This document shows, in pieces, positions 1-64,000 of a DNA stretch of 64,000 nucleotides. The DNA lies in NCBI GenBank assembly GCA_029856045.1, contig JAHQWG010000047.1, forward strand, positions 96,001-160,000. Reading direction: 5' to 3'. The translations under genes were made by a program, and so were the position numbers. The first letter of the stretch is position 1, and the number at the start of each line of letters is the position of its first letter. The notes under the pieces were generated by a model. That model was given only the letters and a program-made list of their open reading frames with translations, was not told the origin of the DNA and searched no databases. The stretch comes from Promethearchaeia archaeon (GTDB lineage: Archaea; Asgardarchaeota; Lokiarchaeia; Sigyniarchaeales; SOKP01).

Positions 1-1
1 A

Positions 2-934
2 CTCCATGCATTATCTCTGTTCTATATTCCGTTATATTATATGATTGGCAGGATGGGAGAAATCCAGAGAAATAATGGGGATCCAAAAAGTGAAACTAGA
101 GAGAAGAGGGAACAAACTATGTTTATTCTTGATTTCTGGAAATGTTTAGCTTCTTCATATTTCCTTGATAAAAAACTGACTGTTTATGATTCAAATAAGA
201 TAAATATTGCTTTAAATCAACCTGATATAGAATGGTCGATAAATCAAATCATGGACGTAACTAGTGAAAAGGCTGTAGAGATTAAGAAAATAATGGGGAA
301 TCTTGAAGTTGTCTCATTTCTTGATGAATGTGAAGCAAGAGCAAAAATATGTGACCACGGACCTTATAGAATCAGTGAGAATGAAATTATGATCTTCAGA
401 GAAATTATGCATCTATATGACGGTAAAAAACCACACTTTCCATGGTCGGCTACTGAAGCAAAGGCACCTTATAGTAATATCGCTTTTGCATTTAGATTAA
501 AAGATGTAGATGCAAAATTTGATGACTTCGCAACAATGACTACTACTCCTCTCAATTTCTCAGAAAATATAACAGGTGTTGCTTTATTTACACGAGATGG
601 AAACACTGTGAAACCTATTGAGTTTGATGTCATAGATGCATTTAGTGATTATGCAGTAAAAGCTAATAAAGAATTATTTCTAAAATTCTCAAAATGGGAT
701 AGGAAACAGCGTTTAATCGCGGGAGCATTTGCCTATTGCTATGGATATGCGAGGTATACTAATTTTGTGGGTATTACAGACCAAATAAACTGGGAACTCA
801 CAGAACGAACGATGAATAAATACATTCCAATCTTCATGGAAAGCGATTTTGATCCTGGCATACCTAGATTATTCAGAAGTAAGCGACAAGTAGCTAAGGA
901 AGGACCCTCCTTATATCTCCTACCTGAGGATTAA
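2..934 (+). CDS. Hypothetical protein, probably 5'-truncated by the window edge
   Basis: Frame is open from nt 2 (LHALSLFYIPLYY) into the ATG at 41; 297+ aa; 5 nt from the next gene. No family recognised. Confidence 0.7.
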   Translation, partial: LHALSLFYIPLYYMIGRMGEIQRNNGDPKSETREKREQTMFILDFWKCLASSYFLDKKLTVYDSNKINIALNQPDIEWSINQIMDVTSEKAVEIKKIMGNLEVVSFLDECEARAKICDHGPYRISENEIMIFREIMHLYDGKKPHFPWSATEAKAPYSNIAFAFRLKDVDAKFDDFATMTTTPLNFSENITGVALFTRDGNTVKPIEFDVIDAFSDYAVKANKELFLKFSKWDRKQRLIAGAFAYCYGYARYTNFVGITDQINWELTERTMNKYIPIFMESDFDPGIPRLFRSKRQVAKEGPSLYLLPED

Positions 935-939
935 TTAAA

Positions 940-1860
940 ATGACTCCAGAAGAAAGGGATCATACATTATCAGAAGATTTTGAACTATTCCACAAACCTA
1001 ATAACGATTTAAAATGGAGAGAATCTTATTATTTCAATTGGGCGGACCTAAAAAACAAGATTTCAGGTTTTTCTACAATTGGAATATTACCTAACGATAA
1101 AAAAAGAGAACTCGTTTTTGTTCTTTTCTTGGACAACAAAATGGAAGTTTATTATAAGGAACCTTTTTTAGAAAACTACGTGAATGACATTAATATCATG
1201 TTAAGAGATAATAAATTAACCTATAAAATGATTAAACCCCTTCAAACATGGGAGATAGATTATAAGTGTAGGAAATTTGAATTTAACTTGACTTTTAAAA
1301 CGAGATTTTCACCTTTTAATTTTGGACAAGATTCCTCTAGGTCTTGGCATCGACATTTTGAAGCGTCAGGAATAGTTAAAGGTGTAATAAAGTTCAAAGA
1401 TAATAGTATTAGGACGATTCATGGTTTTGGTGAACGAGATAAAAGTTGGGGGTATAGAGATTGGCATCAATTTGACAAATGGTTCGCTGGTCATTTCCAA
1501 TTCAAAAAATGGTCATGCGCATTCCGAAAAGATTATGAAAAGAATAAAATTAACCTTTCAGGGTATATTGCAAATGAAAAAGGTAATACTCCACTTGCTC
1601 AGCTTGATATCAAAACTATTAATGATACTGATCAATTTCAAAGTCCTCTTACGTCAATGTATATTATCACTGATATCGAAGGTAAGTCATATACTATCAA
1701 GTCAAAACGAATGGAACAAAATAGTTATATACGGTTTGCAAGAGAGTTTCCAGGAGGGTATACTGAATTATTTGAACAGATGGTCATTATGGAATCTATT
1801 GACACAGGTGAAATTGGAACGGGCATGACAGAGTATTTACGCACTATAAAATCGGATTAA
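940..1860 (+). CDS. CrtC/AttH/tocopherol-cyclase-like beta-barrel protein (DUF7064/DUF7065-like)
   Basis: WRESYYFNW, HFEASGxVxG and GERDKSWGxRDW motifs; C-terminal GxGMTEY. Confidence 0.6.
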   Translation: MTPEERDHTLSEDFELFHKPNNDLKWRESYYFNWADLKNKISGFSTIGILPNDKKRELVFVLFLDNKMEVYYKEPFLENYVNDINIMLRDNKLTYKMIKPLQTWEIDYKCRKFEFNLTFKTRFSPFNFGQDSSRSWHRHFEASGIVKGVIKFKDNSIRTIHGFGERDKSWGYRDWHQFDKWFAGHFQFKKWSCAFRKDYEKNKINLSGYIANEKGNTPLAQLDIKTINDTDQFQSPLTSMYIITDIEGKSYTIKSKRMEQNSYIRFAREFPGGYTELFEQMVIMESIDTGEIGTGMTEYLRTIKSD

Positions 1861-2001
1861 CTAATTTTTTCAATTCTTAATTGCTCTCTATTCGTAATAA
1901 TAATCTTATAGAGAATTTTCTTTTCTACAAAAAATATTTTATTATATTTAGGAAACTTTGTAGTAATATTATCTTAATTTAACTTCATTGGTTTAATTTT
2001 T

Positions 2002-2064
2002 AGAAATCTTTATATAGACTAAAATTGATGTAATAACAATTAAATTAACAATACTCGTTAATTT
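2002..2064 (+). promoter_or_regulatory. Putative BRE/TATA promoter with downstream inverted-repeat operator
   Basis: AGAAATC-TTTATATA at 2002-2016; perfect inverted repeat AAATTAAC-N7-GTTAATTT at 2042-2064 upstream of the ferredoxin gene. AT-richness weakens significance. Confidence 0.35.
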
Positions 2065-2092
2065 TTTAAAAATAAATGGAGCTTTTTTAATT

Positions 2093-2962
2093 TTGTGTGA
2101 TTGGTGTTTAAAACATGGTAATGGGAAAAAGTGGTATATGAATGCTAAAAATTACTCTAATGAGCTTGCTAAGGATTTAGATTTGGAAGATTATTTAACA
2201 GAACAGTGGATGAATTTTGAAACTGTTTTTATTAGAAAAATTATGGGTATTTCTTCCAAAGGTCTGGGATACAAACTCAAGATGCCTATTATTGGGAGGG
2301 TATTACGTTGGCTAGCTGAGAGGATGATTCATAGTGAAAGTAAAAATAGAAACCCTATGAGAGCTGATGGCCATTTTGGACAAGTTTTACCTTTGGAGGA
2401 CGCACAGATTATTCTCTCTGAGTTAGCTGCTGAACCAATAATGGAAAACTACTGTATGTGCCGATGGATGCAGAAAGGAAAAAAAGAAGCTTGTTGCATC
2501 AATTTTGGTGTATTATCTGGAGTTATAGAGAAACTTCCAAGATTTATTCCAAAAGACAGAGTTGTAATGTTAGATCGAGAACAAGCAATGGAGAGATTGG
2601 AAGAACATAATAAAAAAGGCTATATAGCTTCTGTCTGGTTTCAACCAGTACCGTATATATGCGCTATATGTTCATGTGAAACTCCTGAATGTGGCGGACT
2701 TCGTTTAAGAAATGATTTCAATTTGAAAGCTGTATATAAGGCAGAATATATTATTCAATTAGATCATGATAAATGTGAAGGATGTAAGGCATGTGTATCT
2801 ATGTGTCAATTCAGCGCTATAAGATTTATACCCTCAATAAATAGAGTCATGATAGATTATGATAAATGTTTTGGGTGCGGGGTCTGCCGTCATGCATGTA
2901 AATTTGATGCATTACACCTCATTCCAAGAGAAGAATATCCAGGATTTGATGGAAAATACTAG
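2093..2962 (+). CDS. 4Fe-4S dicluster domain protein with Cys-rich N-terminal region
   Basis: CEGCKACVSMC and CFGCGVCRHAC motifs; extra CDWC, CMCR and CAICSC; TTG start. Confidence 0.85.
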   Translation: MCDWCLKHGNGKKWYMNAKNYSNELAKDLDLEDYLTEQWMNFETVFIRKIMGISSKGLGYKLKMPIIGRVLRWLAERMIHSESKNRNPMRADGHFGQVLPLEDAQIILSELAAEPIMENYCMCRWMQKGKKEACCINFGVLSGVIEKLPRFIPKDRVVMLDREQAMERLEEHNKKGYIASVWFQPVPYICAICSCETPECGGLRLRNDFNLKAVYKAEYIIQLDHDKCEGCKACVSMCQFSAIRFIPSINRVMIDYDKCFGCGVCRHACKFDALHLIPREEYPGFDGKY

Positions 2963-2970
2963 GTGATTAT

Positions 2971-3225
2971 ATGAGTAAAACAAAAATAAGAATAGATTAT
3001 TCAAAATGTGGAGAGAATGGGAAGGTCGACCCCAGAGATTGCCGTAAATGTCTTGAAGTATGTGATCCATGTGTCTTTTTAATGCACGAAGCGTTAGGTT
3101 ATAAAGAAGAGGACCCATATAATCCACAACATTGGCGAATCACACCAGTATGGCCCTCTGTTTGTACACGCTGTTTCTATTGTGTTAAAGCATGCCCTGA
3201 AAAAGCAATAAAGATATCTTGGTAA
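2971..3225 (+). CDS. Small 4Fe-4S ferredoxin
   Basis: CRKCLEVC and CTRCFYCVKACP; GGTGA SD upstream; operonic with previous gene. Confidence 0.85.
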   Translation: MSKTKIRIDYSKCGENGKVDPRDCRKCLEVCDPCVFLMHEALGYKEEDPYNPQHWRITPVWPSVCTRCFYCVKACPEKAIKISW

Positions 3226-3439
3226 TTATTTAAGCTCTTTTCTTTTACCTTATTTAATAAATTGTATGTCCAATATTTCTTCCTTCTAAATAAATATTTT
3301 AAAAATATGGACAAGAATTGGAATACATTAATTTTAATAGAAAATTAGAGTTCCAATTTTATAAAAAAAAATCTTATTTTTTTATCGAAATTTAAATGGG
3401 AGAATTATGATAGGGTTTAGAAGAGGTATACAATTAAAA

Positions 3440-3763
3440 ATGAGTGATTTTGATAATTTCTCGGAGATTGATTATTATGATAAAATCCTTCAATTTTTTT
3501 CTTCGAAAAATAGAAACGCAGAAGAAACAGAGAGATGGAAGGAATCAATGATAATTGAACTTATGAAATTATTTAAGAAGAAAGAAAAATCAAGTAATTT
3601 AATTGAAATTAAGAATTTAATTCAAAATGCAATAATTCTAATTCTTTCACTTTCAGAAAATATACCTCTCGATTATTACGATACAATGGGTAAAGATTCA
3701 AAAAATCTTTCTTTAACTGAAAAAAAAGAATTAAAAAATAAATTATGCAAATTAATTGCATAA
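3440..3763 (+). CDS. Hypothetical protein
   Basis: ORF open from 3407; ATG at 3440 chosen as the likelier start; no motif recognised. Confidence 0.55.
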   Translation: MSDFDNFSEIDYYDKILQFFSSKNRNAEETERWKESMIIELMKLFKKKEKSSNLIEIKNLIQNAIILILSLSENIPLDYYDTMGKDSKNLSLTEKKELKNKLCKLIA

Positions 3764-3895
3764 AAAAAATTAATCTACACTAAGGTAGAATTCGCTAATT
3801 TTTTAATTAATATTAATTGCAAAAAGCCTATCGAATAATTTTATATATTATTAGTACAAATTAGTTATTAAATAAAAATTAGATTTTTGATAAAT

Positions 3896-4552
3896 ATGAG
3901 TACAGAAGCTTCGCTACAGGCGCTGGAGGGGCTTAGAGATCTTTCAACGCTTAAATGGTATGTAATCCCCCTCCTTGCAATTGTTTTATATATCTATACA
4001 ATCGAGATCAAGAAAGCCCGTGAATCTGGTAATTGGAATGTTATTTATTCTGGTTTGACTCTTTTTGGCATGGATTTTATTAATGAAACTTGGAATGGTT
4101 GGGTATATCATCTTACACAACATTCAGCGTTTTGGACTACACCCGGCCAAACTGCGTTGCGGGTGATGATGGGTTGGAATGTTGAGATTATTTTCATGTT
4201 CTTAATAGCAGGCATCGTTTTCGCAAATGCACTTCCAGAAGATAAGAATGCAAAAATTTTGGGGATTCCGAATCGCTGGGCTTTAGCTATAGGATTTTCA
4301 GTTTTTTGTGTTTTCATAGAAGTCCTTTTGAATATTGGAGGTCTTCTAGTTTGGGAATATCCCTTTTGGAACGCCTCTATCACTGGGATTTGGTTGATTT
4401 TCTTTCTTGGATACTTTCACTTCTATGTAGTTACATTTTGGGTACATGACATGAGAGATAATAAGAATAAACTCAAAGTTTTAGGAATTATTTATGGATT
4501 TGCGATTTTGGCTAATATAATATTTCTCGGATTCCTTGGTTGGGTATATTAA
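3896..4552 (+). CDS. Hypothetical integral membrane protein (about 6 TM)
   Basis: Multiple hydrophobic segments; ATG at 3896 (ORF open from 3887). Confidence 0.75.
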   Translation: MSTEASLQALEGLRDLSTLKWYVIPLLAIVLYIYTIEIKKARESGNWNVIYSGLTLFGMDFINETWNGWVYHLTQHSAFWTTPGQTALRVMMGWNVEIIFMFLIAGIVFANALPEDKNAKILGIPNRWALAIGFSVFCVFIEVLLNIGGLLVWEYPFWNASITGIWLIFFLGYFHFYVVTFWVHDMRDNKNKLKVLGIIYGFAILANIIFLGFLGWVY

Positions 4553-4630
4553 AAAAAAATCTATATAGGCGAATATCGTTTAATCGCTAAATTTTTTTTT
4601 TTCTAAAAACTATAAAATAATTAGATAATA

Positions 4631-5470
4631 ATGAAAATTCCAATTATCTATTTCTCATCTTCTGGTAATACAAAATACATAGCTCAATTAATTAGTGAAG
4701 GGTTAAAATTCGCTAATTTCAAAACTGAATTGATTCCATTTAATTCTTTAAAGGAAAAGAATTTAGATTTTAATAGAATTAATGTATTTGGAATTGGAGC
4801 CCCAATTTATGCCATGTCTTTCACTCCCAATATAAGAGATTGGGTTAAAAAAATTCCAAGCGTTAATAGAAAAATAAAATTCTTTTTATTCGATACGAAT
4901 GCTGGACTGCCCGGACCATCAATTAAAAATATAAGGAAAATCCTAGGAAAAAAAAAATTTGAATTTATAGGAGCACTTGAAATAATAGTTCCAACAAGGG
5001 ATTCAGTTTTTGAGATGAAATTTTTTAAATACGTTAAGTGGTCAAGAAGGAATATTGAAAAATCTTTTCAATTTGGGATTAAACTTGGCAAAATAATTAG
5101 ATTGGGAAAAGGCACTTTGGATTTGTCATCACTTCCTATACCTTTTGGTAGAGTAATTTATGCCTACTTTAAAATATTAGAAAGACCATCTTATAACCTT
5201 TTAAGTCGTTTATTTGGATTTAACTCAAAAAAATGCATTAAATGTAAAACTTGTGAGAAAGAATGCCCTACTAAAGCTATAATTTTTAAAAATGGCCCTA
5301 TAATTGACCATAATAGGTGCATACTCTGTTTTAAATGTACCCGAAATTGCCCTACAAGTGCTCTTTTTTTCAAATTAATTCCCAAAGCAACATATTTTAA
5401 AGGTCCTAAAAATATTCGAGGATATATATCTCCGGATCAGTTATTAGAAGAATATAAAAGAAGAGTTTGA
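4631..5470 (+). CDS. EFR1-type flavodoxin + 4Fe-4S dicluster protein
   Basis: N-terminal YFSSSGNT flavodoxin loop, GAPIY, then CIKCKTCEKECP and CILCFKCTRNCP. Confidence 0.85.
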   Translation: MKIPIIYFSSSGNTKYIAQLISEGLKFANFKTELIPFNSLKEKNLDFNRINVFGIGAPIYAMSFTPNIRDWVKKIPSVNRKIKFFLFDTNAGLPGPSIKNIRKILGKKKFEFIGALEIIVPTRDSVFEMKFFKYVKWSRRNIEKSFQFGIKLGKIIRLGKGTLDLSSLPIPFGRVIYAYFKILERPSYNLLSRLFGFNSKKCIKCKTCEKECPTKAIIFKNGPIIDHNRCILCFKCTRNCPTSALFFKLIPKATYFKGPKNIRGYISPDQLLEEYKRRV

Positions 5471-5540
5471 ACCAAGGTTAATTAAAATAGATAAAATAAA
5501 GTTAATAAACATTAGATATCTTATTTTTTTGATACTTAAA

Positions 5541-7487
5541 ATGAAAAATGTTTATCGATTTCTTCTAATAATCTTAATTACTTCTTTCAGTATTTATAGT
5601 GTTTTTTATATGATTTGCCTTCCCATTTATTCTGATTCCTCACAAGAGAAAATTCTAATTTCTGAAAGTGTTCCTACAGAGAATTTAAAGTTACCCAAAA
5701 TGGCTTCAATTGAGGGAAATTTCTCAAGTTATAATCTATCTGTTATATTGGATGAGGCCAGTTCAATTATTCAAGGAAATTTGAGTGTTGATTTTTATAA
5801 TAATGATCCTGTAAGTTTTATTAAACTTCCTTTTCATCTCTATTTATCCGGAATGGAGTTTGAAAGTAGAAGAGGTAATATTGAAATTGTAAATGTGACA
5901 AAAGCAGATAACCCCGATATTGGTCTCGCATTTGAAGTAGATTCAGAAGAGCAAATTATGTGGGTAACTTTAGACACCACTTTAGAATCATTTCAGCGGG
6001 TTTCATTCATTATTAGTTTTACTGCTACTCTACCAGATGGGGGTATTGATAGAGCAAATTCACACGGAGATGATATTAACCAATCTCGAATTTATAAAGT
6101 TTCAGGTTTTTATCCCATGCCGTGTGTTTATGATAAGTATGATGGTTGGAATACAGATCCGTATCTGAAAATAGGGGATCCATTCTATTTTGATATGGCT
6201 TACTATCACTTGTTCGTTGAAGTCCCTAATGAAATGGTTATAGCAGCAACAGGAAATTTAACTGAAAGAATAAATAATAGCAACTATACAATTTATCATT
6301 TTGATACGATTTATCCTGTTCGAGAGGTCACATTTTCAGCTTCAAAATATTTTATGGTTGATTCCAAGAGAGTAAATGGTGTCAATATTTCGACTTATTA
6401 CTTACCAAAATCCGAATCTATTTGGAAAAATAATGCATTAAATTATGGTATTAATGCTATTACCCTATATAATGAAACATTTGGCTTATATCCTTATCCC
6501 ACATTTAACATTGTTGAGGAATACACAAACTATGGGGGAATGGAATATCCAAATCAAGTTTATATAACAGAATCTATTGATTATTGGGATTATCCTCAAT
6601 GGTTTCTCGAGAAAATTATCGCACATGAAACTAGTCATCAATGGTGGTATAATCTTGTGGGAAATGATGAAGTAGATTGGGGTTTTTTAGATGAGATGCT
6701 CGCATGTTGGTCTACAGATTATTATGCTGAGATATATCATTCTGATTGGAAATATTTTCAATATGAACTATATATCAACGAAGTGAGGACTTATTTCGAA
6801 GAATTAGTACTACCAAATAGAATAAACCAATCGATATATGAGTGTAATACAAGTTATACTGATTATTGGTATGTCGCATATAAAAAAGCTCCCTTGATTT
6901 TAGAAAAATTTCGTAATAGCATCGGTGATGTGAATTTTTTCTCAGGATTAAAACTCTACTTTGAGCGATATCAATATAAAATTGCTTTATTATCAGATTT
7001 ACAGCATTGTTTTGAAGATACCATTGGGACATCATTGGATTGGTTCTTTTTGCCTTGGTTTGATAATCCATATCTTCCCAGCTACGTTTTTACGAGTGTT
7101 ATTTACGAATTGTATGAGAACATACTATATATTACTGTTGAAGACCTCAATGAAGCAAATAATAACTATCCTTATTCTCAACAAATTCCACTTCAGGTAT
7201 ATGACGCGAATGGACAAATTTTATTCAATGAAATTGTTTGGATAAATAGTACTACGACTTTTTCCATACCAATGACAACTAATCCAACTGAAGTGAGTTT
7301 AATATACAATGAAAATGTTTTAGTTCAATTAAGTTCTGTTGATATTGAATCATTAAAGGCAGGTGTTGAAAACCCAGTTATTGCGTTTATTATAATTATA
7401 ATAATTATTGCATGCAGTGTCCCAGTGGGGTTGTTGATAATTTTTAAGATACTACGAAAACGCAAAAAAATTTTAATGGAAAACTAA
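5541..7487 (+). CDS. M1-family metallo-aminopeptidase, secreted and C-terminally membrane-anchored
   Basis: GGMEY and HETSH-x18-E (LDE) motifs; N-terminal signal/TM; C-terminal TM with basic tail. Confidence 0.9.
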   Translation: MKNVYRFLLIILITSFSIYSVFYMICLPIYSDSSQEKILISESVPTENLKLPKMASIEGNFSSYNLSVILDEASSIIQGNLSVDFYNNDPVSFIKLPFHLYLSGMEFESRRGNIEIVNVTKADNPDIGLAFEVDSEEQIMWVTLDTTLESFQRVSFIISFTATLPDGGIDRANSHGDDINQSRIYKVSGFYPMPCVYDKYDGWNTDPYLKIGDPFYFDMAYYHLFVEVPNEMVIAATGNLTERINNSNYTIYHFDTIYPVREVTFSASKYFMVDSKRVNGVNISTYYLPKSESIWKNNALNYGINAITLYNETFGLYPYPTFNIVEEYTNYGGMEYPNQVYITESIDYWDYPQWFLEKIIAHETSHQWWYNLVGNDEVDWGFLDEMLACWSTDYYAEIYHSDWKYFQYELYINEVRTYFEELVLPNRINQSIYECNTSYTDYWYVAYKKAPLILEKFRNSIGDVNFFSGLKLYFERYQYKIALLSDLQHCFEDTIGTSLDWFFLPWFDNPYLPSYVFTSVIYELYENILYITVEDLNEANNNYPYSQQIPLQVYDANGQILFNEIVWINSTTTFSIPMTTNPTEVSLIYNENVLVQLSSVDIESLKAGVENPVIAFIIIIIIIACSVPVGLLIIFKILRKRKKILMEN

Positions 7488-7586
7488 TATTTAGAATTTT
7501 TTTTAAAATTTTTCTCCTTGATAATTATTAAATAGTTCAAAATGGAATAAGAAATATTAATTTAAAAAATAAATATTTGATAATTA

Positions 7587-8978
7587 ATGGAAAATAACAA
7601 ATCCGAGAAACTCACCAATAAACAAATGCTAGGATATTCATTTGGTGGCATTCCTATGGCATTATTAGCGTTTGTTTTCACACTATATTATGTAGAATTT
7701 TTCTTTGATGATTTACAACTGTTACCCATATATTTTATCGTTGGTCAAATAATATATGCTATTGTTAATGCAATTAACGATCCTCTACTTGGTCAACTTT
7801 CTGACCGAACAGATCGAAAAAAGTGGGGAGGTCGAAGATTACCTTATATTAAATGGGGTGCTCCGATCTGGGGTATAAGTCTTATATTTACATTTTTTCC
7901 ATTTGTAGGTCCTGAAAATCAAATATTACTTTTCATTCATTTTGTAGTGAGTATTTGTGCATATGATACGATGTTAACCCTCGTAGTTCTCTGTTGGATG
8001 GCTCTTATGCCAGAAATGACCACTGATATCGATGAACGTAATAAAATTAATTTTTTTGTTTTAATTTGGGCTGTAATTGGCGTATTACCTTTTTTTTTCA
8101 TTTTGCCAATTTTTAAAGCAGCAGGATTTCCATGGTTTCAAATCTTAAATACAATTATTGCAATTGTTTCAATTATTTGTTATTGGATTGTTGTAAAAAC
8201 GTCTGAAGAAAAGCCAGAATTTCAAAAAGACGAAGTTTTTCCTCTATGGAAATCCATCAAGGAAACAGTTAAATTAAAATCATTCTTGGTTTTTATCGGA
8301 TATAATTTTTGCAGTGTATTTAATAGCTCTATTGGATTTAGTTACCTTTTTACATATATTTTTATACTTGGTATTGATCCAGGTTTAGCAATAGCTTTAT
8401 TTTTTTGCGTTTTTCTATTTATTGGCTATGGTTCAAATTATCTTTGTATGAAATTGAGATCTAAATGGAGCATGAAAAAAATTATTTTGCGATTTGGAAT
8501 ATTAAAAGTTATAGGAGCTTTCATTACATTTATTTTAATTTTAAATCCGATAACAGAATCATTAATTTGGTTCGGTTTTATCTGGACAACGTTTTTTGGA
8601 GGATATGGTGTGTTTACTGTACCGATCATGAGTCTGAGCATGGATGAAGATGAAGTAAATCAAGGTACTCGCAGAGAAGGGATGTTTCTTGGTATGAATG
8701 CTTTTTTTACTAAGCCAGCACAAAGTCTTGGGCCAATAGTTGCCACAATAATATTAACTACCTATGGTTATGCACAAAATGAAATAATTCAGACCCCTGA
8801 AGCATTATTTGGAATTAAAATATTGTTTCTTTTAGTGCCGGCTGTTGCTTCATTAATCAGCTTAATTGTTATATATTTTTATCCATTATATGGAGATAGA
8901 TTAAAAGATCTTCAAGTAAGATTAGAAGAAATTCATCAGCAAAAAAGGGAACGACTCACTTCTGCTCTTAAAAATTAA
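7587..8978 (+). CDS. MFS transporter, GPH (MelB-like) family
   Basis: NAINDPLLGQLSDRT, GRRLPY and RREGMF motifs; about 12 TM. Confidence 0.9.
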   Translation: MENNKSEKLTNKQMLGYSFGGIPMALLAFVFTLYYVEFFFDDLQLLPIYFIVGQIIYAIVNAINDPLLGQLSDRTDRKKWGGRRLPYIKWGAPIWGISLIFTFFPFVGPENQILLFIHFVVSICAYDTMLTLVVLCWMALMPEMTTDIDERNKINFFVLIWAVIGVLPFFFILPIFKAAGFPWFQILNTIIAIVSIICYWIVVKTSEEKPEFQKDEVFPLWKSIKETVKLKSFLVFIGYNFCSVFNSSIGFSYLFTYIFILGIDPGLAIALFFCVFLFIGYGSNYLCMKLRSKWSMKKIILRFGILKVIGAFITFILILNPITESLIWFGFIWTTFFGGYGVFTVPIMSLSMDEDEVNQGTRREGMFLGMNAFFTKPAQSLGPIVATIILTTYGYAQNEIIQTPEALFGIKILFLLVPAVASLISLIVIYFYPLYGDRLKDLQVRLEEIHQQKRERLTSALKN

Positions 8979-9015
8979 TAAAATTAAAATTTTTTTATTG
9001 GGTAATATATATTTC

Positions 9016-9149
9016 TTATAGTTCATCTCTGGGTAATCTTTCATTCACCGGTAAGAGTTAATTAAATTTTTTATGGGTTCTGTTTGATACCAGAACGCAG
9101 TTGAGAAATAATCGTTTATTCTGCAATCTAAATGTCCGTGTTCAAACTT
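9016..9149 (-). pseudogene. C-terminal remnant of a GH172 (DUF2961) glycoside hydrolase
   Basis: Minus strand reads FEHGHLDCRINDYFSTAFWYQTEP, then after a frameshift HKKFN*LLPVNERLPRDEL*; matches the EHGH...D.Y.S.A.WYQ.EPH...LP...ERLPR C-terminus; no start codon. Confidence 0.6.
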
Positions 9150-9193
9150 TTACAATTTCTCTCTTTTATTAAGACAATTTATTATTATAATTA

Positions 9194-9547
9194 TCAATAA
9201 TCAGGAATATCTTTCAATCGAGTTAAATCTCCAGCAATAAATTCTTCCAAAAGATCAACAGTATTATCCCAAATGTTATTTATAATCGCTCTAATTTTAT
9301 TTAAATCTTCTTTAGTTTGAAATTTTATATTAATCTTTTGAGCTTTATTGTCAATGTTTATCTCCATAGGAATTTCTTCTTTTAATCCACCTAACATTTG
9401 AATCATCGTTATAACTTCATCTGGTTCTGCTAAAGGTCCTTTTACTTCTTTTTTAACAATTAAAGTAATTTTTAAGTTATTTTCATCAACTTTATGTTCA
9501 ATGGTTTGTTTTAACATATTTCTTAAAGAAGGAATTATTTCTTCCAT
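9194..9547 (-). CDS. Hypothetical protein
   Basis: 117 aa ORF, ATG start, GTGAT upstream. Confidence 0.7.
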   Translation of the reverse strand: MEEIIPSLRNMLKQTIEHKVDENNLKITLIVKKEVKGPLAEPDEVITMIQMLGGLKEEIPMEINIDNKAQKINIKFQTKEDLNKIRAIINNIWDNTVDLLEEFIAGDLTRLKDIPDY

Positions 9548-9578
9548 TTTTTTATCACTTCATTTGATTATTATATTA

Positions 9579-11405
9579 TTAAATTTCTTTTTTAATTATA
9601 GGAAGATCAATATAGGAAGCAAACTTCTCATTTCTTTCAATTTTAATTGTTGGTCTACCTTTTGAGGGATAACGATAAAAAGTATCTTTATCATGACCAG
9701 CTATAGCAATTCTAATTCTGTGGTTTTTACGAATAACAACAGAAGTTGCATGTAGTCCAAATTTTAATTCTGCAATCTCACTAGGAGTAAGTGGTTGAGC
9801 ATCTTCCTCATTATATGTATGATATGGTATGAATATTTTATATGGTGGTTTATCTGTTGAAATTTTTCGATGGATAACGCGAAGTTGACCATCAGTAATG
9901 TAAGTTACATTACCTTTTTCATCAATATCTTCTAAATATACATATACAGCATTATCTTCATGAGTTGAAGAAAAATATATGCTAACAATACAATGTCCAG
10001 TAATTTCCAAATCCTCTTCTAATGGTACGCTTGTATAAGTAAGCAATTTTTCATCCATTTTTATTCTATTTTCATAGATTATTGGTAAGCCTAATAAAGT
10101 CCACCAACGATTATTTCTCCCTGTAGTAGCGCTGAAATTTATTTTATAGGAATCTGCACCAGATTTGATTCGAGGTAAAGTTCTTGATAAAGAATTGTTT
10201 TCCGAAAGGTACCATCTTTGCATTTTTTGTCCCTTTGGTGGCCATATAATAGTTTTTTTCCATTTTTCTTCCACCATAGTATAATAATAAAGTGTTTTTC
10301 CTTGTACACTATTACCTTTCACACATTTATCAAAAAAATTAATCCAAGCATTAATACGTTCTCTTGGAGAAGGAGTTACTTTCACTCTTTCAGGAAAAAA
10401 TTGATTTGCGGGATAACCAGCTCCATGATTCCAATCACCTAAAATTGCGATCTGGGGATTATCTAAATTAGCAAATCGATGTATAATTACATCTACATAA
10501 CCAGAATCAAGCCATGAACACCAAGCAAGAATAGGAACTCTTGTTTTTTCAAGCTCTTCTTTATGTGGATAAATACAAGTATCAATGATTTTAGTACCAT
10601 CAGGGAGAGGGTCATCTCTATAGTTTTTATCAAGCGTCATTTCATAAACATATCTATTAGATTTATGTTGATTCAAAGCCCCAATTAAAATTTTTAGGTC
10701 TTTATCCGAATCAACAGGTTTAACTCCTTTTGCAATCAACCAAACTGCAGGAAGTAATTGCTTGAAAACTTTAGGATTATTTTTATCCAAATTTTTTCCT
10801 AAGAAAGACCATATTTCCATAAATTTCCAATCATAACACCCTCCAGGAAAAGCGAGATCTATATATGCATCCCACATAGCATGCCCCGGCATAATAGCCT
10901 TAACAGCAGGATGATTATTTAAAGCAAAAAATTCTGAGCAAATGCCAGGATATGATATTCCATTAGAAACTACATTTCCATCTGACCATGGTTGAGAAAT
11001 AATCCAATCAACAACATCAGCTCCATCTTTGATTTCATCAATATACCAAGGATGTGGTCTTGTACCTTCTGATGCACCAGTTCCTCTCACATCTGTATAA
11101 ACTATTGCATAACCTCGACTTGTATAAATTTCCGGATTAGGTGTAGAGGATATTACATCATCCAAAATCCATCTAAAAGGAATTCGAAGTTCCATTGCTC
11201 TCCAATACCGTGTTTGCACCAATAAGGTAGGTAATTTTTCACTAGAAGACAAACCTTTAGGAAGGCAAATGGTGGCTGCAATTTTTATTCCGTCTCTCAT
11301 TGGGATATAAGTTGAGCTAATTTTATAACCATCGTGATATTTTTTCTCTGGAATTTCACCTAATTCCTTAAAAGGATTATTTTCAATAGCATTAGGATCT
11401 GTCAT
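9579..11405 (-). CDS. CocE/NonD family serine hydrolase (peptidase S15 + PepX_C)
   Basis: IPMRDG, TRYW, DVRGTGASEG, nucleophile GISYPG, GDWNHG. Confidence 0.9.
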   Translation of the reverse strand: MTDPNAIENNPFKELGEIPEKKYHDGYKISSTYIPMRDGIKIAATICLPKGLSSSEKLPTLLVQTRYWRAMELRIPFRWILDDVISSTPNPEIYTSRGYAIVYTDVRGTGASEGTRPHPWYIDEIKDGADVVDWIISQPWSDGNVVSNGISYPGICSEFFALNNHPAVKAIMPGHAMWDAYIDLAFPGGCYDWKFMEIWSFLGKNLDKNNPKVFKQLLPAVWLIAKGVKPVDSDKDLKILIGALNQHKSNRYVYEMTLDKNYRDDPLPDGTKIIDTCIYPHKEELEKTRVPILAWCSWLDSGYVDVIIHRFANLDNPQIAILGDWNHGAGYPANQFFPERVKVTPSPRERINAWINFFDKCVKGNSVQGKTLYYYTMVEEKWKKTIIWPPKGQKMQRWYLSENNSLSRTLPRIKSGADSYKINFSATTGRNNRWWTLLGLPIIYENRIKMDEKLLTYTSVPLEEDLEITGHCIVSIYFSSTHEDNAVYVYLEDIDEKGNVTYITDGQLRVIHRKISTDKPPYKIFIPYHTYNEEDAQPLTPSEIAELKFGLHATSVVIRKNHRIRIAIAGHDKDTFYRYPSKGRPTIKIERNEKFASYIDLPIIKKEI

Positions 11406-11679
11406 TTTTATACCATTTGTTTGATTATAATTTTTTTAATTTTGGTATAATCTTATTCTGTTTTTTAAAAAATATAAATAATTCATAAGAATCATAGTTA
11501 TTAAGTAAATTATCAAAAAACTTAAAATTATTAAAGAAATTTCTGAAATTAATAAATTTTCTCAAATTATAATCACAAAATCAAGAAAATCCTAAGTGAT
11601 ATTTGATTTAAATTTAATAGATTTCTTAACTTTTTTTGATTTTAATTAATCTACTAGTAAATATAAGATAAATTATCCA

Positions 11680-12807
11680 TTAAATTGTTGTTTTCTCTAA
11701 ATTTTTAAGAAATTCTTCTTTAATATCTGCTCCATGACCAGGAGAATCAGGAATAATAATTCTACCATTATCTTTTTCAATATATTCAATTCCCCCTATA
11801 ACAGGGTCCTCTTTATGCATTAAAGCAGAATCTAAGTCAACAAAAATTACATTAGGATTAGCGCTTACAAAGTGAGCCGCTGCAGTTAACCCCAATCGAG
11901 ATTCACCAAAACATCCGATCATACATTTCATTCCACAGCTTTCTGCAATAGTATTTATTTTTAATGCCGTAGAAATTCCTCCCGATTTTCCCAGTTTGAT
12001 ATTTAAATAATCACAAGCTCCCATAGAAGCCAATTTAAATGCATCATGGTGATCGAATACAGATTCATCTGCACAAATTGGAGCTATTTCCATATCTCTT
12101 AATCGACGCATATTTTCATAATCCCAGTATGCAAGAGGTTGCTCAGCATATTCTAGGTTATAAGGTTTCATTGCTTTAAGAACCTCTATAGCCGTTGTTA
12201 AATCCCAACCTTGGTTTGTATCAATTCGAATTGAAATATCTTTACTTATTTCTTCTCTTATTTTCTTAATTAGTTCTATATCCATCCTTTTATTTAATCC
12301 TACTTTCAACTTTATTGCTGAAAAACCCATATCAATAACATTTTTTACTTCATTTATGGCAGTCTCCAGATTTTCTTGAATGCCGATTGTGTAATCTGTG
12401 AAGATATCTCTTTTTTCGCCACCTAATATAACATAAAGAGGAACTCCTGTAGCTTTACCTAAAATATCATAAAGCGCAATATTAAATGCTGATTTAATTT
12501 GAGTTTGTTTAACAACAGTTTGATTAATTTCTTTCATGCGGGTACCTATTGCTAATGGATCTTTACCCTTAATAACTTTAGCTATCAATATTCCTGCTTC
12601 ATAAGCAGTGTTTTGAGTATCACCAGTAATTCTTAATGAGGAACATGCTTCCCCAAGTCCATAAATATCCTTATTTGTATTAATTCGAACCAGCAAATTA
12701 TTTGCTTCATAAATCGTACCTAATGAGATTTTGAACGGAAATTTCATAGGAATATTGAATTTAAAGATTTCAACACTAGTTATTTTTAAAGAATTATTTG
12801 GATTCAT
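11680..12807 (-). CDS. L-Ala-D/L-Glu dipeptide epimerase (enolase superfamily, MLE subgroup)
   Basis: FKISLG, KLKVG, DTNQGW, EQP, ADES, NIKLGK and DLD motifs; ATG at 12807 (ORF open from 12858). Confidence 0.88.
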   Translation of the reverse strand: MNPNNSLKITSVEIFKFNIPMKFPFKISLGTIYEANNLLVRINTNKDIYGLGEACSSLRITGDTQNTAYEAGILIAKVIKGKDPLAIGTRMKEINQTVVKQTQIKSAFNIALYDILGKATGVPLYVILGGEKRDIFTDYTIGIQENLETAINEVKNVIDMGFSAIKLKVGLNKRMDIELIKKIREEISKDISIRIDTNQGWDLTTAIEVLKAMKPYNLEYAEQPLAYWDYENMRRLRDMEIAPICADESVFDHHDAFKLASMGACDYLNIKLGKSGGISTALKINTIAESCGMKCMIGCFGESRLGLTAAAHFVSANPNVIFVDLDSALMHKEDPVIGGIEYIEKDNGRIIIPDSPGHGADIKEEFLKNLEKTTI

Positions 12808-12918
12808 TTTGAATAATAATTCTAGCAATAATTTAATTTTTTTTTCTATCAAAATCAAATAATAAAAAAATATTCCCGACTTACTATTATGTAGGTTATT
12901 TTTTCAAATGTGAGAAAT

Positions 12919-14319
12919 ATGAACGAAAATCAATTTGAGGAATTTGAAGGAAGAATAGTCGAGATAATGAGGGAATTTAAAATTCCTGGTCTTTCCATTG
13001 GAGTTGTAAAAGATGGAAAATCCATATATATTAAAGGATTTGGTGCAAGAAATTTAGAAAAAAACCTTCCTTTTACTCCAGATACTCTGTTTGGAATTGG
13101 GTCCATTTCAAAATCTTTTACGACTTTAGCAGTAATGCAACTCTATGAACAAGAGAAAATTAATATACAAGATCCTGTAGGTATGTATTTAAATTTCAAA
13201 TTAGGAAAAAAGGACAATCCAATAAAGATTTATCATATGTTTTCACATTCTACAGGAATCCCTGAACTTGATGGTAATGAAGTTGCATTATTACGACATT
13301 TAGGAATTTTAGAGCCAATCATTCCTATGAGCAGTTGGGATGACTTTTTGCTTCACATGAATAGTGCAAATACAGAAATATTCGGTTCGCCAGAAAAATA
13401 CTTCTTCTATAATAATGATATGTTTACATGCCTTGGATTGATTGTTGAAAAAATTACAAATATGAAATTCGAAGATTATATGAAAGAAAATATTCTAAAA
13501 CCGCTTGAAATGAATAGATCAACCTATTTAAAGCAGGATTTTGAAAAAGATGATGATGTTTTAACTGGATACCTCCCCTCTAATGAAAAGAAACTCGTTA
13601 AAGATGCTATGCATCCATTTGATAAGATTGTATATGCACCCGGAGGGTTATTAAGCTCAGTAAGTGAAATGCAAAATTATATTATTGCTCTAATTAATGG
13701 CGGAAAGTTTAACCAATCACAAATCATTCAAAAGTCTTCATTAGAGAAAATGTGGACTCCTTATATAAAAATCCCAGAAGAAACTAGTTATAGCATGGGA
13801 GATTCTTGGTATGGCTATGGTTGGATTATAGAAAAAAACTTTCTTGGACATAAATTATTACAACATGGCGGAAATGTAGGAACATCTACTGCATTTTTAG
13901 CTATCATTCCAAACCAAAAGATTGGTGTTATTATAGGAGCGAATAGTGATGCATCAATTGTTCTAGGATCAATTGCTCGTATTTTTCTTGCAATTCTTTT
14001 AGATAAAGATTTTGATGAAGCTGCTCCATTAATAAAAATTCATAATAAATTAAAATCATTAACAGGAAAATATAAAATCTACAAAGAATTGCAAACTATG
14101 GATATTTCACTTGATAATGGTGTTCTTTTTGCAAAAATTAAAAATCCTATTGAACCTAAACCAAGAAATTTACCTTTAGCTCCTGAGAATTTAGAAGAAT
14201 TAAAATTTTACGTTCCAATTGCATATCCAAATCGAAAAATAAAGGTTCAATTTTTTATTGATGAAGAAACAGATGAGATACACCTAACATTTGATAGGTA
14301 TTATTTTCATAAAATATGA
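12919..14319 (+). CDS. Beta-lactamase-fold serine peptidase, Pab87/CubicO-like (probable D-stereospecific peptidase)
   Basis: SISK (SxxK), YNN (YxN) and HGG; C-terminal beta domain ending FDRYYFHK. Confidence 0.85.
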   Translation: MNENQFEEFEGRIVEIMREFKIPGLSIGVVKDGKSIYIKGFGARNLEKNLPFTPDTLFGIGSISKSFTTLAVMQLYEQEKINIQDPVGMYLNFKLGKKDNPIKIYHMFSHSTGIPELDGNEVALLRHLGILEPIIPMSSWDDFLLHMNSANTEIFGSPEKYFFYNNDMFTCLGLIVEKITNMKFEDYMKENILKPLEMNRSTYLKQDFEKDDDVLTGYLPSNEKKLVKDAMHPFDKIVYAPGGLLSSVSEMQNYIIALINGGKFNQSQIIQKSSLEKMWTPYIKIPEETSYSMGDSWYGYGWIIEKNFLGHKLLQHGGNVGTSTAFLAIIPNQKIGVIIGANSDASIVLGSIARIFLAILLDKDFDEAAPLIKIHNKLKSLTGKYKIYKELQTMDISLDNGVLFAKIKNPIEPKPRNLPLAPENLEELKFYVPIAYPNRKIKVQFFIDEETDEIHLTFDRYYFHKI

Positions 14320-14451
14320 AGGTATAATGATTATTATAACTCTTTTGACTCATCTTTAGGTAAACTTTCATTTACTGGTAAGATAATTTCCAATATTATA
14401 TTAGAAATTGGAAATTGTTATAATTGATAAATTAAAAAGATTAAGTTCAAT

Positions 14452-15765
14452 CTAAATTGGAATTGAGCCCTTATGTCCATTGGGAGTTCCAATACCAAAT
14501 GAGTTAAAAGTCATAAAACTAATGGTTCCCATAGAAAAAAACCCATTTTCATCACGACATATTATGGGTTTATCTCCTAAAATTTTAATCAACTCCTCTT
14601 CTGTTAATTTATTGTCTTCATAAGATTCTAATAGTAATGCCTCTGCATATGATTGCCTTTCTTTTGAATATTGAGGATCCAATAGTGTATCTTGCCAAAA
14701 TGGGTTTAAAAAGGTATTAGTAAATACAATTCTATTAGCTGCATATGTCTTAGTTTGATTATAAGGAAGGGCCTGTACTGCGAGTATTGAACTACTATTT
14801 GCGATTATGTAATTATGACTATATGAGCTTGAATTATTTGGAAAAAGGGTATTATATAACCCCTCTATACTTTTTTCTTTTACCAGACCCTCCCGAACTA
14901 AAACAAAAGTTGGAATCGTATAGGGAGCAACTTCTTTTGTTTGCACCAAATTAACGGTTAATACTAATCCATATTCGTTTTTTCCCATGGGTGAAGTTAG
15001 ACCCCCCCCTAAACGATGGGTAAAAACCAATGGGTCGTTTCCTAACTTATGTAATACAAAAGATTGGAATGAACCCATAGGTTTGATAAGATCCATATTC
15101 TGACCCACAAGAACGCTTCCATCGTTATTTATAGCTCCAAGTGCTGTGCAACCGAAATCAGACATAATTGATAATTCAGCAGGAATGTGTCTACCATATA
15201 AAGCTTCAATAAATACTGATTGAACTAATATATCCGCATAAGAAATCAAAAATCCACCCCCTGCAGTAGCCCCCTCACTCATCCCTAATATTTCTTGTTT
15301 ATAATTTTCCGGGATATAAGAATTATACTCGTTGCATATTTTTTCAATATCAAAATAAGACAATCCAAAAGAACTTGAACATATTAACAATAGAGCTTTC
15401 ATAGCTAAGATTTTATCTGAAAGAGCATAACCTGTTTGATAACCCAAATCATAATGATTGTTTGCTTCTACATACAGATATTTTTGTCCGTTTGAATCAC
15501 ACCATTCCGAATGACCAGAAATGCCTATTCTTAAGAAAGCAAGGCGATTACTAATATTATGAGAAGAAAAAATTATACTTGCACCAATAAATATAATTAA
15601 AACAATTGCTAAAATTTTTTTTACCTTTGCAAATTTTCTTGTAAATTTTAATTCCGCACAAATACCTCTCTTGCTAATTTTACACAATTTTTTGCGAAAT
15701 AAATATATTAGAAAGAATATAACTCCACTTAAAATAAATGTTATTATAATACTAAGCCCCAACAT
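14452..15765 (-). CDS. Peptidase C45 (Ntn-hydrolase), N-terminally membrane-anchored
   Basis: YDLGYQTG, autoproteolytic G|CT, GQNMD and GKNEYGL; two N-terminal hydrophobic segments. Confidence 0.8.
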   Translation of the reverse strand: MLGLSIIITFILSGVIFFLIYLFRKKLCKISKRGICAELKFTRKFAKVKKILAIVLIIFIGASIIFSSHNISNRLAFLRIGISGHSEWCDSNGQKYLYVEANNHYDLGYQTGYALSDKILAMKALLLICSSSFGLSYFDIEKICNEYNSYIPENYKQEILGMSEGATAGGGFLISYADILVQSVFIEALYGRHIPAELSIMSDFGCTALGAINNDGSVLVGQNMDLIKPMGSFQSFVLHKLGNDPLVFTHRLGGGLTSPMGKNEYGLVLTVNLVQTKEVAPYTIPTFVLVREGLVKEKSIEGLYNTLFPNNSSSYSHNYIIANSSSILAVQALPYNQTKTYAANRIVFTNTFLNPFWQDTLLDPQYSKERQSYAEALLLESYEDNKLTEEELIKILGDKPIICRDENGFFSMGTISFMTFNSFGIGTPNGHKGSIPI

Positions 15766-15994
15766 TTATTATACTCCTTTTTGATTTGATTCGATTTTTT
15801 AACTAGCTTATTTATTTTTAAATTCGATTCCCACTGAAATTTCAATAATATGGGTGTTTTCTTTTTATTTACAAGTAATTATAAAAATAGCAATGAAATC
15901 TCCAATTTTTTTCACATAAAGAATTATGAAAAGAAAAAAAGATAATTTGAATTTTTTAAAAATTGGATTTTTTAAGGTATATCATATCTTAGAT

Positions 15995-16297
15995 TTAGGA
16001 AGATTTTACTTTAGTAATTTTTAATTTTATACATGCCTCTGCTTTAACATCCGCTTTTGCAATGATTATTGATAATTTTCCTGATGCGCTAATAGTTAGA
16101 CTTAATTCAATTTCGCTTAATTCATATTTTTCTGATTCAATTTTTAATTTTTTAATAATTTTTTGAATTGTACTTCTTGCTTTCTCAACCGATTCATCAT
16201 CGATTTCAAGGGGTGGTTCTGGTGTTCCTTTAATTGCTAACATTTCTGAAATTTGTTCAGGCCTAATGGCATAAACTTCCCATTTATCACTGCTCAT
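15995..16297 (-). CDS. Pepco/Trypco-like (peptidase co-occurring) small protein
   Basis: C-terminal YELSEIELSLTISASGKLSIIIAKADVKAEACIKLKITK pattern; GAGG SD upstream. Confidence 0.55.
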   Translation of the reverse strand: MSSDKWEVYAIRPEQISEMLAIKGTPEPPLEIDDESVEKARSTIQKIIKKLKIESEKYELSEIELSLTISASGKLSIIIAKADVKAEACIKLKITKVKSS

Positions 16298-16446
16298 TTC
16301 AAACCCTCTTCATTGTTTAATATTTTTATATTGTTTTTAAAGTAATATCAATGAAGAAATTTTTTTAAAATTATTCTTCAATAGTTAATTGCTAGTGAAC
16401 CTTCAATTCATGATTAATTTAAGAAATTTTAAGATAATATAAGAAA

Positions 16447-16521
16447 CGGACCCGGAGGGATTTGAACCCCCGTAAACCACCTTAGGAGGGTGGCGCGAGA
16501 TCCAGGCTTCGCGACGGGTCC
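16447..16521 (-). tRNA. tRNA-Arg(CCT)
   Basis: Acceptor GGACCCG/CGGGTCC+G; D-stem GCGA/TCGC; anticodon arm CCACC-CTCCTAA-GGTGG; T-loop TTCAAAT; CCA not encoded. Confidence 0.93.
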
Positions 16522-16731
16522 TCTTCTATTCACCAAATAAACCTAATATTAATTTGGTATTGCTATAATTATTATAGAAGTTAATTTTTTCTATTAAAAC
16601 CTAATTTTATAACAATTCTTCTTTTTATATATTATTTAAGATCCGTAAATTTACAAAAGGTTTTAATTAGTATAATTTTAAAATAAAATAAGATTAAAAA
16701 TTTTTCTTAAAGAGATAGGTATTTAAAAAGG

Positions 16732-16992
16732 ATGCACAGCCGCCAACAACAGAAACCCCTTGATTTTTTAAGAGGTAGTATTGATAAAGTTATACTAATA
16801 AAGGTTAAAAAAAATAGACTTTTTCGTGCAAAATTGAAGGGTTATGATGAGCACTTAAACCTTTTTTTAGAGGAAGCAACTCAGATATTTGAGTATCAGG
16901 ATGATGATGGGAATATAAGAGAAGAGAATGAAAATCTTGGCCGGATTGTAATAAGAGGAGATAATATCGTATTTTTAAATCTGGCTCAGTAA
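16732..16992 (+). CDS. Sm/Lsm RNA-binding protein (SmAP)
   Basis: Sm1 LKGYDEHLNLFL and Sm2 IVIRGDNIV. Confidence 0.92.
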   Translation: MHSRQQQKPLDFLRGSIDKVILIKVKKNRLFRAKLKGYDEHLNLFLEEATQIFEYQDDDGNIREENENLGRIVIRGDNIVFLNLAQ

Positions 16993-17024
16993 ATTTAAAA
17001 AATATTTTCTGGTTTTAGAAATAG

Positions 17025-18329
17025 ATGAAAATAAGAGCTATTACTATTGGATTACAATTTCCCTTTTATCAGCCTTCAGGAAGTAAAAATTTAGAATCAG
17101 TTTTAGATGTTCAATTTCAATCTTTTAAAGAATTATTAGATGAATTAAAAGAGAGATTTGAAAAAATTGGAATAGAAATACAAACTACAAGGGTTTGTAC
17201 TCAACCATTATATCAAAAAGAAGGAAATCCCTTTTTGAAAGAGAGCTCAAATTTTAATGAGAATTTGAACAATCTTAGAAAAGGAATAGAATTATTAATT
17301 TCCTATTGTAAAAAGGCCAATATTGACTATGTCGCTTGTCTAACTATTTTGGCTGATGAATTTGAGAATTATAATTTAACAGAGCAAAAATTTCTTAAAA
17401 AAGTTCCAAAGATTCTTGAAGACTATGAAAATCTTTTTACTTCTATTCAAGTTGCTTCTCAAAAATATGGAATTAACCTTCTTTCAATAAAAGATTGTGC
17501 GAAAATAATAAAGCAAATACCGCTTAATAAACCATTTAATTCACATAAATTCTGCGTGAATGTTAATGTACCAGAAGATACACCATTTTTCCCTGCTTCT
17601 TATCACTTATCAGATAAACCAAAATTCTCAATAGCATTAGAAATGGCCGATGAAGTTGTATCAACAATAAAACAATCAGATAGCTTAAATGATTTTCAAA
17701 AAAATCTCAAATCTAAATTTGAAGAGATATTTAAGAATATTTCAAATATTTGTGAGAATTGTGAGAAAAAATTCAATATTCAATTTCATGGTATTGATTT
17801 TTCTCCTGCTCCATTTCCTGAAGATTTAAAAAGTATCGGTAAAGTGATCGAAGAAATGGGTATTGAATATTTTGGTGCCCAAGGAACATTTTTTGCCGTT
17901 TATATGATAATGAATATTATCAAATCTTTAAATATTAAAAAAATTGGTTTCTCGGGATTCATGCAGCCAATTCTTGAAGATTCTATTTTATCCAAAAGGT
18001 TGGATGAAGGAAAATATACAATTGATTCATTATTACTTTATTCTGCAACTTGTGGAACCGGACTTGATTGCGTACCATTACAAGGAGATGTAAGTGAGAG
18101 AGAGATTTTTTACATACTATTAGATCTTGCATCTTTAGGCTTATCTTTAGAAAAACCATTAACAGCAAGATTAATGGTAGTTCCTGGCAAAAAAGAGAAC
18201 GAAAAATCTGATTTTGAATCAATTTATTTTTGTAATTCTCAAATGATGAAATTAAAAAGATTAACAAAAGCTCCTTCAAATGATTTATTTGAAAATGCAG
18301 AAAAGATCAAATTCATAAGATTTTTATGA
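17025..18329 (+). CDS. DUF711/UPF0210 (PFL-like fold) protein
   Basis: MKIRAITIG, PFFPA, GIDFSPAP, GFSG, CGTGLDCVP and KPLTARL. Confidence 0.82.
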   Translation: MKIRAITIGLQFPFYQPSGSKNLESVLDVQFQSFKELLDELKERFEKIGIEIQTTRVCTQPLYQKEGNPFLKESSNFNENLNNLRKGIELLISYCKKANIDYVACLTILADEFENYNLTEQKFLKKVPKILEDYENLFTSIQVASQKYGINLLSIKDCAKIIKQIPLNKPFNSHKFCVNVNVPEDTPFFPASYHLSDKPKFSIALEMADEVVSTIKQSDSLNDFQKNLKSKFEEIFKNISNICENCEKKFNIQFHGIDFSPAPFPEDLKSIGKVIEEMGIEYFGAQGTFFAVYMIMNIIKSLNIKKIGFSGFMQPILEDSILSKRLDEGKYTIDSLLLYSATCGTGLDCVPLQGDVSEREIFYILLDLASLGLSLEKPLTARLMVVPGKKENEKSDFESIYFCNSQMMKLKRLTKAPSNDLFENAEKIKFIRFL

Positions 18330-18361
18330 AGGTTAAAAATACATATACTTTATAATTGTAG

Positions 18362-19120
18362 GTGGAAATTTCTATGGAATCATTTGAGCAATTTTATGAC
18401 AGTCAAACATTAAAACCCAATTTTAAATATGCTCATTTAATTTTATCTCTATTTTTATTTAATGAATACCCAGGAGGGTTTGGTAGATACAGATTAGAAC
18501 AAGAACTATTAATCTCCTCGGGAATGGCAAAATCTATCTTTAATAAATTAAAAAAATTTGATATGATACAATCTAAATCTCAAAGGAAAGGGCATGAGCT
18601 AACCAAAAAAGGAAATGAGATCTTAAAGAAAATAAAGGAACAAATTGTTTGCATTAAGAAAGGAAGTAAAATTTTATCAAAAATGGCATTTGGTGAAAGT
18701 TTTTATATAGCTCAAATAAAGGATGTTTTCAATAAAATAACTGATGGAATGGCACAGAGAGACGCAACAATAAAAATTAAAGAAATAGTTGATGGTTTAA
18801 AAATTAAGATTGAAGATTATAATTTCACGATTAAAGTAAATAATATTGGAGCTACTTGTTTAATATATGAGAACAATCAAATTAAATTACCAGGATTCAA
18901 AGAGAAATCAAATTTCATCTATGATTTTTCTATCAATAAGGATATTCTAGATTATTTATATAAAGAATTAAACCTTCAGAATAAAGATACTATTGTTATT
19001 GGAGGAGCAAGCATAGAAATTAAAGAAAATAAGGGAAAAGAACAAAAAGAGATAATAGAAGAAAGAATTGCGAGATTAGTTGCAACAAATTCTGCATTAA
19101 GCTTTTTTAATATGGATTAA
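18362..19120 (+). CDS. wHTH protein, DUF2111/DUF4443-like
   Basis: N-terminal GRYRL...GHELTKKG wHTH; QRDA and GAT motifs. Confidence 0.6.
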   Translation: MEISMESFEQFYDSQTLKPNFKYAHLILSLFLFNEYPGGFGRYRLEQELLISSGMAKSIFNKLKKFDMIQSKSQRKGHELTKKGNEILKKIKEQIVCIKKGSKILSKMAFGESFYIAQIKDVFNKITDGMAQRDATIKIKEIVDGLKIKIEDYNFTIKVNNIGATCLIYENNQIKLPGFKEKSNFIYDFSINKDILDYLYKELNLQNKDTIVIGGASIEIKENKGKEQKEIIEERIARLVATNSALSFFNMD

Positions 19121-19145
19121 ATCACACTAAGATTATATAGATAAA

Positions 19146-19625
19146 ATGAAATTCGAAAAAAATATTGAAATAATTATTCCAGAGAACATTTTTTTTCAAT
19201 TACAGGAATGTTCAAGGAACGCTTCACCAAATGAAGCATGTGGTTTGATTTTTGGAGATATTCAAGAGTTAAAAAATAAAGAGGGATATCAATACATCTA
19301 TTCTGCGAAAAAATTTGAGTGTATAAAATCATCAAAACCTTCTCCAGTTGCTTTTTTAATGGATAATTTGGAAAAATTTAAAGAGATTTTTGAAAGAGCA
19401 TCAAAAAAATTTAGTTTGAGATTAATTAGCATTTTTCATTCTCATCCAGGTTCTGCAATGCCAAGTGGAGTTGATTATAATTATATGAGAATGCTTTATG
19501 ATTGGGGAGATCTAAGATTTAAACATCAAATTTGGACAATTATTGATGGAAAAAAGAAAAAATTGAATGGATTCTTATTTTTAAAAGAAGGTATAATTCA
19601 AATAGATGTAAAGATTCAAAAATAA
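19146..19625 (+). CDS. JAB1/MPN+/JAMM metalloprotease
   Basis: EACG, HSHP and PSGVD (E...HxH-x7-S-x2-D). Confidence 0.88.
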   Translation: MKFEKNIEIIIPENIFFQLQECSRNASPNEACGLIFGDIQELKNKEGYQYIYSAKKFECIKSSKPSPVAFLMDNLEKFKEIFERASKKFSLRLISIFHSHPGSAMPSGVDYNYMRMLYDWGDLRFKHQIWTIIDGKKKKLNGFLFLKEGIIQIDVKIQK

Positions 19626-20276
19626 TTATTTTTTTTGCTTAAACCCGTCTTTTGTTATAGTCGCTAATTGCAATTTAAAGCCTGAACCTGCATCTCTTGC
19701 TCGGGATGAATTTATAGCTTTTTCTACCAATTTTAATCCCTCTGGGGCAGTCATATTTTCTTTCCATTCCATTTCCAAAACTCCTAGAGAGTAGGGAGAA
19801 CCAGAACCAAAACTAAGGAACTTTTCTTCTTCATATAAAGTTCCAAGAAGGTCGATACCATAAAGCATTCCTTTGCCTTCTTTCTCAGAATATCCTGCAA
19901 TTATCATTAAGGTAAGAAAATATGAACGACCCTGATAAAGTAGATTCCTAACGGTATTAGCAATATATTTCGGTTCAGGGATCATTTCTTCTTCTACAGT
20001 CTTAAGATTAGATAAAGCAATGGCTTGATTCACAACATATTGACAATCAGCTACACCACCGCTAATCGTGGCAGCACAGAAATCGTTTATTTTGAACAAT
20101 TTCTGGGCTTGTTTTGTTGCAACAAAATATCCCGCTGTTGCTTGAGATTCAGTACCTACAACCACGCCATTACCTATCTTGAGTGCAACCGTAGTTGTAC
20201 CTGTTTTGATAATATTATCTAACGTCTGTGAATCAAATTTATTATTTAAAATGTGTTCGTTCATAATTGCTTGCAC
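19626..20276 (-). CDS. psmB: Proteasome beta subunit
   Basis: Propeptide then G|TTTV catalytic Thr; GGVAD, GSGS and RDAGSG. Confidence 0.93.
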   Translation of the reverse strand: MQAIMNEHILNNKFDSQTLDNIIKTGTTTVALKIGNGVVVGTESQATAGYFVATKQAQKLFKINDFCAATISGGVADCQYVVNQAIALSNLKTVEEEMIPEPKYIANTVRNLLYQGRSYFLTLMIIAGYSEKEGKGMLYGIDLLGTLYEEEKFLSFGSGSPYSLGVLEMEWKENMTAPEGLKLVEKAINSSRARDAGSGFKLQLATITKDGFKQKK

Positions 20277-20381
20277 AATCTTTTATATAATTTAAGTAAT
20301 AATGAGTTCTTTAATATTTATTTTTTTTCTCTATATATCAAAAATGATAAAATTTTAAAGATTTTAAAAATTTAAAGAAAT

Positions 20382-20765
20382 ATGGCAAGGTCGCAAAAAA
20401 GAAGTAATAGAAAATATACTGGAAAAAAGTATAAACATTTTGGAAAAAAGAGAAAAAGGGAGATTGCAAGACCTCCAATCGAAACAACAATTGGAACTGA
20501 GAAAAAGAAAAAACAAAGAACTCTTGGTGGGAAATATAAATTAAAATTATTTTCAAGCTCCTTTTGCATTCTAACAGACCCTTTAAGTAAAAAAACTGAA
20601 AAGACGAAAATTCTCAGATTTGAAGAAAATCCCGCCTCAAAAGAGCTTTCTCGAAGACATATTATAACTAAAGGAGCAATAATTCATACTGAAAAGGGAT
20701 TAGCCAAAATAACAAGTCGCCCTGGTCAAGATGGCATGATCAATGCTGTTCTTATAAAAGAATAA
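20382..20765 (+). CDS. rps8e: 30S ribosomal protein S8e
   Basis: TGKK...KRKREI; NPA...RRHIITKGAII; TSRPGQDG. Confidence 0.96.
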   Translation: MARSQKRSNRKYTGKKYKHFGKKRKREIARPPIETTIGTEKKKKQRTLGGKYKLKLFSSSFCILTDPLSKKTEKTKILRFEENPASKELSRRHIITKGAIIHTEKGLAKITSRPGQDGMINAVLIKE

Positions 20766-21140
20766 TCAGTCTGTTTCTATTTTTATATTTTTCACAGTTG
20801 CAGATCGTCCCTTAATAATTTTAGTATCAGTAGAATCACAAAATTTACATTTAAACAATAACAATCCCGTTAATGAATCTGTTTCTTTAAAACTAATTGA
20901 AGATATTTTACCGCATTTATTACATTGAATTTCTGCAGGTGTGACTTGCATGTTTAGTTTGGCTCCCTCTGCAATAGTTCCTGTTGTCGCTATTTTAAAT
21001 GATTGTTTTAAAAGTTCAGGAACAATAAGTGTCAATTCTCCGATTTCTAAAAATACTTCTGTAATTCTAATAGCATTATATTTTAAAGCTGTGTTTAAGG
21101 CAGTTTGATAAATTTGGGATGCAAAAGCGAACTCGTGTAT
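20766..21140 (-). CDS. hypA: Hydrogenase nickel metallochaperone HypA, starting at ATA
   Basis: (M)HEFAFA...EIGELT...CNKC...CKFC; the MHE motif is ATA CAC GAG at 21140; SD GGGGAGAG upstream; the ORF track's TTG start at 21035 loses the conserved N-terminus. Confidence 0.9.
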   Translation of the reverse strand: MHEFAFASQIYQTALNTALKYNAIRITEVFLEIGELTLIVPELLKQSFKIATTGTIAEGAKLNMQVTPAEIQCNKCGKISSISFKETDSLTGLLLFKCKFCDSTDTKIIKGRSATVKNIKIETD

Positions 21141-21160
21141 TTTTTTCTCTCCCCGATCAA

Positions 21161-21451
21161 TTAACTTTTTATTTTCCTTATTTGTTTTGCGATTTCAAAT
21201 AACATTTTTCTTTTCTTTTTGCCTTTAGAATCAATGAGAATACGCCCGGGGTTGTCCCACCATGTCTTTGGATACTTTGGAGTATTTTCAATCCTATATT
21301 CATAGCCTAACGCATTCACAGCTTTTTCTATATCTTCCAAAGTTATCTTTTCAATAGCAAGATTTTTAGGTAACCTCCGACCTTGACTGATTGTTCGATT
21401 TTTATCAAAATACTGGGGCCAAAAAATAAGATACGGCGTTCTCTTTCTCAT
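21161..21451 (-). CDS. srp19: Signal recognition particle 19 kDa protein
   Basis: IFWPQYFD...GRRLPK...YPKTWW...GRILI. Confidence 0.94.
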   Translation of the reverse strand: MRKRTPYLIFWPQYFDKNRTISQGRRLPKNLAIEKITLEDIEKAVNALGYEYRIENTPKYPKTWWDNPGRILIDSKGKKKRKMLFEIAKQIRKIKS

Positions 21452-21578
21452 TATTAAACTCTATTTTTTAAATTGATTAACACTTTAAATATTTTTTTTT
21501 GAAATTATTAACAATTTTATATTGTGTTTTACTAAGAGAAATTATAGTATAATATTTGTAAAGTTACCCATATTATAT

Positions 21579-21678
21579 GGGCGGGTGGTCTAGCTTGGTA
21601 ATTATTAATTTGATTAAAAAACAAAATGATTCTCGGCTGGGGGCCGAGAGGTCGGGGATTCGAATTCCCCCTCGCCCA
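21579..21678 (+). tRNA. tRNA-Pro(GGG) with 26-nt intron at position 21/22 (intron 21601-21626)
   Basis: Acceptor GGGCGGG/CTCGCCC+A; anticodon arm CTCGG-CTGGGGG-CCGAG; T-arm GGGGA-TTCGAAT-TCCCC; removing 21601-21626 restores GGTCTAGCTTGGTATGAT; BHB-like geometry; oligo-T follows. Confidence 0.9.
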
Positions 21679-21761
21679 TTTTTTATTATTTTTTATTTAG
21701 AATTATCTTTTATCTTTATCCTTTAAATTATTAATTTATTATAAAATTTGGAATATATATT

Positions 21762-22610
21762 ATGAACTTATTTAATGAAATTGAAGAAAAATTTATAGAG
21801 ACTAATGGATTAAAACTTCATACAATTATTGCTGGTTCTGGAGAACCTCTCATATTGCTACATGGATTTCCAGATTTTTGGTATGGCTGGAAAAATGTGA
21901 TTTCAGGACTAAAGGATGAATTTAAATTAATCGTTCCTGATATGCGAGGGTATAATCTTTCAGAAAAACCAGAGGGAATTGAAAATTATACTTTAGACAT
22001 TTTAATAGAAGATATTAAAGGTTTAAGCGAGAAATTAGGCTTTAATGAATTTAATCTTGTAGGACATGATTGGGGAGGAATGGTATCGTGGGCCTTAGCC
22101 GAGAAATACCCTGAAATATTGAAAAAATTAATAGTATTGAATGCACCTCATCCAAAAATATTTAGAAAGTTAATTACAAAAGATAACGACCAAAAGAAAG
22201 CCAGTGGCTATATCGGCAGATTTTTAAAAGAAGGTGAAAATTTTCTCTTTGAAAATAATTTTCAAGCTTTACAATTATCTGTTTTTGGTACAGCAAAAAA
22301 CAAAAAAGCATTTAGTGAATTTGATAAAGAAAAATATATAGAAGCATGGTCCCAACCAGGTGCATTAACTGGAGGAGTAAATTATTACAGGGCAAATCGT
22401 CGTTATGAAGAATGGTCTGGAATAATTAATGTCCCGACTTTGGTTATCTTCGGTATGAAAGATATGTTTGTATTACCTAAAGTACTCGAAGGTTTAGAAG
22501 ATTTTATTAAAGATCTTAAAATTGTTAGAATTGAAAACGCTTCTCATTGGGTTATGCACGATGATCCTGAATTAGTTAATTCAAGTATACAATCATTCCT
22601 TAAAGGATAA
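21762..22610 (+). CDS. Alpha/beta hydrolase, epoxide hydrolase subfamily
   Basis: HGFP, PDMRGY, GHDWGG, NYYRA and SHW. Confidence 0.9.
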   Translation: MNLFNEIEEKFIETNGLKLHTIIAGSGEPLILLHGFPDFWYGWKNVISGLKDEFKLIVPDMRGYNLSEKPEGIENYTLDILIEDIKGLSEKLGFNEFNLVGHDWGGMVSWALAEKYPEILKKLIVLNAPHPKIFRKLITKDNDQKKASGYIGRFLKEGENFLFENNFQALQLSVFGTAKNKKAFSEFDKEKYIEAWSQPGALTGGVNYYRANRRYEEWSGIINVPTLVIFGMKDMFVLPKVLEGLEDFIKDLKIVRIENASHWVMHDDPELVNSSIQSFLKG

Positions 22611-22662
22611 TAAGATATAGATTAAATCATTCTATTTCCTATGGAACAATTCATTGAACAAT

Positions 22663-24156
22663 TTAATCAATTTGCTTTATATAAAATATGTGACCGCTCC
22701 ATGCAGAAAGATCGATATAAAGACCATTAGTATCAAGATCTTTGCCCTTATAGATAAATCTTTTTTGTGTTAGTAAATCAGTAAAACTCCAATTATAAGT
22801 ATCGTAATTTAATTCTTCAATTCTAACATGCCCTTGCGCAGGATTTGGACTATAATTTACAACTATAAGATGATGCTGTTCTCTGGACCTCCATTGATAA
22901 GAAATTAAATTAGTATATGTGTAATTTTCAGTATTTATCGGCTCAATCTTACAGAGAGCCCACTTACCTTTTGTTAATCCCTCTGCAGATACAATACTTA
23001 ATAGTTTTTGATAAAAATTTAGGAGATCTTGATTATCGTCTTCAACTGGACGCCTTCCTAATTGAACCGGTATTTTTACTTTATACCCCTTCATTTGTCC
23101 TTCATGGACTAATTTTGCACCAGGTAAAGGTAAACTGACAATTGCAGCGGCTTGAGAGCGTTCTTCACCAAATGCAGTTATTGCTCTTGACTCATCATGG
23201 TTTTCTATAAATCGTAAAAGCTTCCTTTGATAATCCCATTCTGCATGGAGATGGTCACGAATTGCTTCTGCACTATTATATAACATACGATCATATAGCC
23301 TTTTATCATAGCAAAAATGAAATCCTTGTTGCTGTAATTCCCATTCCATATTCCAATATACTTCTGCAATAAATAAAAAATCTGGAAATTTTTCCAAAAC
23401 CTCAGAGATTACTTCCCGCCAAAAGTCTTTCTCTGGTTGAATTCCTGCTCTTTCACCCCAAGTACGACTAAAAACATCATTAGTCATTAACATTGCCATA
23501 TCACAACGAACACCATCACATTGTTCAGCAATGTTGATTAAAATATTTACTGCTTTCTTTCGGGCTTCCGATGAAAATGCGTTTATTTGCACTGTATCTG
23601 TCCAAGGAGTAAAATAAGGATCTCTTCCATGAGCAAGAACCTTATTTCCCACAGTAAAAAATTCATTCGGGTATATATTCATATCTTTAATAGTTCCTTC
23701 AATGAAAATATTTGATTTTTCTAATGTCCAGTGATGATCAATTGCAACATGATTAGGTACATAATCTAATAATAATTGTATATTCCGTTCGGTTAATTGT
23801 TTACGGAAGTTTTTTAAACTATCTTCACCACCAAGATGAGGATCTACGTGATAGTCAAAGATGGAATAGGGCGAGCCTACAACATCTTCTGTCTTAAAAT
23901 CACTTAAAGCTTTATGATATTCCTGTTGTAACCCAGTGTGGTTAAGAGCAATTTCTCTACTTTGAGGACTGCGTTCCCAGACACCCATAAGCCAAATAAA
24001 ATCGAAAAATTTTAATTCCTGACTGAAAACCTCAGGAGGGATATTATTAAGCGTAATTTCGTGTTTATAAATATTTGATAAAGCTTGAAGCCAAGGCCAG
24101 GTGTTTATTTCATAAATTCTAGGTTGCTCCGGCCAATCCAAATTTTTTCTTCTCAT
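22663..24156 (-). CDS. GH13 alpha-amylase family glycosidase
   Basis: DYVPNH, GVRCDMA (nucleophile), AEVY and FIENHD. Confidence 0.9.
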   Translation of the reverse strand: MRRKNLDWPEQPRIYEINTWPWLQALSNIYKHEITLNNIPPEVFSQELKFFDFIWLMGVWERSPQSREIALNHTGLQQEYHKALSDFKTEDVVGSPYSIFDYHVDPHLGGEDSLKNFRKQLTERNIQLLLDYVPNHVAIDHHWTLEKSNIFIEGTIKDMNIYPNEFFTVGNKVLAHGRDPYFTPWTDTVQINAFSSEARKKAVNILINIAEQCDGVRCDMAMLMTNDVFSRTWGERAGIQPEKDFWREVISEVLEKFPDFLFIAEVYWNMEWELQQQGFHFCYDKRLYDRMLYNSAEAIRDHLHAEWDYQRKLLRFIENHDESRAITAFGEERSQAAAIVSLPLPGAKLVHEGQMKGYKVKIPVQLGRRPVEDDNQDLLNFYQKLLSIVSAEGLTKGKWALCKIEPINTENYTYTNLISYQWRSREQHHLIVVNYSPNPAQGHVRIEELNYDTYNWSFTDLLTQKRFIYKGKDLDTNGLYIDLSAWSGHIFYIKQID

Positions 24157-24377
24157 ATTAAAATCATCTTTTAAATAAAAGTCAAATATCCTTTATAACA
24201 TATCTCTTAGTTATAAAAATTATTAATCTGTTTTTATTTTAAAGAAAATAAGACAAAAATTGTTTGCGAAAACCAATAAGAAATTATAATAAATTTTAAT
24301 TAAAATGATTTCTTTAATGAATTATCCTATGATTAATGAAAATATTATTGTATATTTGAAGGAGGTTTTTTAAAAAA

Positions 24378-24746
24378 ATGAGTTATGTAAAAATTGAAAT
24401 ACCTGACAAATTAAAAAAAAAAGTAATTGATACAATTTCAAATATTTCGAGGACTTCTGAAACAAAAATTAAAAAGGGAATGAATGAAGTTACTAAATCT
24501 ATTGAAAGAGGAATCGCCCGTCTGGTTATCATTGCCGAAGATGTAGATCCACCAGAAGTTGTTTTCCATTTACCCTTGCTCTGTGATGAGAAGAATATTC
24601 CATATGTTTTTGTTAACACAAAAAAGAATTTGGGAAAAGCGGTGGGTTTAAAAATTGATACATCCTCCCTTGCGATAATTATGCCTGGAGAAGATAATGA
24701 AGCGGCAATTAAAGACATTATCAGCCAAGTTAATAAATTAAAGTAG
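24378..24746 (+). CDS. rpl7ae: 50S ribosomal protein L7Ae
   Basis: KKGMNEVTKSIERG...IAEDVDPPEV...LGKAVG; GGAGG SD. Confidence 0.96.
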   Translation: MSYVKIEIPDKLKKKVIDTISNISRTSETKIKKGMNEVTKSIERGIARLVIIAEDVDPPEVVFHLPLLCDEKNIPYVFVNTKKNLGKAVGLKIDTSSLAIIMPGEDNEAAIKDIISQVNKLK

Positions 24747-24766
24747 AAACATCAAGTTGAGATTTA

Positions 24767-25003
24767 TTGAGTAAAAGAGAAAAGGGTAAAGAAGGATATG
24801 TAGATTGGTCTTATCCAGCTCAGGTCATTCAGGTTGTTGGAAAGACTGGGATGACAGGGGAGATAATGCAAGTCAAGGTCAGGATCTTAGAAGGGCCAGA
24901 TAAAAACAGAATTTTAACTCGCAACGTTAAGGGGCCAGTTCGTTTAGATGATATTGTTGTATTAAGGGAAGTTGAACGAGAAGCAAGAAAAATTAGAAGA
25001 TAA
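24767..25003 (+). CDS. rps28e: 30S ribosomal protein S28e
   Basis: GKTGMTGE...QVKV...RNVKGPVR...EREAR; TTG start; follows rpl7ae. Confidence 0.96.
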
Positions 25004-25234
25004 AAAGATTTATTATTTGATTTAATTTTTTTAGTATCTTTTTTTTTGTGAGATTTTATTTTAAATTTAACAACTGTTTAATTAAATCTTAATATAAACT
25101 TGAAAAAAATATAAAAATAAAAAAAAATATTATTAATAGGGTGCTTCAGAATTATGAATTTTCAATTCTATCCCATTGAAGCGATAAATTATTAATTCTT
25201 AAGCGCTCCACTATTAATTTTATTAAAACTTCTA

Positions 25235-25735
25235 TTAATTGTTTCCTTCAGTATTTATGTCGATATTTTTTGCTGGCTTTTTTCCAATTTTTATTTCTAA
25301 AAGACCATTAGCCATTTTTGATTTAACCAGGTTTTCATCTGCATCAACTTGTAAGGGAATATCGAGATCTATATCCTTTTTACTCATCCATGAGAAAAAA
25401 TCCATAAAAAATGGTGCTCCATATACTCCATAAGATTTTTTACTCTCATCACTTACACTTTCTTTCTCATCAGATTTTAATCTTTTTGCAGTGACATTTA
25501 AATTTCTCCCAACAATTGAAACTTTAACATCGTCTTTAGTTAGTCCTGGCAAAGGAACAGTGATTAAATATTCATTCTCGTGTTCTTGTATATCGTAAGG
25601 TACCCAACCTTCAAACATTTTCATACCGTGTTTCATACCTTTAAAAACCATTCCCTTTAATGCGGCGATATCATGTGGAGAAGATCGAAAATGGCTATGC
25701 AGAAATCTTGGATTAAAGCTTCCTTCATAACACAT
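25235..25735 (-). CDS. Hsp20/alpha-crystallin small heat-shock protein
   Basis: DIQE...LPGLTKDDVKV...MANGLLEIKI; ATG at 25735 with GAGG upstream (ORF open from 25780). Confidence 0.85.
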   Translation of the reverse strand: MCYEGSFNPRFLHSHFRSSPHDIAALKGMVFKGMKHGMKMFEGWVPYDIQEHENEYLITVPLPGLTKDDVKVSIVGRNLNVTAKRLKSDEKESVSDESKKSYGVYGAPFFMDFFSWMSKKDIDLDIPLQVDADENLVKSKMANGLLEIKIGKKPAKNIDINTEGNN

Positions 25736-25797
25736 ACTTTTTTTTAACCTCTTTTTTATTTTTTTATTTATTAAATTCATTTAATTTGCTTAAATTT

Positions 25798-26445
25798 CTA
25801 AAAATCTTCATCATCATCGATAATTGGAATAACTCTTGTATGTTTTTCTCGTTCATTCTTGAGTTTCTCGAGAATTGATTTATATTTCTCTAATCTATCA
25901 TCAAGCATGTTAATTCTTTCTGTAAAGTGCTTTTTTTTCTCTTCTAATTCCTGGACGATACTTTGAATTCGTTCTATATTATCTGAAGTATAATCAGATT
26001 CGTCAATTTTTTTAGTATGTCCTGGAAATTCTGGAAAAGCATAAGGAAAGCTACAAAACATTTGTTCAAAATGTTTTTTACTCGGTATAGCCTTTAGAAC
26101 AGTTTGAATATAATCACCAAGAGTATCTATATTTGGCTGGAGATTATTTTCTAACACTTCTTTTAATCCTTCAATACCCCTTTTAGTTAGTCTATAAATC
26201 TTTTTTAATCTATTATTTTCAGTTTTTTCCTCTATATCAACGAATTGCTTTTCTGCTAATCGATTTAAGAGTGGATAAATTGTACCAGTTGAAACTTTCC
26301 ATACATTTTTAAATTTTTTATTTATTTTCTGAATTATTTCATATCCAGAAATACCATCATTATTTTTAATCATAGATAAGACTAGAATTTCCAATCCTGA
26401 TGAATGACCCCCGTGATGTCCGCTGAATCTTTTGCCAAAAAACAT
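25798..26445 (-). CDS. PadR-family transcriptional regulator with C-terminal coiled coil
   Basis: SGYEI, STGTIYPLLNRL and KKIYRLTKRG; His/Gly-rich N-terminus; GGTGA SD. Confidence 0.88.
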   Translation of the reverse strand: MFFGKRFSGHHGGHSSGLEILVLSMIKNNDGISGYEIIQKINKKFKNVWKVSTGTIYPLLNRLAEKQFVDIEEKTENNRLKKIYRLTKRGIEGLKEVLENNLQPNIDTLGDYIQTVLKAIPSKKHFEQMFCSFPYAFPEFPGHTKKIDESDYTSDNIERIQSIVQELEEKKKHFTERINMLDDRLEKYKSILEKLKNEREKHTRVIPIIDDDEDF

Positions 26446-26505
26446 TTTTTTTAATTCACCAATTTAAACAAATTATTAATCTATTCAAAATAAATTTTTT
26501 TTATA

Positions 26506-26588
26506 TATATCAATTTAGATATAGATAATTCATAGAAGGATAGATATTTAAATATATCGGAATTTGATATATTAGAAAATGATATATT
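26506..26588. promoter_or_regulatory. Putative PadR operator array overlapping the padR-hsp20 promoter
   Basis: TATATC-N6-GATATA (26506-26523), perfect AATATATC-N7-GATATATT (26551-26573) and another GATATATT (26581-26588), around a TTTAAATA TATA-like box. Confidence 0.55.
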
Positions 26589-26697
26589 GAAAATATGTAA
26601 TTTTTAAAAAAAATTAAAAAATAATTTATTGCCTAATAAAAAAATAATTTAAGCAATAAAACAGACATAATTAATAATAGAAAATGAGAGATTATTC

Positions 26698-27501
26698 ATG
26701 AATTTAGGATTAGAACAAAAGAATGCTTTAGTTTTAGCATCAAGTAAGGGGTTAGGGTTAGCTAGTGCTAAAGGTCTTTATGAAGAAGGAGTAAATGTCG
26801 TAATTTGTAGTAGATCAAAGGAGAATTTAATAAAAGCAAAAAAAGAAATCGAACAAATTAAATCCTTAACAAAAGAAAATAAAGTCATTTCGGTAGTTGC
26901 AGATTTATTGAAAGAGGGAGATATAAAGAATCTTGTTGATAAAGTTTTAGAAGAATTTGGGAAAATAGATATTTTAGTGCATAACGCTGGAGGTCCACCA
27001 TCGGGTTCAATAAATAAAATTACTAAAGAAGAGTGGTTAAATTCTATTGATTTAAATTTACTTTCTTTTATTTGGATTACTCGAATGATATTACCAATAA
27101 TGCAGAAGCGGAAATCAGGTAGGATAATAGCAATAACTTCAGTTTCAGTAAAACAGCCCTTAGAAAATTTGGTTTTATCAAATACAACTCGTCTTGGTAT
27201 TGTTGGATATGCAAAAACTCTTGCTAATGAGTATGCAAAAGATAATATTTTAGTAAATGTTGTATGTCCTGGACCAAATTTAACAGATAGAATGAAGGAA
27301 TTAATTAATAGAACTGTTAAAGAAACAGGAAAATCGGAAATAGAAGTTAAAAGAGCATGGACAAGCCAAATTCCCTTAGGTCGATTGGGAAAACCTGAAG
27401 AGTTTGCTAATTTAGTCGTATTTTTAGCTTCCGAAAAGGCTAGTTATATAACCGGAACGGTTATTCAAGTAGATGGAGGTTTCATAAAAGGACCTTTTTA
27501 A
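26698..27501 (+). CDS. Short-chain dehydrogenase/reductase (atypical)
   Basis: ASSKGLG, NAGGP, SNTTR in place of YxxxK, and VDGG. Confidence 0.9.
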   Translation: MNLGLEQKNALVLASSKGLGLASAKGLYEEGVNVVICSRSKENLIKAKKEIEQIKSLTKENKVISVVADLLKEGDIKNLVDKVLEEFGKIDILVHNAGGPPSGSINKITKEEWLNSIDLNLLSFIWITRMILPIMQKRKSGRIIAITSVSVKQPLENLVLSNTTRLGIVGYAKTLANEYAKDNILVNVVCPGPNLTDRMKELINRTVKETGKSEIEVKRAWTSQIPLGRLGKPEEFANLVVFLASEKASYITGTVIQVDGGFIKGPF

Positions 27502-27577
27502 AAGAGTTAAAATTAGGAAATTAGAACTTTTCTTATCAAATTGAATCTTTTTATGCAATTCTAATTAAATTAATAGT

Positions 27578-28903
27578 ATGAAAAATAATTCTAAAAAAAT
27601 TCCTATTTTATCAATAATTTTGTTTATAACGATCGTTACGTTAATTTCATCCATTTCAAATATGATTTCTCCAAATCTCCTCATTATTTCAAACTATTTT
27701 GGATTTGGAGGGAATACTACTCCATTAGGAGTACTCACATTTTCATTTACCATCTTAACAGGGATAGCAATGTTGATCTTTGGTATTTTAGCAGATAAAA
27801 TAATAAGAAAATGGATTGTCTTCATTGGAACGATAATTTTTTCAATATTTTCATTTCTCACGATCTTCATTCCATCAGGATTAACAGGATATTTTTTATT
27901 TTTTTTCTTAACAATCATAACAGGTATTGGATATGGCGCTTTGATTCCATGTATCTTCTCATTGATAGGTGATATTGTCTCTCAAGAGGATCGATCTAAG
28001 GGTTTCTCTTTCTTTTCAATATCGTCGCTAATAGGAATGGTCATCGGAACGGTTTTAGCAATAGTTCTAGGTACCATGGATTGGCGTATCTCTTATTCAG
28101 TTATAGGCATTGCCGGGTTTATTAGTGGTCTGCTCTTTATTTTTTTCCAAGAACCATCTCGAGCTGGCAGAGACTATTCATACATGCTTGAAAAAGATGC
28201 AGTGGAATATACATATAGGATAAATTTTTCTGACCTGAAAGTAATCTTTAAAAAGAAAGCCAATATTTGGTTAATCATCAATTTCGTCGATACAATTCCA
28301 ACTGGTATTATATTATTTTTGCTCTTTGCTTATATGGAAGACTATCATGGGATTTCTTCTGATGTAACTTTGATTTATTTAATATTCATTCTACTTGCCA
28401 CACTAATTGGGACTATAGTATTTGGTTTTATTGGAGATAAACAATTTAAAAAAGGCAGCAAAAAAGCACGTGTAAAACTTGCATTATTGGGAAATATAAT
28501 TCCTATTCCATTTATCTTCATTGCTTTAATAATTCCTTTCAGAGCTCCGGATTTAATTCCCGGAATTTTAATTTGGTTAATATTGTTCATGATTGGAATA
28601 TTTATAAATGGTGCTGTAAATGGTAATTGGTATGCAACGGTCGTTGATTTAAACCTTCCCGAACATCGTGGAACTGTGCTTGCAACCTCTAATTGCTTTG
28701 ATATTATTGGAAGAGCTATAGGTCCATTGATTGGATCAATTTTTGCAGATACATTTGGTTTTGTTTATGGAATGATGATTTCAATTTTCTTTTGGATTTT
28801 TATTCCATTCTTTTGGATTGGTGTACTTAAAAATATTGTTCCTGAAATGGAGGCGACAGAAAAAATATTTGCTGAAAGACTCGAATCATTGATTAAAAAA
28901 TAA
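27578..28903 (+). CDS. MFS transporter
   Basis: GILADKIIRK motif A; about 12 TM; NLPEHRGT. Confidence 0.88.
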   Translation: MKNNSKKIPILSIILFITIVTLISSISNMISPNLLIISNYFGFGGNTTPLGVLTFSFTILTGIAMLIFGILADKIIRKWIVFIGTIIFSIFSFLTIFIPSGLTGYFLFFFLTIITGIGYGALIPCIFSLIGDIVSQEDRSKGFSFFSISSLIGMVIGTVLAIVLGTMDWRISYSVIGIAGFISGLLFIFFQEPSRAGRDYSYMLEKDAVEYTYRINFSDLKVIFKKKANIWLIINFVDTIPTGIILFLLFAYMEDYHGISSDVTLIYLIFILLATLIGTIVFGFIGDKQFKKGSKKARVKLALLGNIIPIPFIFIALIIPFRAPDLIPGILIWLILFMIGIFINGAVNGNWYATVVDLNLPEHRGTVLATSNCFDIIGRAIGPLIGSIFADTFGFVYGMMISIFFWIFIPFFWIGVLKNIVPEMEATEKIFAERLESLIKK

Positions 28904-28960
28904 ATAATTAAAAATAAACAACTTTTTTTTATATATTTCATTTTTAAAATAAATTGAACT

Positions 28961-29656
28961 ATGAGCAGCATTAAAGAATTATTCGGAATTAATTTTAATT
29001 ATCTGTATGAAACAATAGCTGTAACTCTTGCAAAATTAGAGAAGGAAAAAAAAATTATTCCCAATTCTGCTTGTATGGGCGTTAAATTCCTTGATAATAA
29101 CACATTTCAAATGACTCCATATCTTGAGACAGATACATATAAGAATTTGATTAAAAGTCCATATGTTTCAATCAATTTTGTTGATAATATTTATTTTTAT
29201 GCACTTGCCGCTTTATTGGGTGAGAATTCAGGTCACACTGAAAGAGAATTTCCAGATTCCTATTATGATTCAAAAGATGAAATTCCTTACTTAAAGGAAT
29301 CGTGGGGGGTAATTTTTGGAGAGTTGGATGAGCATAAAATAATAACTAAAGCCACTCATCTTGGGGAAAATAATGTTCTTCAAGCTAATTTTAAATTTTT
29401 TGATTTCATTAAGAGAAGAGAATCATTTCATCTTAAAAATAGGGCTGAAAATCTTGCTCTTGAATCAATTATTCTCACAACGAGGTTAAGGATTGCAATT
29501 AAAAAAGAAAACAGAGAAATGTATGAAAAAATCTATGATAGGATCTTATATTACAGGGAACAAATTGATCAATTTTCTAAAAATAAAAATGCGTTAAAAA
29601 CCATGAATTTTATTATGGAATATATTGATAAAAACATTAATATCTTAAAAAAATAA
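28961..29656 (+). CDS. DUF447 family protein
   Basis: YETIAVT, NSACMGV, TDTYKNL and NRA...LES...TR. Confidence 0.7.
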   Translation: MSSIKELFGINFNYLYETIAVTLAKLEKEKKIIPNSACMGVKFLDNNTFQMTPYLETDTYKNLIKSPYVSINFVDNIYFYALAALLGENSGHTEREFPDSYYDSKDEIPYLKESWGVIFGELDEHKIITKATHLGENNVLQANFKFFDFIKRRESFHLKNRAENLALESIILTTRLRIAIKKENREMYEKIYDRILYYREQIDQFSKNKNALKTMNFIMEYIDKNINILKK

Positions 29657-30199
29657 AAAATATCTGGGGGTTTTCTCCATATATATTCGATATTTTTCAC
29701 CATATTTTTCTAGACAATATCTTTCTTCTGCTAAAATTAATAGATGCAAAAATATTGCATATACTAATATTAATATAATCATAATCCAGGATAAAGAGGC
29801 AATTGCTATTCCAATAAATATAATGGAACTAGAAAAATACATTGGATTTCTTGATATTTTATAAACGCCCTCTATAACTGGTTCATCTGATGAGTGAGTG
29901 AAAAAATTTTTGTATGCAATAATCATAAAAATTATCGCTAGACAATATATAATTAGACCTATATAAAACCAGATTGTCTCCAGAGAGAGAGGAATCCAGA
30001 TACAATAAATCATAATGCCATAAAATAATATATTTGTTATTCCAGCGAATATTTTTTCCCTTTTTTTATAATATGATGTATCAGAGGCACGTTTTACAAA
30101 TTCTTTATAAAATAAATAGGGGAGAAAATTTAATAATAGAATAGGGATCACTAATATCCAGGCATTCAACAATCCAATTTCATGATTTGGAAGGTACAT
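29645..30199 (-). CDS. ICMT/PEMT-family membrane methyltransferase
   Basis: GVYKISRNPMY...EERYC...YGEKYRIY...PRY; hydrophobic. Confidence 0.82.
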   Translation of the reverse strand: MYLPNHEIGLLNAWILVIPILLLNFLPYLFYKEFVKRASDTSYYKKREKIFAGITNILFYGIMIYCIWIPLSLETIWFYIGLIIYCLAIIFMIIAYKNFFTHSSDEPVIEGVYKISRNPMYFSSSIIFIGIAIASLSWIMIILILVYAIFLHLLILAEERYCLEKYGEKYRIYMEKTPRYFLFF

Positions 30200-30335
30200 A
30201 TTTAATATTATTCTCGTCTTTAGTATTTGTAGTTAAAAATTGGGAAAATTCTACAAAAATTGAAGATTCGATTCTTGAGAAAATTCAATAATCATAATAT
30301 ATTAATTATTAAAATAATTTAAACATAGAGTGATA

Positions 30336-31577
30336 ATGAGAAAAATTGAATTAATGTGCCCCGCAAAGAATTGGAAATCTCTTAAAGCAATGCTGGGCAA
30401 TGCTGATGCTGTTTATTTCGGAATCGAAATTTTAAACATGCGAATGATGGCAGACAATTTTAAATTGGAGGAATTGCCAAGGGTTGTAAAATTTTGCCAT
30501 GAAAATAATATTCAAACGTACTTAACAACTAATATAATTATTTACGAAAATGAAATAGAAAAACTTTCGCAGGTTTTAGATGAGGCTGCAACCGCAGAAA
30601 TTGACGCAGTTATTGTCCATGATGTAGGGGCAATCGAACTAGCAAAAGAAAGAAACCTTGATTTTCATATTTCAACACAAGCAAGTATATCAAATTCGAT
30701 GTCTGCAAAATATTATGAAAGTTTAGGGGCGAATAGGCTTATACTTGCTAGAGAACTTACTCTTGAACAAATTAAAGAAATAAAACAAAAATTAGAGAGA
30801 ACTGAAATCGAGGTTTTTGTGCATGGGGCACAATGCACTTCAATATCAGGAAGATGTTACTTCTCAGCCGATGTTTTAGAATCATCTGAGTTTTCAGCTA
30901 ATAGGGGAAAGTGTATACAACCTTGTAGAAGGAGTTGGATTGTTACTGATGATACAGGAAAGAGTTTTATTTATGATGGAGTCTATTTTTTGAATACAAA
31001 GGATTTATGCATGATTGAATACATCCCACAGCTTATTGAAGCGAATATAGATGCATTTAAAATTGAAGGAAGAATGCGGGACCCTATTTATGTGGAGATA
31101 ACTTCAAAATGTTATCGGGAAGCAATTGATTCATATTATAATGGGACCTACACAGAGGAAAAGGTTGAAGATTGGTTAAAAGAACTAAAAAAAGTATATA
31201 ATAGAGGATTTTCTACGGGTTTTTATTTCGGTCAGCCTCAAGCCACTGAAATTGAACGTGAAACATCTGGAAATGTTTCAGAGTTTAGAAAAAGAGAAGT
31301 TGGTCGAGTTCTTAGTTATTTTCGAAAGAAAAAAGCGGCGAAAATTTTACTTACTTGGGGTCAATTAAAAGTGGGAGATGAGATAATTATAATGGGAATA
31401 AAAACCGATACTTATCTTCGTCAAAAAATATCATCTCTTCAAATTAAGAAAAAGATTGTAACAGAAACACCGAAGGCATCTAAAGGAAATCATATAACCG
31501 TTGGAATTTTAGTTGATTCTCCAATTAAAGAAAATGATAGAATATACATATTGGATAGATACTCATCAAATAATTAA
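30336..31577 (+). CDS. U32-family protein (TrhP-like Fe-S RNA hydroxylation protein)
   Basis: ELMCPA, ADAVYFG, HISTQ, CTSISGRC, NRGKCIQPCR and KIEGR. Confidence 0.88.
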   Translation: MRKIELMCPAKNWKSLKAMLGNADAVYFGIEILNMRMMADNFKLEELPRVVKFCHENNIQTYLTTNIIIYENEIEKLSQVLDEAATAEIDAVIVHDVGAIELAKERNLDFHISTQASISNSMSAKYYESLGANRLILARELTLEQIKEIKQKLERTEIEVFVHGAQCTSISGRCYFSADVLESSEFSANRGKCIQPCRRSWIVTDDTGKSFIYDGVYFLNTKDLCMIEYIPQLIEANIDAFKIEGRMRDPIYVEITSKCYREAIDSYYNGTYTEEKVEDWLKELKKVYNRGFSTGFYFGQPQATEIERETSGNVSEFRKREVGRVLSYFRKKKAAKILLTWGQLKVGDEIIIMGIKTDTYLRQKISSLQIKKKIVTETPKASKGNHITVGILVDSPIKENDRIYILDRYSSNN

Positions 31578-31672
31578 TAGAATTGAAGAAAATTCTATCA
31601 TATACCTATAGTATTTAATTTTTTGATTTGGAAATAAAAAGCATTATTAAATATTTGATTCTATTTGTATTT

Positions 31673-33604
31673 ATGAAAGATATTAAATATCTACTTAAAA
31701 TTATTTTTGGGACATTTTCATTAGTATCCACAGTCGGTTTGATATTCATTGGACTAATGGAGCTTTACCTTTTTAATTTGGATTTACCAGGTGCAGAAGA
31801 TGCCATTATCATCACTATGATAGGCTCGATAGTGGGATTTTTCTTAATGTGGTTTCTTGATAAAAATGAGAAATTTAAAAGCACATTTCAGCGAGTGGAA
31901 GGAAGATTCAATTTCCGATGGTTTATTATCTTGCCAATTGCATTTTCTATAAATATTATTTCGTTTCTTTATTTTTTTATCAATTCTAATATTTCACTTG
32001 AGAATATAGATAATATCATTTCAGAGCTTGCTAATGTTAAAGCGGTTGTATCCCTTATTGCTGGGTTAATATTCGGGAGCGCTTCACTCTTCGCTTACTT
32101 TGGACTCAAAAATATTAATCCGAAGATTCGCATTGAACGTCCGAAGTTTGAGATTTTCGCAGTATTTAGTACTATTTTCTTGATTTTTTCAGTAGGTTCA
32201 GGTATATTTGTTTTTACACATTTTGTTACTTTCCCTGGAGCTAGCATTCTGGGTGGTACAGGATATACAGAGGGTCCCTGGCTCACATGGCATGATAATC
32301 CAACTACAAGCATATGCATTAGCTGGTTAACTGCGGATGTAAATAATACGGTGGTTTATTATGGAACTTCTCAAGATAATCTTGATCAGCAACAAGTGGG
32401 AACTGGAAATTATCTTCATAAGGTTTTTTTAACTGCATTACTCCCTAATACTATATATTTCTATTCCATTCCAGAAAATTTTGTCACCAACCATCAATCG
32501 ACAATCTTTAATTTCACAACAGCACCATCTGTTGATCGGGCTTATAAATTTGCGGTATTTGGGGATATGCAACCGAAGAATACAATAACCAAGGAATCGA
32601 ACCGAATTTTAGTTAATGGATTATTAAGTCAGGCAGATATTGATTTTCTGATTCAAATCGGTGACATAACCGAATCGGGAGAGGATTTCGAGGATTGGCA
32701 TGATGTATTTGATAATCTTGCGCGAGTATCAGCATATTATCCTACAATGACTACAATCGGTAATCATGAATGGGGTTATATGGGGTATGCTGGTATATCC
32801 TTGGATACAGGGTCTAATTATGCTGCTCTATTTACATATCCATATGTAAATCCCAATAATGGAAGATATTATTCATATGATTATCTGAATTCTCATTTCA
32901 TTGTGCTTGATAATTTTGAGCATTTCTACTTTATGACAAATGAACAGATAAGTTGGCTTGACGAAGACCTTCAAACAGCGAGTTCAAGTGATAATACGGA
33001 TTGGATATTCGTCTCGATGCATCTTTCGATCATTTCAAGTGGATCATCTGCCGTATATTTCGAATTGCAGGAGAATTTGTTGCCGTTATTTGATAAATAT
33101 AATGTAACTGCAGTTTTCTACGGGCATGATCATATGTATGAAGCATTTAATTATACATATGGTGGAAATGGTTTAATATACAATCCTGCACATGATTGGG
33201 AACATAATGATGTACTTTACATAATGACTGGTGGTGGTGGGGCTCAACTAGAAAAAGAGTATGCAATCATGACAAGGGGGACCTCTTCATATCAACGAAC
33301 ATGGTACAATACATCTAGCGGTGTATATCAAAACAATATTTATACTCGAGGACCCTGGAATCCTTCACTCTTTTTTACAGGTGATTATTCCCCATCAGAT
33401 GGAAATCATTACTATCAGCTATCGGGTGAGGGTTGTCAAACGGATCTTGTAGATTTCGGTCATATATATTCTGAACAGACATTAGAATTTATTACCGTAA
33501 AAATTAATGGGAATCAGTGCAATATTAGTGCGCATTATCCAAACGGAGATCTTTTGATGGGACCAAATAATGATCTTCCGCAAGAATGGTTTTTAACAAA
33601 ATAA
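31673..33604 (+). CDS. Membrane-anchored purple-acid-phosphatase-like metallophosphoesterase with FN3-like domain
   Basis: About 5 N-terminal TM; GDMQ, GD, GNHE, H and GHDH motifs; ATG at 31673 (ORF open from 31628). Confidence 0.85.
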   Translation: MKDIKYLLKIIFGTFSLVSTVGLIFIGLMELYLFNLDLPGAEDAIIITMIGSIVGFFLMWFLDKNEKFKSTFQRVEGRFNFRWFIILPIAFSINIISFLYFFINSNISLENIDNIISELANVKAVVSLIAGLIFGSASLFAYFGLKNINPKIRIERPKFEIFAVFSTIFLIFSVGSGIFVFTHFVTFPGASILGGTGYTEGPWLTWHDNPTTSICISWLTADVNNTVVYYGTSQDNLDQQQVGTGNYLHKVFLTALLPNTIYFYSIPENFVTNHQSTIFNFTTAPSVDRAYKFAVFGDMQPKNTITKESNRILVNGLLSQADIDFLIQIGDITESGEDFEDWHDVFDNLARVSAYYPTMTTIGNHEWGYMGYAGISLDTGSNYAALFTYPYVNPNNGRYYSYDYLNSHFIVLDNFEHFYFMTNEQISWLDEDLQTASSSDNTDWIFVSMHLSIISSGSSAVYFELQENLLPLFDKYNVTAVFYGHDHMYEAFNYTYGGNGLIYNPAHDWEHNDVLYIMTGGGGAQLEKEYAIMTRGTSSYQRTWYNTSSGVYQNNIYTRGPWNPSLFFTGDYSPSDGNHYYQLSGEGCQTDLVDFGHIYSEQTLEFITVKINGNQCNISAHYPNGDLLMGPNNDLPQEWFLTK

Positions 33605-33678
33605 AATTAAATTCCAACCTTTTTTCTTTTTTTTTGGAATTCTAATTATTATAATATAATATCAGAATGAAGATCTTT

Positions 33679-34089
33679 TTATTTTTCCAAGACTTTTAAT
33701 TCTGAAATATACATTAAAGGATATTCCAATTCATTAATCCATTTGATTTTGGCTTTAACTTCAATATTTTTAAATTGAACTACGAGATCAGCTTCGATTG
33801 TTTTACCAGAAATTTCATCGTAATCATATTCATTTTCTTTTATGCCTTTCAAATTTTCTCTTCTGAGGTTAATTTTAACGGATTTTACATAAGGTTGGCA
33901 TGATATTGCTTGTTCTATACCATTTTCAATTGATTTAATGACATTTTCATTTGTATTAATAGGAATTCCACATAAGATATGATAAAGAGCTCCTAATTTA
34001 ATACCTGTTTCAAAAGTTGCCCTCTCTTTATCCTTGAGATCTTTTGTAAAATGAATTTCTAACTTTTCTTCAGTATTATTCTTTTTCAA
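33679..34089 (-). CDS. mptD: Archaeal dihydroneopterin aldolase
   Basis: ERATFETGIKLGALYH, QPYV and YPLMYI; overlaps mptG by 14 nt. Confidence 0.85.
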   Translation of the reverse strand: MKKNNTEEKLEIHFTKDLKDKERATFETGIKLGALYHILCGIPINTNENVIKSIENGIEQAISCQPYVKSVKINLRRENLKGIKENEYDYDEISGKTIEADLVVQFKNIEVKAKIKWINELEYPLMYISELKVLEK

Positions 34090-35086
34090 TTTTTATTTCT
34101 GCTCCAGTATTATTAGGTTTTGCAATTAAAACAGTACCTCCGACATCTTTAATGAATTCTTTACATTTAGGTTCTAAAATTTTTGCAGACTCATCATTTT
34201 CAGTAATTGCGACTACGCATGGTCCAAAAGAGGACATTCCATAAGCTTTTACTCCTTCTGCTTCTAAAAATTTCATTAATTTTTTAACAAATGGGTGTTG
34301 TAATTCTATTTCGATTTTCTTGAATCCAATTTTTTGGATTCGTTTTATTCCTTGTCCAAAACAATCTAAATCATTTTTAATTATTCCTGGTAAAACTTTC
34401 ATAATAATTTGATGTGAAACTTCATTGACTTCTTCTCGGTTAATTGGCGTATATTCTTGAAAGATATTTACTTCCTCCTGGTCATGAGCCCCTTGTTTTA
34501 CGTTAGGAATAATTATTATAAATCTCCAATTTTCGGGAATGGGGTATCTAATAAGAGTTAATGCAGGATCTGTTGATAAAGAAGCTGAAGAAGGCAGGTA
34601 AGTTGCTTTCTCTTTTTCATTACCAAAATCGTGCCCAGCATCCAAAATGAAGCCTCCTTGTTCAAAACCCCTCCATCCAATTCCAGACGTACCTCCTCTC
34701 CCAACTATTTTAGTAATCTTTTCTACGGGTAAATCTACCCCCTCTAATTTAGCTATTGCTAAACCGATTGCTAAGCTTAATTGGGTTTTTGATCCAATTC
34801 CTAAATGTTCCGGATAATATTCCTTAATTATGAAATGGTACTTTATATTTTTAACATTAAGAGCATTTGTTATAGCCTCAGTTTTTTCTTTAATGGTTGT
34901 TAAAAATCCATCATGAGGTTGATCAAATTCAATTTTTAACTCATCAGAATTATTGGAAGCCTCTATCACTATATTAGGGGATTCTAACATAAGACCAATC
35001 CCCCCATCAATTCTGCCAGTATACCCATTCTCATCAATTAAGGAGAAGTGCACTCTACACGGGGTTTTTATAGTGATTTTGATTAT
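34076..35086 (-). CDS. mptG: Beta-ribofuranosylaminobenzene 5'-phosphate (RFA-P) synthase, GHMP family; ATA/ATC start
   Basis: IKTPCRVHFSLID..GRIDGGIG; HLGIGSKTQ, GRGGTSGIG and GMSSFGP; the conserved IKTPxR lies upstream of the GTG at 35053; GGTGA SD precedes ATA 35086 / ATC 35083. Confidence 0.88.
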   Translation of the reverse strand: MIKITIKTPCRVHFSLIDENGYTGRIDGGIGLMLESPNIVIEASNNSDELKIEFDQPHDGFLTTIKEKTEAITNALNVKNIKYHFIIKEYYPEHLGIGSKTQLSLAIGLAIAKLEGVDLPVEKITKIVGRGGTSGIGWRGFEQGGFILDAGHDFGNEKEKATYLPSSASLSTDPALTLIRYPIPENWRFIIIIPNVKQGAHDQEEVNIFQEYTPINREEVNEVSHQIIMKVLPGIIKNDLDCFGQGIKRIQKIGFKKIEIELQHPFVKKLMKFLEAEGVKAYGMSSFGPCVVAITENDESAKILEPKCKEFIKDVGGTVLIAKPNNTGAEIKIEKE

Positions 35087-35180
35087 AACTTCACCAAGGC
35101 AATTGACAAAAATAAATAACTTCTATCAAATATTCTAGCATATCATTAATTTTTAAGTTTATTAAAATTGTGAAACAAAA

Positions 35181-36569
35181 ATGAGTGATTTAGAAGGTCT
35201 TACAAGAAACCTGCTTAGAAAACAAAATTCTAAAACTGAAATCATTGAAAGATTAAAGCAAGAATATCTTGATTACAAAAATATATCTCCTCAAGAGGCA
35301 GAATTATTATCAAATGCAATCTATGAGGAATGTGTAAAGAGTGATACAAATTCGATAAGAAATAAATTTATTAAAAATCTACTCGAAATTCCTACAGCTA
35401 ATGTTTCAATTGGAAAACAAGGAGTTGGATGTAGAGGTCTAGGAGATTTTTTTGTGCATAAATTAATTGCTGAGCTTTCTATTACGAAAAGTGAGGCGTT
35501 CTTGGGACCCACTTCTCTTGATGATGCTGGAGCAATTCAATTGGGGAATTATACTGATTTCAAAGGAAGAGAATTTGTCAATTCCGATGTATTTATTGTT
35601 TCAAAAATGGAAGGTATTCACTCTCGATTAAGTGATTTCCCATTTATTTGTGGATTTCATGTAACAAGGGCTGCACTTCGAGATTTATATGTTAAGGGAG
35701 CAAAACCGATTTCGATTATGGTAGATGTTCATTTAGGTGACGATGCTGATGTTGGAAAACTTTTTGATTTTATGGTTGGGATCTCAACAATTTCCGAATT
35801 AACTAATGTTCCTATAACTGCAGGATCTACTTTAAGAATTGGGGGTGATATGGTAATTGGAGATCGGCTTGTGGGGGGAATAGCTGCAGTAGGTGTTTGT
35901 AAAAGAATTTTAGCTAGACGAAATATAATTCCCGGCAATAAAATATTAATGACTGAAGGAGCCGGAGGGGGCACGATCACAACTACTGCGATTTATTCAG
36001 GTAATCATGAGGTTGTTAAAGAAACCCTTAATATTAAATTTCTAAAAGCATGTGAGAAACTGTTGTCTTCTGATTACACAGATAAGATCCATTGCATGTG
36101 TGATGTGACTAATGGAGGTTTAAGAGGAGATTTATATGAGATTAATTATGAAGCAAAATGCGGAGTATTAATTCAAGAAAAAAAAGTAAAGGAATTGGTG
36201 AATCCCAGAGTCTTAGATCTTCTAAATAAAACGGGAGTAGATTATTTAGGTGTATCGTTAGATTCACTCTTAATATATTGTGATGAAAAGATAAGCGAAA
36301 ATATAATCAATGACTTAAAGGATATTGATATTAAATGTTCTGAAATTGGTCTTGTTGATGATTCAAATGAAGTGAGATTTGCCTCTGCAGATAAAAATTT
36401 TGCAACAATTCTCCCGAGATTTAGAGAATCTGCTTATACTAAAATAAAAAAGCAGATCGGAGAAAAAACTCCTGAGGATTACAAACAAATGGAAATAATG
36501 GTCAATTCTGCTGCAAAAAAAGCTCTAAATAAAAGAAAAGAAATTCTAAATTATATTAATTCGAATTAA
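35181..36569 (+). CDS. AIR synthase-related (PurM/HypE-like) archaeal protein
   Basis: MSDLEG, GVGCRG.GDF, DDAG, HSRLS, DVTNGG and FRESAYT. Confidence 0.8.
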   Translation: MSDLEGLTRNLLRKQNSKTEIIERLKQEYLDYKNISPQEAELLSNAIYEECVKSDTNSIRNKFIKNLLEIPTANVSIGKQGVGCRGLGDFFVHKLIAELSITKSEAFLGPTSLDDAGAIQLGNYTDFKGREFVNSDVFIVSKMEGIHSRLSDFPFICGFHVTRAALRDLYVKGAKPISIMVDVHLGDDADVGKLFDFMVGISTISELTNVPITAGSTLRIGGDMVIGDRLVGGIAAVGVCKRILARRNIIPGNKILMTEGAGGGTITTTAIYSGNHEVVKETLNIKFLKACEKLLSSDYTDKIHCMCDVTNGGLRGDLYEINYEAKCGVLIQEKKVKELVNPRVLDLLNKTGVDYLGVSLDSLLIYCDEKISENIINDLKDIDIKCSEIGLVDDSNEVRFASADKNFATILPRFRESAYTKIKKQIGEKTPEDYKQMEIMVNSAAKKALNKRKEILNYINSN

Positions 36570-36586
36570 AACAAATAATTAAAATT

Positions 36587-37651
36587 TTGAACTATTTTAC
36601 TAAAAGTGACCTAATTAATAGTTTAAAAGGGTTAATAGCATACATAGAATTAAATTATAACGAAGGCACGGTTGTTGTTTCTGAATATGGTGCGCGAGTA
36701 TTAGGTATGTTTCCAAAAAAGGAATGCATTAATCTTCTATGGGTTAATCCTTTAATAAAAGATCTTATTACTAAAAACGAGTGGAATATTGGCGGTGATC
36801 GGTACTGGATTAGTCCTGAGAGGTTATTTTTCTATAAAAATCCTGAATCGTGGGAAAGTTGGTTTTGTCCTGAAGGGCTCGATCCTGCAGATTTTAAAAT
36901 AACCTCTTCTTCCAATACAAGTTGTCTTATTACTTCAGATATTTCTTTAACTAATCAATTAAATAAAAAAACTTATAATGGTAAAATAAAGCGATACATT
37001 TCATTGGTTAAGGAACCAATTAAAACTGGAGTTGCATATTGTGGGATTCAATATTTAGATGATTGTACGCTTTTCGTACCCGATCTACAAATTAATGGTT
37101 GGACTTTAACTCAGATAATATCGGGTGGTACTGAGAATCCAGGTACTGTGTTGATTCCAACTAAGAAAAATCCTAAACCTCAATCCTATTTTAGAACTAT
37201 TCCAAACGACCGTATAAAAATAATGGATACATATGTTGCGTTCAAAATTGATGTTGACGATATCTATAAACTTGCAATTCGACCAGAAGATATTGATTTA
37301 AAGCGAGCAGGAAAAATTGGTTATATATTAAAAATTCCAAATTCAGAGGATTATTGTTTTATGATTAAGATTTCTTTTGATATTCCTGATTCTCAAGAAC
37401 AATGCTTTGATATATCCAGAGATCACCCTGATGCTGAAATTGGAGTAATTCAATCCTATAACGCTGAATCTCCAGACAAAAGTAATCTAATGTTTGGTGA
37501 AATAGAACTACAATTAAACCCATTCAGAACCGTTTACCAAAAATCTCAAGGATTTGCTAAACATCAATTATTCGGATATCTTGGTACAAAAGAAGAAATT
37601 CTAAATGTTGTTGAAAAATATCTTGGAATTTTAAACCCGAAACTATTTTAA
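36587..37651 (+). CDS. DUF6786-like protein (mutarotase-like fold)
   Basis: GARVLG...LLWVN...WNIGGDRYWISPE; TTG start. Confidence 0.55.
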   Translation: MNYFTKSDLINSLKGLIAYIELNYNEGTVVVSEYGARVLGMFPKKECINLLWVNPLIKDLITKNEWNIGGDRYWISPERLFFYKNPESWESWFCPEGLDPADFKITSSSNTSCLITSDISLTNQLNKKTYNGKIKRYISLVKEPIKTGVAYCGIQYLDDCTLFVPDLQINGWTLTQIISGGTENPGTVLIPTKKNPKPQSYFRTIPNDRIKIMDTYVAFKIDVDDIYKLAIRPEDIDLKRAGKIGYILKIPNSEDYCFMIKISFDIPDSQEQCFDISRDHPDAEIGVIQSYNAESPDKSNLMFGEIELQLNPFRTVYQKSQGFAKHQLFGYLGTKEEILNVVEKYLGILNPKLF

Positions 37652-37751
37652 AATTATCACTAAGAAAATTCTGAAATCTAAAATTAATTATCAATAAGGT
37701 TTTATTGAAAATATGAAAGGAATAAAATAAATAAAATCGATTTTTTATTTT

Positions 37752-39095
37752 TTATTTTAGGAAATTATAAGCCCATAGAGTGTAAACTTTTATTGCGTTA
37801 ATAAAATCTTCAATTTCCACATTTTCATTAATGGCATGTGCTGTAGCAGCATTTCCAGGGCCAAAAAGAATTGTTTTTTCGCAATATTTACTATTACGAT
37901 AATATTGAGCATCACTTGTTGCTGGGAATAAGAAATTTATCGGCTTTTTCTTATAGATTTTTTCAACTATATTATTAAAATCTTTTAACTTTTGAGATTC
38001 ATCCCAATTTCTCCAATAAGAAGGTTCTGATTGAAGAAAAACATCCAAATAAACAAAAACCTGGTTGGGTTTTCCTTTAGGGCTATCACTAAGTTCATAG
38101 CCTAAATCAATAATTAATTTTTTTAAAGCGTTGATCACCATTTCTGAATTTTGACCAGGTAATAACCTAAAATCAATGATTGCTTCACAATGATCAGGAA
38201 CGATATTCTCTTTAACTCCTCCGTTTATCATATTCATACTATTAGTTGATTGTAATAGGGATTTCAAAATACTTTGCAATTGTGGTTGCTCGTTGTAAAT
38301 TCTCTTGAAAGTTTCTTCATTTGGGAAAGCGGAACTTAGAAGTTTTAAAAGCGCTTTTTCAGGCATTGGAGGATCTACATCAGGAATCTCTAACTTATCT
38401 AAATTTTCAATAATTTCGGACATCATATAAATAGCGTTTTTACCTTGAAATGCAATAGAACTATGACATGCAATGCCATTTGTGATAATTTTTACTTGAA
38501 CAATACCTTTTTCGCCAAGAATGATGGCTTTAGGTAATGGATTATACCCTGTAGCTTCTCCTACAATAACAAAATCACATTTAATTGATTTCATTTTGTT
38601 TTCAATAAACCATTTTGTCCCCATTTTTCCGCCAGTCTCTTCGTCTGGAACCGCATTTAATATCAAATTACCAGCAAGTTTAATATTTAATTTTTTCAAT
38701 ATTTTTAAAGTAATAATCATTGCCGCTAATCCTGACTTCATATCTGTAGTTCCGCGCCCATACATAATCTTATTTCGCTTAATAAAACCTGAAAGAGGAT
38801 CATATTTCCAATCATCCAAAGAAGAAGGAGGGACTGTATCCATATGCCCATTATAAAGGAGGTTAGGACCATCAAAATTATCATTTAAAGTGGCGATTAA
38901 ATTAGCCCGATTATCTCCAAAAGGAAAAATCTCACTTTCAATACCGGCTTCTTTCAAATATTTTTCAATCTCAACAGCCAAGTCCATTTCATTTCCAGGA
39001 GGATTATAGGTGTTAATTTGTATCAATCGTTGTAAAAAATTAATATATTCCTCTCTGTTGGACTCAATTTCATTAAGAATGGATTCTTCAGTCAT
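37752..39095 (-). CDS. M20 peptidase / ArgE-DapE family deacylase
   Basis: NGHMDTV, GRGTTDMKSG, DEE, GE and AHAINE. Confidence 0.9.
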   Translation of the reverse strand: MTEESILNEIESNREEYINFLQRLIQINTYNPPGNEMDLAVEIEKYLKEAGIESEIFPFGDNRANLIATLNDNFDGPNLLYNGHMDTVPPSSLDDWKYDPLSGFIKRNKIMYGRGTTDMKSGLAAMIITLKILKKLNIKLAGNLILNAVPDEETGGKMGTKWFIENKMKSIKCDFVIVGEATGYNPLPKAIILGEKGIVQVKIITNGIACHSSIAFQGKNAIYMMSEIIENLDKLEIPDVDPPMPEKALLKLLSSAFPNEETFKRIYNEQPQLQSILKSLLQSTNSMNMINGGVKENIVPDHCEAIIDFRLLPGQNSEMVINALKKLIIDLGYELSDSPKGKPNQVFVYLDVFLQSEPSYWRNWDESQKLKDFNNIVEKIYKKKPINFLFPATSDAQYYRNSKYCEKTILFGPGNAATAHAINENVEIEDFINAIKVYTLWAYNFLK

Positions 39096-39116
39096 AATAA
39101 AATCTATGTGATTTAT

Positions 39117-39899
39117 TTATTTTAAAATTTGAGATATAATACTACAAAATTCTTTATAGGTTTTATTATTTCTTGGTAATTCCAAGATCGATGTTCCTAT
39201 AAAATTAAATTCACTAATTTCTTCATCTTCGGGAATAAAACCTAATAGTTTAACATTTTTTTTGAGAATTTTTTTGACCTCTCCCTCTAACTGCGATTTT
39301 AATCCATCTGAAAATCTATTTCCAATAACCCAGATATTCTTAAACTCTAACGTTAATTCATCAGTGATTTCGATAATTCTATTCATTGTATGAAAGCCCA
39401 TCTTACTGGGATCAGTCACAATTACCAAATCATCCACATCTTTATCCGTTTTTCTTGCAAAATGCTCAAGTCCAGCTGGCATATCCAAAATTGTGATCGA
39501 ATAGTTTTTCGAAATATCTTCAAGAATAGTCTTTAAAATTGAGTTAATATAACAATAACATCCCTCCCCCTCGCTCCTTCCCATTACCATTAAATCAAAT
39601 TTATCCTCTTCTATTAGTGAATCATAAACTTCCGCTTCTATCATTTGATTTTTAGATATACCTGGAGGTAAAGACCTATTAGCAATTTGATGTTTTAACT
39701 CAGTAGTAATTCCACCCACCGTATCCTTAAAAGGAACCTCCTTTCCTAAAAGATCAGCAATGTTTGAATCGGGATCGGCATCAATAACCAATATCTCAAG
39801 ATCGGGATAATTATTAATGAGATATTTTAAAAAAAGAGTTGCAAGAGTGGATTTTCCAACTCCACCTTTTCCTGAAAAGCTGATTTTCTTTTTTTTCAA
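39117..39899 (-). CDS. cooC: CooC/AcsF nickel-insertion ATPase for CODH/ACS
   Basis: GKGGVGKS, IDADPD, GEGCYC (CxC) and DMPAGLEH. Confidence 0.88.
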   Translation of the reverse strand: MKKKKISFSGKGGVGKSTLATLFLKYLINNYPDLEILVIDADPDSNIADLLGKEVPFKDTVGGITTELKHQIANRSLPPGISKNQMIEAEVYDSLIEEDKFDLMVMGRSEGEGCYCYINSILKTILEDISKNYSITILDMPAGLEHFARKTDKDVDDLVIVTDPSKMGFHTMNRIIEITDELTLEFKNIWVIGNRFSDGLKSQLEGEVKKILKKNVKLLGFIPEDEEISEFNFIGTSILELPRNNKTYKEFCSIISQILK

Positions 39900-39935
39900 T
39901 TTAATTTACAAATAATAGTATTTATCAAAATTATT

Positions 39936-40754
39936 TTATTCACGCATTATAGGAACAATTTTTGACTCAAAATCCTCTCTATTATATGGAAATTCCTCAT
40001 CAGAACTTATTTGACCGATTAATCTGAGTACTTCTCGAGCCAATAAAAAGAATACTAAGCCAAGAGCCTTTTTACCTCTGTTATTGGCAGGAATTGCCAG
40101 GTCTACGTTTGCTAGATCATCATCAGTATCAATGAGCGATAAGACTGGAATTCGTGCTATTTTTGCTTCTTTCAGAGCTTGTTTATCTGCATGTGGATCA
40201 ACAATTATTACTAATGAAACGTTTCTAATGTAAGCCTCCATGTTTGGGTTAGTTAACGAGCCGGGAACAAATCTAATATCCCTCGCAATCACATTCTTAC
40301 CTAATACTTCCGAAAATTTTCTTATAGGCTCTTTTCCATACCTCCTCACAGAAGATATAACAATCTTAGATGATTCGTCATGAGTTTTCCCTTCTTCTAT
40401 AAATTTGGCAATCCATTTGGCAGCAATGTGAAGTCTTTCTTCAGTTCGGCGTATATTGAGAACGTAGAGTCCGTAATTGGTTTGCCTGTAAATAAAGTCA
40501 TTACTGGCGCTAAAATGGTTGAGGTGAATATTTCTAAGTTTTCCACTTAAAATCTTCGTTCCAATATGAATTCCACTACTTAAAAACATCTGCTTAATCT
40601 CCTCATCCATCTCCTCAACTTCTTCTTCCTCAGGCTTTTCTTCTACAGGAATAATAAATTCTTCTTCAACTTCTTCTTCCTCAATTTCTTCAAAATCTTC
40701 CTTAAAATCCTCCTCGAAATCTTCCTTTAATCCATCGTCTTTTTTCTCTGACAT
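39936..40754 (-). CDS. rps2: 30S ribosomal protein S2 (uS2) with acidic N-terminal extension
   Basis: GIHIGTK, RFVPGSLTNP, DPHADKQA and IPANNRG. Confidence 0.95.
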   Translation of the reverse strand: MSEKKDDGLKEDFEEDFKEDFEEIEEEEVEEEFIIPVEEKPEEEEVEEMDEEIKQMFLSSGIHIGTKILSGKLRNIHLNHFSASNDFIYRQTNYGLYVLNIRRTEERLHIAAKWIAKFIEEGKTHDESSKIVISSVRRYGKEPIRKFSEVLGKNVIARDIRFVPGSLTNPNMEAYIRNVSLVIIVDPHADKQALKEAKIARIPVLSLIDTDDDLANVDLAIPANNRGKKALGLVFFLLAREVLRLIGQISSDEEFPYNREDFESKIVPIMRE

Positions 40755-40932
40755 AATATCTCTGACACAGTATCTTTTATAAGCTTAATATTAAACTCTA
40801 ATAAAATATAACTTTAATAATTTTTGATTTCTAAAAAAAAAGATTAAAATTTAAGTTCTTACGTTATATTCTAAATAAATAACAGTCCGAAAAAAAGTTA
40901 AAATTTTAAATTGCATATAAGAGAGAAAAAAA

Positions 40933-41445
40933 ATGAGAAAAATTGGAAGATTACCAATTGGAATTATCGTAGGAATATTTGCTAGTTTTTTTTTGGCTTG
41001 GGGATTTTCCGCATGGGCAGATTTCAGCGATATGATTACAACTTTGCAAACTTCCCCGAGCACAGGACTGTATAGATGGATTGGAAAGGCATTTTCATTA
41101 GATTTAAATTTAATTGGTTTCTTTTCCCACTTGCCTTCTAATTTTGTGGGAGTAATAACGGGATTATTTAGCGGTAATATGCTTGCATGGATTTTTACGG
41201 GAGGAATTGCAGCCTGTATCACTAAGGGAACTAAAAGAGGGATCGTTGCTGCATTATTAGTTTTTGTAATCGATTTTCTTATATGGATTCTTTTTGCTAT
41301 TTTATCTGGAGTGGATTTGTTAAGCATGTTTTCTGGTGAAGATTTAATAATTACATTGGGAATTATTCTAGGCGGAACTCTAGGTTCATTAATAGGAGGT
41401 TTCACATTCGGTTTTGCCTCCGGTCCATATGAAGATATAATCTAA
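40933..41445 (+). CDS. Hypothetical membrane protein
   Basis: Gly-rich hydrophobic helices; ATG start. Confidence 0.7.
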   Translation: MRKIGRLPIGIIVGIFASFFLAWGFSAWADFSDMITTLQTSPSTGLYRWIGKAFSLDLNLIGFFSHLPSNFVGVITGLFSGNMLAWIFTGGIAACITKGTKRGIVAALLVFVIDFLIWILFAILSGVDLLSMFSGEDLIITLGIILGGTLGSLIGGFTFGFASGPYEDII

Positions 41446-41553
41446 TTATGAGATATGCAATATATCAATAATTTAAAAAAAAAAAATGAAATTTTAATTT
41501 TCTAAAATTTCTAATATATTTTAAAAAAAAAAGTCTATTTAATCGTTAGACGT

Positions 41554-42492
41554 TTAATTATTGTATTTTAAAACGTTATCTCCTTTATCGACATTTCCGA
41601 TTAAGCGAGCGCATACATCACATTTAACTCGGAGGATTAAAAAAACATTTTTTAATTTAATTTTATCAAATAATGACATGAATGTTTCTAGATTTGCCTG
41701 TCCTTTAGCAATAATTAACGGTTCGTTTATAAGCCATTGTAAAAATTTGGGCTCTACTAATTCTGGGTCAATTCCATAAGAATTTGATCCTGTAGTGATA
41801 ACATTTTCTGTAAATTCTTCTAGTTTAACCATGTTGGCGTCATCTAATGTGGCATCATTTGTGATTGATCCTCCTTTTACAATTGCAGTGGATTTAATAC
41901 CATTTTCTTTTAATAATCTCATTAAAATTTTATCAAACACTATTTCGCCGGCATTATCGAGGATATAGCATACTTTTTTATATTTATTGAGTTTTTCGAT
42001 TAATTGATCTATTTGATTTATTTTTAATCCTTGAGTTTTAATTTGGTAAAACTCTTGTTTAATATTTTCTGGATCAAGATTAATTTCATGGCCAGCAGTG
42101 CCAAAATCGATTATATTTCCAGTTATCGAGCCAAGAATTGCGAAATATAATTTTTCTTTAAAAGTTTTACCTTTATTTATTTCCTTCCAAAAGAAGTCTT
42201 CAAGGTTTAGAATCGTTTTATTACTAAGTTCTTTTAGGTTTTTATAAGGGTCTTTTATACCGGTAATATTTTTTATGGATTCATACACTTTTGCAGAAAA
42301 TCTAAAGGGATAGCTATATTCAGAAAATTCTTCTCCTAAAGTTTTGAGAATTTGTTTTATTCCTCTAAATTTAATTTCTTCCTTTTTTTCTTTATTAAGA
42401 TTTACTTGTTCCAGAGAAAGATTAAGGGTTTTACATGCTATTTCAAATATGCATGAGGCGCAAATTGGTTCGACGTAGGTTTTTTTTCGCAT
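41554..42492 (-). CDS. ARMT1/DUF89 damage-control phosphatase
   Basis: CASC, DPY, GNIIDFG, DNAGE and KGQANLE. Confidence 0.9.
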   Translation of the reverse strand: MRKKTYVEPICASCIFEIACKTLNLSLEQVNLNKEKKEEIKFRGIKQILKTLGEEFSEYSYPFRFSAKVYESIKNITGIKDPYKNLKELSNKTILNLEDFFWKEINKGKTFKEKLYFAILGSITGNIIDFGTAGHEINLDPENIKQEFYQIKTQGLKINQIDQLIEKLNKYKKVCYILDNAGEIVFDKILMRLLKENGIKSTAIVKGGSITNDATLDDANMVKLEEFTENVITTGSNSYGIDPELVEPKFLQWLINEPLIIAKGQANLETFMSLFDKIKLKNVFLILRVKCDVCARLIGNVDKGDNVLKYNN

Positions 42493-42622
42493 AGGAGCAT
42501 TACTTCAAGGAATTGATAACATTATTATGGATAAAATAATATTATTACTATAATTACTATTAAAAAAATTTTCTGGAAATTTATCAATTTTACGCTCAAA
42601 ATCAAAGGCTTAAGCTAAGGAA

Positions 42623-43159
42623 ATGAAGCAAGAAGAATATATAATTCCTTCAAGAGAGCATACCCTAGAATTACTGAGAGAGGTTAGAGTTCCAGCTCAT
42701 GTTAGAAAACATTCAATTGCAGTTGCAAAAAAGGCTTTAGAAATTGCAAATAAGATAAAAAGAGCAGAAGTCAATAAAAATTTAGTTGAAATTGGCGCGT
42801 TACTGCATGATATTGGGCGTTCAAAGACCCACGGATTTAAGCATTCTCTTATTGGTGGTAAAATTTTAAGGAATTTGGGGTATCCAAAAGAGTTAGCGCT
42901 AATTTGTGAGAGACACATTCTTGGTGGGCTTGATGCAGAAGATGCGGAAAGTGTGGGGTTACCAAGAAAAGACTATTTACCTCAAACATTAGAAGAAAAA
43001 ATTGTATGTTTAGCCGATAAGCACTTCACGGGGCATAAAGAAGTTACTATTCAACAAAGATTCAATAAATGGTTCAAAAAGTATGGTAGAAGTAAAATTT
43101 TATTAAAATCTAAAAGAAGAATTGAAGATATTCAGAAAGAATTAAATGCATTGATGTAA
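42623..43159 (+). CDS. HD-domain (HDIG) phosphohydrolase, archaeal TIGR00295-like
   Basis: HS...LLHDIGR...ERH...EEKIVCLADK. Confidence 0.88.
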   Translation: MKQEEYIIPSREHTLELLREVRVPAHVRKHSIAVAKKALEIANKIKRAEVNKNLVEIGALLHDIGRSKTHGFKHSLIGGKILRNLGYPKELALICERHILGGLDAEDAESVGLPRKDYLPQTLEEKIVCLADKHFTGHKEVTIQQRFNKWFKKYGRSKILLKSKRRIEDIQKELNALM

Positions 43160-43265
43160 TTTCAAATTATTCTTATTTAGTTTTATTTTATTTTTCTAAT
43201 GAGTTATTTAAACTCTAAGCAGTAAATAGATAATTTATTAATTTGAATTTTCTTAACTCTCATTT

Positions 43266-44405
43266 ATGAGAATTAAGGATTTCAAGTTAGAACAATTTTT
43301 TACTAAATATGAATTTATTGCTCCTTATTTATTATGTTGCTCGGATTGTGAATCATTTAGCGTGGGGGAATTATTAGAATTAGATGAGAATTCAGAAGAA
43401 GACTTAAAAGGATTGTCATTAGGTTATACAGAAACACAAGGTAACCCCTCCCTTAGAAAAGAGATATCCAACTTATATGAAAACATAGATCTAGATGATG
43501 TAGTTGTTCTTTTAGGAGCAGAAGAGGGTATTTTTATTTTTATGAATGTTTTTCTTGATAAAGGAGATCACATTATAGTTCAGTATCCCGCTTATCAGTC
43601 GCTTTTTGAAGTTGCAATCTCAATAGGTTGTGAAGTTACTAAATGGGAAATGAATGAGCAAAATAATTGGGAACTTGAGATTGATTTCTTAAAAAATAGT
43701 ATTAAAAATAATACTAAAGCGATTGTAATAAATTGTCCAAATAATCCCACCGGCTATTTAATGTCTAAGGAAAAATTACAGATGATCATTGATATTGCAA
43801 AAAAAAATGATATTTATATTTTCTCTGATGAAGTATATAGATTTTTGGAATATGATGAAAAAGATAGGCTTCCAGCGATGTGTGATATATATAATAAAGG
43901 AATTTCTCTTGGAGATATGTCTAAAACATTTGCACTTCCGGGATTAAGAATAGGCTGGATTGCAACTAAGGATAAATCCTTAATACAAAAAATTATTTCT
44001 TTTAAGCATTATACATCAATATGCAATAGTGCGCTAAGTGAATTTTTTTCGATATTAGTTTTAAAGAATAAAGAATATGTTATAAAAAGAAATTTAAACC
44101 TCATAGAAAATAATCTTAAGTTATTAGATAAATTCTTTAACGATTATAATCATCTCTTTGAATGGGTAAAACCACAAGCAGGCGTAATTGGTTTCCCTCG
44201 GATAAAATTTAATGAAGATATTGAAAAATTTTATAGTGATTTATTAAAAAAAAAAGGGGTTTTATTGATGTCTAGCACAAATTTTGATTTTGGAGGTAAG
44301 CATTTCAGAATTGGGTTTGGTAGAAAAAACATGCCTGAAGCATTAGAAAAATTAGAGAAATATATACAAGAGTACTATTTATCAAGAAAAAAAATAAAAA
44401 AATAA
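43266..44405 (+). CDS. PLP-dependent aminotransferase class I/II
   Basis: PNNPTG, SDEVY and SKTFALPGLRIGW. Confidence 0.9.
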   Translation: MRIKDFKLEQFFTKYEFIAPYLLCCSDCESFSVGELLELDENSEEDLKGLSLGYTETQGNPSLRKEISNLYENIDLDDVVVLLGAEEGIFIFMNVFLDKGDHIIVQYPAYQSLFEVAISIGCEVTKWEMNEQNNWELEIDFLKNSIKNNTKAIVINCPNNPTGYLMSKEKLQMIIDIAKKNDIYIFSDEVYRFLEYDEKDRLPAMCDIYNKGISLGDMSKTFALPGLRIGWIATKDKSLIQKIISFKHYTSICNSALSEFFSILVLKNKEYVIKRNLNLIENNLKLLDKFFNDYNHLFEWVKPQAGVIGFPRIKFNEDIEKFYSDLLKKKGVLLMSSTNFDFGGKHFRIGFGRKNMPEALEKLEKYIQEYYLSRKKIKK

Positions 44406-44575
44406 GAACTTGAGAAAAATTCTCATTTGTGCTTTCATTTTTACTATTTTGTTTTTTTTTTTCCACTTTTTCTATATAGAGAATTTCAATAAAAAAAAAT
44501 GTAAAGAAAAAGTTTATTATCCTTTAAAAAGTATTTTTTACTGATAACTGAGATTCAGTTATATGAGGTTTATCT

Positions 44576-46084
44576 ATGTTCAAAGAAGATGGAATTTTAT
44601 GTATTGATGTATCTTCTCAAAAAATAAAAGTAGCAATTGTAAGTGAAAATTGTGATATTTTAGCAAATACTGAAAGAAACTTCTTTTTTAAAAATGATGA
44701 TATTGAAGGTTTCGCAAAAAGTTACAATACAGATGAGATCTGGAACATCTTGATGAGTTGTATTAAAGATGTGATTAGAAAATCTAAAATTAATCCAATG
44801 AATATTTTAGGAATTACTTCATGCACTCAAAGACAAGCGTGTGTTTTTGTTTCTGATGAAGGTGAAGTAATATATGCTGGTCCAAATTGTGATGTACGTG
44901 GAATTGATTCACAATATTTAATAGATGATGAGTTTGAAGAAGAAGAACTATTTAATATCACTGGACATAATCCTCCATTAATATTTCCACTTGCTAGACT
45001 CCTATGGTTCCAAGAAGAAAGAGAAGATTTATTTGAAAAAATTGGCAAAGTTTTATTATTTGATGATTGGATTGTCTATAAGTTGACTGATATCTTTTGT
45101 ACTGATCCAACTTCTGCAGCTGAATCTCTCATATTTGATATATCTAAAAGTAAATGGTCTGATAAAATTATTGATACATTTGATTTTAATAGAGATCTTT
45201 TCCCAGAAATTATTCAAGTTTCAGATATTGTTGGAGATTTAAAGACAGATATAGCCAAGAAATTTAATTTACCCAAATCCATTCCTGTTATTAAAACTGG
45301 AGCTGATACTCAAGCGAGTTTAATAGGAACTGCATGTATTGAAGATAATCAAATTGGAATTACTATAGGCACAACAGCTCCTTTATATCTTGTGGTTAAT
45401 TCACCCCGCATAGACCCAAATTTAAATATGTGGACTACACTACATGCCATTAAAGATAAATGGTTAATTGAAAGTAATACTGGAATGACCGGAAAAATTT
45501 ATGATTGGTATAAAGATTCATTTCTAAGTGGGTTATCCAATGATTTGAACTCTATTACTGAAGAATATTTATTAGAAACAGAACCAGGTGCAAATTCTAC
45601 ACTTGCTTTTCTTGGTCCAGAAAGAATGGATATAAATAGTCAAACTAATATTAAACCAGGAGTTTTTGTATTACCAACTCCAGGTTCAATTTCAGAAATT
45701 CTTTCAGACAGAAAAAATTTTTTAAGAGCGATATTTGAAAATATAGGTTTTGGGATTTTAGAAAATTTAATCCAAATATTAAATTTTGAAAGTAATCATA
45801 AAGAGATATTTTTCAGTGGAGGCTTGGCAAACTCAAAAAGTTTTAATCAAATTCTCTCAAATATTTTAAATAAAGAATTATACCTGCCTAATATCAAAGA
45901 ATCTGCATTTTCAGGTGAAGCAATCAATGTTTTAATTGGATTAGAATATTATCAGAATTATAGAAATGCAATAAATAAACTTGTTAAATTAACTAAGATT
46001 AGTCCTGATGAAGATATCGCATTGAAATATGAAAAGATTTATCATCGTTGGAGTCGTATCAAAAAACAACTAAATTTTGTTTAG
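44576..46084 (+). CDS. FGGY-family carbohydrate kinase (LsrK-like)
   Basis: N-terminal CIDVSS, QRQ...GPNCDVRG, ADTQ, GTT and SGG; GAGG SD. Confidence 0.8.
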   Translation: MFKEDGILCIDVSSQKIKVAIVSENCDILANTERNFFFKNDDIEGFAKSYNTDEIWNILMSCIKDVIRKSKINPMNILGITSCTQRQACVFVSDEGEVIYAGPNCDVRGIDSQYLIDDEFEEEELFNITGHNPPLIFPLARLLWFQEEREDLFEKIGKVLLFDDWIVYKLTDIFCTDPTSAAESLIFDISKSKWSDKIIDTFDFNRDLFPEIIQVSDIVGDLKTDIAKKFNLPKSIPVIKTGADTQASLIGTACIEDNQIGITIGTTAPLYLVVNSPRIDPNLNMWTTLHAIKDKWLIESNTGMTGKIYDWYKDSFLSGLSNDLNSITEEYLLETEPGANSTLAFLGPERMDINSQTNIKPGVFVLPTPGSISEILSDRKNFLRAIFENIGFGILENLIQILNFESNHKEIFFSGGLANSKSFNQILSNILNKELYLPNIKESAFSGEAINVLIGLEYYQNYRNAINKLVKLTKISPDEDIALKYEKIYHRWSRIKKQLNFV

Positions 46085-46195
46085 ATTATTCATTAAAAAC
46101 TATAAAATCCTTTTAAAAATAAATTTTAAAAAATTTAATAATCTTAATTTAATTCTATAAGACGATTAAAAATAATTGATCAATTCAAAAATAAA

Positions 46196-46558
46196 ATGAA
46201 AAAAAAAATGACTGAAATTAGTACAATCCAAGAAGGATTTAAAATGATAATAGATCGTTATAATTCCGAAGAAAAAATCAGAAAAAAACTTGCTAATTAC
46301 GATGAGCCGATCGAACTTACATTTTTAGATAATAATCATAAAGCAATGATTATAGTTAAAAAAGATCAAGGAATTGAAATAAAAGATAATGTAGGAGATG
46401 ATAATGCTCTTGTGAAAATTCATTTTGAGTCAGAACAAGTAATGATTAATTTGTTTAATGGAGAAATTGGGGCTGTTGGTGCATATTCCTCAGGAAAAAT
46501 TAAAGTAATTGCAGGAAAAATAAGGAATTTGATAAAATTACGGAAATTATTATTTTAA
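46196..46558 (+). CDS. SCP2 sterol/lipid-binding domain protein
   Basis: C-terminal LFNGEIGAVGAYSSGKIKVIAGKIRNLIKL typical of SCP2. Confidence 0.7.
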   Translation: MKKKMTEISTIQEGFKMIIDRYNSEEKIRKKLANYDEPIELTFLDNNHKAMIIVKKDQGIEIKDNVGDDNALVKIHFESEQVMINLFNGEIGAVGAYSSGKIKVIAGKIRNLIKLRKLLF

Positions 46559-46566
46559 AAAAAAGG

Positions 46567-48261
46567 GTGTATCTCTTGAAAGCATTAATTACAGCAGAAA
46601 TTACTGAACGTGAATTAAATAGATTAAAAGAAAGAATAGAAGTTATATATGAACCTTGGAAAGAATCAGGTATACTATATTTTGATGAAGATGAACTAAT
46701 TGAAAAATTAAAAGGAATAGATATTCTCATCAGCGAGGGCGATAATGTAAAGAAAAGAGTAATTGAAGAATCTTCACTTAAGATAATCGCCTCCTGTAGA
46801 AACGATCCAAATAATATAGATTTTAAAACGGCATCCGAAAAAAGGATACCTGTTATTTATACACCAAAAAGGAATTCTGACTCAGTAGCCGATCTGACTC
46901 TTTGTTTAATTTTAGCACTCGCAAGAAATCTAACTAAAGTTGATAAATATTTACATTCAGAGGATTTTGAAATAAATGATTTAGAAGATTGGGTTAGGGA
47001 TTATAAAAAATTTGAAGGAATTGAGCTTAAAGGTAAGACTATTGGAGTTGTTGGATTTGGCAATATAGGAAAATTAGTTGTACAGAGACTGATTCCTTTT
47101 GGGGTGAATTTTTTAATCGCTGATCCTTTTATTGATAAAGAGAAAGTGAAAGAATTTGGAACTCTTGTAGAATTAAAAGAATTAATGCGTAGTTCAGATT
47201 TTATAACTTTACATCTTCCCCCAATAGAAGCGACTAATAATTTAATCAATGAAAAAATGATTTCATTAATGAAGTCCAGTGCTTACTTGATTAATACAGC
47301 AAAAGGAAGCGTTTTAGATTATAGAGCTTTAAAGAAAGCTTTAATGGATAAAAAAATTGCTGGAGCTGCTCTTGATGTTTTCCCTTTAGAACCAATAGAT
47401 GAAGATAATGAATTTTTAAAATTTGAAAATGTAATAGTGCTACCTCATTATGGTGGAAATACAATTAGTGTTATAAAAAGACATTCAAAAATGATTATTG
47501 ATGATGTGCTATCAATATTAGATAATGAACCACCTAAGAATATAGCAAACCCCGAAGTTTTAGGAAAAATTGGAAAAGTTCTTAAAGAAAAAACAGAAGA
47601 CTCTAATGTTCCATATTATGAATTACGAAAAAAATTAGCAGATATTGGATTACAATTATTAAAAGAAGGTTTTGTTTCTGGCTCCTCAGGAAATTTTTCT
47701 ATTAGAATTCCTGATGAAGAAAAAATTGTTATAACTCCAAGTAATGTAAAATATGAATTTATCAAACCAAAAGATATCTTAGTTTTAGATTTTGATGGAA
47801 ATGTTCTAATTGGTGATAAAAATCCATCGGTTGAAAAAATAATGCACTTAACTATTTATAAAAACCGACCTGATGTAGGAGCAATTATCCATTCTCATGG
47901 AGTTTACTCAACGGTACTAAGTCTCTTAAATCTTAATCTACCACCCGTAATTGAAGAGTTTGTTCCATATATTGGGGGAGAAGTAAAAGTGGCAGAATAT
48001 GGTGAATCTGGTTCCGAAGAAATTGCCGAGTATGCACTTAAAGCTTTAGGCGATACAAATGCTGTTATTTTAGCTAATCATGGAAATCTCTGTTGTGGAA
48101 GCCATATAGAAGGAGCATTGGATGTTTTAAAAATGGTAGAAAGAACCGCTAAAATCTACTTATTTGCTAAATTATTAGGCGAACCAAGGGAATTACCCGA
48201 AGATACTGTGGACTATGAGCTCGATGTATTCGAGCTTTTCAAAGAGAGCAAAAAGGTATAA
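46567..48261 (+). CDS. Fusion of D-2-hydroxyacid dehydrogenase and class II aldolase/adducin (FucA-like)
   Basis: GFGNIG, INTAKG, DVFPLEP and PHYGG, then GSSGNFS, PSVE..MH, IIHSH and LANHG, all in one frame. Confidence 0.88.
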   Translation: MYLLKALITAEITERELNRLKERIEVIYEPWKESGILYFDEDELIEKLKGIDILISEGDNVKKRVIEESSLKIIASCRNDPNNIDFKTASEKRIPVIYTPKRNSDSVADLTLCLILALARNLTKVDKYLHSEDFEINDLEDWVRDYKKFEGIELKGKTIGVVGFGNIGKLVVQRLIPFGVNFLIADPFIDKEKVKEFGTLVELKELMRSSDFITLHLPPIEATNNLINEKMISLMKSSAYLINTAKGSVLDYRALKKALMDKKIAGAALDVFPLEPIDEDNEFLKFENVIVLPHYGGNTISVIKRHSKMIIDDVLSILDNEPPKNIANPEVLGKIGKVLKEKTEDSNVPYYELRKKLADIGLQLLKEGFVSGSSGNFSIRIPDEEKIVITPSNVKYEFIKPKDILVLDFDGNVLIGDKNPSVEKIMHLTIYKNRPDVGAIIHSHGVYSTVLSLLNLNLPPVIEEFVPYIGGEVKVAEYGESGSEEIAEYALKALGDTNAVILANHGNLCCGSHIEGALDVLKMVERTAKIYLFAKLLGEPRELPEDTVDYELDVFELFKESKKV

Positions 48262-48295
48262 TCATTAAGTTTATTTCTATTATCATTTATTAATT

Positions 48296-48778
48296 TTATT
48301 TTATCTTATTTAATATTCCACCTACTTCTAATATCTCTACTAAAAATTTAGGAATTTTGCACATCTGAATTTTGATCTTTTTTGTTTCATTTACAATTAC
48401 TTCATTCTTTATAGAAATTTTTAAAATATCTCCCTCAGAGAATTTCTTTTTTACATCATTAATTTTTAGTGCAGGGATACCAAGATTAATTAGATTTCGG
48501 AAGTAGATTCGAGCAAATGATTCTGCTATTACAGCTTCAATTCCCAAAACTTTTAAAACATTAACTGCTTCTTCTCTAGAACTTCCCGACCCAAAATTTT
48601 TACCTGCAACAATAATATCGCCTTTTCTCACGTTTTGAACAAAATCTGGTCTTAGATTCTCTAAAACGTGTTTTGCAATTTCACCATTATCCCTTAAAGT
48701 TAAATATCGATGAGGTATGATATCATCAGTATTTATATTATCGCCGAATAAAAAAACTCTGCCTTTAATCTCCTTCAT
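48296..48778 (-). CDS. leuD: 3-isopropylmalate dehydratase/homoaconitase small subunit
   Basis: DNINTDDIIP, NFGSGSSRE and SFARIYFRN; specificity (leuD vs hacB) not resolved. Confidence 0.82.
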   Translation of the reverse strand: MKEIKGRVFLFGDNINTDDIIPHRYLTLRDNGEIAKHVLENLRPDFVQNVRKGDIIVAGKNFGSGSSREEAVNVLKVLGIEAVIAESFARIYFRNLINLGIPALKINDVKKKFSEGDILKISIKNEVIVNETKKIKIQMCKIPKFLVEILEVGGILNKIK

Positions 48779-48787
48779 AATATTGTG

Positions 48788-50065
48788 TTACACCTCTCTT
48801 GGATCAACAATTTTTCCCTTTAATGCGGAAGCAACAGTGGTTGTTGGTGAGGCTAAATATATTTGCGATGTAATATCACCCATTCTCCCAATAAAATTTC
48901 TATTCGTAGTACTTATACAAATCTCATTTGGACCCAATACACCTAAATGACCTCCAAAACAAGGTCCACAAGTTGGATTCCCAACTATTGCTCCTGAATT
49001 AAGGAAGATTTCAATTAATCCTTCCCTTATTGCTTTTAAATAAATTTCTTTTGAAGCTGGAATAACAATTAATCTAACATCTGGGTGAATTTTTTTATTT
49101 TTTAAAATTTGGGCTGCTTGACGCAGATCTTCTAGCCTTCCATTTGTGCAACTTCCTAAGAAAGCTTGATCAATTTTTATTTCCGGTAATTCTGATACAG
49201 GCACTACATTATCAGGACTTGCTGGTTTTGCTACAACAGGCACTATTTGGGATAAATCATAATTAAATTCTTCAACATAGACTGCATTATCATCAGGCAT
49301 TGTAAGTTTATAGTTAGAAATTGACCTTCCTTTTAACCATTCAACTAATTCATTATCCGGTATGAATATTCCACTCTTCGCTCCTGCTTCTACTACCATG
49401 TTGGAGACTGTCATTCGAGAATCAATAGAGAGAGATTTAATCCCATCTCCATGAAACTCCATAGATTTATATTCTGCACCACCGATTGAAAGATCTCTAA
49501 TTATTTGCAAGATTAAATCTTTAGACATTACATTTTCTCTTAATTGTCCTTTAAGGGAGAACTTTTGTGTCTCAGGTACCATAAACCACAATTTTCCTGT
49601 TGCAAACACCACCGACACGTCGGTTGCACCAATACCGGTCGAGAAACAATTGAAAGCTCCATATGTTGTTGTATGGCTATCAGAACCAACAATTAACATT
49701 CCCGGTTTTGCGAAACCTAATTCTGGTAAAACTTGATGGCATATTCCCTTATCCATACCAATATCATGTTTAAATTTATATTTTTTGGCAAATTTTCGAC
49801 AATCTTGGTGCATTTTAGCTGCTTCTATTGAAGGTGCCGGAACCCAATGGTCAAGAATAAAGAATATTTTATCTGGATCCCATACTTTATCGAGCTCGAG
49901 TTTTTCATATTCCTTATGGATGCGTCCACCAAGTTGCTCATGAACCATAACAAGATCGATATCTGCTTCAATAAATTCTCCGGGTGATATTGTTTTGTTG
50001 GAGGAATGTTCGCTTAAAATCTTCTCAGCAATGGTTTTTCCAGAATTTTCAGTCAATAATTTCAC
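48788..50065 (-). CDS. leuC: 3-isopropylmalate dehydratase/homoaconitase large subunit
   Basis: GICHQ, DSHT, GSCTNGR, CGPC and NRNF; specificity (leuC vs hacA) not resolved. Confidence 0.85.
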   Translation of the reverse strand: MKLLTENSGKTIAEKILSEHSSNKTISPGEFIEADIDLVMVHEQLGGRIHKEYEKLELDKVWDPDKIFFILDHWVPAPSIEAAKMHQDCRKFAKKYKFKHDIGMDKGICHQVLPELGFAKPGMLIVGSDSHTTTYGAFNCFSTGIGATDVSVVFATGKLWFMVPETQKFSLKGQLRENVMSKDLILQIIRDLSIGGAEYKSMEFHGDGIKSLSIDSRMTVSNMVVEAGAKSGIFIPDNELVEWLKGRSISNYKLTMPDDNAVYVEEFNYDLSQIVPVVAKPASPDNVVPVSELPEIKIDQAFLGSCTNGRLEDLRQAAQILKNKKIHPDVRLIVIPASKEIYLKAIREGLIEIFLNSGAIVGNPTCGPCFGGHLGVLGPNEICISTTNRNFIGRMGDITSQIYLASPTTTVASALKGKIVDPREV

Positions 50066-50102
50066 AAAATAAATTGAAAAATAATTATATAAGATATTGA
50101 TT

Positions 50103-51107
50103 TTAGCTATAAAATCTTTTCAATACTCTTAGTGAGTTCAAAGTATTCCATTTGCTTAGTTTTCCTTTTCGTTCAATACTTGTTTGAAAACGTCCATTGA
50201 ATGTTCGTTCCATTTTCCATTTACCCACATTATCTTGCTTTTTAATCACAAGATCAATAGCATCTTGCATTCTCTCATCATTGTAACCTAAATTAAGTAA
50301 GATTTCCAACATTTCCAAGGCATCAGTCTGCCAAAGACGAGGAAATCCAAAAATTATCCAGTCTTTATGGGCAATTTGAGATAAATCATGACTTCTTTTA
50401 TAGAGATGATGTTTAAATAAGTAGTCAACTGAGTTCTCAATCGTATTCTTAATACTTTTAGAACGTTTATTTGGAGGAATTTCTGCGAGTGTTTTTAGCG
50501 TCTTTACTATACCCATTTGGCATGTGTGTGTTCCCCAACATTTTTCATATCTATAAGGCCAACCTTTTAGAGCTTCTGCTATTCCATCATCAAAACGTTG
50601 ATATTTTACAAGCCAGGCAATTGCTTTTTCAATTCTCGGGTCATCTAAATAACCAAATCTAATCATAGACCAAGCTATATTGCCGGTTAAACAAGGAATT
50701 ATGGCGTCACGATTACCTCCATTATTGAAATCGCCTCGACTTGAAAAACCTCCGCTTTCATAATCTTGGGAAATTTTAAGAAGAAATTCGCAAGTTTTTT
50801 TAATTCGCTCATCATTTCCATCGACACCAAGTTCTGCTAATATAATAAAGGACCAAACTGTTCCTTTATACTTAGATCTCTGATAAAAATCTCGAGCGAT
50901 CCCCCAATATCCTTCATTATTTTGCTTTGCAAGGATTTTAGGAACTGGTCCTATTTTCATTATTTCATTTCTTGATTTCTTTACTTGAGGATCACTAACA
51001 GATTTTCCTAAAATTTCAGTTAAAGTCAAATATCTCACAGAGGGATTATCTGGTTCTAATAACCATTCCGTTGGATCATCTTTTAAGTAAGATATCCAAT
51101 CATTCAT
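50103..51107 (-). CDS. Prenyltransferase/squalene-cyclase-like alpha-alpha toroid protein
   Basis: Repeated QW-like motifs: QNNEGYW, QDYESGGF, QRFDDG and QDNVGKW. Confidence 0.7.
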   Translation of the reverse strand: MNDWISYLKDDPTEWLLEPDNPSVRYLTLTEILGKSVSDPQVKKSRNEIMKIGPVPKILAKQNNEGYWGIARDFYQRSKYKGTVWSFIILAELGVDGNDERIKKTCEFLLKISQDYESGGFSSRGDFNNGGNRDAIIPCLTGNIAWSMIRFGYLDDPRIEKAIAWLVKYQRFDDGIAEALKGWPYRYEKCWGTHTCQMGIVKTLKTLAEIPPNKRSKSIKNTIENSVDYLFKHHLYKRSHDLSQIAHKDWIIFGFPRLWQTDALEMLEILLNLGYNDERMQDAIDLVIKKQDNVGKWKMERTFNGRFQTSIERKGKLSKWNTLNSLRVLKRFYS

Positions 51108-51122
51108 TATCTATACATAAAC

Positions 51123-52367
51123 TTAGCTTAATTTTTTAAAATTTTTATCAAGTAAAAGTGCAGCTTGAACCGTTATTAAACATGCTTCCCTTGAAATACT
51201 TTTATCAACTTTATCTATAGTATCATTTTCTGTATGCGCATATCTTGCGCTCTCACGAGTCATTACATCGATTGAATCATAGTTACGCTGATGAAAAGGT
51301 ACTGTATCAGTATGAGCTCCTGTAGCCAAATGAAAACCTTCAATATATAAACCAACTTTTTTTGCAGCTTGTTTTAAATATTTTGTTAAAGTGGGAGATA
51401 TATTTTTTTTTGGAATGCCATATGTTTCCATCATCTGTACTTTATGTTTTACTCCTTTAATTCCGAGCATCTCAAAATTGAATTGAAAGATTTTCCCAAC
51501 TACAAATTGATCTTCATAAATCTTACAAAAATTGCGGCTTCCCATAGTTCCAAGTTCTTCAGCGCCAAATTGACAGCACCAGATATTAAAATTATTGAGT
51601 GGGTGTTCTCTAAAGTATCTTGCAATTTCAAAGACACATGTCATACCACAAGCATTATCTAATGCTCCAAGAGATTTGTTTCCTGTAGTTAAAAGCATTA
51701 ATACGATATTATCTATCATAATTACAAGTGTAGCAATCCTAGCTGCGATTTTTATCCATTCGATATCCGTTATGATATCTATTAAAATAAAAATTGCCGC
51801 AAAAAATCCAGCATATAACCATATTTTATAAACTAATACGCGTATTGTTGTTGAATAAGCTTGAGATTTTGAATCAATATGTGCTGAAAATATTATGTTT
51901 CCAGCTTTATTAGGATTGATTTTTTTTGCAGGAACTTTTGTAAACACATTTTTTGATTCAATTAATGTTCCAAAATATTTTGCTACAAATGCTGTTTCTT
52001 CGGGATGCTTTAACCCTTTAAGTAAAAAATATACCAAAATTCCGGATATTGAAATTAAAACTAAGTCTAAAACGGTGTTTAAAATAGTGTGAAAATATGT
52101 AAATATAAAGAATAGGAACATATTAAAAAGAGATAGCATCATTATAAATTTAATTAACGTTGTAGAATAGAAATCAGAAAAAATAAAACTTTCTGTTGTT
52201 ATCTCATCATCATTAAATCCAATTTCTTTAAAAGTTTCCGCAACTTCTTTTATAGCTTGCTTTTCACCCTCAGTTCCAGATAATCGAGGATAAGAAAAAT
52301 GTTTAATATGTTTAAAAAGAATATCTTCATCAAAATACTTGTCTGCAATAAGTTGTTTATCTCTCAT
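51123..52367 (-). CDS. M28-family peptidase with inserted transmembrane helices
   Basis: PRLSGT, AHIDS, GALDNA, AEELG, TD and AHT..D; four hydrophobic segments. Confidence 0.85.
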   Translation of the reverse strand: MRDKQLIADKYFDEDILFKHIKHFSYPRLSGTEGEKQAIKEVAETFKEIGFNDDEITTESFIFSDFYSTTLIKFIMMLSLFNMFLFFIFTYFHTILNTVLDLVLISISGILVYFLLKGLKHPEETAFVAKYFGTLIESKNVFTKVPAKKINPNKAGNIIFSAHIDSKSQAYSTTIRVLVYKIWLYAGFFAAIFILIDIITDIEWIKIAARIATLVIMIDNIVLMLLTTGNKSLGALDNACGMTCVFEIARYFREHPLNNFNIWCCQFGAEELGTMGSRNFCKIYEDQFVVGKIFQFNFEMLGIKGVKHKVQMMETYGIPKKNISPTLTKYLKQAAKKVGLYIEGFHLATGAHTDTVPFHQRNYDSIDVMTRESARYAHTENDTIDKVDKSISREACLITVQAALLLDKNFKKLS

Positions 52368-52433
52368 ATAAAAATCCGATAATTAAAAAGATATTTAATC
52401 TATATATTTTAGTTAAGTATTTTATTTAATTAT

Positions 52434-53045
52434 TCATAACTTCAATTGGCTTTTTATGTAGTTTTGAATTTCTTTTTGAACTGATTCAATAGAATTCTCA
52501 GAATTTATGATTTTATATCCTTTCTCCTTTGCCCTCTCTAAAAATCTGCTGCGTGCTTTTACTAAAAAGTCTTGATTTTCAAATTTTTCTTTATTTTTAC
52601 CTATTGATTTTAAATGAGATAATTTTCTTTTTAATGAGACTTCAGGGTGTAGATCTAAAATTATTGTTATATCTGGCATTCCAACGAATTTGTTGATATT
52701 TTCAATCCAATCAATGGAAATCTCATCAGTTTGGGAAGATTGATATACAATTGAAGATTCAAGATATCGATCTGAAATTACAATATAACCATCTTCAAGT
52801 TTTTTCACTATCTCATTTTTATAGTGGATTAATCTATCTGCAGCAAATAGCAAGGCGTCGGTTTCTGGGGGGATATTTTCATCTAATAAAATCTTTTTTA
52901 ATAAATCTCCAATTATACTTGATGATGGTTCTTGTGTTAAATACACATTTAATCCCTTTTCTACTAAAAATTTTAATAATAATTGAGAATGAGTTGTAGT
53001 TCCGCTTCCGTCAATTCCTTCCAAAACAATAAATGCTCGTACCAT
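52434..53045 (-). CDS. tmk: Thymidylate kinase
   Basis: EGIDGSGTTT, EPS, LLFAADR and SDRY..SS..YQ. Confidence 0.93.
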   Translation of the reverse strand: MVRAFIVLEGIDGSGTTTHSQLLLKFLVEKGLNVYLTQEPSSSIIGDLLKKILLDENIPPETDALLFAADRLIHYKNEIVKKLEDGYIVISDRYLESSIVYQSSQTDEISIDWIENINKFVGMPDITIILDLHPEVSLKRKLSHLKSIGKNKEKFENQDFLVKARSRFLERAKEKGYKIINSENSIESVQKEIQNYIKSQLKL

Positions 53046-53091
53046 TATTATGTAAAAAATAAATAAGATTGTAATTAAACTTAATTAATCA

Positions 53092-54036
53092 ATGAATAGA
53101 AAAAATACTATTATTATTTTGTCAGTTTTTATTTTGATTGCCATTTTTATTGGATATGGCTTTTGGAATTATTTCCAATATCCTCAAGGCAATGAATTAT
53201 ATAAGGGTATGTTTATTTTTATAGTAAGTTCAATTTTTTTAATTATTTTTTTCAATTTAAGTTATAATAGTTATAAATATCTCTTCTTTGTATCTCTTGT
53301 TATAATTATTAGTTTATGGGCCTATAATTTCGTCATTTGTCGTTATTTCCTGATTTTTACGAAACTCGCTCAATTTCAATGGGGATTCATAAAAGTATTT
53401 ACCATGTGTTGCATTGCTCCTTTTTTTTCGGTTCAATCACTATATCTAATTACAAAATATGAACAAAAATTTGAAAGTAATGTTATAAAGGGGAAATATC
53501 ATATGCATGAAGGGTTCGCTGGTATAATTTTAATATTAATAGCGATTGGATTATGCTTAATACGGCTCACTTGGGTTCCTATAGAAAATAAAATACCTGG
53601 ATTATTCATAATTGGAACCTTTATTGTAATAATATTAACTTTACTCATAAATTTCGGTGGTTTTTTATTAGGAAGAGATTGGAAGGATGTTATTAGTTTA
53701 AAATTTTTTGCATTAAATTCTACTAAAAATGCAAATGGTAATGATAATGAATCAATAAGTGATGAAAAGAATAAGTTTTATACTAAAAAACCTTTAAATA
53801 CTTACCTTATAGGTATAATATTAACATCAACAGGTTTTTATTTTATCATTTTTACTACTGATATTTTTCCATATATTATTTTTTATATTCATTTTGAGGT
53901 TATAAGAATCATAGGTTGGTTTATATTATCAATTGGAGCAATATTAATTGGATATGATTGGGTTAGATTATTACAAAAATTTTTTCCAGATGATTATGGA
54001 AAATTAAATCAAAAATTAGAAAATAAAGTTAAATAA
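53092..54036 (+). CDS. Hypothetical polytopic membrane protein
   Basis: About 8 TM; HMHEG; GRDW/GYDW repeated at helix ends. Confidence 0.7.
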   Translation: MNRKNTIIILSVFILIAIFIGYGFWNYFQYPQGNELYKGMFIFIVSSIFLIIFFNLSYNSYKYLFFVSLVIIISLWAYNFVICRYFLIFTKLAQFQWGFIKVFTMCCIAPFFSVQSLYLITKYEQKFESNVIKGKYHMHEGFAGIILILIAIGLCLIRLTWVPIENKIPGLFIIGTFIVIILTLLINFGGFLLGRDWKDVISLKFFALNSTKNANGNDNESISDEKNKFYTKKPLNTYLIGIILTSTGFYFIIFTTDIFPYIIFYIHFEVIRIIGWFILSIGAILIGYDWVRLLQKFFPDDYGKLNQKLENKVK

Positions 54037-54065
54037 AATACAAACGATTATAAAATTAGAAGAAA

Positions 54066-54545
54066 ATGATATCGAAAAATCAGTTAAACTTTTGTCCGAT
54101 TTGTAAAAAATATGTAGAAATTGGGAGAAGACCTTTTAATGATAATGTACTCATAATATGGACAATAATTTTAATTATTACATTAGGTTTAGCAACACCA
54201 GTGCTAATTTATCTATATTTTAGAAGAAAAAAGAATAGATGTAAAAAATGTAATAATATTGTTATTATCATCCCTCCAGGTCAAGATTTAACTAAAATTG
54301 TTGAATTACCGAAAAAAATGTATTCCATTCCCTCTGAAGAGGTCTATAAGGATACTTCAAAGTCAGAGATAGAGACCACTGAAAAATTATTAGAACCTGA
54401 ACAAGTTCAAGAAACTCCACAGATTAAAAATACTGTTATTTTTTATAGAAAGATTGCTTTTTGCCCATTCTGTGGTTCTAAAATTTCTGATGAGGGACAA
54501 AATTTATGTTCTAAATGTGGAGCCGACTTAAATGAAGGGGATTGA
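54066..54545 (+). CDS. LITAF-like zinc-knuckle membrane protein with C-terminal zinc ribbon (paralog 1)
   Basis: CPIC-hydrophobic stretch-NRCKKC; P/E/Q linker; CPFCG...CSKCG. Confidence 0.75.
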   Translation: MISKNQLNFCPICKKYVEIGRRPFNDNVLIIWTIILIITLGLATPVLIYLYFRRKKNRCKKCNNIVIIIPPGQDLTKIVELPKKMYSIPSEEVYKDTSKSEIETTEKLLEPEQVQETPQIKNTVIFYRKIAFCPFCGSKISDEGQNLCSKCGADLNEGD

Positions 54546-54630
54546 AAATGGACTAAAGTACCCTTAAATAGCTAAGTTGATATTTTAAAAATAAAGAATA
54601 TTAAAAATATAATATTGGGTGTAAAAAAAC

Positions 54631-55032
54631 ATTCCATATGGATATTGTCCAAACTGTCGTCAAAACGTGCTTCTTGTTCGCGAAGATATTGATTGGATGT
54701 TAGCATTTTTTCTAATTTGTTTCACTTGTGGTTGTGGACTATTTATATATCTCATAATTTATTATAGTAAACCAGAAAATAGATGTGTGCACTGTTATTC
54801 TATAGTTCCAGGTTTACAGCAACCTACTCAACCTTATGAGGTTCATCCTCCTTCTCAGAAAGTTTCTCAGCCCTATGAAGTTCAAACACCTCAAGAAGAT
54901 ATTTATGAAATATCACAAAATCAAAATATTACACCTGAAAAAGAGATTAGAACCAACTATTGTCCCTATTGTGGAGAGAAAATTGAGGAAAATGCACGTT
55001 TTTGTGCTGGTTGCGGTGCAAAAATTATTTAA
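54631..55032 (+). CDS. LITAF-like zinc-knuckle membrane protein with C-terminal zinc ribbon (paralog 2), ATT start
   Basis: (M)PYGYCPNCRQNV-hydrophobic-ENRCVHC; CPYCG...CAGCG; first CxxC lies upstream of the GTG at 54667; in-frame TAA at 54622; GGGTG upstream. Confidence 0.75.
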   Translation: MPYGYCPNCRQNVLLVREDIDWMLAFFLICFTCGCGLFIYLIIYYSKPENRCVHCYSIVPGLQQPTQPYEVHPPSQKVSQPYEVQTPQEDIYEISQNQNITPEKEIRTNYCPYCGEKIEENARFCAGCGAKII

Positions 55033-55120
55033 TTTTATTATAATAATATAAAAATCATTATATGAAAAAATAATCCTAAAATCAAAAAAACACAAAAATT
55101 GAAGAAAAGAGGCTTTAAAA

Positions 55121-55495
55121 ATTACTTACGGATATTGTGATCAATGTAAGCAAAACGTGCTCCTTGCAAGAGAAGAGATTGACTTGTGTCTAGCAATAAT
55201 TTTATTAATTTTTACAGCTGGAATTGGACTAATAATTTATCTTATGATTTATTACTCACGAAGCGAGAATAGGTGCATTCACTGTAATTCAATTGTATCG
55301 TCACAATCACCTGGTTACATTCCTCAACCTAAATCTAGTCAATTACAAACCACTGAAGTGGAATATAATCAAGAAGATCAAAATCAAGTTGTTGCATCTC
55401 AAGAACCTGTAAAACAGGAATACTGTCAATTCTGTGGAGAAGAACTTGAAAAAGGCGCCCAATTTTGCAGGGAATGTGGCACTAAAGTTCCTTAA
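55121..55495 (+). CDS. LITAF-like zinc-knuckle membrane protein with C-terminal zinc ribbon (paralog 3), ATT start
   Basis: (M)TYGYCDQCKQNV-hydrophobic-ENRCIHC; CQFCG...CRECG; in-frame TGA at 55100; GAGG SD at 55109. Confidence 0.75.
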   Translation: MTYGYCDQCKQNVLLAREEIDLCLAIILLIFTAGIGLIIYLMIYYSRSENRCIHCNSIVSSQSPGYIPQPKSSQLQTTEVEYNQEDQNQVVASQEPVKQEYCQFCGEELEKGAQFCRECGTKVP

Positions 55496-55630
55496 TTACT
55501 TTTTTTTAAAAAACTTTTATTAGATTAAAATTTAGTTTTAAATATATAAACAAAATAAGTCATAATAATACTTATCTTCTTGTTTGAATTCATATTTTTA
55601 ATATAGAATTTTAAGATATTTTGTTTAATT

Positions 55631-57013
55631 ATGAGTAATAAATCAAATGAAGAGATTTTTCCAATTTTTGAGGAAATTTCTAACAGTTTTAAACGTGAGA
55701 ATCAATATTTTGATATTTTATTTGATTCCATATCATCAGTGAGGATTAAAAAATCACTTAAAGAAGAAACTATTTCAATCAATACAAAAAAATCAGGAAT
55801 TGTTGCTCGAACATTCATAGGATCTTGGAAGGAATTTGCTACACAAGATGTCTCAGAATTAAAAAACATTGAAAAAAAATTACCAAAAGTTATCAATAAA
55901 GGGGAAGAAATAAATGAATTTGAAGCATGGAAGATAAATAAAGAAATAAAACCCAAGATTAATCCTTCTGACATTCCCATAGACGAAAAGATTCAAAAAA
56001 TAAGAGGTATTTTCAATTATTTAAGTAAATATGATGAAAGAATTATTAATCCAACAATTTTCTACTCAGAAAGTTTAATGACACGCATTTTTTTCAATAA
56101 TGAAGGATGTCAATTGCGGCAGGTGTTGCCTAGAATTAGAATTTTTATTCAACCTGTTGTAAAAGAAGGATCAACAATAGATTTCGATTATTTTTCTACT
56201 GGAGGCGAAAAGGGTTATGAGATAATCGAAGAAATACTTGATAATAAGTTAGAACAAATTGCTAAAAATTCTTTGGAAATGTTAAAGGCTGATACTCCTC
56301 CTTCAGGAAAATTTCCCATCATTTTAGATCCCGATATGGCTGGTCTAATAGCACATGAGAGTTTTGGACATGGATTGGAAGCGGATCAGATTTTAAGGGA
56401 TAGAAGTTATTTAAAAGATAAATTAAATAAAAAGGTTGCCTCTGAAATATGTGTAATATGTGACTCCCCAAATTTAAAAAATGAATTGGGATCCTATTTT
56501 TTTGATGATGAGGGAATTCCTGCTGGGAAAAACATTTTAGTTAAGGAGGGAATTTTAAAAAATTTTTTACACAATAGACACACCGCTTCATTGTTAAATG
56601 GTATTCCTAAAGGAAATGGAAGAAGAGAATCTTTTGCTCATCCTGTTTATGTTAGAATGACTAACACCTATTTTGAGCCAGGAGACTATAACCTTGATGA
56701 GATGATATCAGAAATTAAATATGGAGTAATCCCAACTCGAGGTTATTTTGGAATGGAAGATCCATTAGGTGGTGGGATGCAATGCTCATCTAAGAAAGGA
56801 TATTTGATTGAAAATGGCGAACGAACGAAATTACTTAAATCCATTACTTTAAGCGGTCCAGTTTTGGAATTATTACAAAATATTGATGCAATTAGTAATG
56901 ATAACTTAAATTTACATGGAGGAACTTGTGGGAAAGGTGTTGAAGACTTCATTCCGGTAACAACTGGGGGTAGTTTTATTAGAGTTAAAAATGCTTTAAT
57001 TAGTCCAGGGTGA
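55631..57013 (+). CDS. tldD: TldD metalloprotease subunit
   Basis: HESFGHGLEAD, DDEG, GNGRR, RMTNT and C-terminal CGK. Confidence 0.9.
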   Translation: MSNKSNEEIFPIFEEISNSFKRENQYFDILFDSISSVRIKKSLKEETISINTKKSGIVARTFIGSWKEFATQDVSELKNIEKKLPKVINKGEEINEFEAWKINKEIKPKINPSDIPIDEKIQKIRGIFNYLSKYDERIINPTIFYSESLMTRIFFNNEGCQLRQVLPRIRIFIQPVVKEGSTIDFDYFSTGGEKGYEIIEEILDNKLEQIAKNSLEMLKADTPPSGKFPIILDPDMAGLIAHESFGHGLEADQILRDRSYLKDKLNKKVASEICVICDSPNLKNELGSYFFDDEGIPAGKNILVKEGILKNFLHNRHTASLLNGIPKGNGRRESFAHPVYVRMTNTYFEPGDYNLDEMISEIKYGVIPTRGYFGMEDPLGGGMQCSSKKGYLIENGERTKLLKSITLSGPVLELLQNIDAISNDNLNLHGGTCGKGVEDFIPVTTGGSFIRVKNALISPG

Positions 57014-57020
57014 AAAAGAA

Positions 57021-58349
57021 ATGAATAATGAAAAAGTAGAATTAATTAGAAAAGCTCTTCAATCGAAAAATGTTGAGGAATATGAAATATATCTTGTTTC
57101 TCAACAAATTTATGAAACGCAATTTTTAAAAAATCAAATTGATTCTGAAAGAGAAATAAATGATTTAGAATATATAATTAGGATATTATCTCAGAGAAAT
57201 AATGAAACCGGAATTGGGATAGTTAAGGGAAATTCGATAGATCCTAAAGAAATTGAGAAATATATAAATACATGTTTATTATTGGCAAAAAATAACTCTA
57301 CTTCTAAATATAACTTTCCTGAAAAAAAATCAATTTCGCAGATTATTACAGCCGATCAGAAATTAATAAAAGATCCAATTAGAGCCAAAAAAGAGATTTG
57401 TGAAGAATTAATAACAGAAATCAATGAATATAAAGATGTAACACCTACTTTTGGTCGTTTTAGAATACATATCCAAAAAAGATTCTTAAATAATAGCAAT
57501 GGAATAGATTTAGATGATTTAAGAACTTTTTTTTACCTTGAATTTTCCTTGAAGGCACAAGAAAACGGAAAATTATCTGAAAGTTGGGAAAGTGAATATA
57601 TTAAAGAGAGAGAGCATCTAAATTTTAATGAACGAGTTGAAAAATGGGCTAGGATTGCTAAGGATACTTTAAAAGCACAACCTCCTAAATCAAATAAACA
57701 AGCCCTTGTTATTTTTACACCAAGCCTTTTAAAATATGCAATTAATCCCGTTGTTGGTTTTCATGCATTGGGAAGAGCATTTCACGAAAAAGTTTCTAAA
57801 TTTAATTTAAATGAGAAAGTTGCATCCGATAATTTCACTATTATTGACAACGGGTTACTTGAGGGAGGATTACTGACAAATTCTTGGGATGGAGAAGGAA
57901 ATGCTCAACAGAAAAACGAAATAATTGAGAATGGAATTTTTAAAAAACGCTTATTTGATCAAAAATATGCGATTTTAGGGAACACAATTTCAACTGGAAA
58001 TGGCATAAGGACAGAAAATGGTTCAATTACTAACGGGAACACAAATCTTCAAATTTTGCCGGGTGATATTTCTTTAGAGGAAATGATTTCAAATGTGAAA
58101 GAAGGTTATTATATTGAAAAATGTTCATGGCTAAATCCAGATGAATTTTCAGGTTCTTTTGGAGCAGAAATAAGAAATGGATATTTCATTAAAAATGGTA
58201 GATTCTCGAATCCAATAAAAGGTGGAAATGTTAGCGGAAATATCTTAGAAATGATAAAAAATTGTCAGTATATCTCAAAAGAAACTGAGTTTTCTTCAGA
58301 TTCACTTTTTCCATATATTGCATTTCCTAATCTGACAATCTCATTTTGA
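57021..58349 (+). CDS. pmbA: TldE/PmbA non-catalytic partner
   Basis: WDGEG, TGNG and SGSF...G; lacks HExxH; adjacent to tldD. Confidence 0.82.
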   Translation: MNNEKVELIRKALQSKNVEEYEIYLVSQQIYETQFLKNQIDSEREINDLEYIIRILSQRNNETGIGIVKGNSIDPKEIEKYINTCLLLAKNNSTSKYNFPEKKSISQIITADQKLIKDPIRAKKEICEELITEINEYKDVTPTFGRFRIHIQKRFLNNSNGIDLDDLRTFFYLEFSLKAQENGKLSESWESEYIKEREHLNFNERVEKWARIAKDTLKAQPPKSNKQALVIFTPSLLKYAINPVVGFHALGRAFHEKVSKFNLNEKVASDNFTIIDNGLLEGGLLTNSWDGEGNAQQKNEIIENGIFKKRLFDQKYAILGNTISTGNGIRTENGSITNGNTNLQILPGDISLEEMISNVKEGYYIEKCSWLNPDEFSGSFGAEIRNGYFIKNGRFSNPIKGGNVSGNILEMIKNCQYISKETEFSSDSLFPYIAFPNLTISF

Positions 58350-58518
58350 AATTAAATTCGAATTGAAATTCTCTAAAAGATGTTAAGAAAATTAATATTT
58401 AAAAAAACGTTTTTTGTATTATAAAAATAATCTCTAATAGCGAGAAATTATATAAAAATTGTATATTTTTGTATAATCTCAAAACTCGATTATTAAATTA
58501 AAATAATTTTGATGGTAA

Positions 58519-59667
58519 ATGAAAGAATTATCCAAAAAGGTAAAATTAGCGCCTAAGTCCCAGATACGGGAATTGTTTGACATCGCAGCCGGCAGAAAAG
58601 ATGTCATTAGTTTGGGAATAGGGCAACCTGATTTTAGGACACCAGAACCAATTATCAAGGCAAATATAAAAGCATTAGAGGATGGAATCACAATGTATGC
58701 TCCTACTCGAGGGCAACCTGAGTTAATCGAATTAATTGCTAAAAAACTAAAAAGGGTAAATAATCTTGATGTTGGAACTGATAATGTAATTGTGACTAAT
58801 GGTGGATCTCAAGCAATCACCTTTTCATTTGCTTCTCTATTTAATCCTGGTGATGAATTAATTTTAAGCTCACCTAATTTCATTTCTTATTTCTATTGTG
58901 GAATATTTTACGGGATAAATGTTATAGAATCAAAAAGAAACAAAGATTTTAGTCCCAATATTGATAATATAAAGGATAAGATTACAGATAAAACAAAAGC
59001 GATTCTTATTAATTCTCCTAATAATCCAACTGGATACGTTTTGAATAAAAAAGAGATTGAAGATATTGCTGACATTGTTATTGAAAATGATCTTTATTTA
59101 ATCAGCGATGAAGCATATGAAAACTATCTTTATGATGATGCCATACACATTAGTCCTGCATCATTAAATGGAATGCAAGAAAGAACAATAACACTTAATG
59201 CCATGTCAAAATTATTTTCAGCAACAGGAATCCGTCTGGGGTATGTCGCAGCACCTACACATATTATAGACCTAATGGAAAAATATCAACAATATACTGT
59301 AGCTGGTACAAACCATGCCGCCCAATTCGGTTTTATCGCGGCTTTAAAAATGGATTCTCAATTCTTTGAAAAAATCTTAAAAGATTATAATGCTCGAAGA
59401 TTGTTTTGCTATAAAAGATTAAGCGAAATGGGGTTTGATGTGGTGAAACCGAAAGGTGCCTTTTATATTATGCCAGGTATCTCAAATTTTAAAATTTCTT
59501 CAGATGATTTCTCAAAGAAAATTATTGAAGAAAAAGGGGTGGCAATAGTTCCCGGTTCTATTTTTGGAAGCTTTTCCAATGATAAATTAAGGATATCTTA
59601 TGCTACTTCCATGAAAAATCTTAAAATCGCTATGGACAGAATCGAAGATTTCACCAAATCTTTTTAA
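58519..59667 (+). CDS. Aspartate/aromatic aminotransferase class I
   Basis: LGIGQPDF, NSPNNPTG, SDEAY, SKLFSATGIRLG and RISYA. Confidence 0.9.
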   Translation: MKELSKKVKLAPKSQIRELFDIAAGRKDVISLGIGQPDFRTPEPIIKANIKALEDGITMYAPTRGQPELIELIAKKLKRVNNLDVGTDNVIVTNGGSQAITFSFASLFNPGDELILSSPNFISYFYCGIFYGINVIESKRNKDFSPNIDNIKDKITDKTKAILINSPNNPTGYVLNKKEIEDIADIVIENDLYLISDEAYENYLYDDAIHISPASLNGMQERTITLNAMSKLFSATGIRLGYVAAPTHIIDLMEKYQQYTVAGTNHAAQFGFIAALKMDSQFFEKILKDYNARRLFCYKRLSEMGFDVVKPKGAFYIMPGISNFKISSDDFSKKIIEEKGVAIVPGSIFGSFSNDKLRISYATSMKNLKIAMDRIEDFTKSF

Positions 59668-59915
59668 AAATTTTATGAAAAACGCTCTCAACTATTCAAT
59701 TATAGAGCAGACATCTATTATTTCTAAAAAATCATTCTTATTAGAATTTAAACTAGATTAATTTATTCGGTCTCATATAATTTGGCGGTTGATATCTTTA
59801 ATTTTTACCCTTATATTGACTATTTTTTAAATTATTTATTGCAATTGTGTTGTAAAAAACAGCATAACTCCTAGTTATTATCTTTTTTTCTCAAAAAGAT
59901 ATAAAATATTAAGCT

Positions 59916-60413
59916 TTATTCTTCCCTTAGTTGAAGCATAATATCAAATAGAAACTTCTTTTCGCTTTTCTTTACCATAACTGGATACCAATTAAGAAAC
60001 TCTTCAAAACCTAATTCAAAACCATATTCTCCTTTTGTTTCACCTATGTATTCATGTTCGCTTTCATTGACCCATTTCCATAAACTCGCCCATATTTCAC
60101 CTATTTCTTCTAACCCCTCACATCGAGCTACTGCATAAAGCCCCCCAGGTATTATACGAATAGAAATTCCTTTCTCATTCGTAATATCAGGTGTAATTGT
60201 TATAAAATAACCATATCCATGCGGTTCAGGTTTCTCTGTTGGATATGTATTTCGCCCAAAAATTCGAGTTTTGGAACCCTTATTTAATAACCCCTTCTCT
60301 TTTGCCCAGGTTTCCGTCTTTTTCCATGCATCATCTTCTGGCGTCTCTGAAAATGCGTGAAAATACGCAGCACGCATAGATTTAATCCTCTCAAGTCTAA
60401 TTTTTTCACTCAT
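59916..60413 (-). CDS. GyrI-like small-molecule-binding protein
   Basis: PE..AW, IPGGLYAV...W..L..W pattern; ATG at 60413. Confidence 0.8.
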   Translation of the reverse strand: MSEKIRLERIKSMRAAYFHAFSETPEDDAWKKTETWAKEKGLLNKGSKTRIFGRNTYPTEKPEPHGYGYFITITPDITNEKGISIRIIPGGLYAVARCEGLEEIGEIWASLWKWVNESEHEYIGETKGEYGFELGFEEFLNWYPVMVKKSEKKFLFDIMLQLREE

Positions 60414-60563
60414 AAGAATTGTAAAAAATTCCAAAATTATAATTTTTCTCTAATTCAATTTATTATAATTGGCAAGTGTTGCTTTTGTGGTGCAAAAAAC
60501 AACATAACTCGAATATATTTACTAGGAAAAAAAAATTGTGCTCTTTATTGGGAATATATATTT

Positions 60564-61745
60564 TTAAAGAATTGCGGTTTTTCTTTGGAATAATATTATT
60601 CCCAACAAAGTTGAAATTCCACCAAAACCTATTAAAACCAAAATATCTTGACCAATAGCATTCCATGTATTTATTCCTTCTACCATAACCATACGCATTG
60701 CGTGAGCTGCATATGAAGTTGGAACGAACTTCATAATTGGACTTTCAAAATAGAAGAACAGCCCACCTAAGAATTGAAAGGGAAGAATAATAAACCATGC
60801 TAATAATCCAGCAGTCTCTTCAGATTGAACAAGTGATGCTAAAAGTGTTCCAAATCCAAGACTAGTAAAAGCAAATAGCATAGGGATTAAGATCAATAGT
60901 AATATATTAGCATTTGGATGGAAGTAAGCACCAAAAATTAATAAACATATAAGTAAAATAATAGTTTGGAAAAACGCGACTATAAGCTGAGAAAACATAC
61001 CAGAAAATAAGATATAACTTCTAGGTACTGGAGTTGTACTTAATCTTCTTAGAGTTCCATTTTTTTTTTCTTCAGCAAAATGTAATGCTAATTGACTTAT
61101 ACATACAAGAACTCCAGAAATAACAAAACCTGGTGCTATTGAATCAAAATAAGTTATTTTTACCGTTTCTAATTCCATTTCACTATTTATTTTAGAGGGG
61201 TTTACACCATTATGATAAATAATAATATTATCAACAATCTGTTTTAGAATTGAATATATTACAGTCTCTGCAATTTGATCAGGAACTGTTGTAATATTAA
61301 TTTCAGGTTCCATTCCAAAATAGATCTTCTCTGTAAAATCATGTGGAATATAAACAATTGCATCAATTTTCTCATATTCTAAAAGTTCGATTGCTTCTTC
61401 TTCTGTAAAATTATCTTGAGTTCCTATTATATCTATAGAATTACTTAAATTCGTTTCTAAAATATCTATTAGAAGTAGTGAGTAATTAGCAGGATTTCCA
61501 GAGATTCCTGAATCTTCTATATCATAATTAAATAGTACAAGATTATAATCTGTTCTTGAAGAAGAGAAACCAAAAGCTAAAGAGAATATAATTATGAGTA
61601 ATAAAGGATATCCTATTAGCCATATTAATTGACCACGATCTCTAAACATTGTTTTAATGTTTTTAATCGTTAAATGATAGAGATTATAAACATTCTTATT
61701 TTTCCGTTTTTTCTTCTTCATATTAATAGAGTCAGAGTTTGTCAT
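60564..61745 (-). CDS. ABC-2 type exporter permease
   Basis: N-terminal TM, extracellular loop, EEKKNGTLRRL..TP and five C-terminal TM. Confidence 0.88.
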   Translation of the reverse strand: MTNSDSINMKKKKRKNKNVYNLYHLTIKNIKTMFRDRGQLIWLIGYPLLLIIIFSLAFGFSSSRTDYNLVLFNYDIEDSGISGNPANYSLLLIDILETNLSNSIDIIGTQDNFTEEEAIELLEYEKIDAIVYIPHDFTEKIYFGMEPEINITTVPDQIAETVIYSILKQIVDNIIIYHNGVNPSKINSEMELETVKITYFDSIAPGFVISGVLVCISQLALHFAEEKKNGTLRRLSTTPVPRSYILFSGMFSQLIVAFFQTIILLICLLIFGAYFHPNANILLLILIPMLFAFTSLGFGTLLASLVQSEETAGLLAWFIILPFQFLGGLFFYFESPIMKFVPTSYAAHAMRMVMVEGINTWNAIGQDILVLIGFGGISTLLGIILFQRKTAIL

Positions 61746-62695
61746 TAATCTCTCAACCTCCGACCAGTTAGATCAATAAAAACATCTTCTAATGTATTCT
61801 CTCTTATCGAGATATCTAACATCTTTACTTTTACAGCATCCATTATCTTAGAAATATGTCTTAATGCATCTAATCCATTTAAAAGTATCCTTCTTTTTCC
61901 TATGGGTTTTACCCATTTAACAAAATTTAAGTCTTTTATTCTTGGGATTATTTTTTCTCTATTTATTGCTTCATCCACTTTAAATTCCACAATATCTCCT
62001 TCTCCTAATCTTCCCTTAAGATTGCTAGGGGTTCCCTGAGTAATTATTTTACCGTTATCTATGATAATTAACTCATCAGATAAATCATCAGCTTCTTCCA
62101 TATTATGAGTAGTTAAAATGATTGTTGATTTTTTCTTTTGAAAATCTTTAATAAAATCCCACACAACTCTGCGAGATTGAGGATCAAGTCCGGCCGTAGG
62201 TTCATCAAAAAAGATTAATTCCGGTTCATGTATTACTGCCATCAATACATTAACTCTACGTTTCATTCCTCCTGAATATGTCTTTACTAAAGAATTTACT
62301 CTATCTAAAAGATTCATCCTACCAAGAAGATCATCTGTTCTTTCTTTATAATCTGCTTTTTTTAATCCATGCATCTGCGCTATTAGGTGGATATTTTCAC
62401 GTGCTGTCAATCTTTCATAAAGAACTATATCTTGTGGACAGACTCCTATACATTCTTTAATTTTGTTAGATTCTTTTTTGAGGTCATATCCTAGAATATT
62501 TGCTTTCCCACTAGTAGGAGGGAGAACAGTACTCAACATAGATATTGTCGTTGTTTTCCCCGCACCATTAGGACCTAAAAATCCAAATAACGAGCCTTTC
62601 GGTACAGCTAAATCAATTCCATCTACAGCATGAATATCTCCAAAATATCTTTTCAGATTATTAGTTTCAATAGCCAAATCCATTTTTTGTATCAC
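61745..62695 (-). CDS. ABC exporter ATP-binding protein (DrrA-like)
   Basis: GPNGAGKTT, YSGGMKRR, DEPT and TTH. Confidence 0.93.
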   Translation of the reverse strand: MIQKMDLAIETNNLKRYFGDIHAVDGIDLAVPKGSLFGFLGPNGAGKTTTISMLSTVLPPTSGKANILGYDLKKESNKIKECIGVCPQDIVLYERLTARENIHLIAQMHGLKKADYKERTDDLLGRMNLLDRVNSLVKTYSGGMKRRVNVLMAVIHEPELIFFDEPTAGLDPQSRRVVWDFIKDFQKKKSTIILTTHNMEEADDLSDELIIIDNGKIITQGTPSNLKGRLGEGDIVEFKVDEAINREKIIPRIKDLNFVKWVKPIGKRRILLNGLDALRHISKIMDAVKVKMLDISIRENTLEDVFIDLTGRRLRD

Positions 62696-62894
62696 TTATA
62701 ATACTGTAAGTATCATAATATTGCATTTAAAATTGTTTTTAATATATTTAAAACAATTGTAGACCAATTTTTGAATAAAAGTTCTTAATAATTAATTTAA
62801 GAAATAAAAATGAGTAGCAAATACTATGAATTTGAATAATGATTTTAGAAATATCTTGTTCTTTTGTTATTCAAATTTAATATAATTATTATTA

Positions 62895-63464
62895 TTAATC
62901 TTTTTTTAATAATTCACCAAATTTATGGGCAAAATCTTTGATCTGTTCCCAATCTCGATAATCATGCATTTTGCCTTCAGGATTCTCAATTCCTTCCTCG
63001 TTCTTCATAATACCAATTACTATTTTTCGTGTTAAACCAGTTAAAGCAGACCCTTCAGTTAAATCATAAGCTCCTCCGAATGCATCAACTAAAGCGGGTT
63101 GTATTCCTAATTTCTGTAATTTTGAAGTTATATAATCATTTATCGCTTTACTTATATCGCTTTTTTTTGAGGCTACTCCACAGCATACGTAGAATCCCAA
63201 TGTACTTTGCCTTTTCTTTAGTTCTGTCTTTCTTTTTTGTACAAATTTCTTAACTACTTTTGTCCACCTTTTTATTTTAATTCCCGTACCTATTATTACC
63301 CCATCATACTCTTCTAATGGAGGAATTTCTTTTAGATTATATTCTTTTAAATTGTAACTTTCAGTAGATATTCCCTTTTCTTGAATTACTTTTTCAATTT
63401 CGTCCGATATTCCTTTAGTAGTGCCATATCTTGTTCCATATAAGATTAAAACTTTATTCATCAC
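62895..63464 (-). CDS. Flavodoxin-domain protein (HemG-like)
   Basis: YGTRYGTT, FGG and DYRDWEQI. Confidence 0.82.
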   Translation of the reverse strand: MMNKVLILYGTRYGTTKGISDEIEKVIQEKGISTESYNLKEYNLKEIPPLEEYDGVIIGTGIKIKRWTKVVKKFVQKRKTELKKRQSTLGFYVCCGVASKKSDISKAINDYITSKLQKLGIQPALVDAFGGAYDLTEGSALTGLTRKIVIGIMKNEEGIENPEGKMHDYRDWEQIKDFAHKFGELLKKD

Positions 63465-63765
63465 TTTTCATCATTTTTCTTTTGAAATTTAAAAGTTTTA
63501 ATTTTATTTAGTAAATTTTTAATAGTATTTAAACAAATAGAAGTCCATTTTTATCGAGTTATGAATCCTAAATTTGGTTCCGTATAATTATTGAGTTTCC
63601 ATTTAAACAAGAAAAAATAAACAGAAAAAGAGTGTTTGGTATTTTTTATAATTATATTCCAGAAGTTTATTTAAGCATAAATTAATTCTAATGGTACATA
63701 CTGTTGTAAGGGAGGAATAATTTCATATCTAAAATGATCATTTCCTGCTCATTATCAAATCATTC

Positions 63766-63999
63766 TTATTTCTTATTTTTAAAATAGCTTAATAAACAAG
63801 TTAATTTATCTAAATGTGTTGGAAATCTTAAAATAATTCCATTTACTTCTTCATGGGAAAAATTATTTACTATTGGTTGATGAAATTCATTTCTAGTTTG
63901 TCGAATATAATTAAAAAATTCACTTAGCCACAATTCTAAATTTTGACCTATATTGCTTGGTAATTCCTTCTTTAATGGCTTTAAACTTTCCAGTAGATT
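63766..63999 (-). CDS. 3' end of a hypothetical protein running off the window (possible HEPN-like)
   Basis: 78 open codons: NLLESLKPLKKELPSNIGQNLELWLSEFFNYIRQTRNEFHQP...FKNKK*; absent from the ORF track. Confidence 0.55.
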   Translation of the reverse strand, partial: NLLESLKPLKKELPSNIGQNLELWLSEFFNYIRQTRNEFHQPIVNNFSHEEVNGIILRFPTHLDKLTCLLSYFKNKK

Positions 64000-64000
64000 C

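Follow-up and report, generated by a model that had tools for sequence, protein, structure and literature searches.

A conserved ATA as the probable start codon of the nickel metallochaperone gene hypA in an Asgard archaeon

Near-cognate translation starts have been described in bacteria for infC and pcnB (AUU) of E. coli and for infC, ccpN and citZ (AUA) and cvfC1 (AUU) of S. aureus; in the latter, AUA and AUU starts located behind extended Shine-Dalgarno sites yield about 10% of the AUG output (PMC13009471). Reviews of archaeal initiation give AUG, GUG and UUG only (PMC7531240), and our literature search revealed no systematic report of ATA or ATT starts in Asgard archaea, the sole mention being a 'rare ATT start codon' of the tubulin gene AtubA (PMC13394414). 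The nickel metallochaperone HypA is a ready test case for such initiation, since its chemistry pins the start to one codon. The nickel site is made up of the amine at the N-terminus, of His2 with its amide and its side chain, and of Glu3 (PMC7055735; see also PMC13202556). In the HypA-HypB complex of T. kodakarensis the site is formed by the amine, His2 and His98 (PMC7055735). The insertion of one residue into HypA (MLHE) alters the nickel site and impairs function (PMC7055735).

The window analysed here, a stretch of 64,000 nucleotides (G000:C51:96001-160000) from a genome of 3.34 Mb with 29.4% GC, carries on its minus strand a hypA gene (20766-21140) of 124 codons counted from an ATA triplet and closed by the stop TGA at 20768-20766. 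The original prediction described a Shine-Dalgarno site, an A-run and ATA CAC GAG on this strand, lacking any in-frame ATG, GTG or TTG back to the nearest stop, and the sequence confirms this layout. The Shine-Dalgarno site GGGGAGAG (21154-21147), with its GGAG core at 21152-21149, 8 bases 5' of the ATA, is followed by an A-rich spacer (AAAAAA, 21146-21141), the ATA (21140-21138), CAC (21137-21135), GAG (21134-21132), and then TTC GCT. No ATG, GTG or TTG was found in frame between the ATA and the TGA at 21197-21195, which bounds the frame on its 5' side. The first canonical codon is a TTG at 21035-21033, 35 codons inside the HypA domain, and it is from here that the public HypA call for the genus starts, an 89-residue form without the nickel site.

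The product of the 124-codon frame matched the family profile PF01155 with an E value of 1e-25 (90.3 bits, the cut-off being 28.9; profile positions 2-112 aligned to residues 2-121) and the hypA model TIGR00100 with 91.9 bits, above the cut-off of 88.1 (profile positions 1-114 aligned to residues 1-122). It contains two CxxC zinc motifs, which are CNKC (residue 73) and CKFC (residue 98). The ATA aligned with Met1 of the MHE nickel site, and the codons for His2, the sole histidine of this protein, and for Glu3 follow it directly. hypA is single-copy in the genome, which also encodes [NiFe] hydrogenase large subunits, HypD (477 bits) and HypC (101 bits), so that HypA has clients to serve.

On the 5' side, the SRP19 gene (21161-21451, minus strand) ends with a TAA at 21163-21161, 20 bases before the ATA, and because of this short distance SRP19 and hypA are probably co-transcribed. 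On the other side, the gene of ribosomal protein S8e (20382-20765, plus strand) is convergent with hypA. The order SRP19-hypA-S8e is common to relatives. The stop codons of S8e and hypA adjoin with 0 bases between them (20763-20768), and the same arrangement was seen in a metagenomic relative (L099).

The HypA proteins of the five genus genomes share 74-94% identity, and the codon at the start position was ATA in all five of them; a canonical hypA start is absent in four. A TAA stands 1-2 codons before the ATA in G001 and an in-frame stop about 4 codons 5' of it in G002, and such stops make an extension of the protein impossible in most genus members. Taken together, the requirement of the nickel site for a free amine and the stops bounding the frame fix the hypA start to one codon. 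The claim that HypA must begin at the ATA is thus supported, both by the chemistry of the N-terminal amine, His2 and Glu3 (PMC7055735) and by the in-frame stops.

A start further upstream, either at the ATT 21161 or by way of a frameshift at the end of SRP19 that would generate a fusion protein, might make use of the 18 codons that are open 5' of the ATA in G000 and of an in-frame ATG 8 codons 5' of the ATA in G003. The in-frame stops shortly before the ATA in G001 and G002 speak against it, the Shine-Dalgarno site is spaced for the ATA, and an extension would abolish the free amine beside His2 needed by the nickel site, which together render an upstream start exceedingly unlikely. The ATG of G003 (L006), the most distant member of the genus, lies 24 bases before the ATA and 3 bases after the SRP19 stop; re-initiation at it could yield an N-terminally extended HypA in G003 alone.

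Within the genus, dN/dS of the whole hypA gene was 0.10-0.14, and codons 2-35 gave values of 0.05-0.16; distant members were separated by a dS of more than 1, that is, synonymous sites were saturated. This purifying selection acts 5' of any canonical start, which indicates that codons 2-35 are translated. The same values bear on a start at TTG 21035. Such a start was chosen by gene callers, and TTG is a common start in G000, but the resulting 89-residue protein would lack about a third of the Pfam domain, including a strongly constrained segment, as well as the His2 and Glu3 ligands. No Shine-Dalgarno site was found 5' of the TTG, and this codon is not kept in the genus: the first canonical codon is the TTG at +35 in G000 and, in other members, an ATG at +49 or a GVG-type GTG at +28. 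As these positions differ, no truncated start is shared across the genus, and we regard translation from the TTG as highly unlikely.

A single A to G change would restore an ATG, and the triplet might accordingly be a sequencing or assembly error, or the gene a recent pseudogene. The ATA is, however, found in five separately assembled genus genomes, and both the truncated hypA call and the gene order recur in a sixth, public assembly. A pseudogene is contradicted by intact frames with a dN/dS of about 0.1 and by the presence of a single hypA copy in a genome with hydrogenases, HypC and HypD. Tabulation of the codon for the MHE methionine among orthologues had been put forward as the test of a recent pseudogene, and it gave ATA rather than ATG in all genus members, under purifying selection. 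With five independent assemblies in agreement, the probability of either an error or a pseudogene is close to negligible. In effect, the data rule out an assembly error, a pseudogene, a truncated protein and an upstream start, and the ATA remains the start that we favour.

Beyond the genus, the hypA start position reads ATG in most other genera, a state shared by about 20 genomes of the same family and order. The hypA start of G018 is ATT and that of its congener ATG. In two genomes of genus g16 (L027 and L028), which belongs to another family and has 57-64% GC at the locus, the start is an ACG located 7 bases after a GGTGA; the latter holds the stop of the upstream gene, which is not SRP19 there but a Mut7-C-like gene, and no canonical codon was found in the 50 open codons 5' of the ACG. 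A metagenomic sister lineage with 84% identity and the same gene order has a TTG behind GGAGGA. The occurrence of ATA, ATT, ACG and TTG at one codon indicates that hypA has left ATG at least four times. Among the best 120 public HypA relatives, 113 begin with M-H-E, four with L-H-E and one with V-H-E.

The Shine-Dalgarno sites differed between these classes. Within the family, a score of at least 7 at a distance of 7-11 bases was obtained for six of six ATA or ATT hypA genes versus one of 18 ATG orthologues, a contrast which is suggestive, as it corresponds to two or three evolutionary events and the genus genomes are non-independent. The GGAG core of the hypA site itself comprises four bases only. 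An AT pressure special to the genus was considered as a cause and rejected: the whole family shows 24-35% GC at the locus, yet most of its members keep ATG.

The 3' end of the 16S rRNA of G000 reads GGATCACCTCC. Shine-Dalgarno sites precede 24% of the confident ATG starts in this genome versus 4.7% of random sites, and their core peaks 8-13 bases 5' of the start; the hypA core, at 8 bases, lies at a working distance. Internal ATA codons were assessed in mptG, where the 126 positions compared with orthologues showed isoleucine in 53 cases, valine in 22, leucine in 20 and methionine in one. Isoleucine, valine and leucine opposite internal ATA indicate that the genetic code is unchanged. The initiator tRNA, encoded at G000:C27:220560-220656 (minus strand), is canonical: it has an A1:U72 pair, GGG/CCC in the anticodon stem and CAU as its anticodon. 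Its gene is split by an intron after position 37. Because of this intron, the tRNA was located by a half-pattern search; simple patterns written for an uninterrupted anticodon arm of the initiator gave no match in G000, and aragorn, which reported 17-25 tRNAs, listed no CAU tRNA. The small number of tRNAs recovered by aragorn and Rfam suggests that many tRNA genes of G000 are probably interrupted or unusual. Rfam placed 25 tRNAs above its cut-off, and a tRNA-SeC (anticodon tca) appears in the aragorn output.

In mitochondria AUA is a methionine codon and a start, and in plant organelles ACG starts are edited to AUG. With these precedents in mind, the hypA codon might not be read as written, ATA standing for methionine, the mRNA being edited to AUG (A to I, or C to U for ACG), or a special initiator tRNA being used. 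We consider this very improbable: methionine stands opposite internal ATA only once in 126 positions, no single change of the code and no single type of editing covers the ATT, ATC and ACG starts as well, and the only initiator-like tRNA found has the anticodon CAU. To our knowledge, such mRNA editing is not known in archaea.

AUA might alternatively be used for initiation by the elongator Ile-tRNA, leading to an Ile-His-Glu N-terminus. Residue 1 contributes its amine and backbone to the nickel site, but not the methionine side chain, and Ile1 might therefore be tolerated. Bacteria and eukaryotes, on the other hand, read their non-AUG starts with the initiator tRNA, which gives methionine, and aIF2 binds the initiator tRNA specifically, so that this possibility appears unlikely. 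Non-AUG starts have likewise been treated as read by the initiator tRNA in PMC13009471.

We therefore favour, with a probability of about 0.86, the reading that hypA encodes a functional nickel metallochaperone of 124 residues, the translation of which starts at a near-cognate AUA. The GGAG core would pair with the 3' end of the 16S rRNA and thereby place the small ribosomal subunit, and we infer that the ordinary initiator Met-tRNA with its CAU anticodon is accepted on AUA despite the third-position mismatch. The protein would then begin with Met-His-Glu, fit for the nickel site. Ribosomes finishing SRP19 may feed the hypA start 20 bases further on. By analogy with S. aureus, the weak AUA codon would be used with lower efficiency and probably keeps HypA output low. 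Judged from the sequence, hypA appears to provide a clean case of an Asgard gene with near-cognate initiation, resolved to a single codon. Operon coupling was also evaluated as a general need of near-cognate starts and rejected: 7 of 23 validated starts lie within 40 bases of the end of an upstream gene on the same strand versus 21% of canonical starts, which is not significantly different in a gene set that is incomplete (SRP19 is missing from it).

Three further genes of the window had been proposed to need AUA, AUU or AUC starts. For mptG, the beta-RFA-P synthase gene (34076-35083, minus strand; NF040726, 356.7 bits), the near-cognate start was retained, but the alignment to ATG orthologues assigned it to an ATC at 35083-35081, behind GGTGA, and not to the neighbouring ATA. 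This start is ATC in four genus genomes and ATG (TTG in one genus) in most other genera examined; a GTG that G000 has further downstream corresponds to GTA in the other genus members. The other two genes, predicted as 'LITAF-like', encode a zinc-ribbon protein (54631-55032, plus strand), whose N-terminal CPNC knuckle lies 5' of the first canonical codon, and a paralogous zinc-ribbon protein (55121-55495, plus strand). ATT starts at 54631 and 55121, respectively, are probable, whereas the LITAF label had to be dropped, as Pfam matches were to zinc-ribbon families only.

The extent of such starts in the genome was assessed in the 5' regions of coding-like frames (10 codons or more before the first canonical one) by scoring the presence of Shine-Dalgarno sites for each codon. 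In these 5' regions, a site precedes 39 of 385 ATA codons (p 1.7e-7), 37 of 490 ATT codons (p 2e-4) and 6 of 25 ACG codons (p 4e-4), against a background of 4.0% for all other codons. This enrichment of ATA, ATT and ACG amounts to 2-6 times the level of other codons, with an excess of about 47 genes. Deep inside genes no Shine-Dalgarno bias was observed, the values being 7.9% for ATA, 6.9% for ATT and 7.0% for all codons.

A Pfam scan of 40 candidates revealed 19 in which the domain begins 5' of the first canonical codon; the remaining 21 were uninformative, as they matched no family, gave a coiled coil or had their domain 3' of the canonical start. The Pfam-backed proteins are two Ras-family GTPases, an SDR, ETF alpha, AOR, a PFL-like protein, POR gamma, a TFB zinc ribbon, a response regulator, an E2-like enzyme, Roadblock, ERCC4, an AAA ATPase, an XPD-type helicase, PAS, a hydantoinase, DUF7065, a zinc ribbon and ATP synthase subunit D. 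Among the individual loci are an E2-like ubiquitin-conjugating enzyme (G000:C47:34001, minus strand; ATT), Roadblock (C27:116360, plus strand; ACG), two Ras-family GTPases (C35:99888, ATT, and C40:8600, ATA, both minus strand) and TFB (C53:11207, plus strand; ATC). An enoyl-CoA hydratase-like frame at G000:C29:28629-29138 (L095) covers profile positions 76-199 only and may be a fragment or part of a split gene. The 5' enrichment, the 19 Pfam domains and the 89-residue hypA call agree with the proposal of a relaxed, Shine-Dalgarno-guided choice of start codons that gene callers truncate. The trait had been tied to this one genome; it is instead family-wide, since near-cognate starts were found in other genomes of the family.

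ATP synthase subunit D (in G000 at C41:21878-22510, plus strand, with an ATT start; compared loci L102-L131) has a near-cognate start in 18 of 22 family genomes, namely ATT in 12, ATA in three, ATC in two and ACG in one, always behind an AGGTG-type site. In nine of these 18 no canonical codon is present in frame upstream, and in seven others the only one is a GTG or TTG inside the Shine-Dalgarno site, three codons upstream. The start is ATG in genomes of neighbouring families.

The gene of initiation factor aIF1 (in G000 at C27:190754-191113, plus strand; compared loci L132-L161) is itself affected. Between the in-frame stop and the zinc knuckle, 15 genomes of the family that lie outside the genus have no canonical codon, their start being ATT or ATC preceded by AAGGTTGTGA. 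The genus itself has a conserved ATA (C27:190766 in G000), which is the sole candidate in G003, while the other four genomes also have a GTG four codons upstream; two genera of the next family have ATA starts at the position aligned with this ATA. Some genomes contain two aIF1 copies. The aIF1 protein of G000 looks ordinary and is close to that of M. jannaschii (110 bits), and an overall comparison of the two revealed no obvious lesion that would explain a relaxed stringency.

hypA would then be one case of a family-wide tolerance for ATA, ATT, ATC and ACG starts behind Shine-Dalgarno sites, which extends to the aIF1 gene. By analogy with bacterial infC and eukaryotic eIF1, aIF1 may be a proofreading factor with a weak start of its own, and feedback through this start may set the level of tolerance. 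On balance we lean towards the view that this Loki-type Asgard family runs a relaxed start stringency, in which AUA, AUU, AUC and ACG serve as regular starts when placed by a Shine-Dalgarno site. They would be long-lived in genes of core function (those for ATP synthase subunit D, HypA, mptG, TFB and small GTPases), at a level set by aIF1, whose own gene starts with ATT, ATC or ATA. Weak starts might act as an expression dial, for instance for subunit stoichiometry or for chaperones of low abundance.

Gene callers limited to ATG, GTG and TTG cut or miss such proteins, among them HypA, Ras-family GTPases, the E2-like enzyme, Roadblock, TFB and ATP synthase subunit D, and the affected proteins are of the kinds used in arguments on eukaryotic origins. 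A lineage near the eukaryotes that routinely uses AUA, AUU, AUC and ACG together with eukaryote-type factors would make the evolution of start proofreading by aIF1 and eIF1 directly testable.

Compared with the HypAs of H. pylori, E. coli, T. kodakarensis and M. maripaludis (PMC7055735, PMC13202556), the protein described here is similar in its full-length domain, His2-Glu3, the two CxxC motifs and its hydrogenase and Hyp partners. It differs in the ATA codon of residue 1 and, as His2 is its only histidine, in having no counterpart of the His98 ligand of T. kodakarensis. The AtubA tubulin of a Lokiarchaeia genome (PMC13394414) comes from the same class of organism and shows the same signs: its proposed ATT start restores a truncated N-terminal strand and is plausibly spaced from a ribosome-binding site. 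That case is a single remark in a methods section and concerns one gene, without conservation, a genome-wide count or other codons.

The starts of the bacterial infC type are likewise AUA or AUU behind a strong or extended Shine-Dalgarno site and conserved between species; they are read by the ordinary initiator tRNA and yield about a tenth of the AUG output. The starts predicted here from sequence differ in that they occur in an archaeon with the eukaryote-type factors aIF1, aIF1A and aIF2 rather than IF3, in about 50 or more genes per genome as opposed to a handful, and include ACG. With eukaryotic near-cognate initiation at CUG, ACG, AUA, AUU and further codons, which eIF1 keeps in check (PMC5666671, PMC7075259), they share a set of codons with one mismatch that includes ACG, the homologous proofreading factors aIF1 and eIF1, and a factor gene with a poor start of its own. 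Unlike the eukaryotic starts, those of the Asgard family appear to be placed by Shine-Dalgarno sites and not by scanning from a cap, and they would be the main starts of ordinary genes rather than starts of upstream frames or isoforms.
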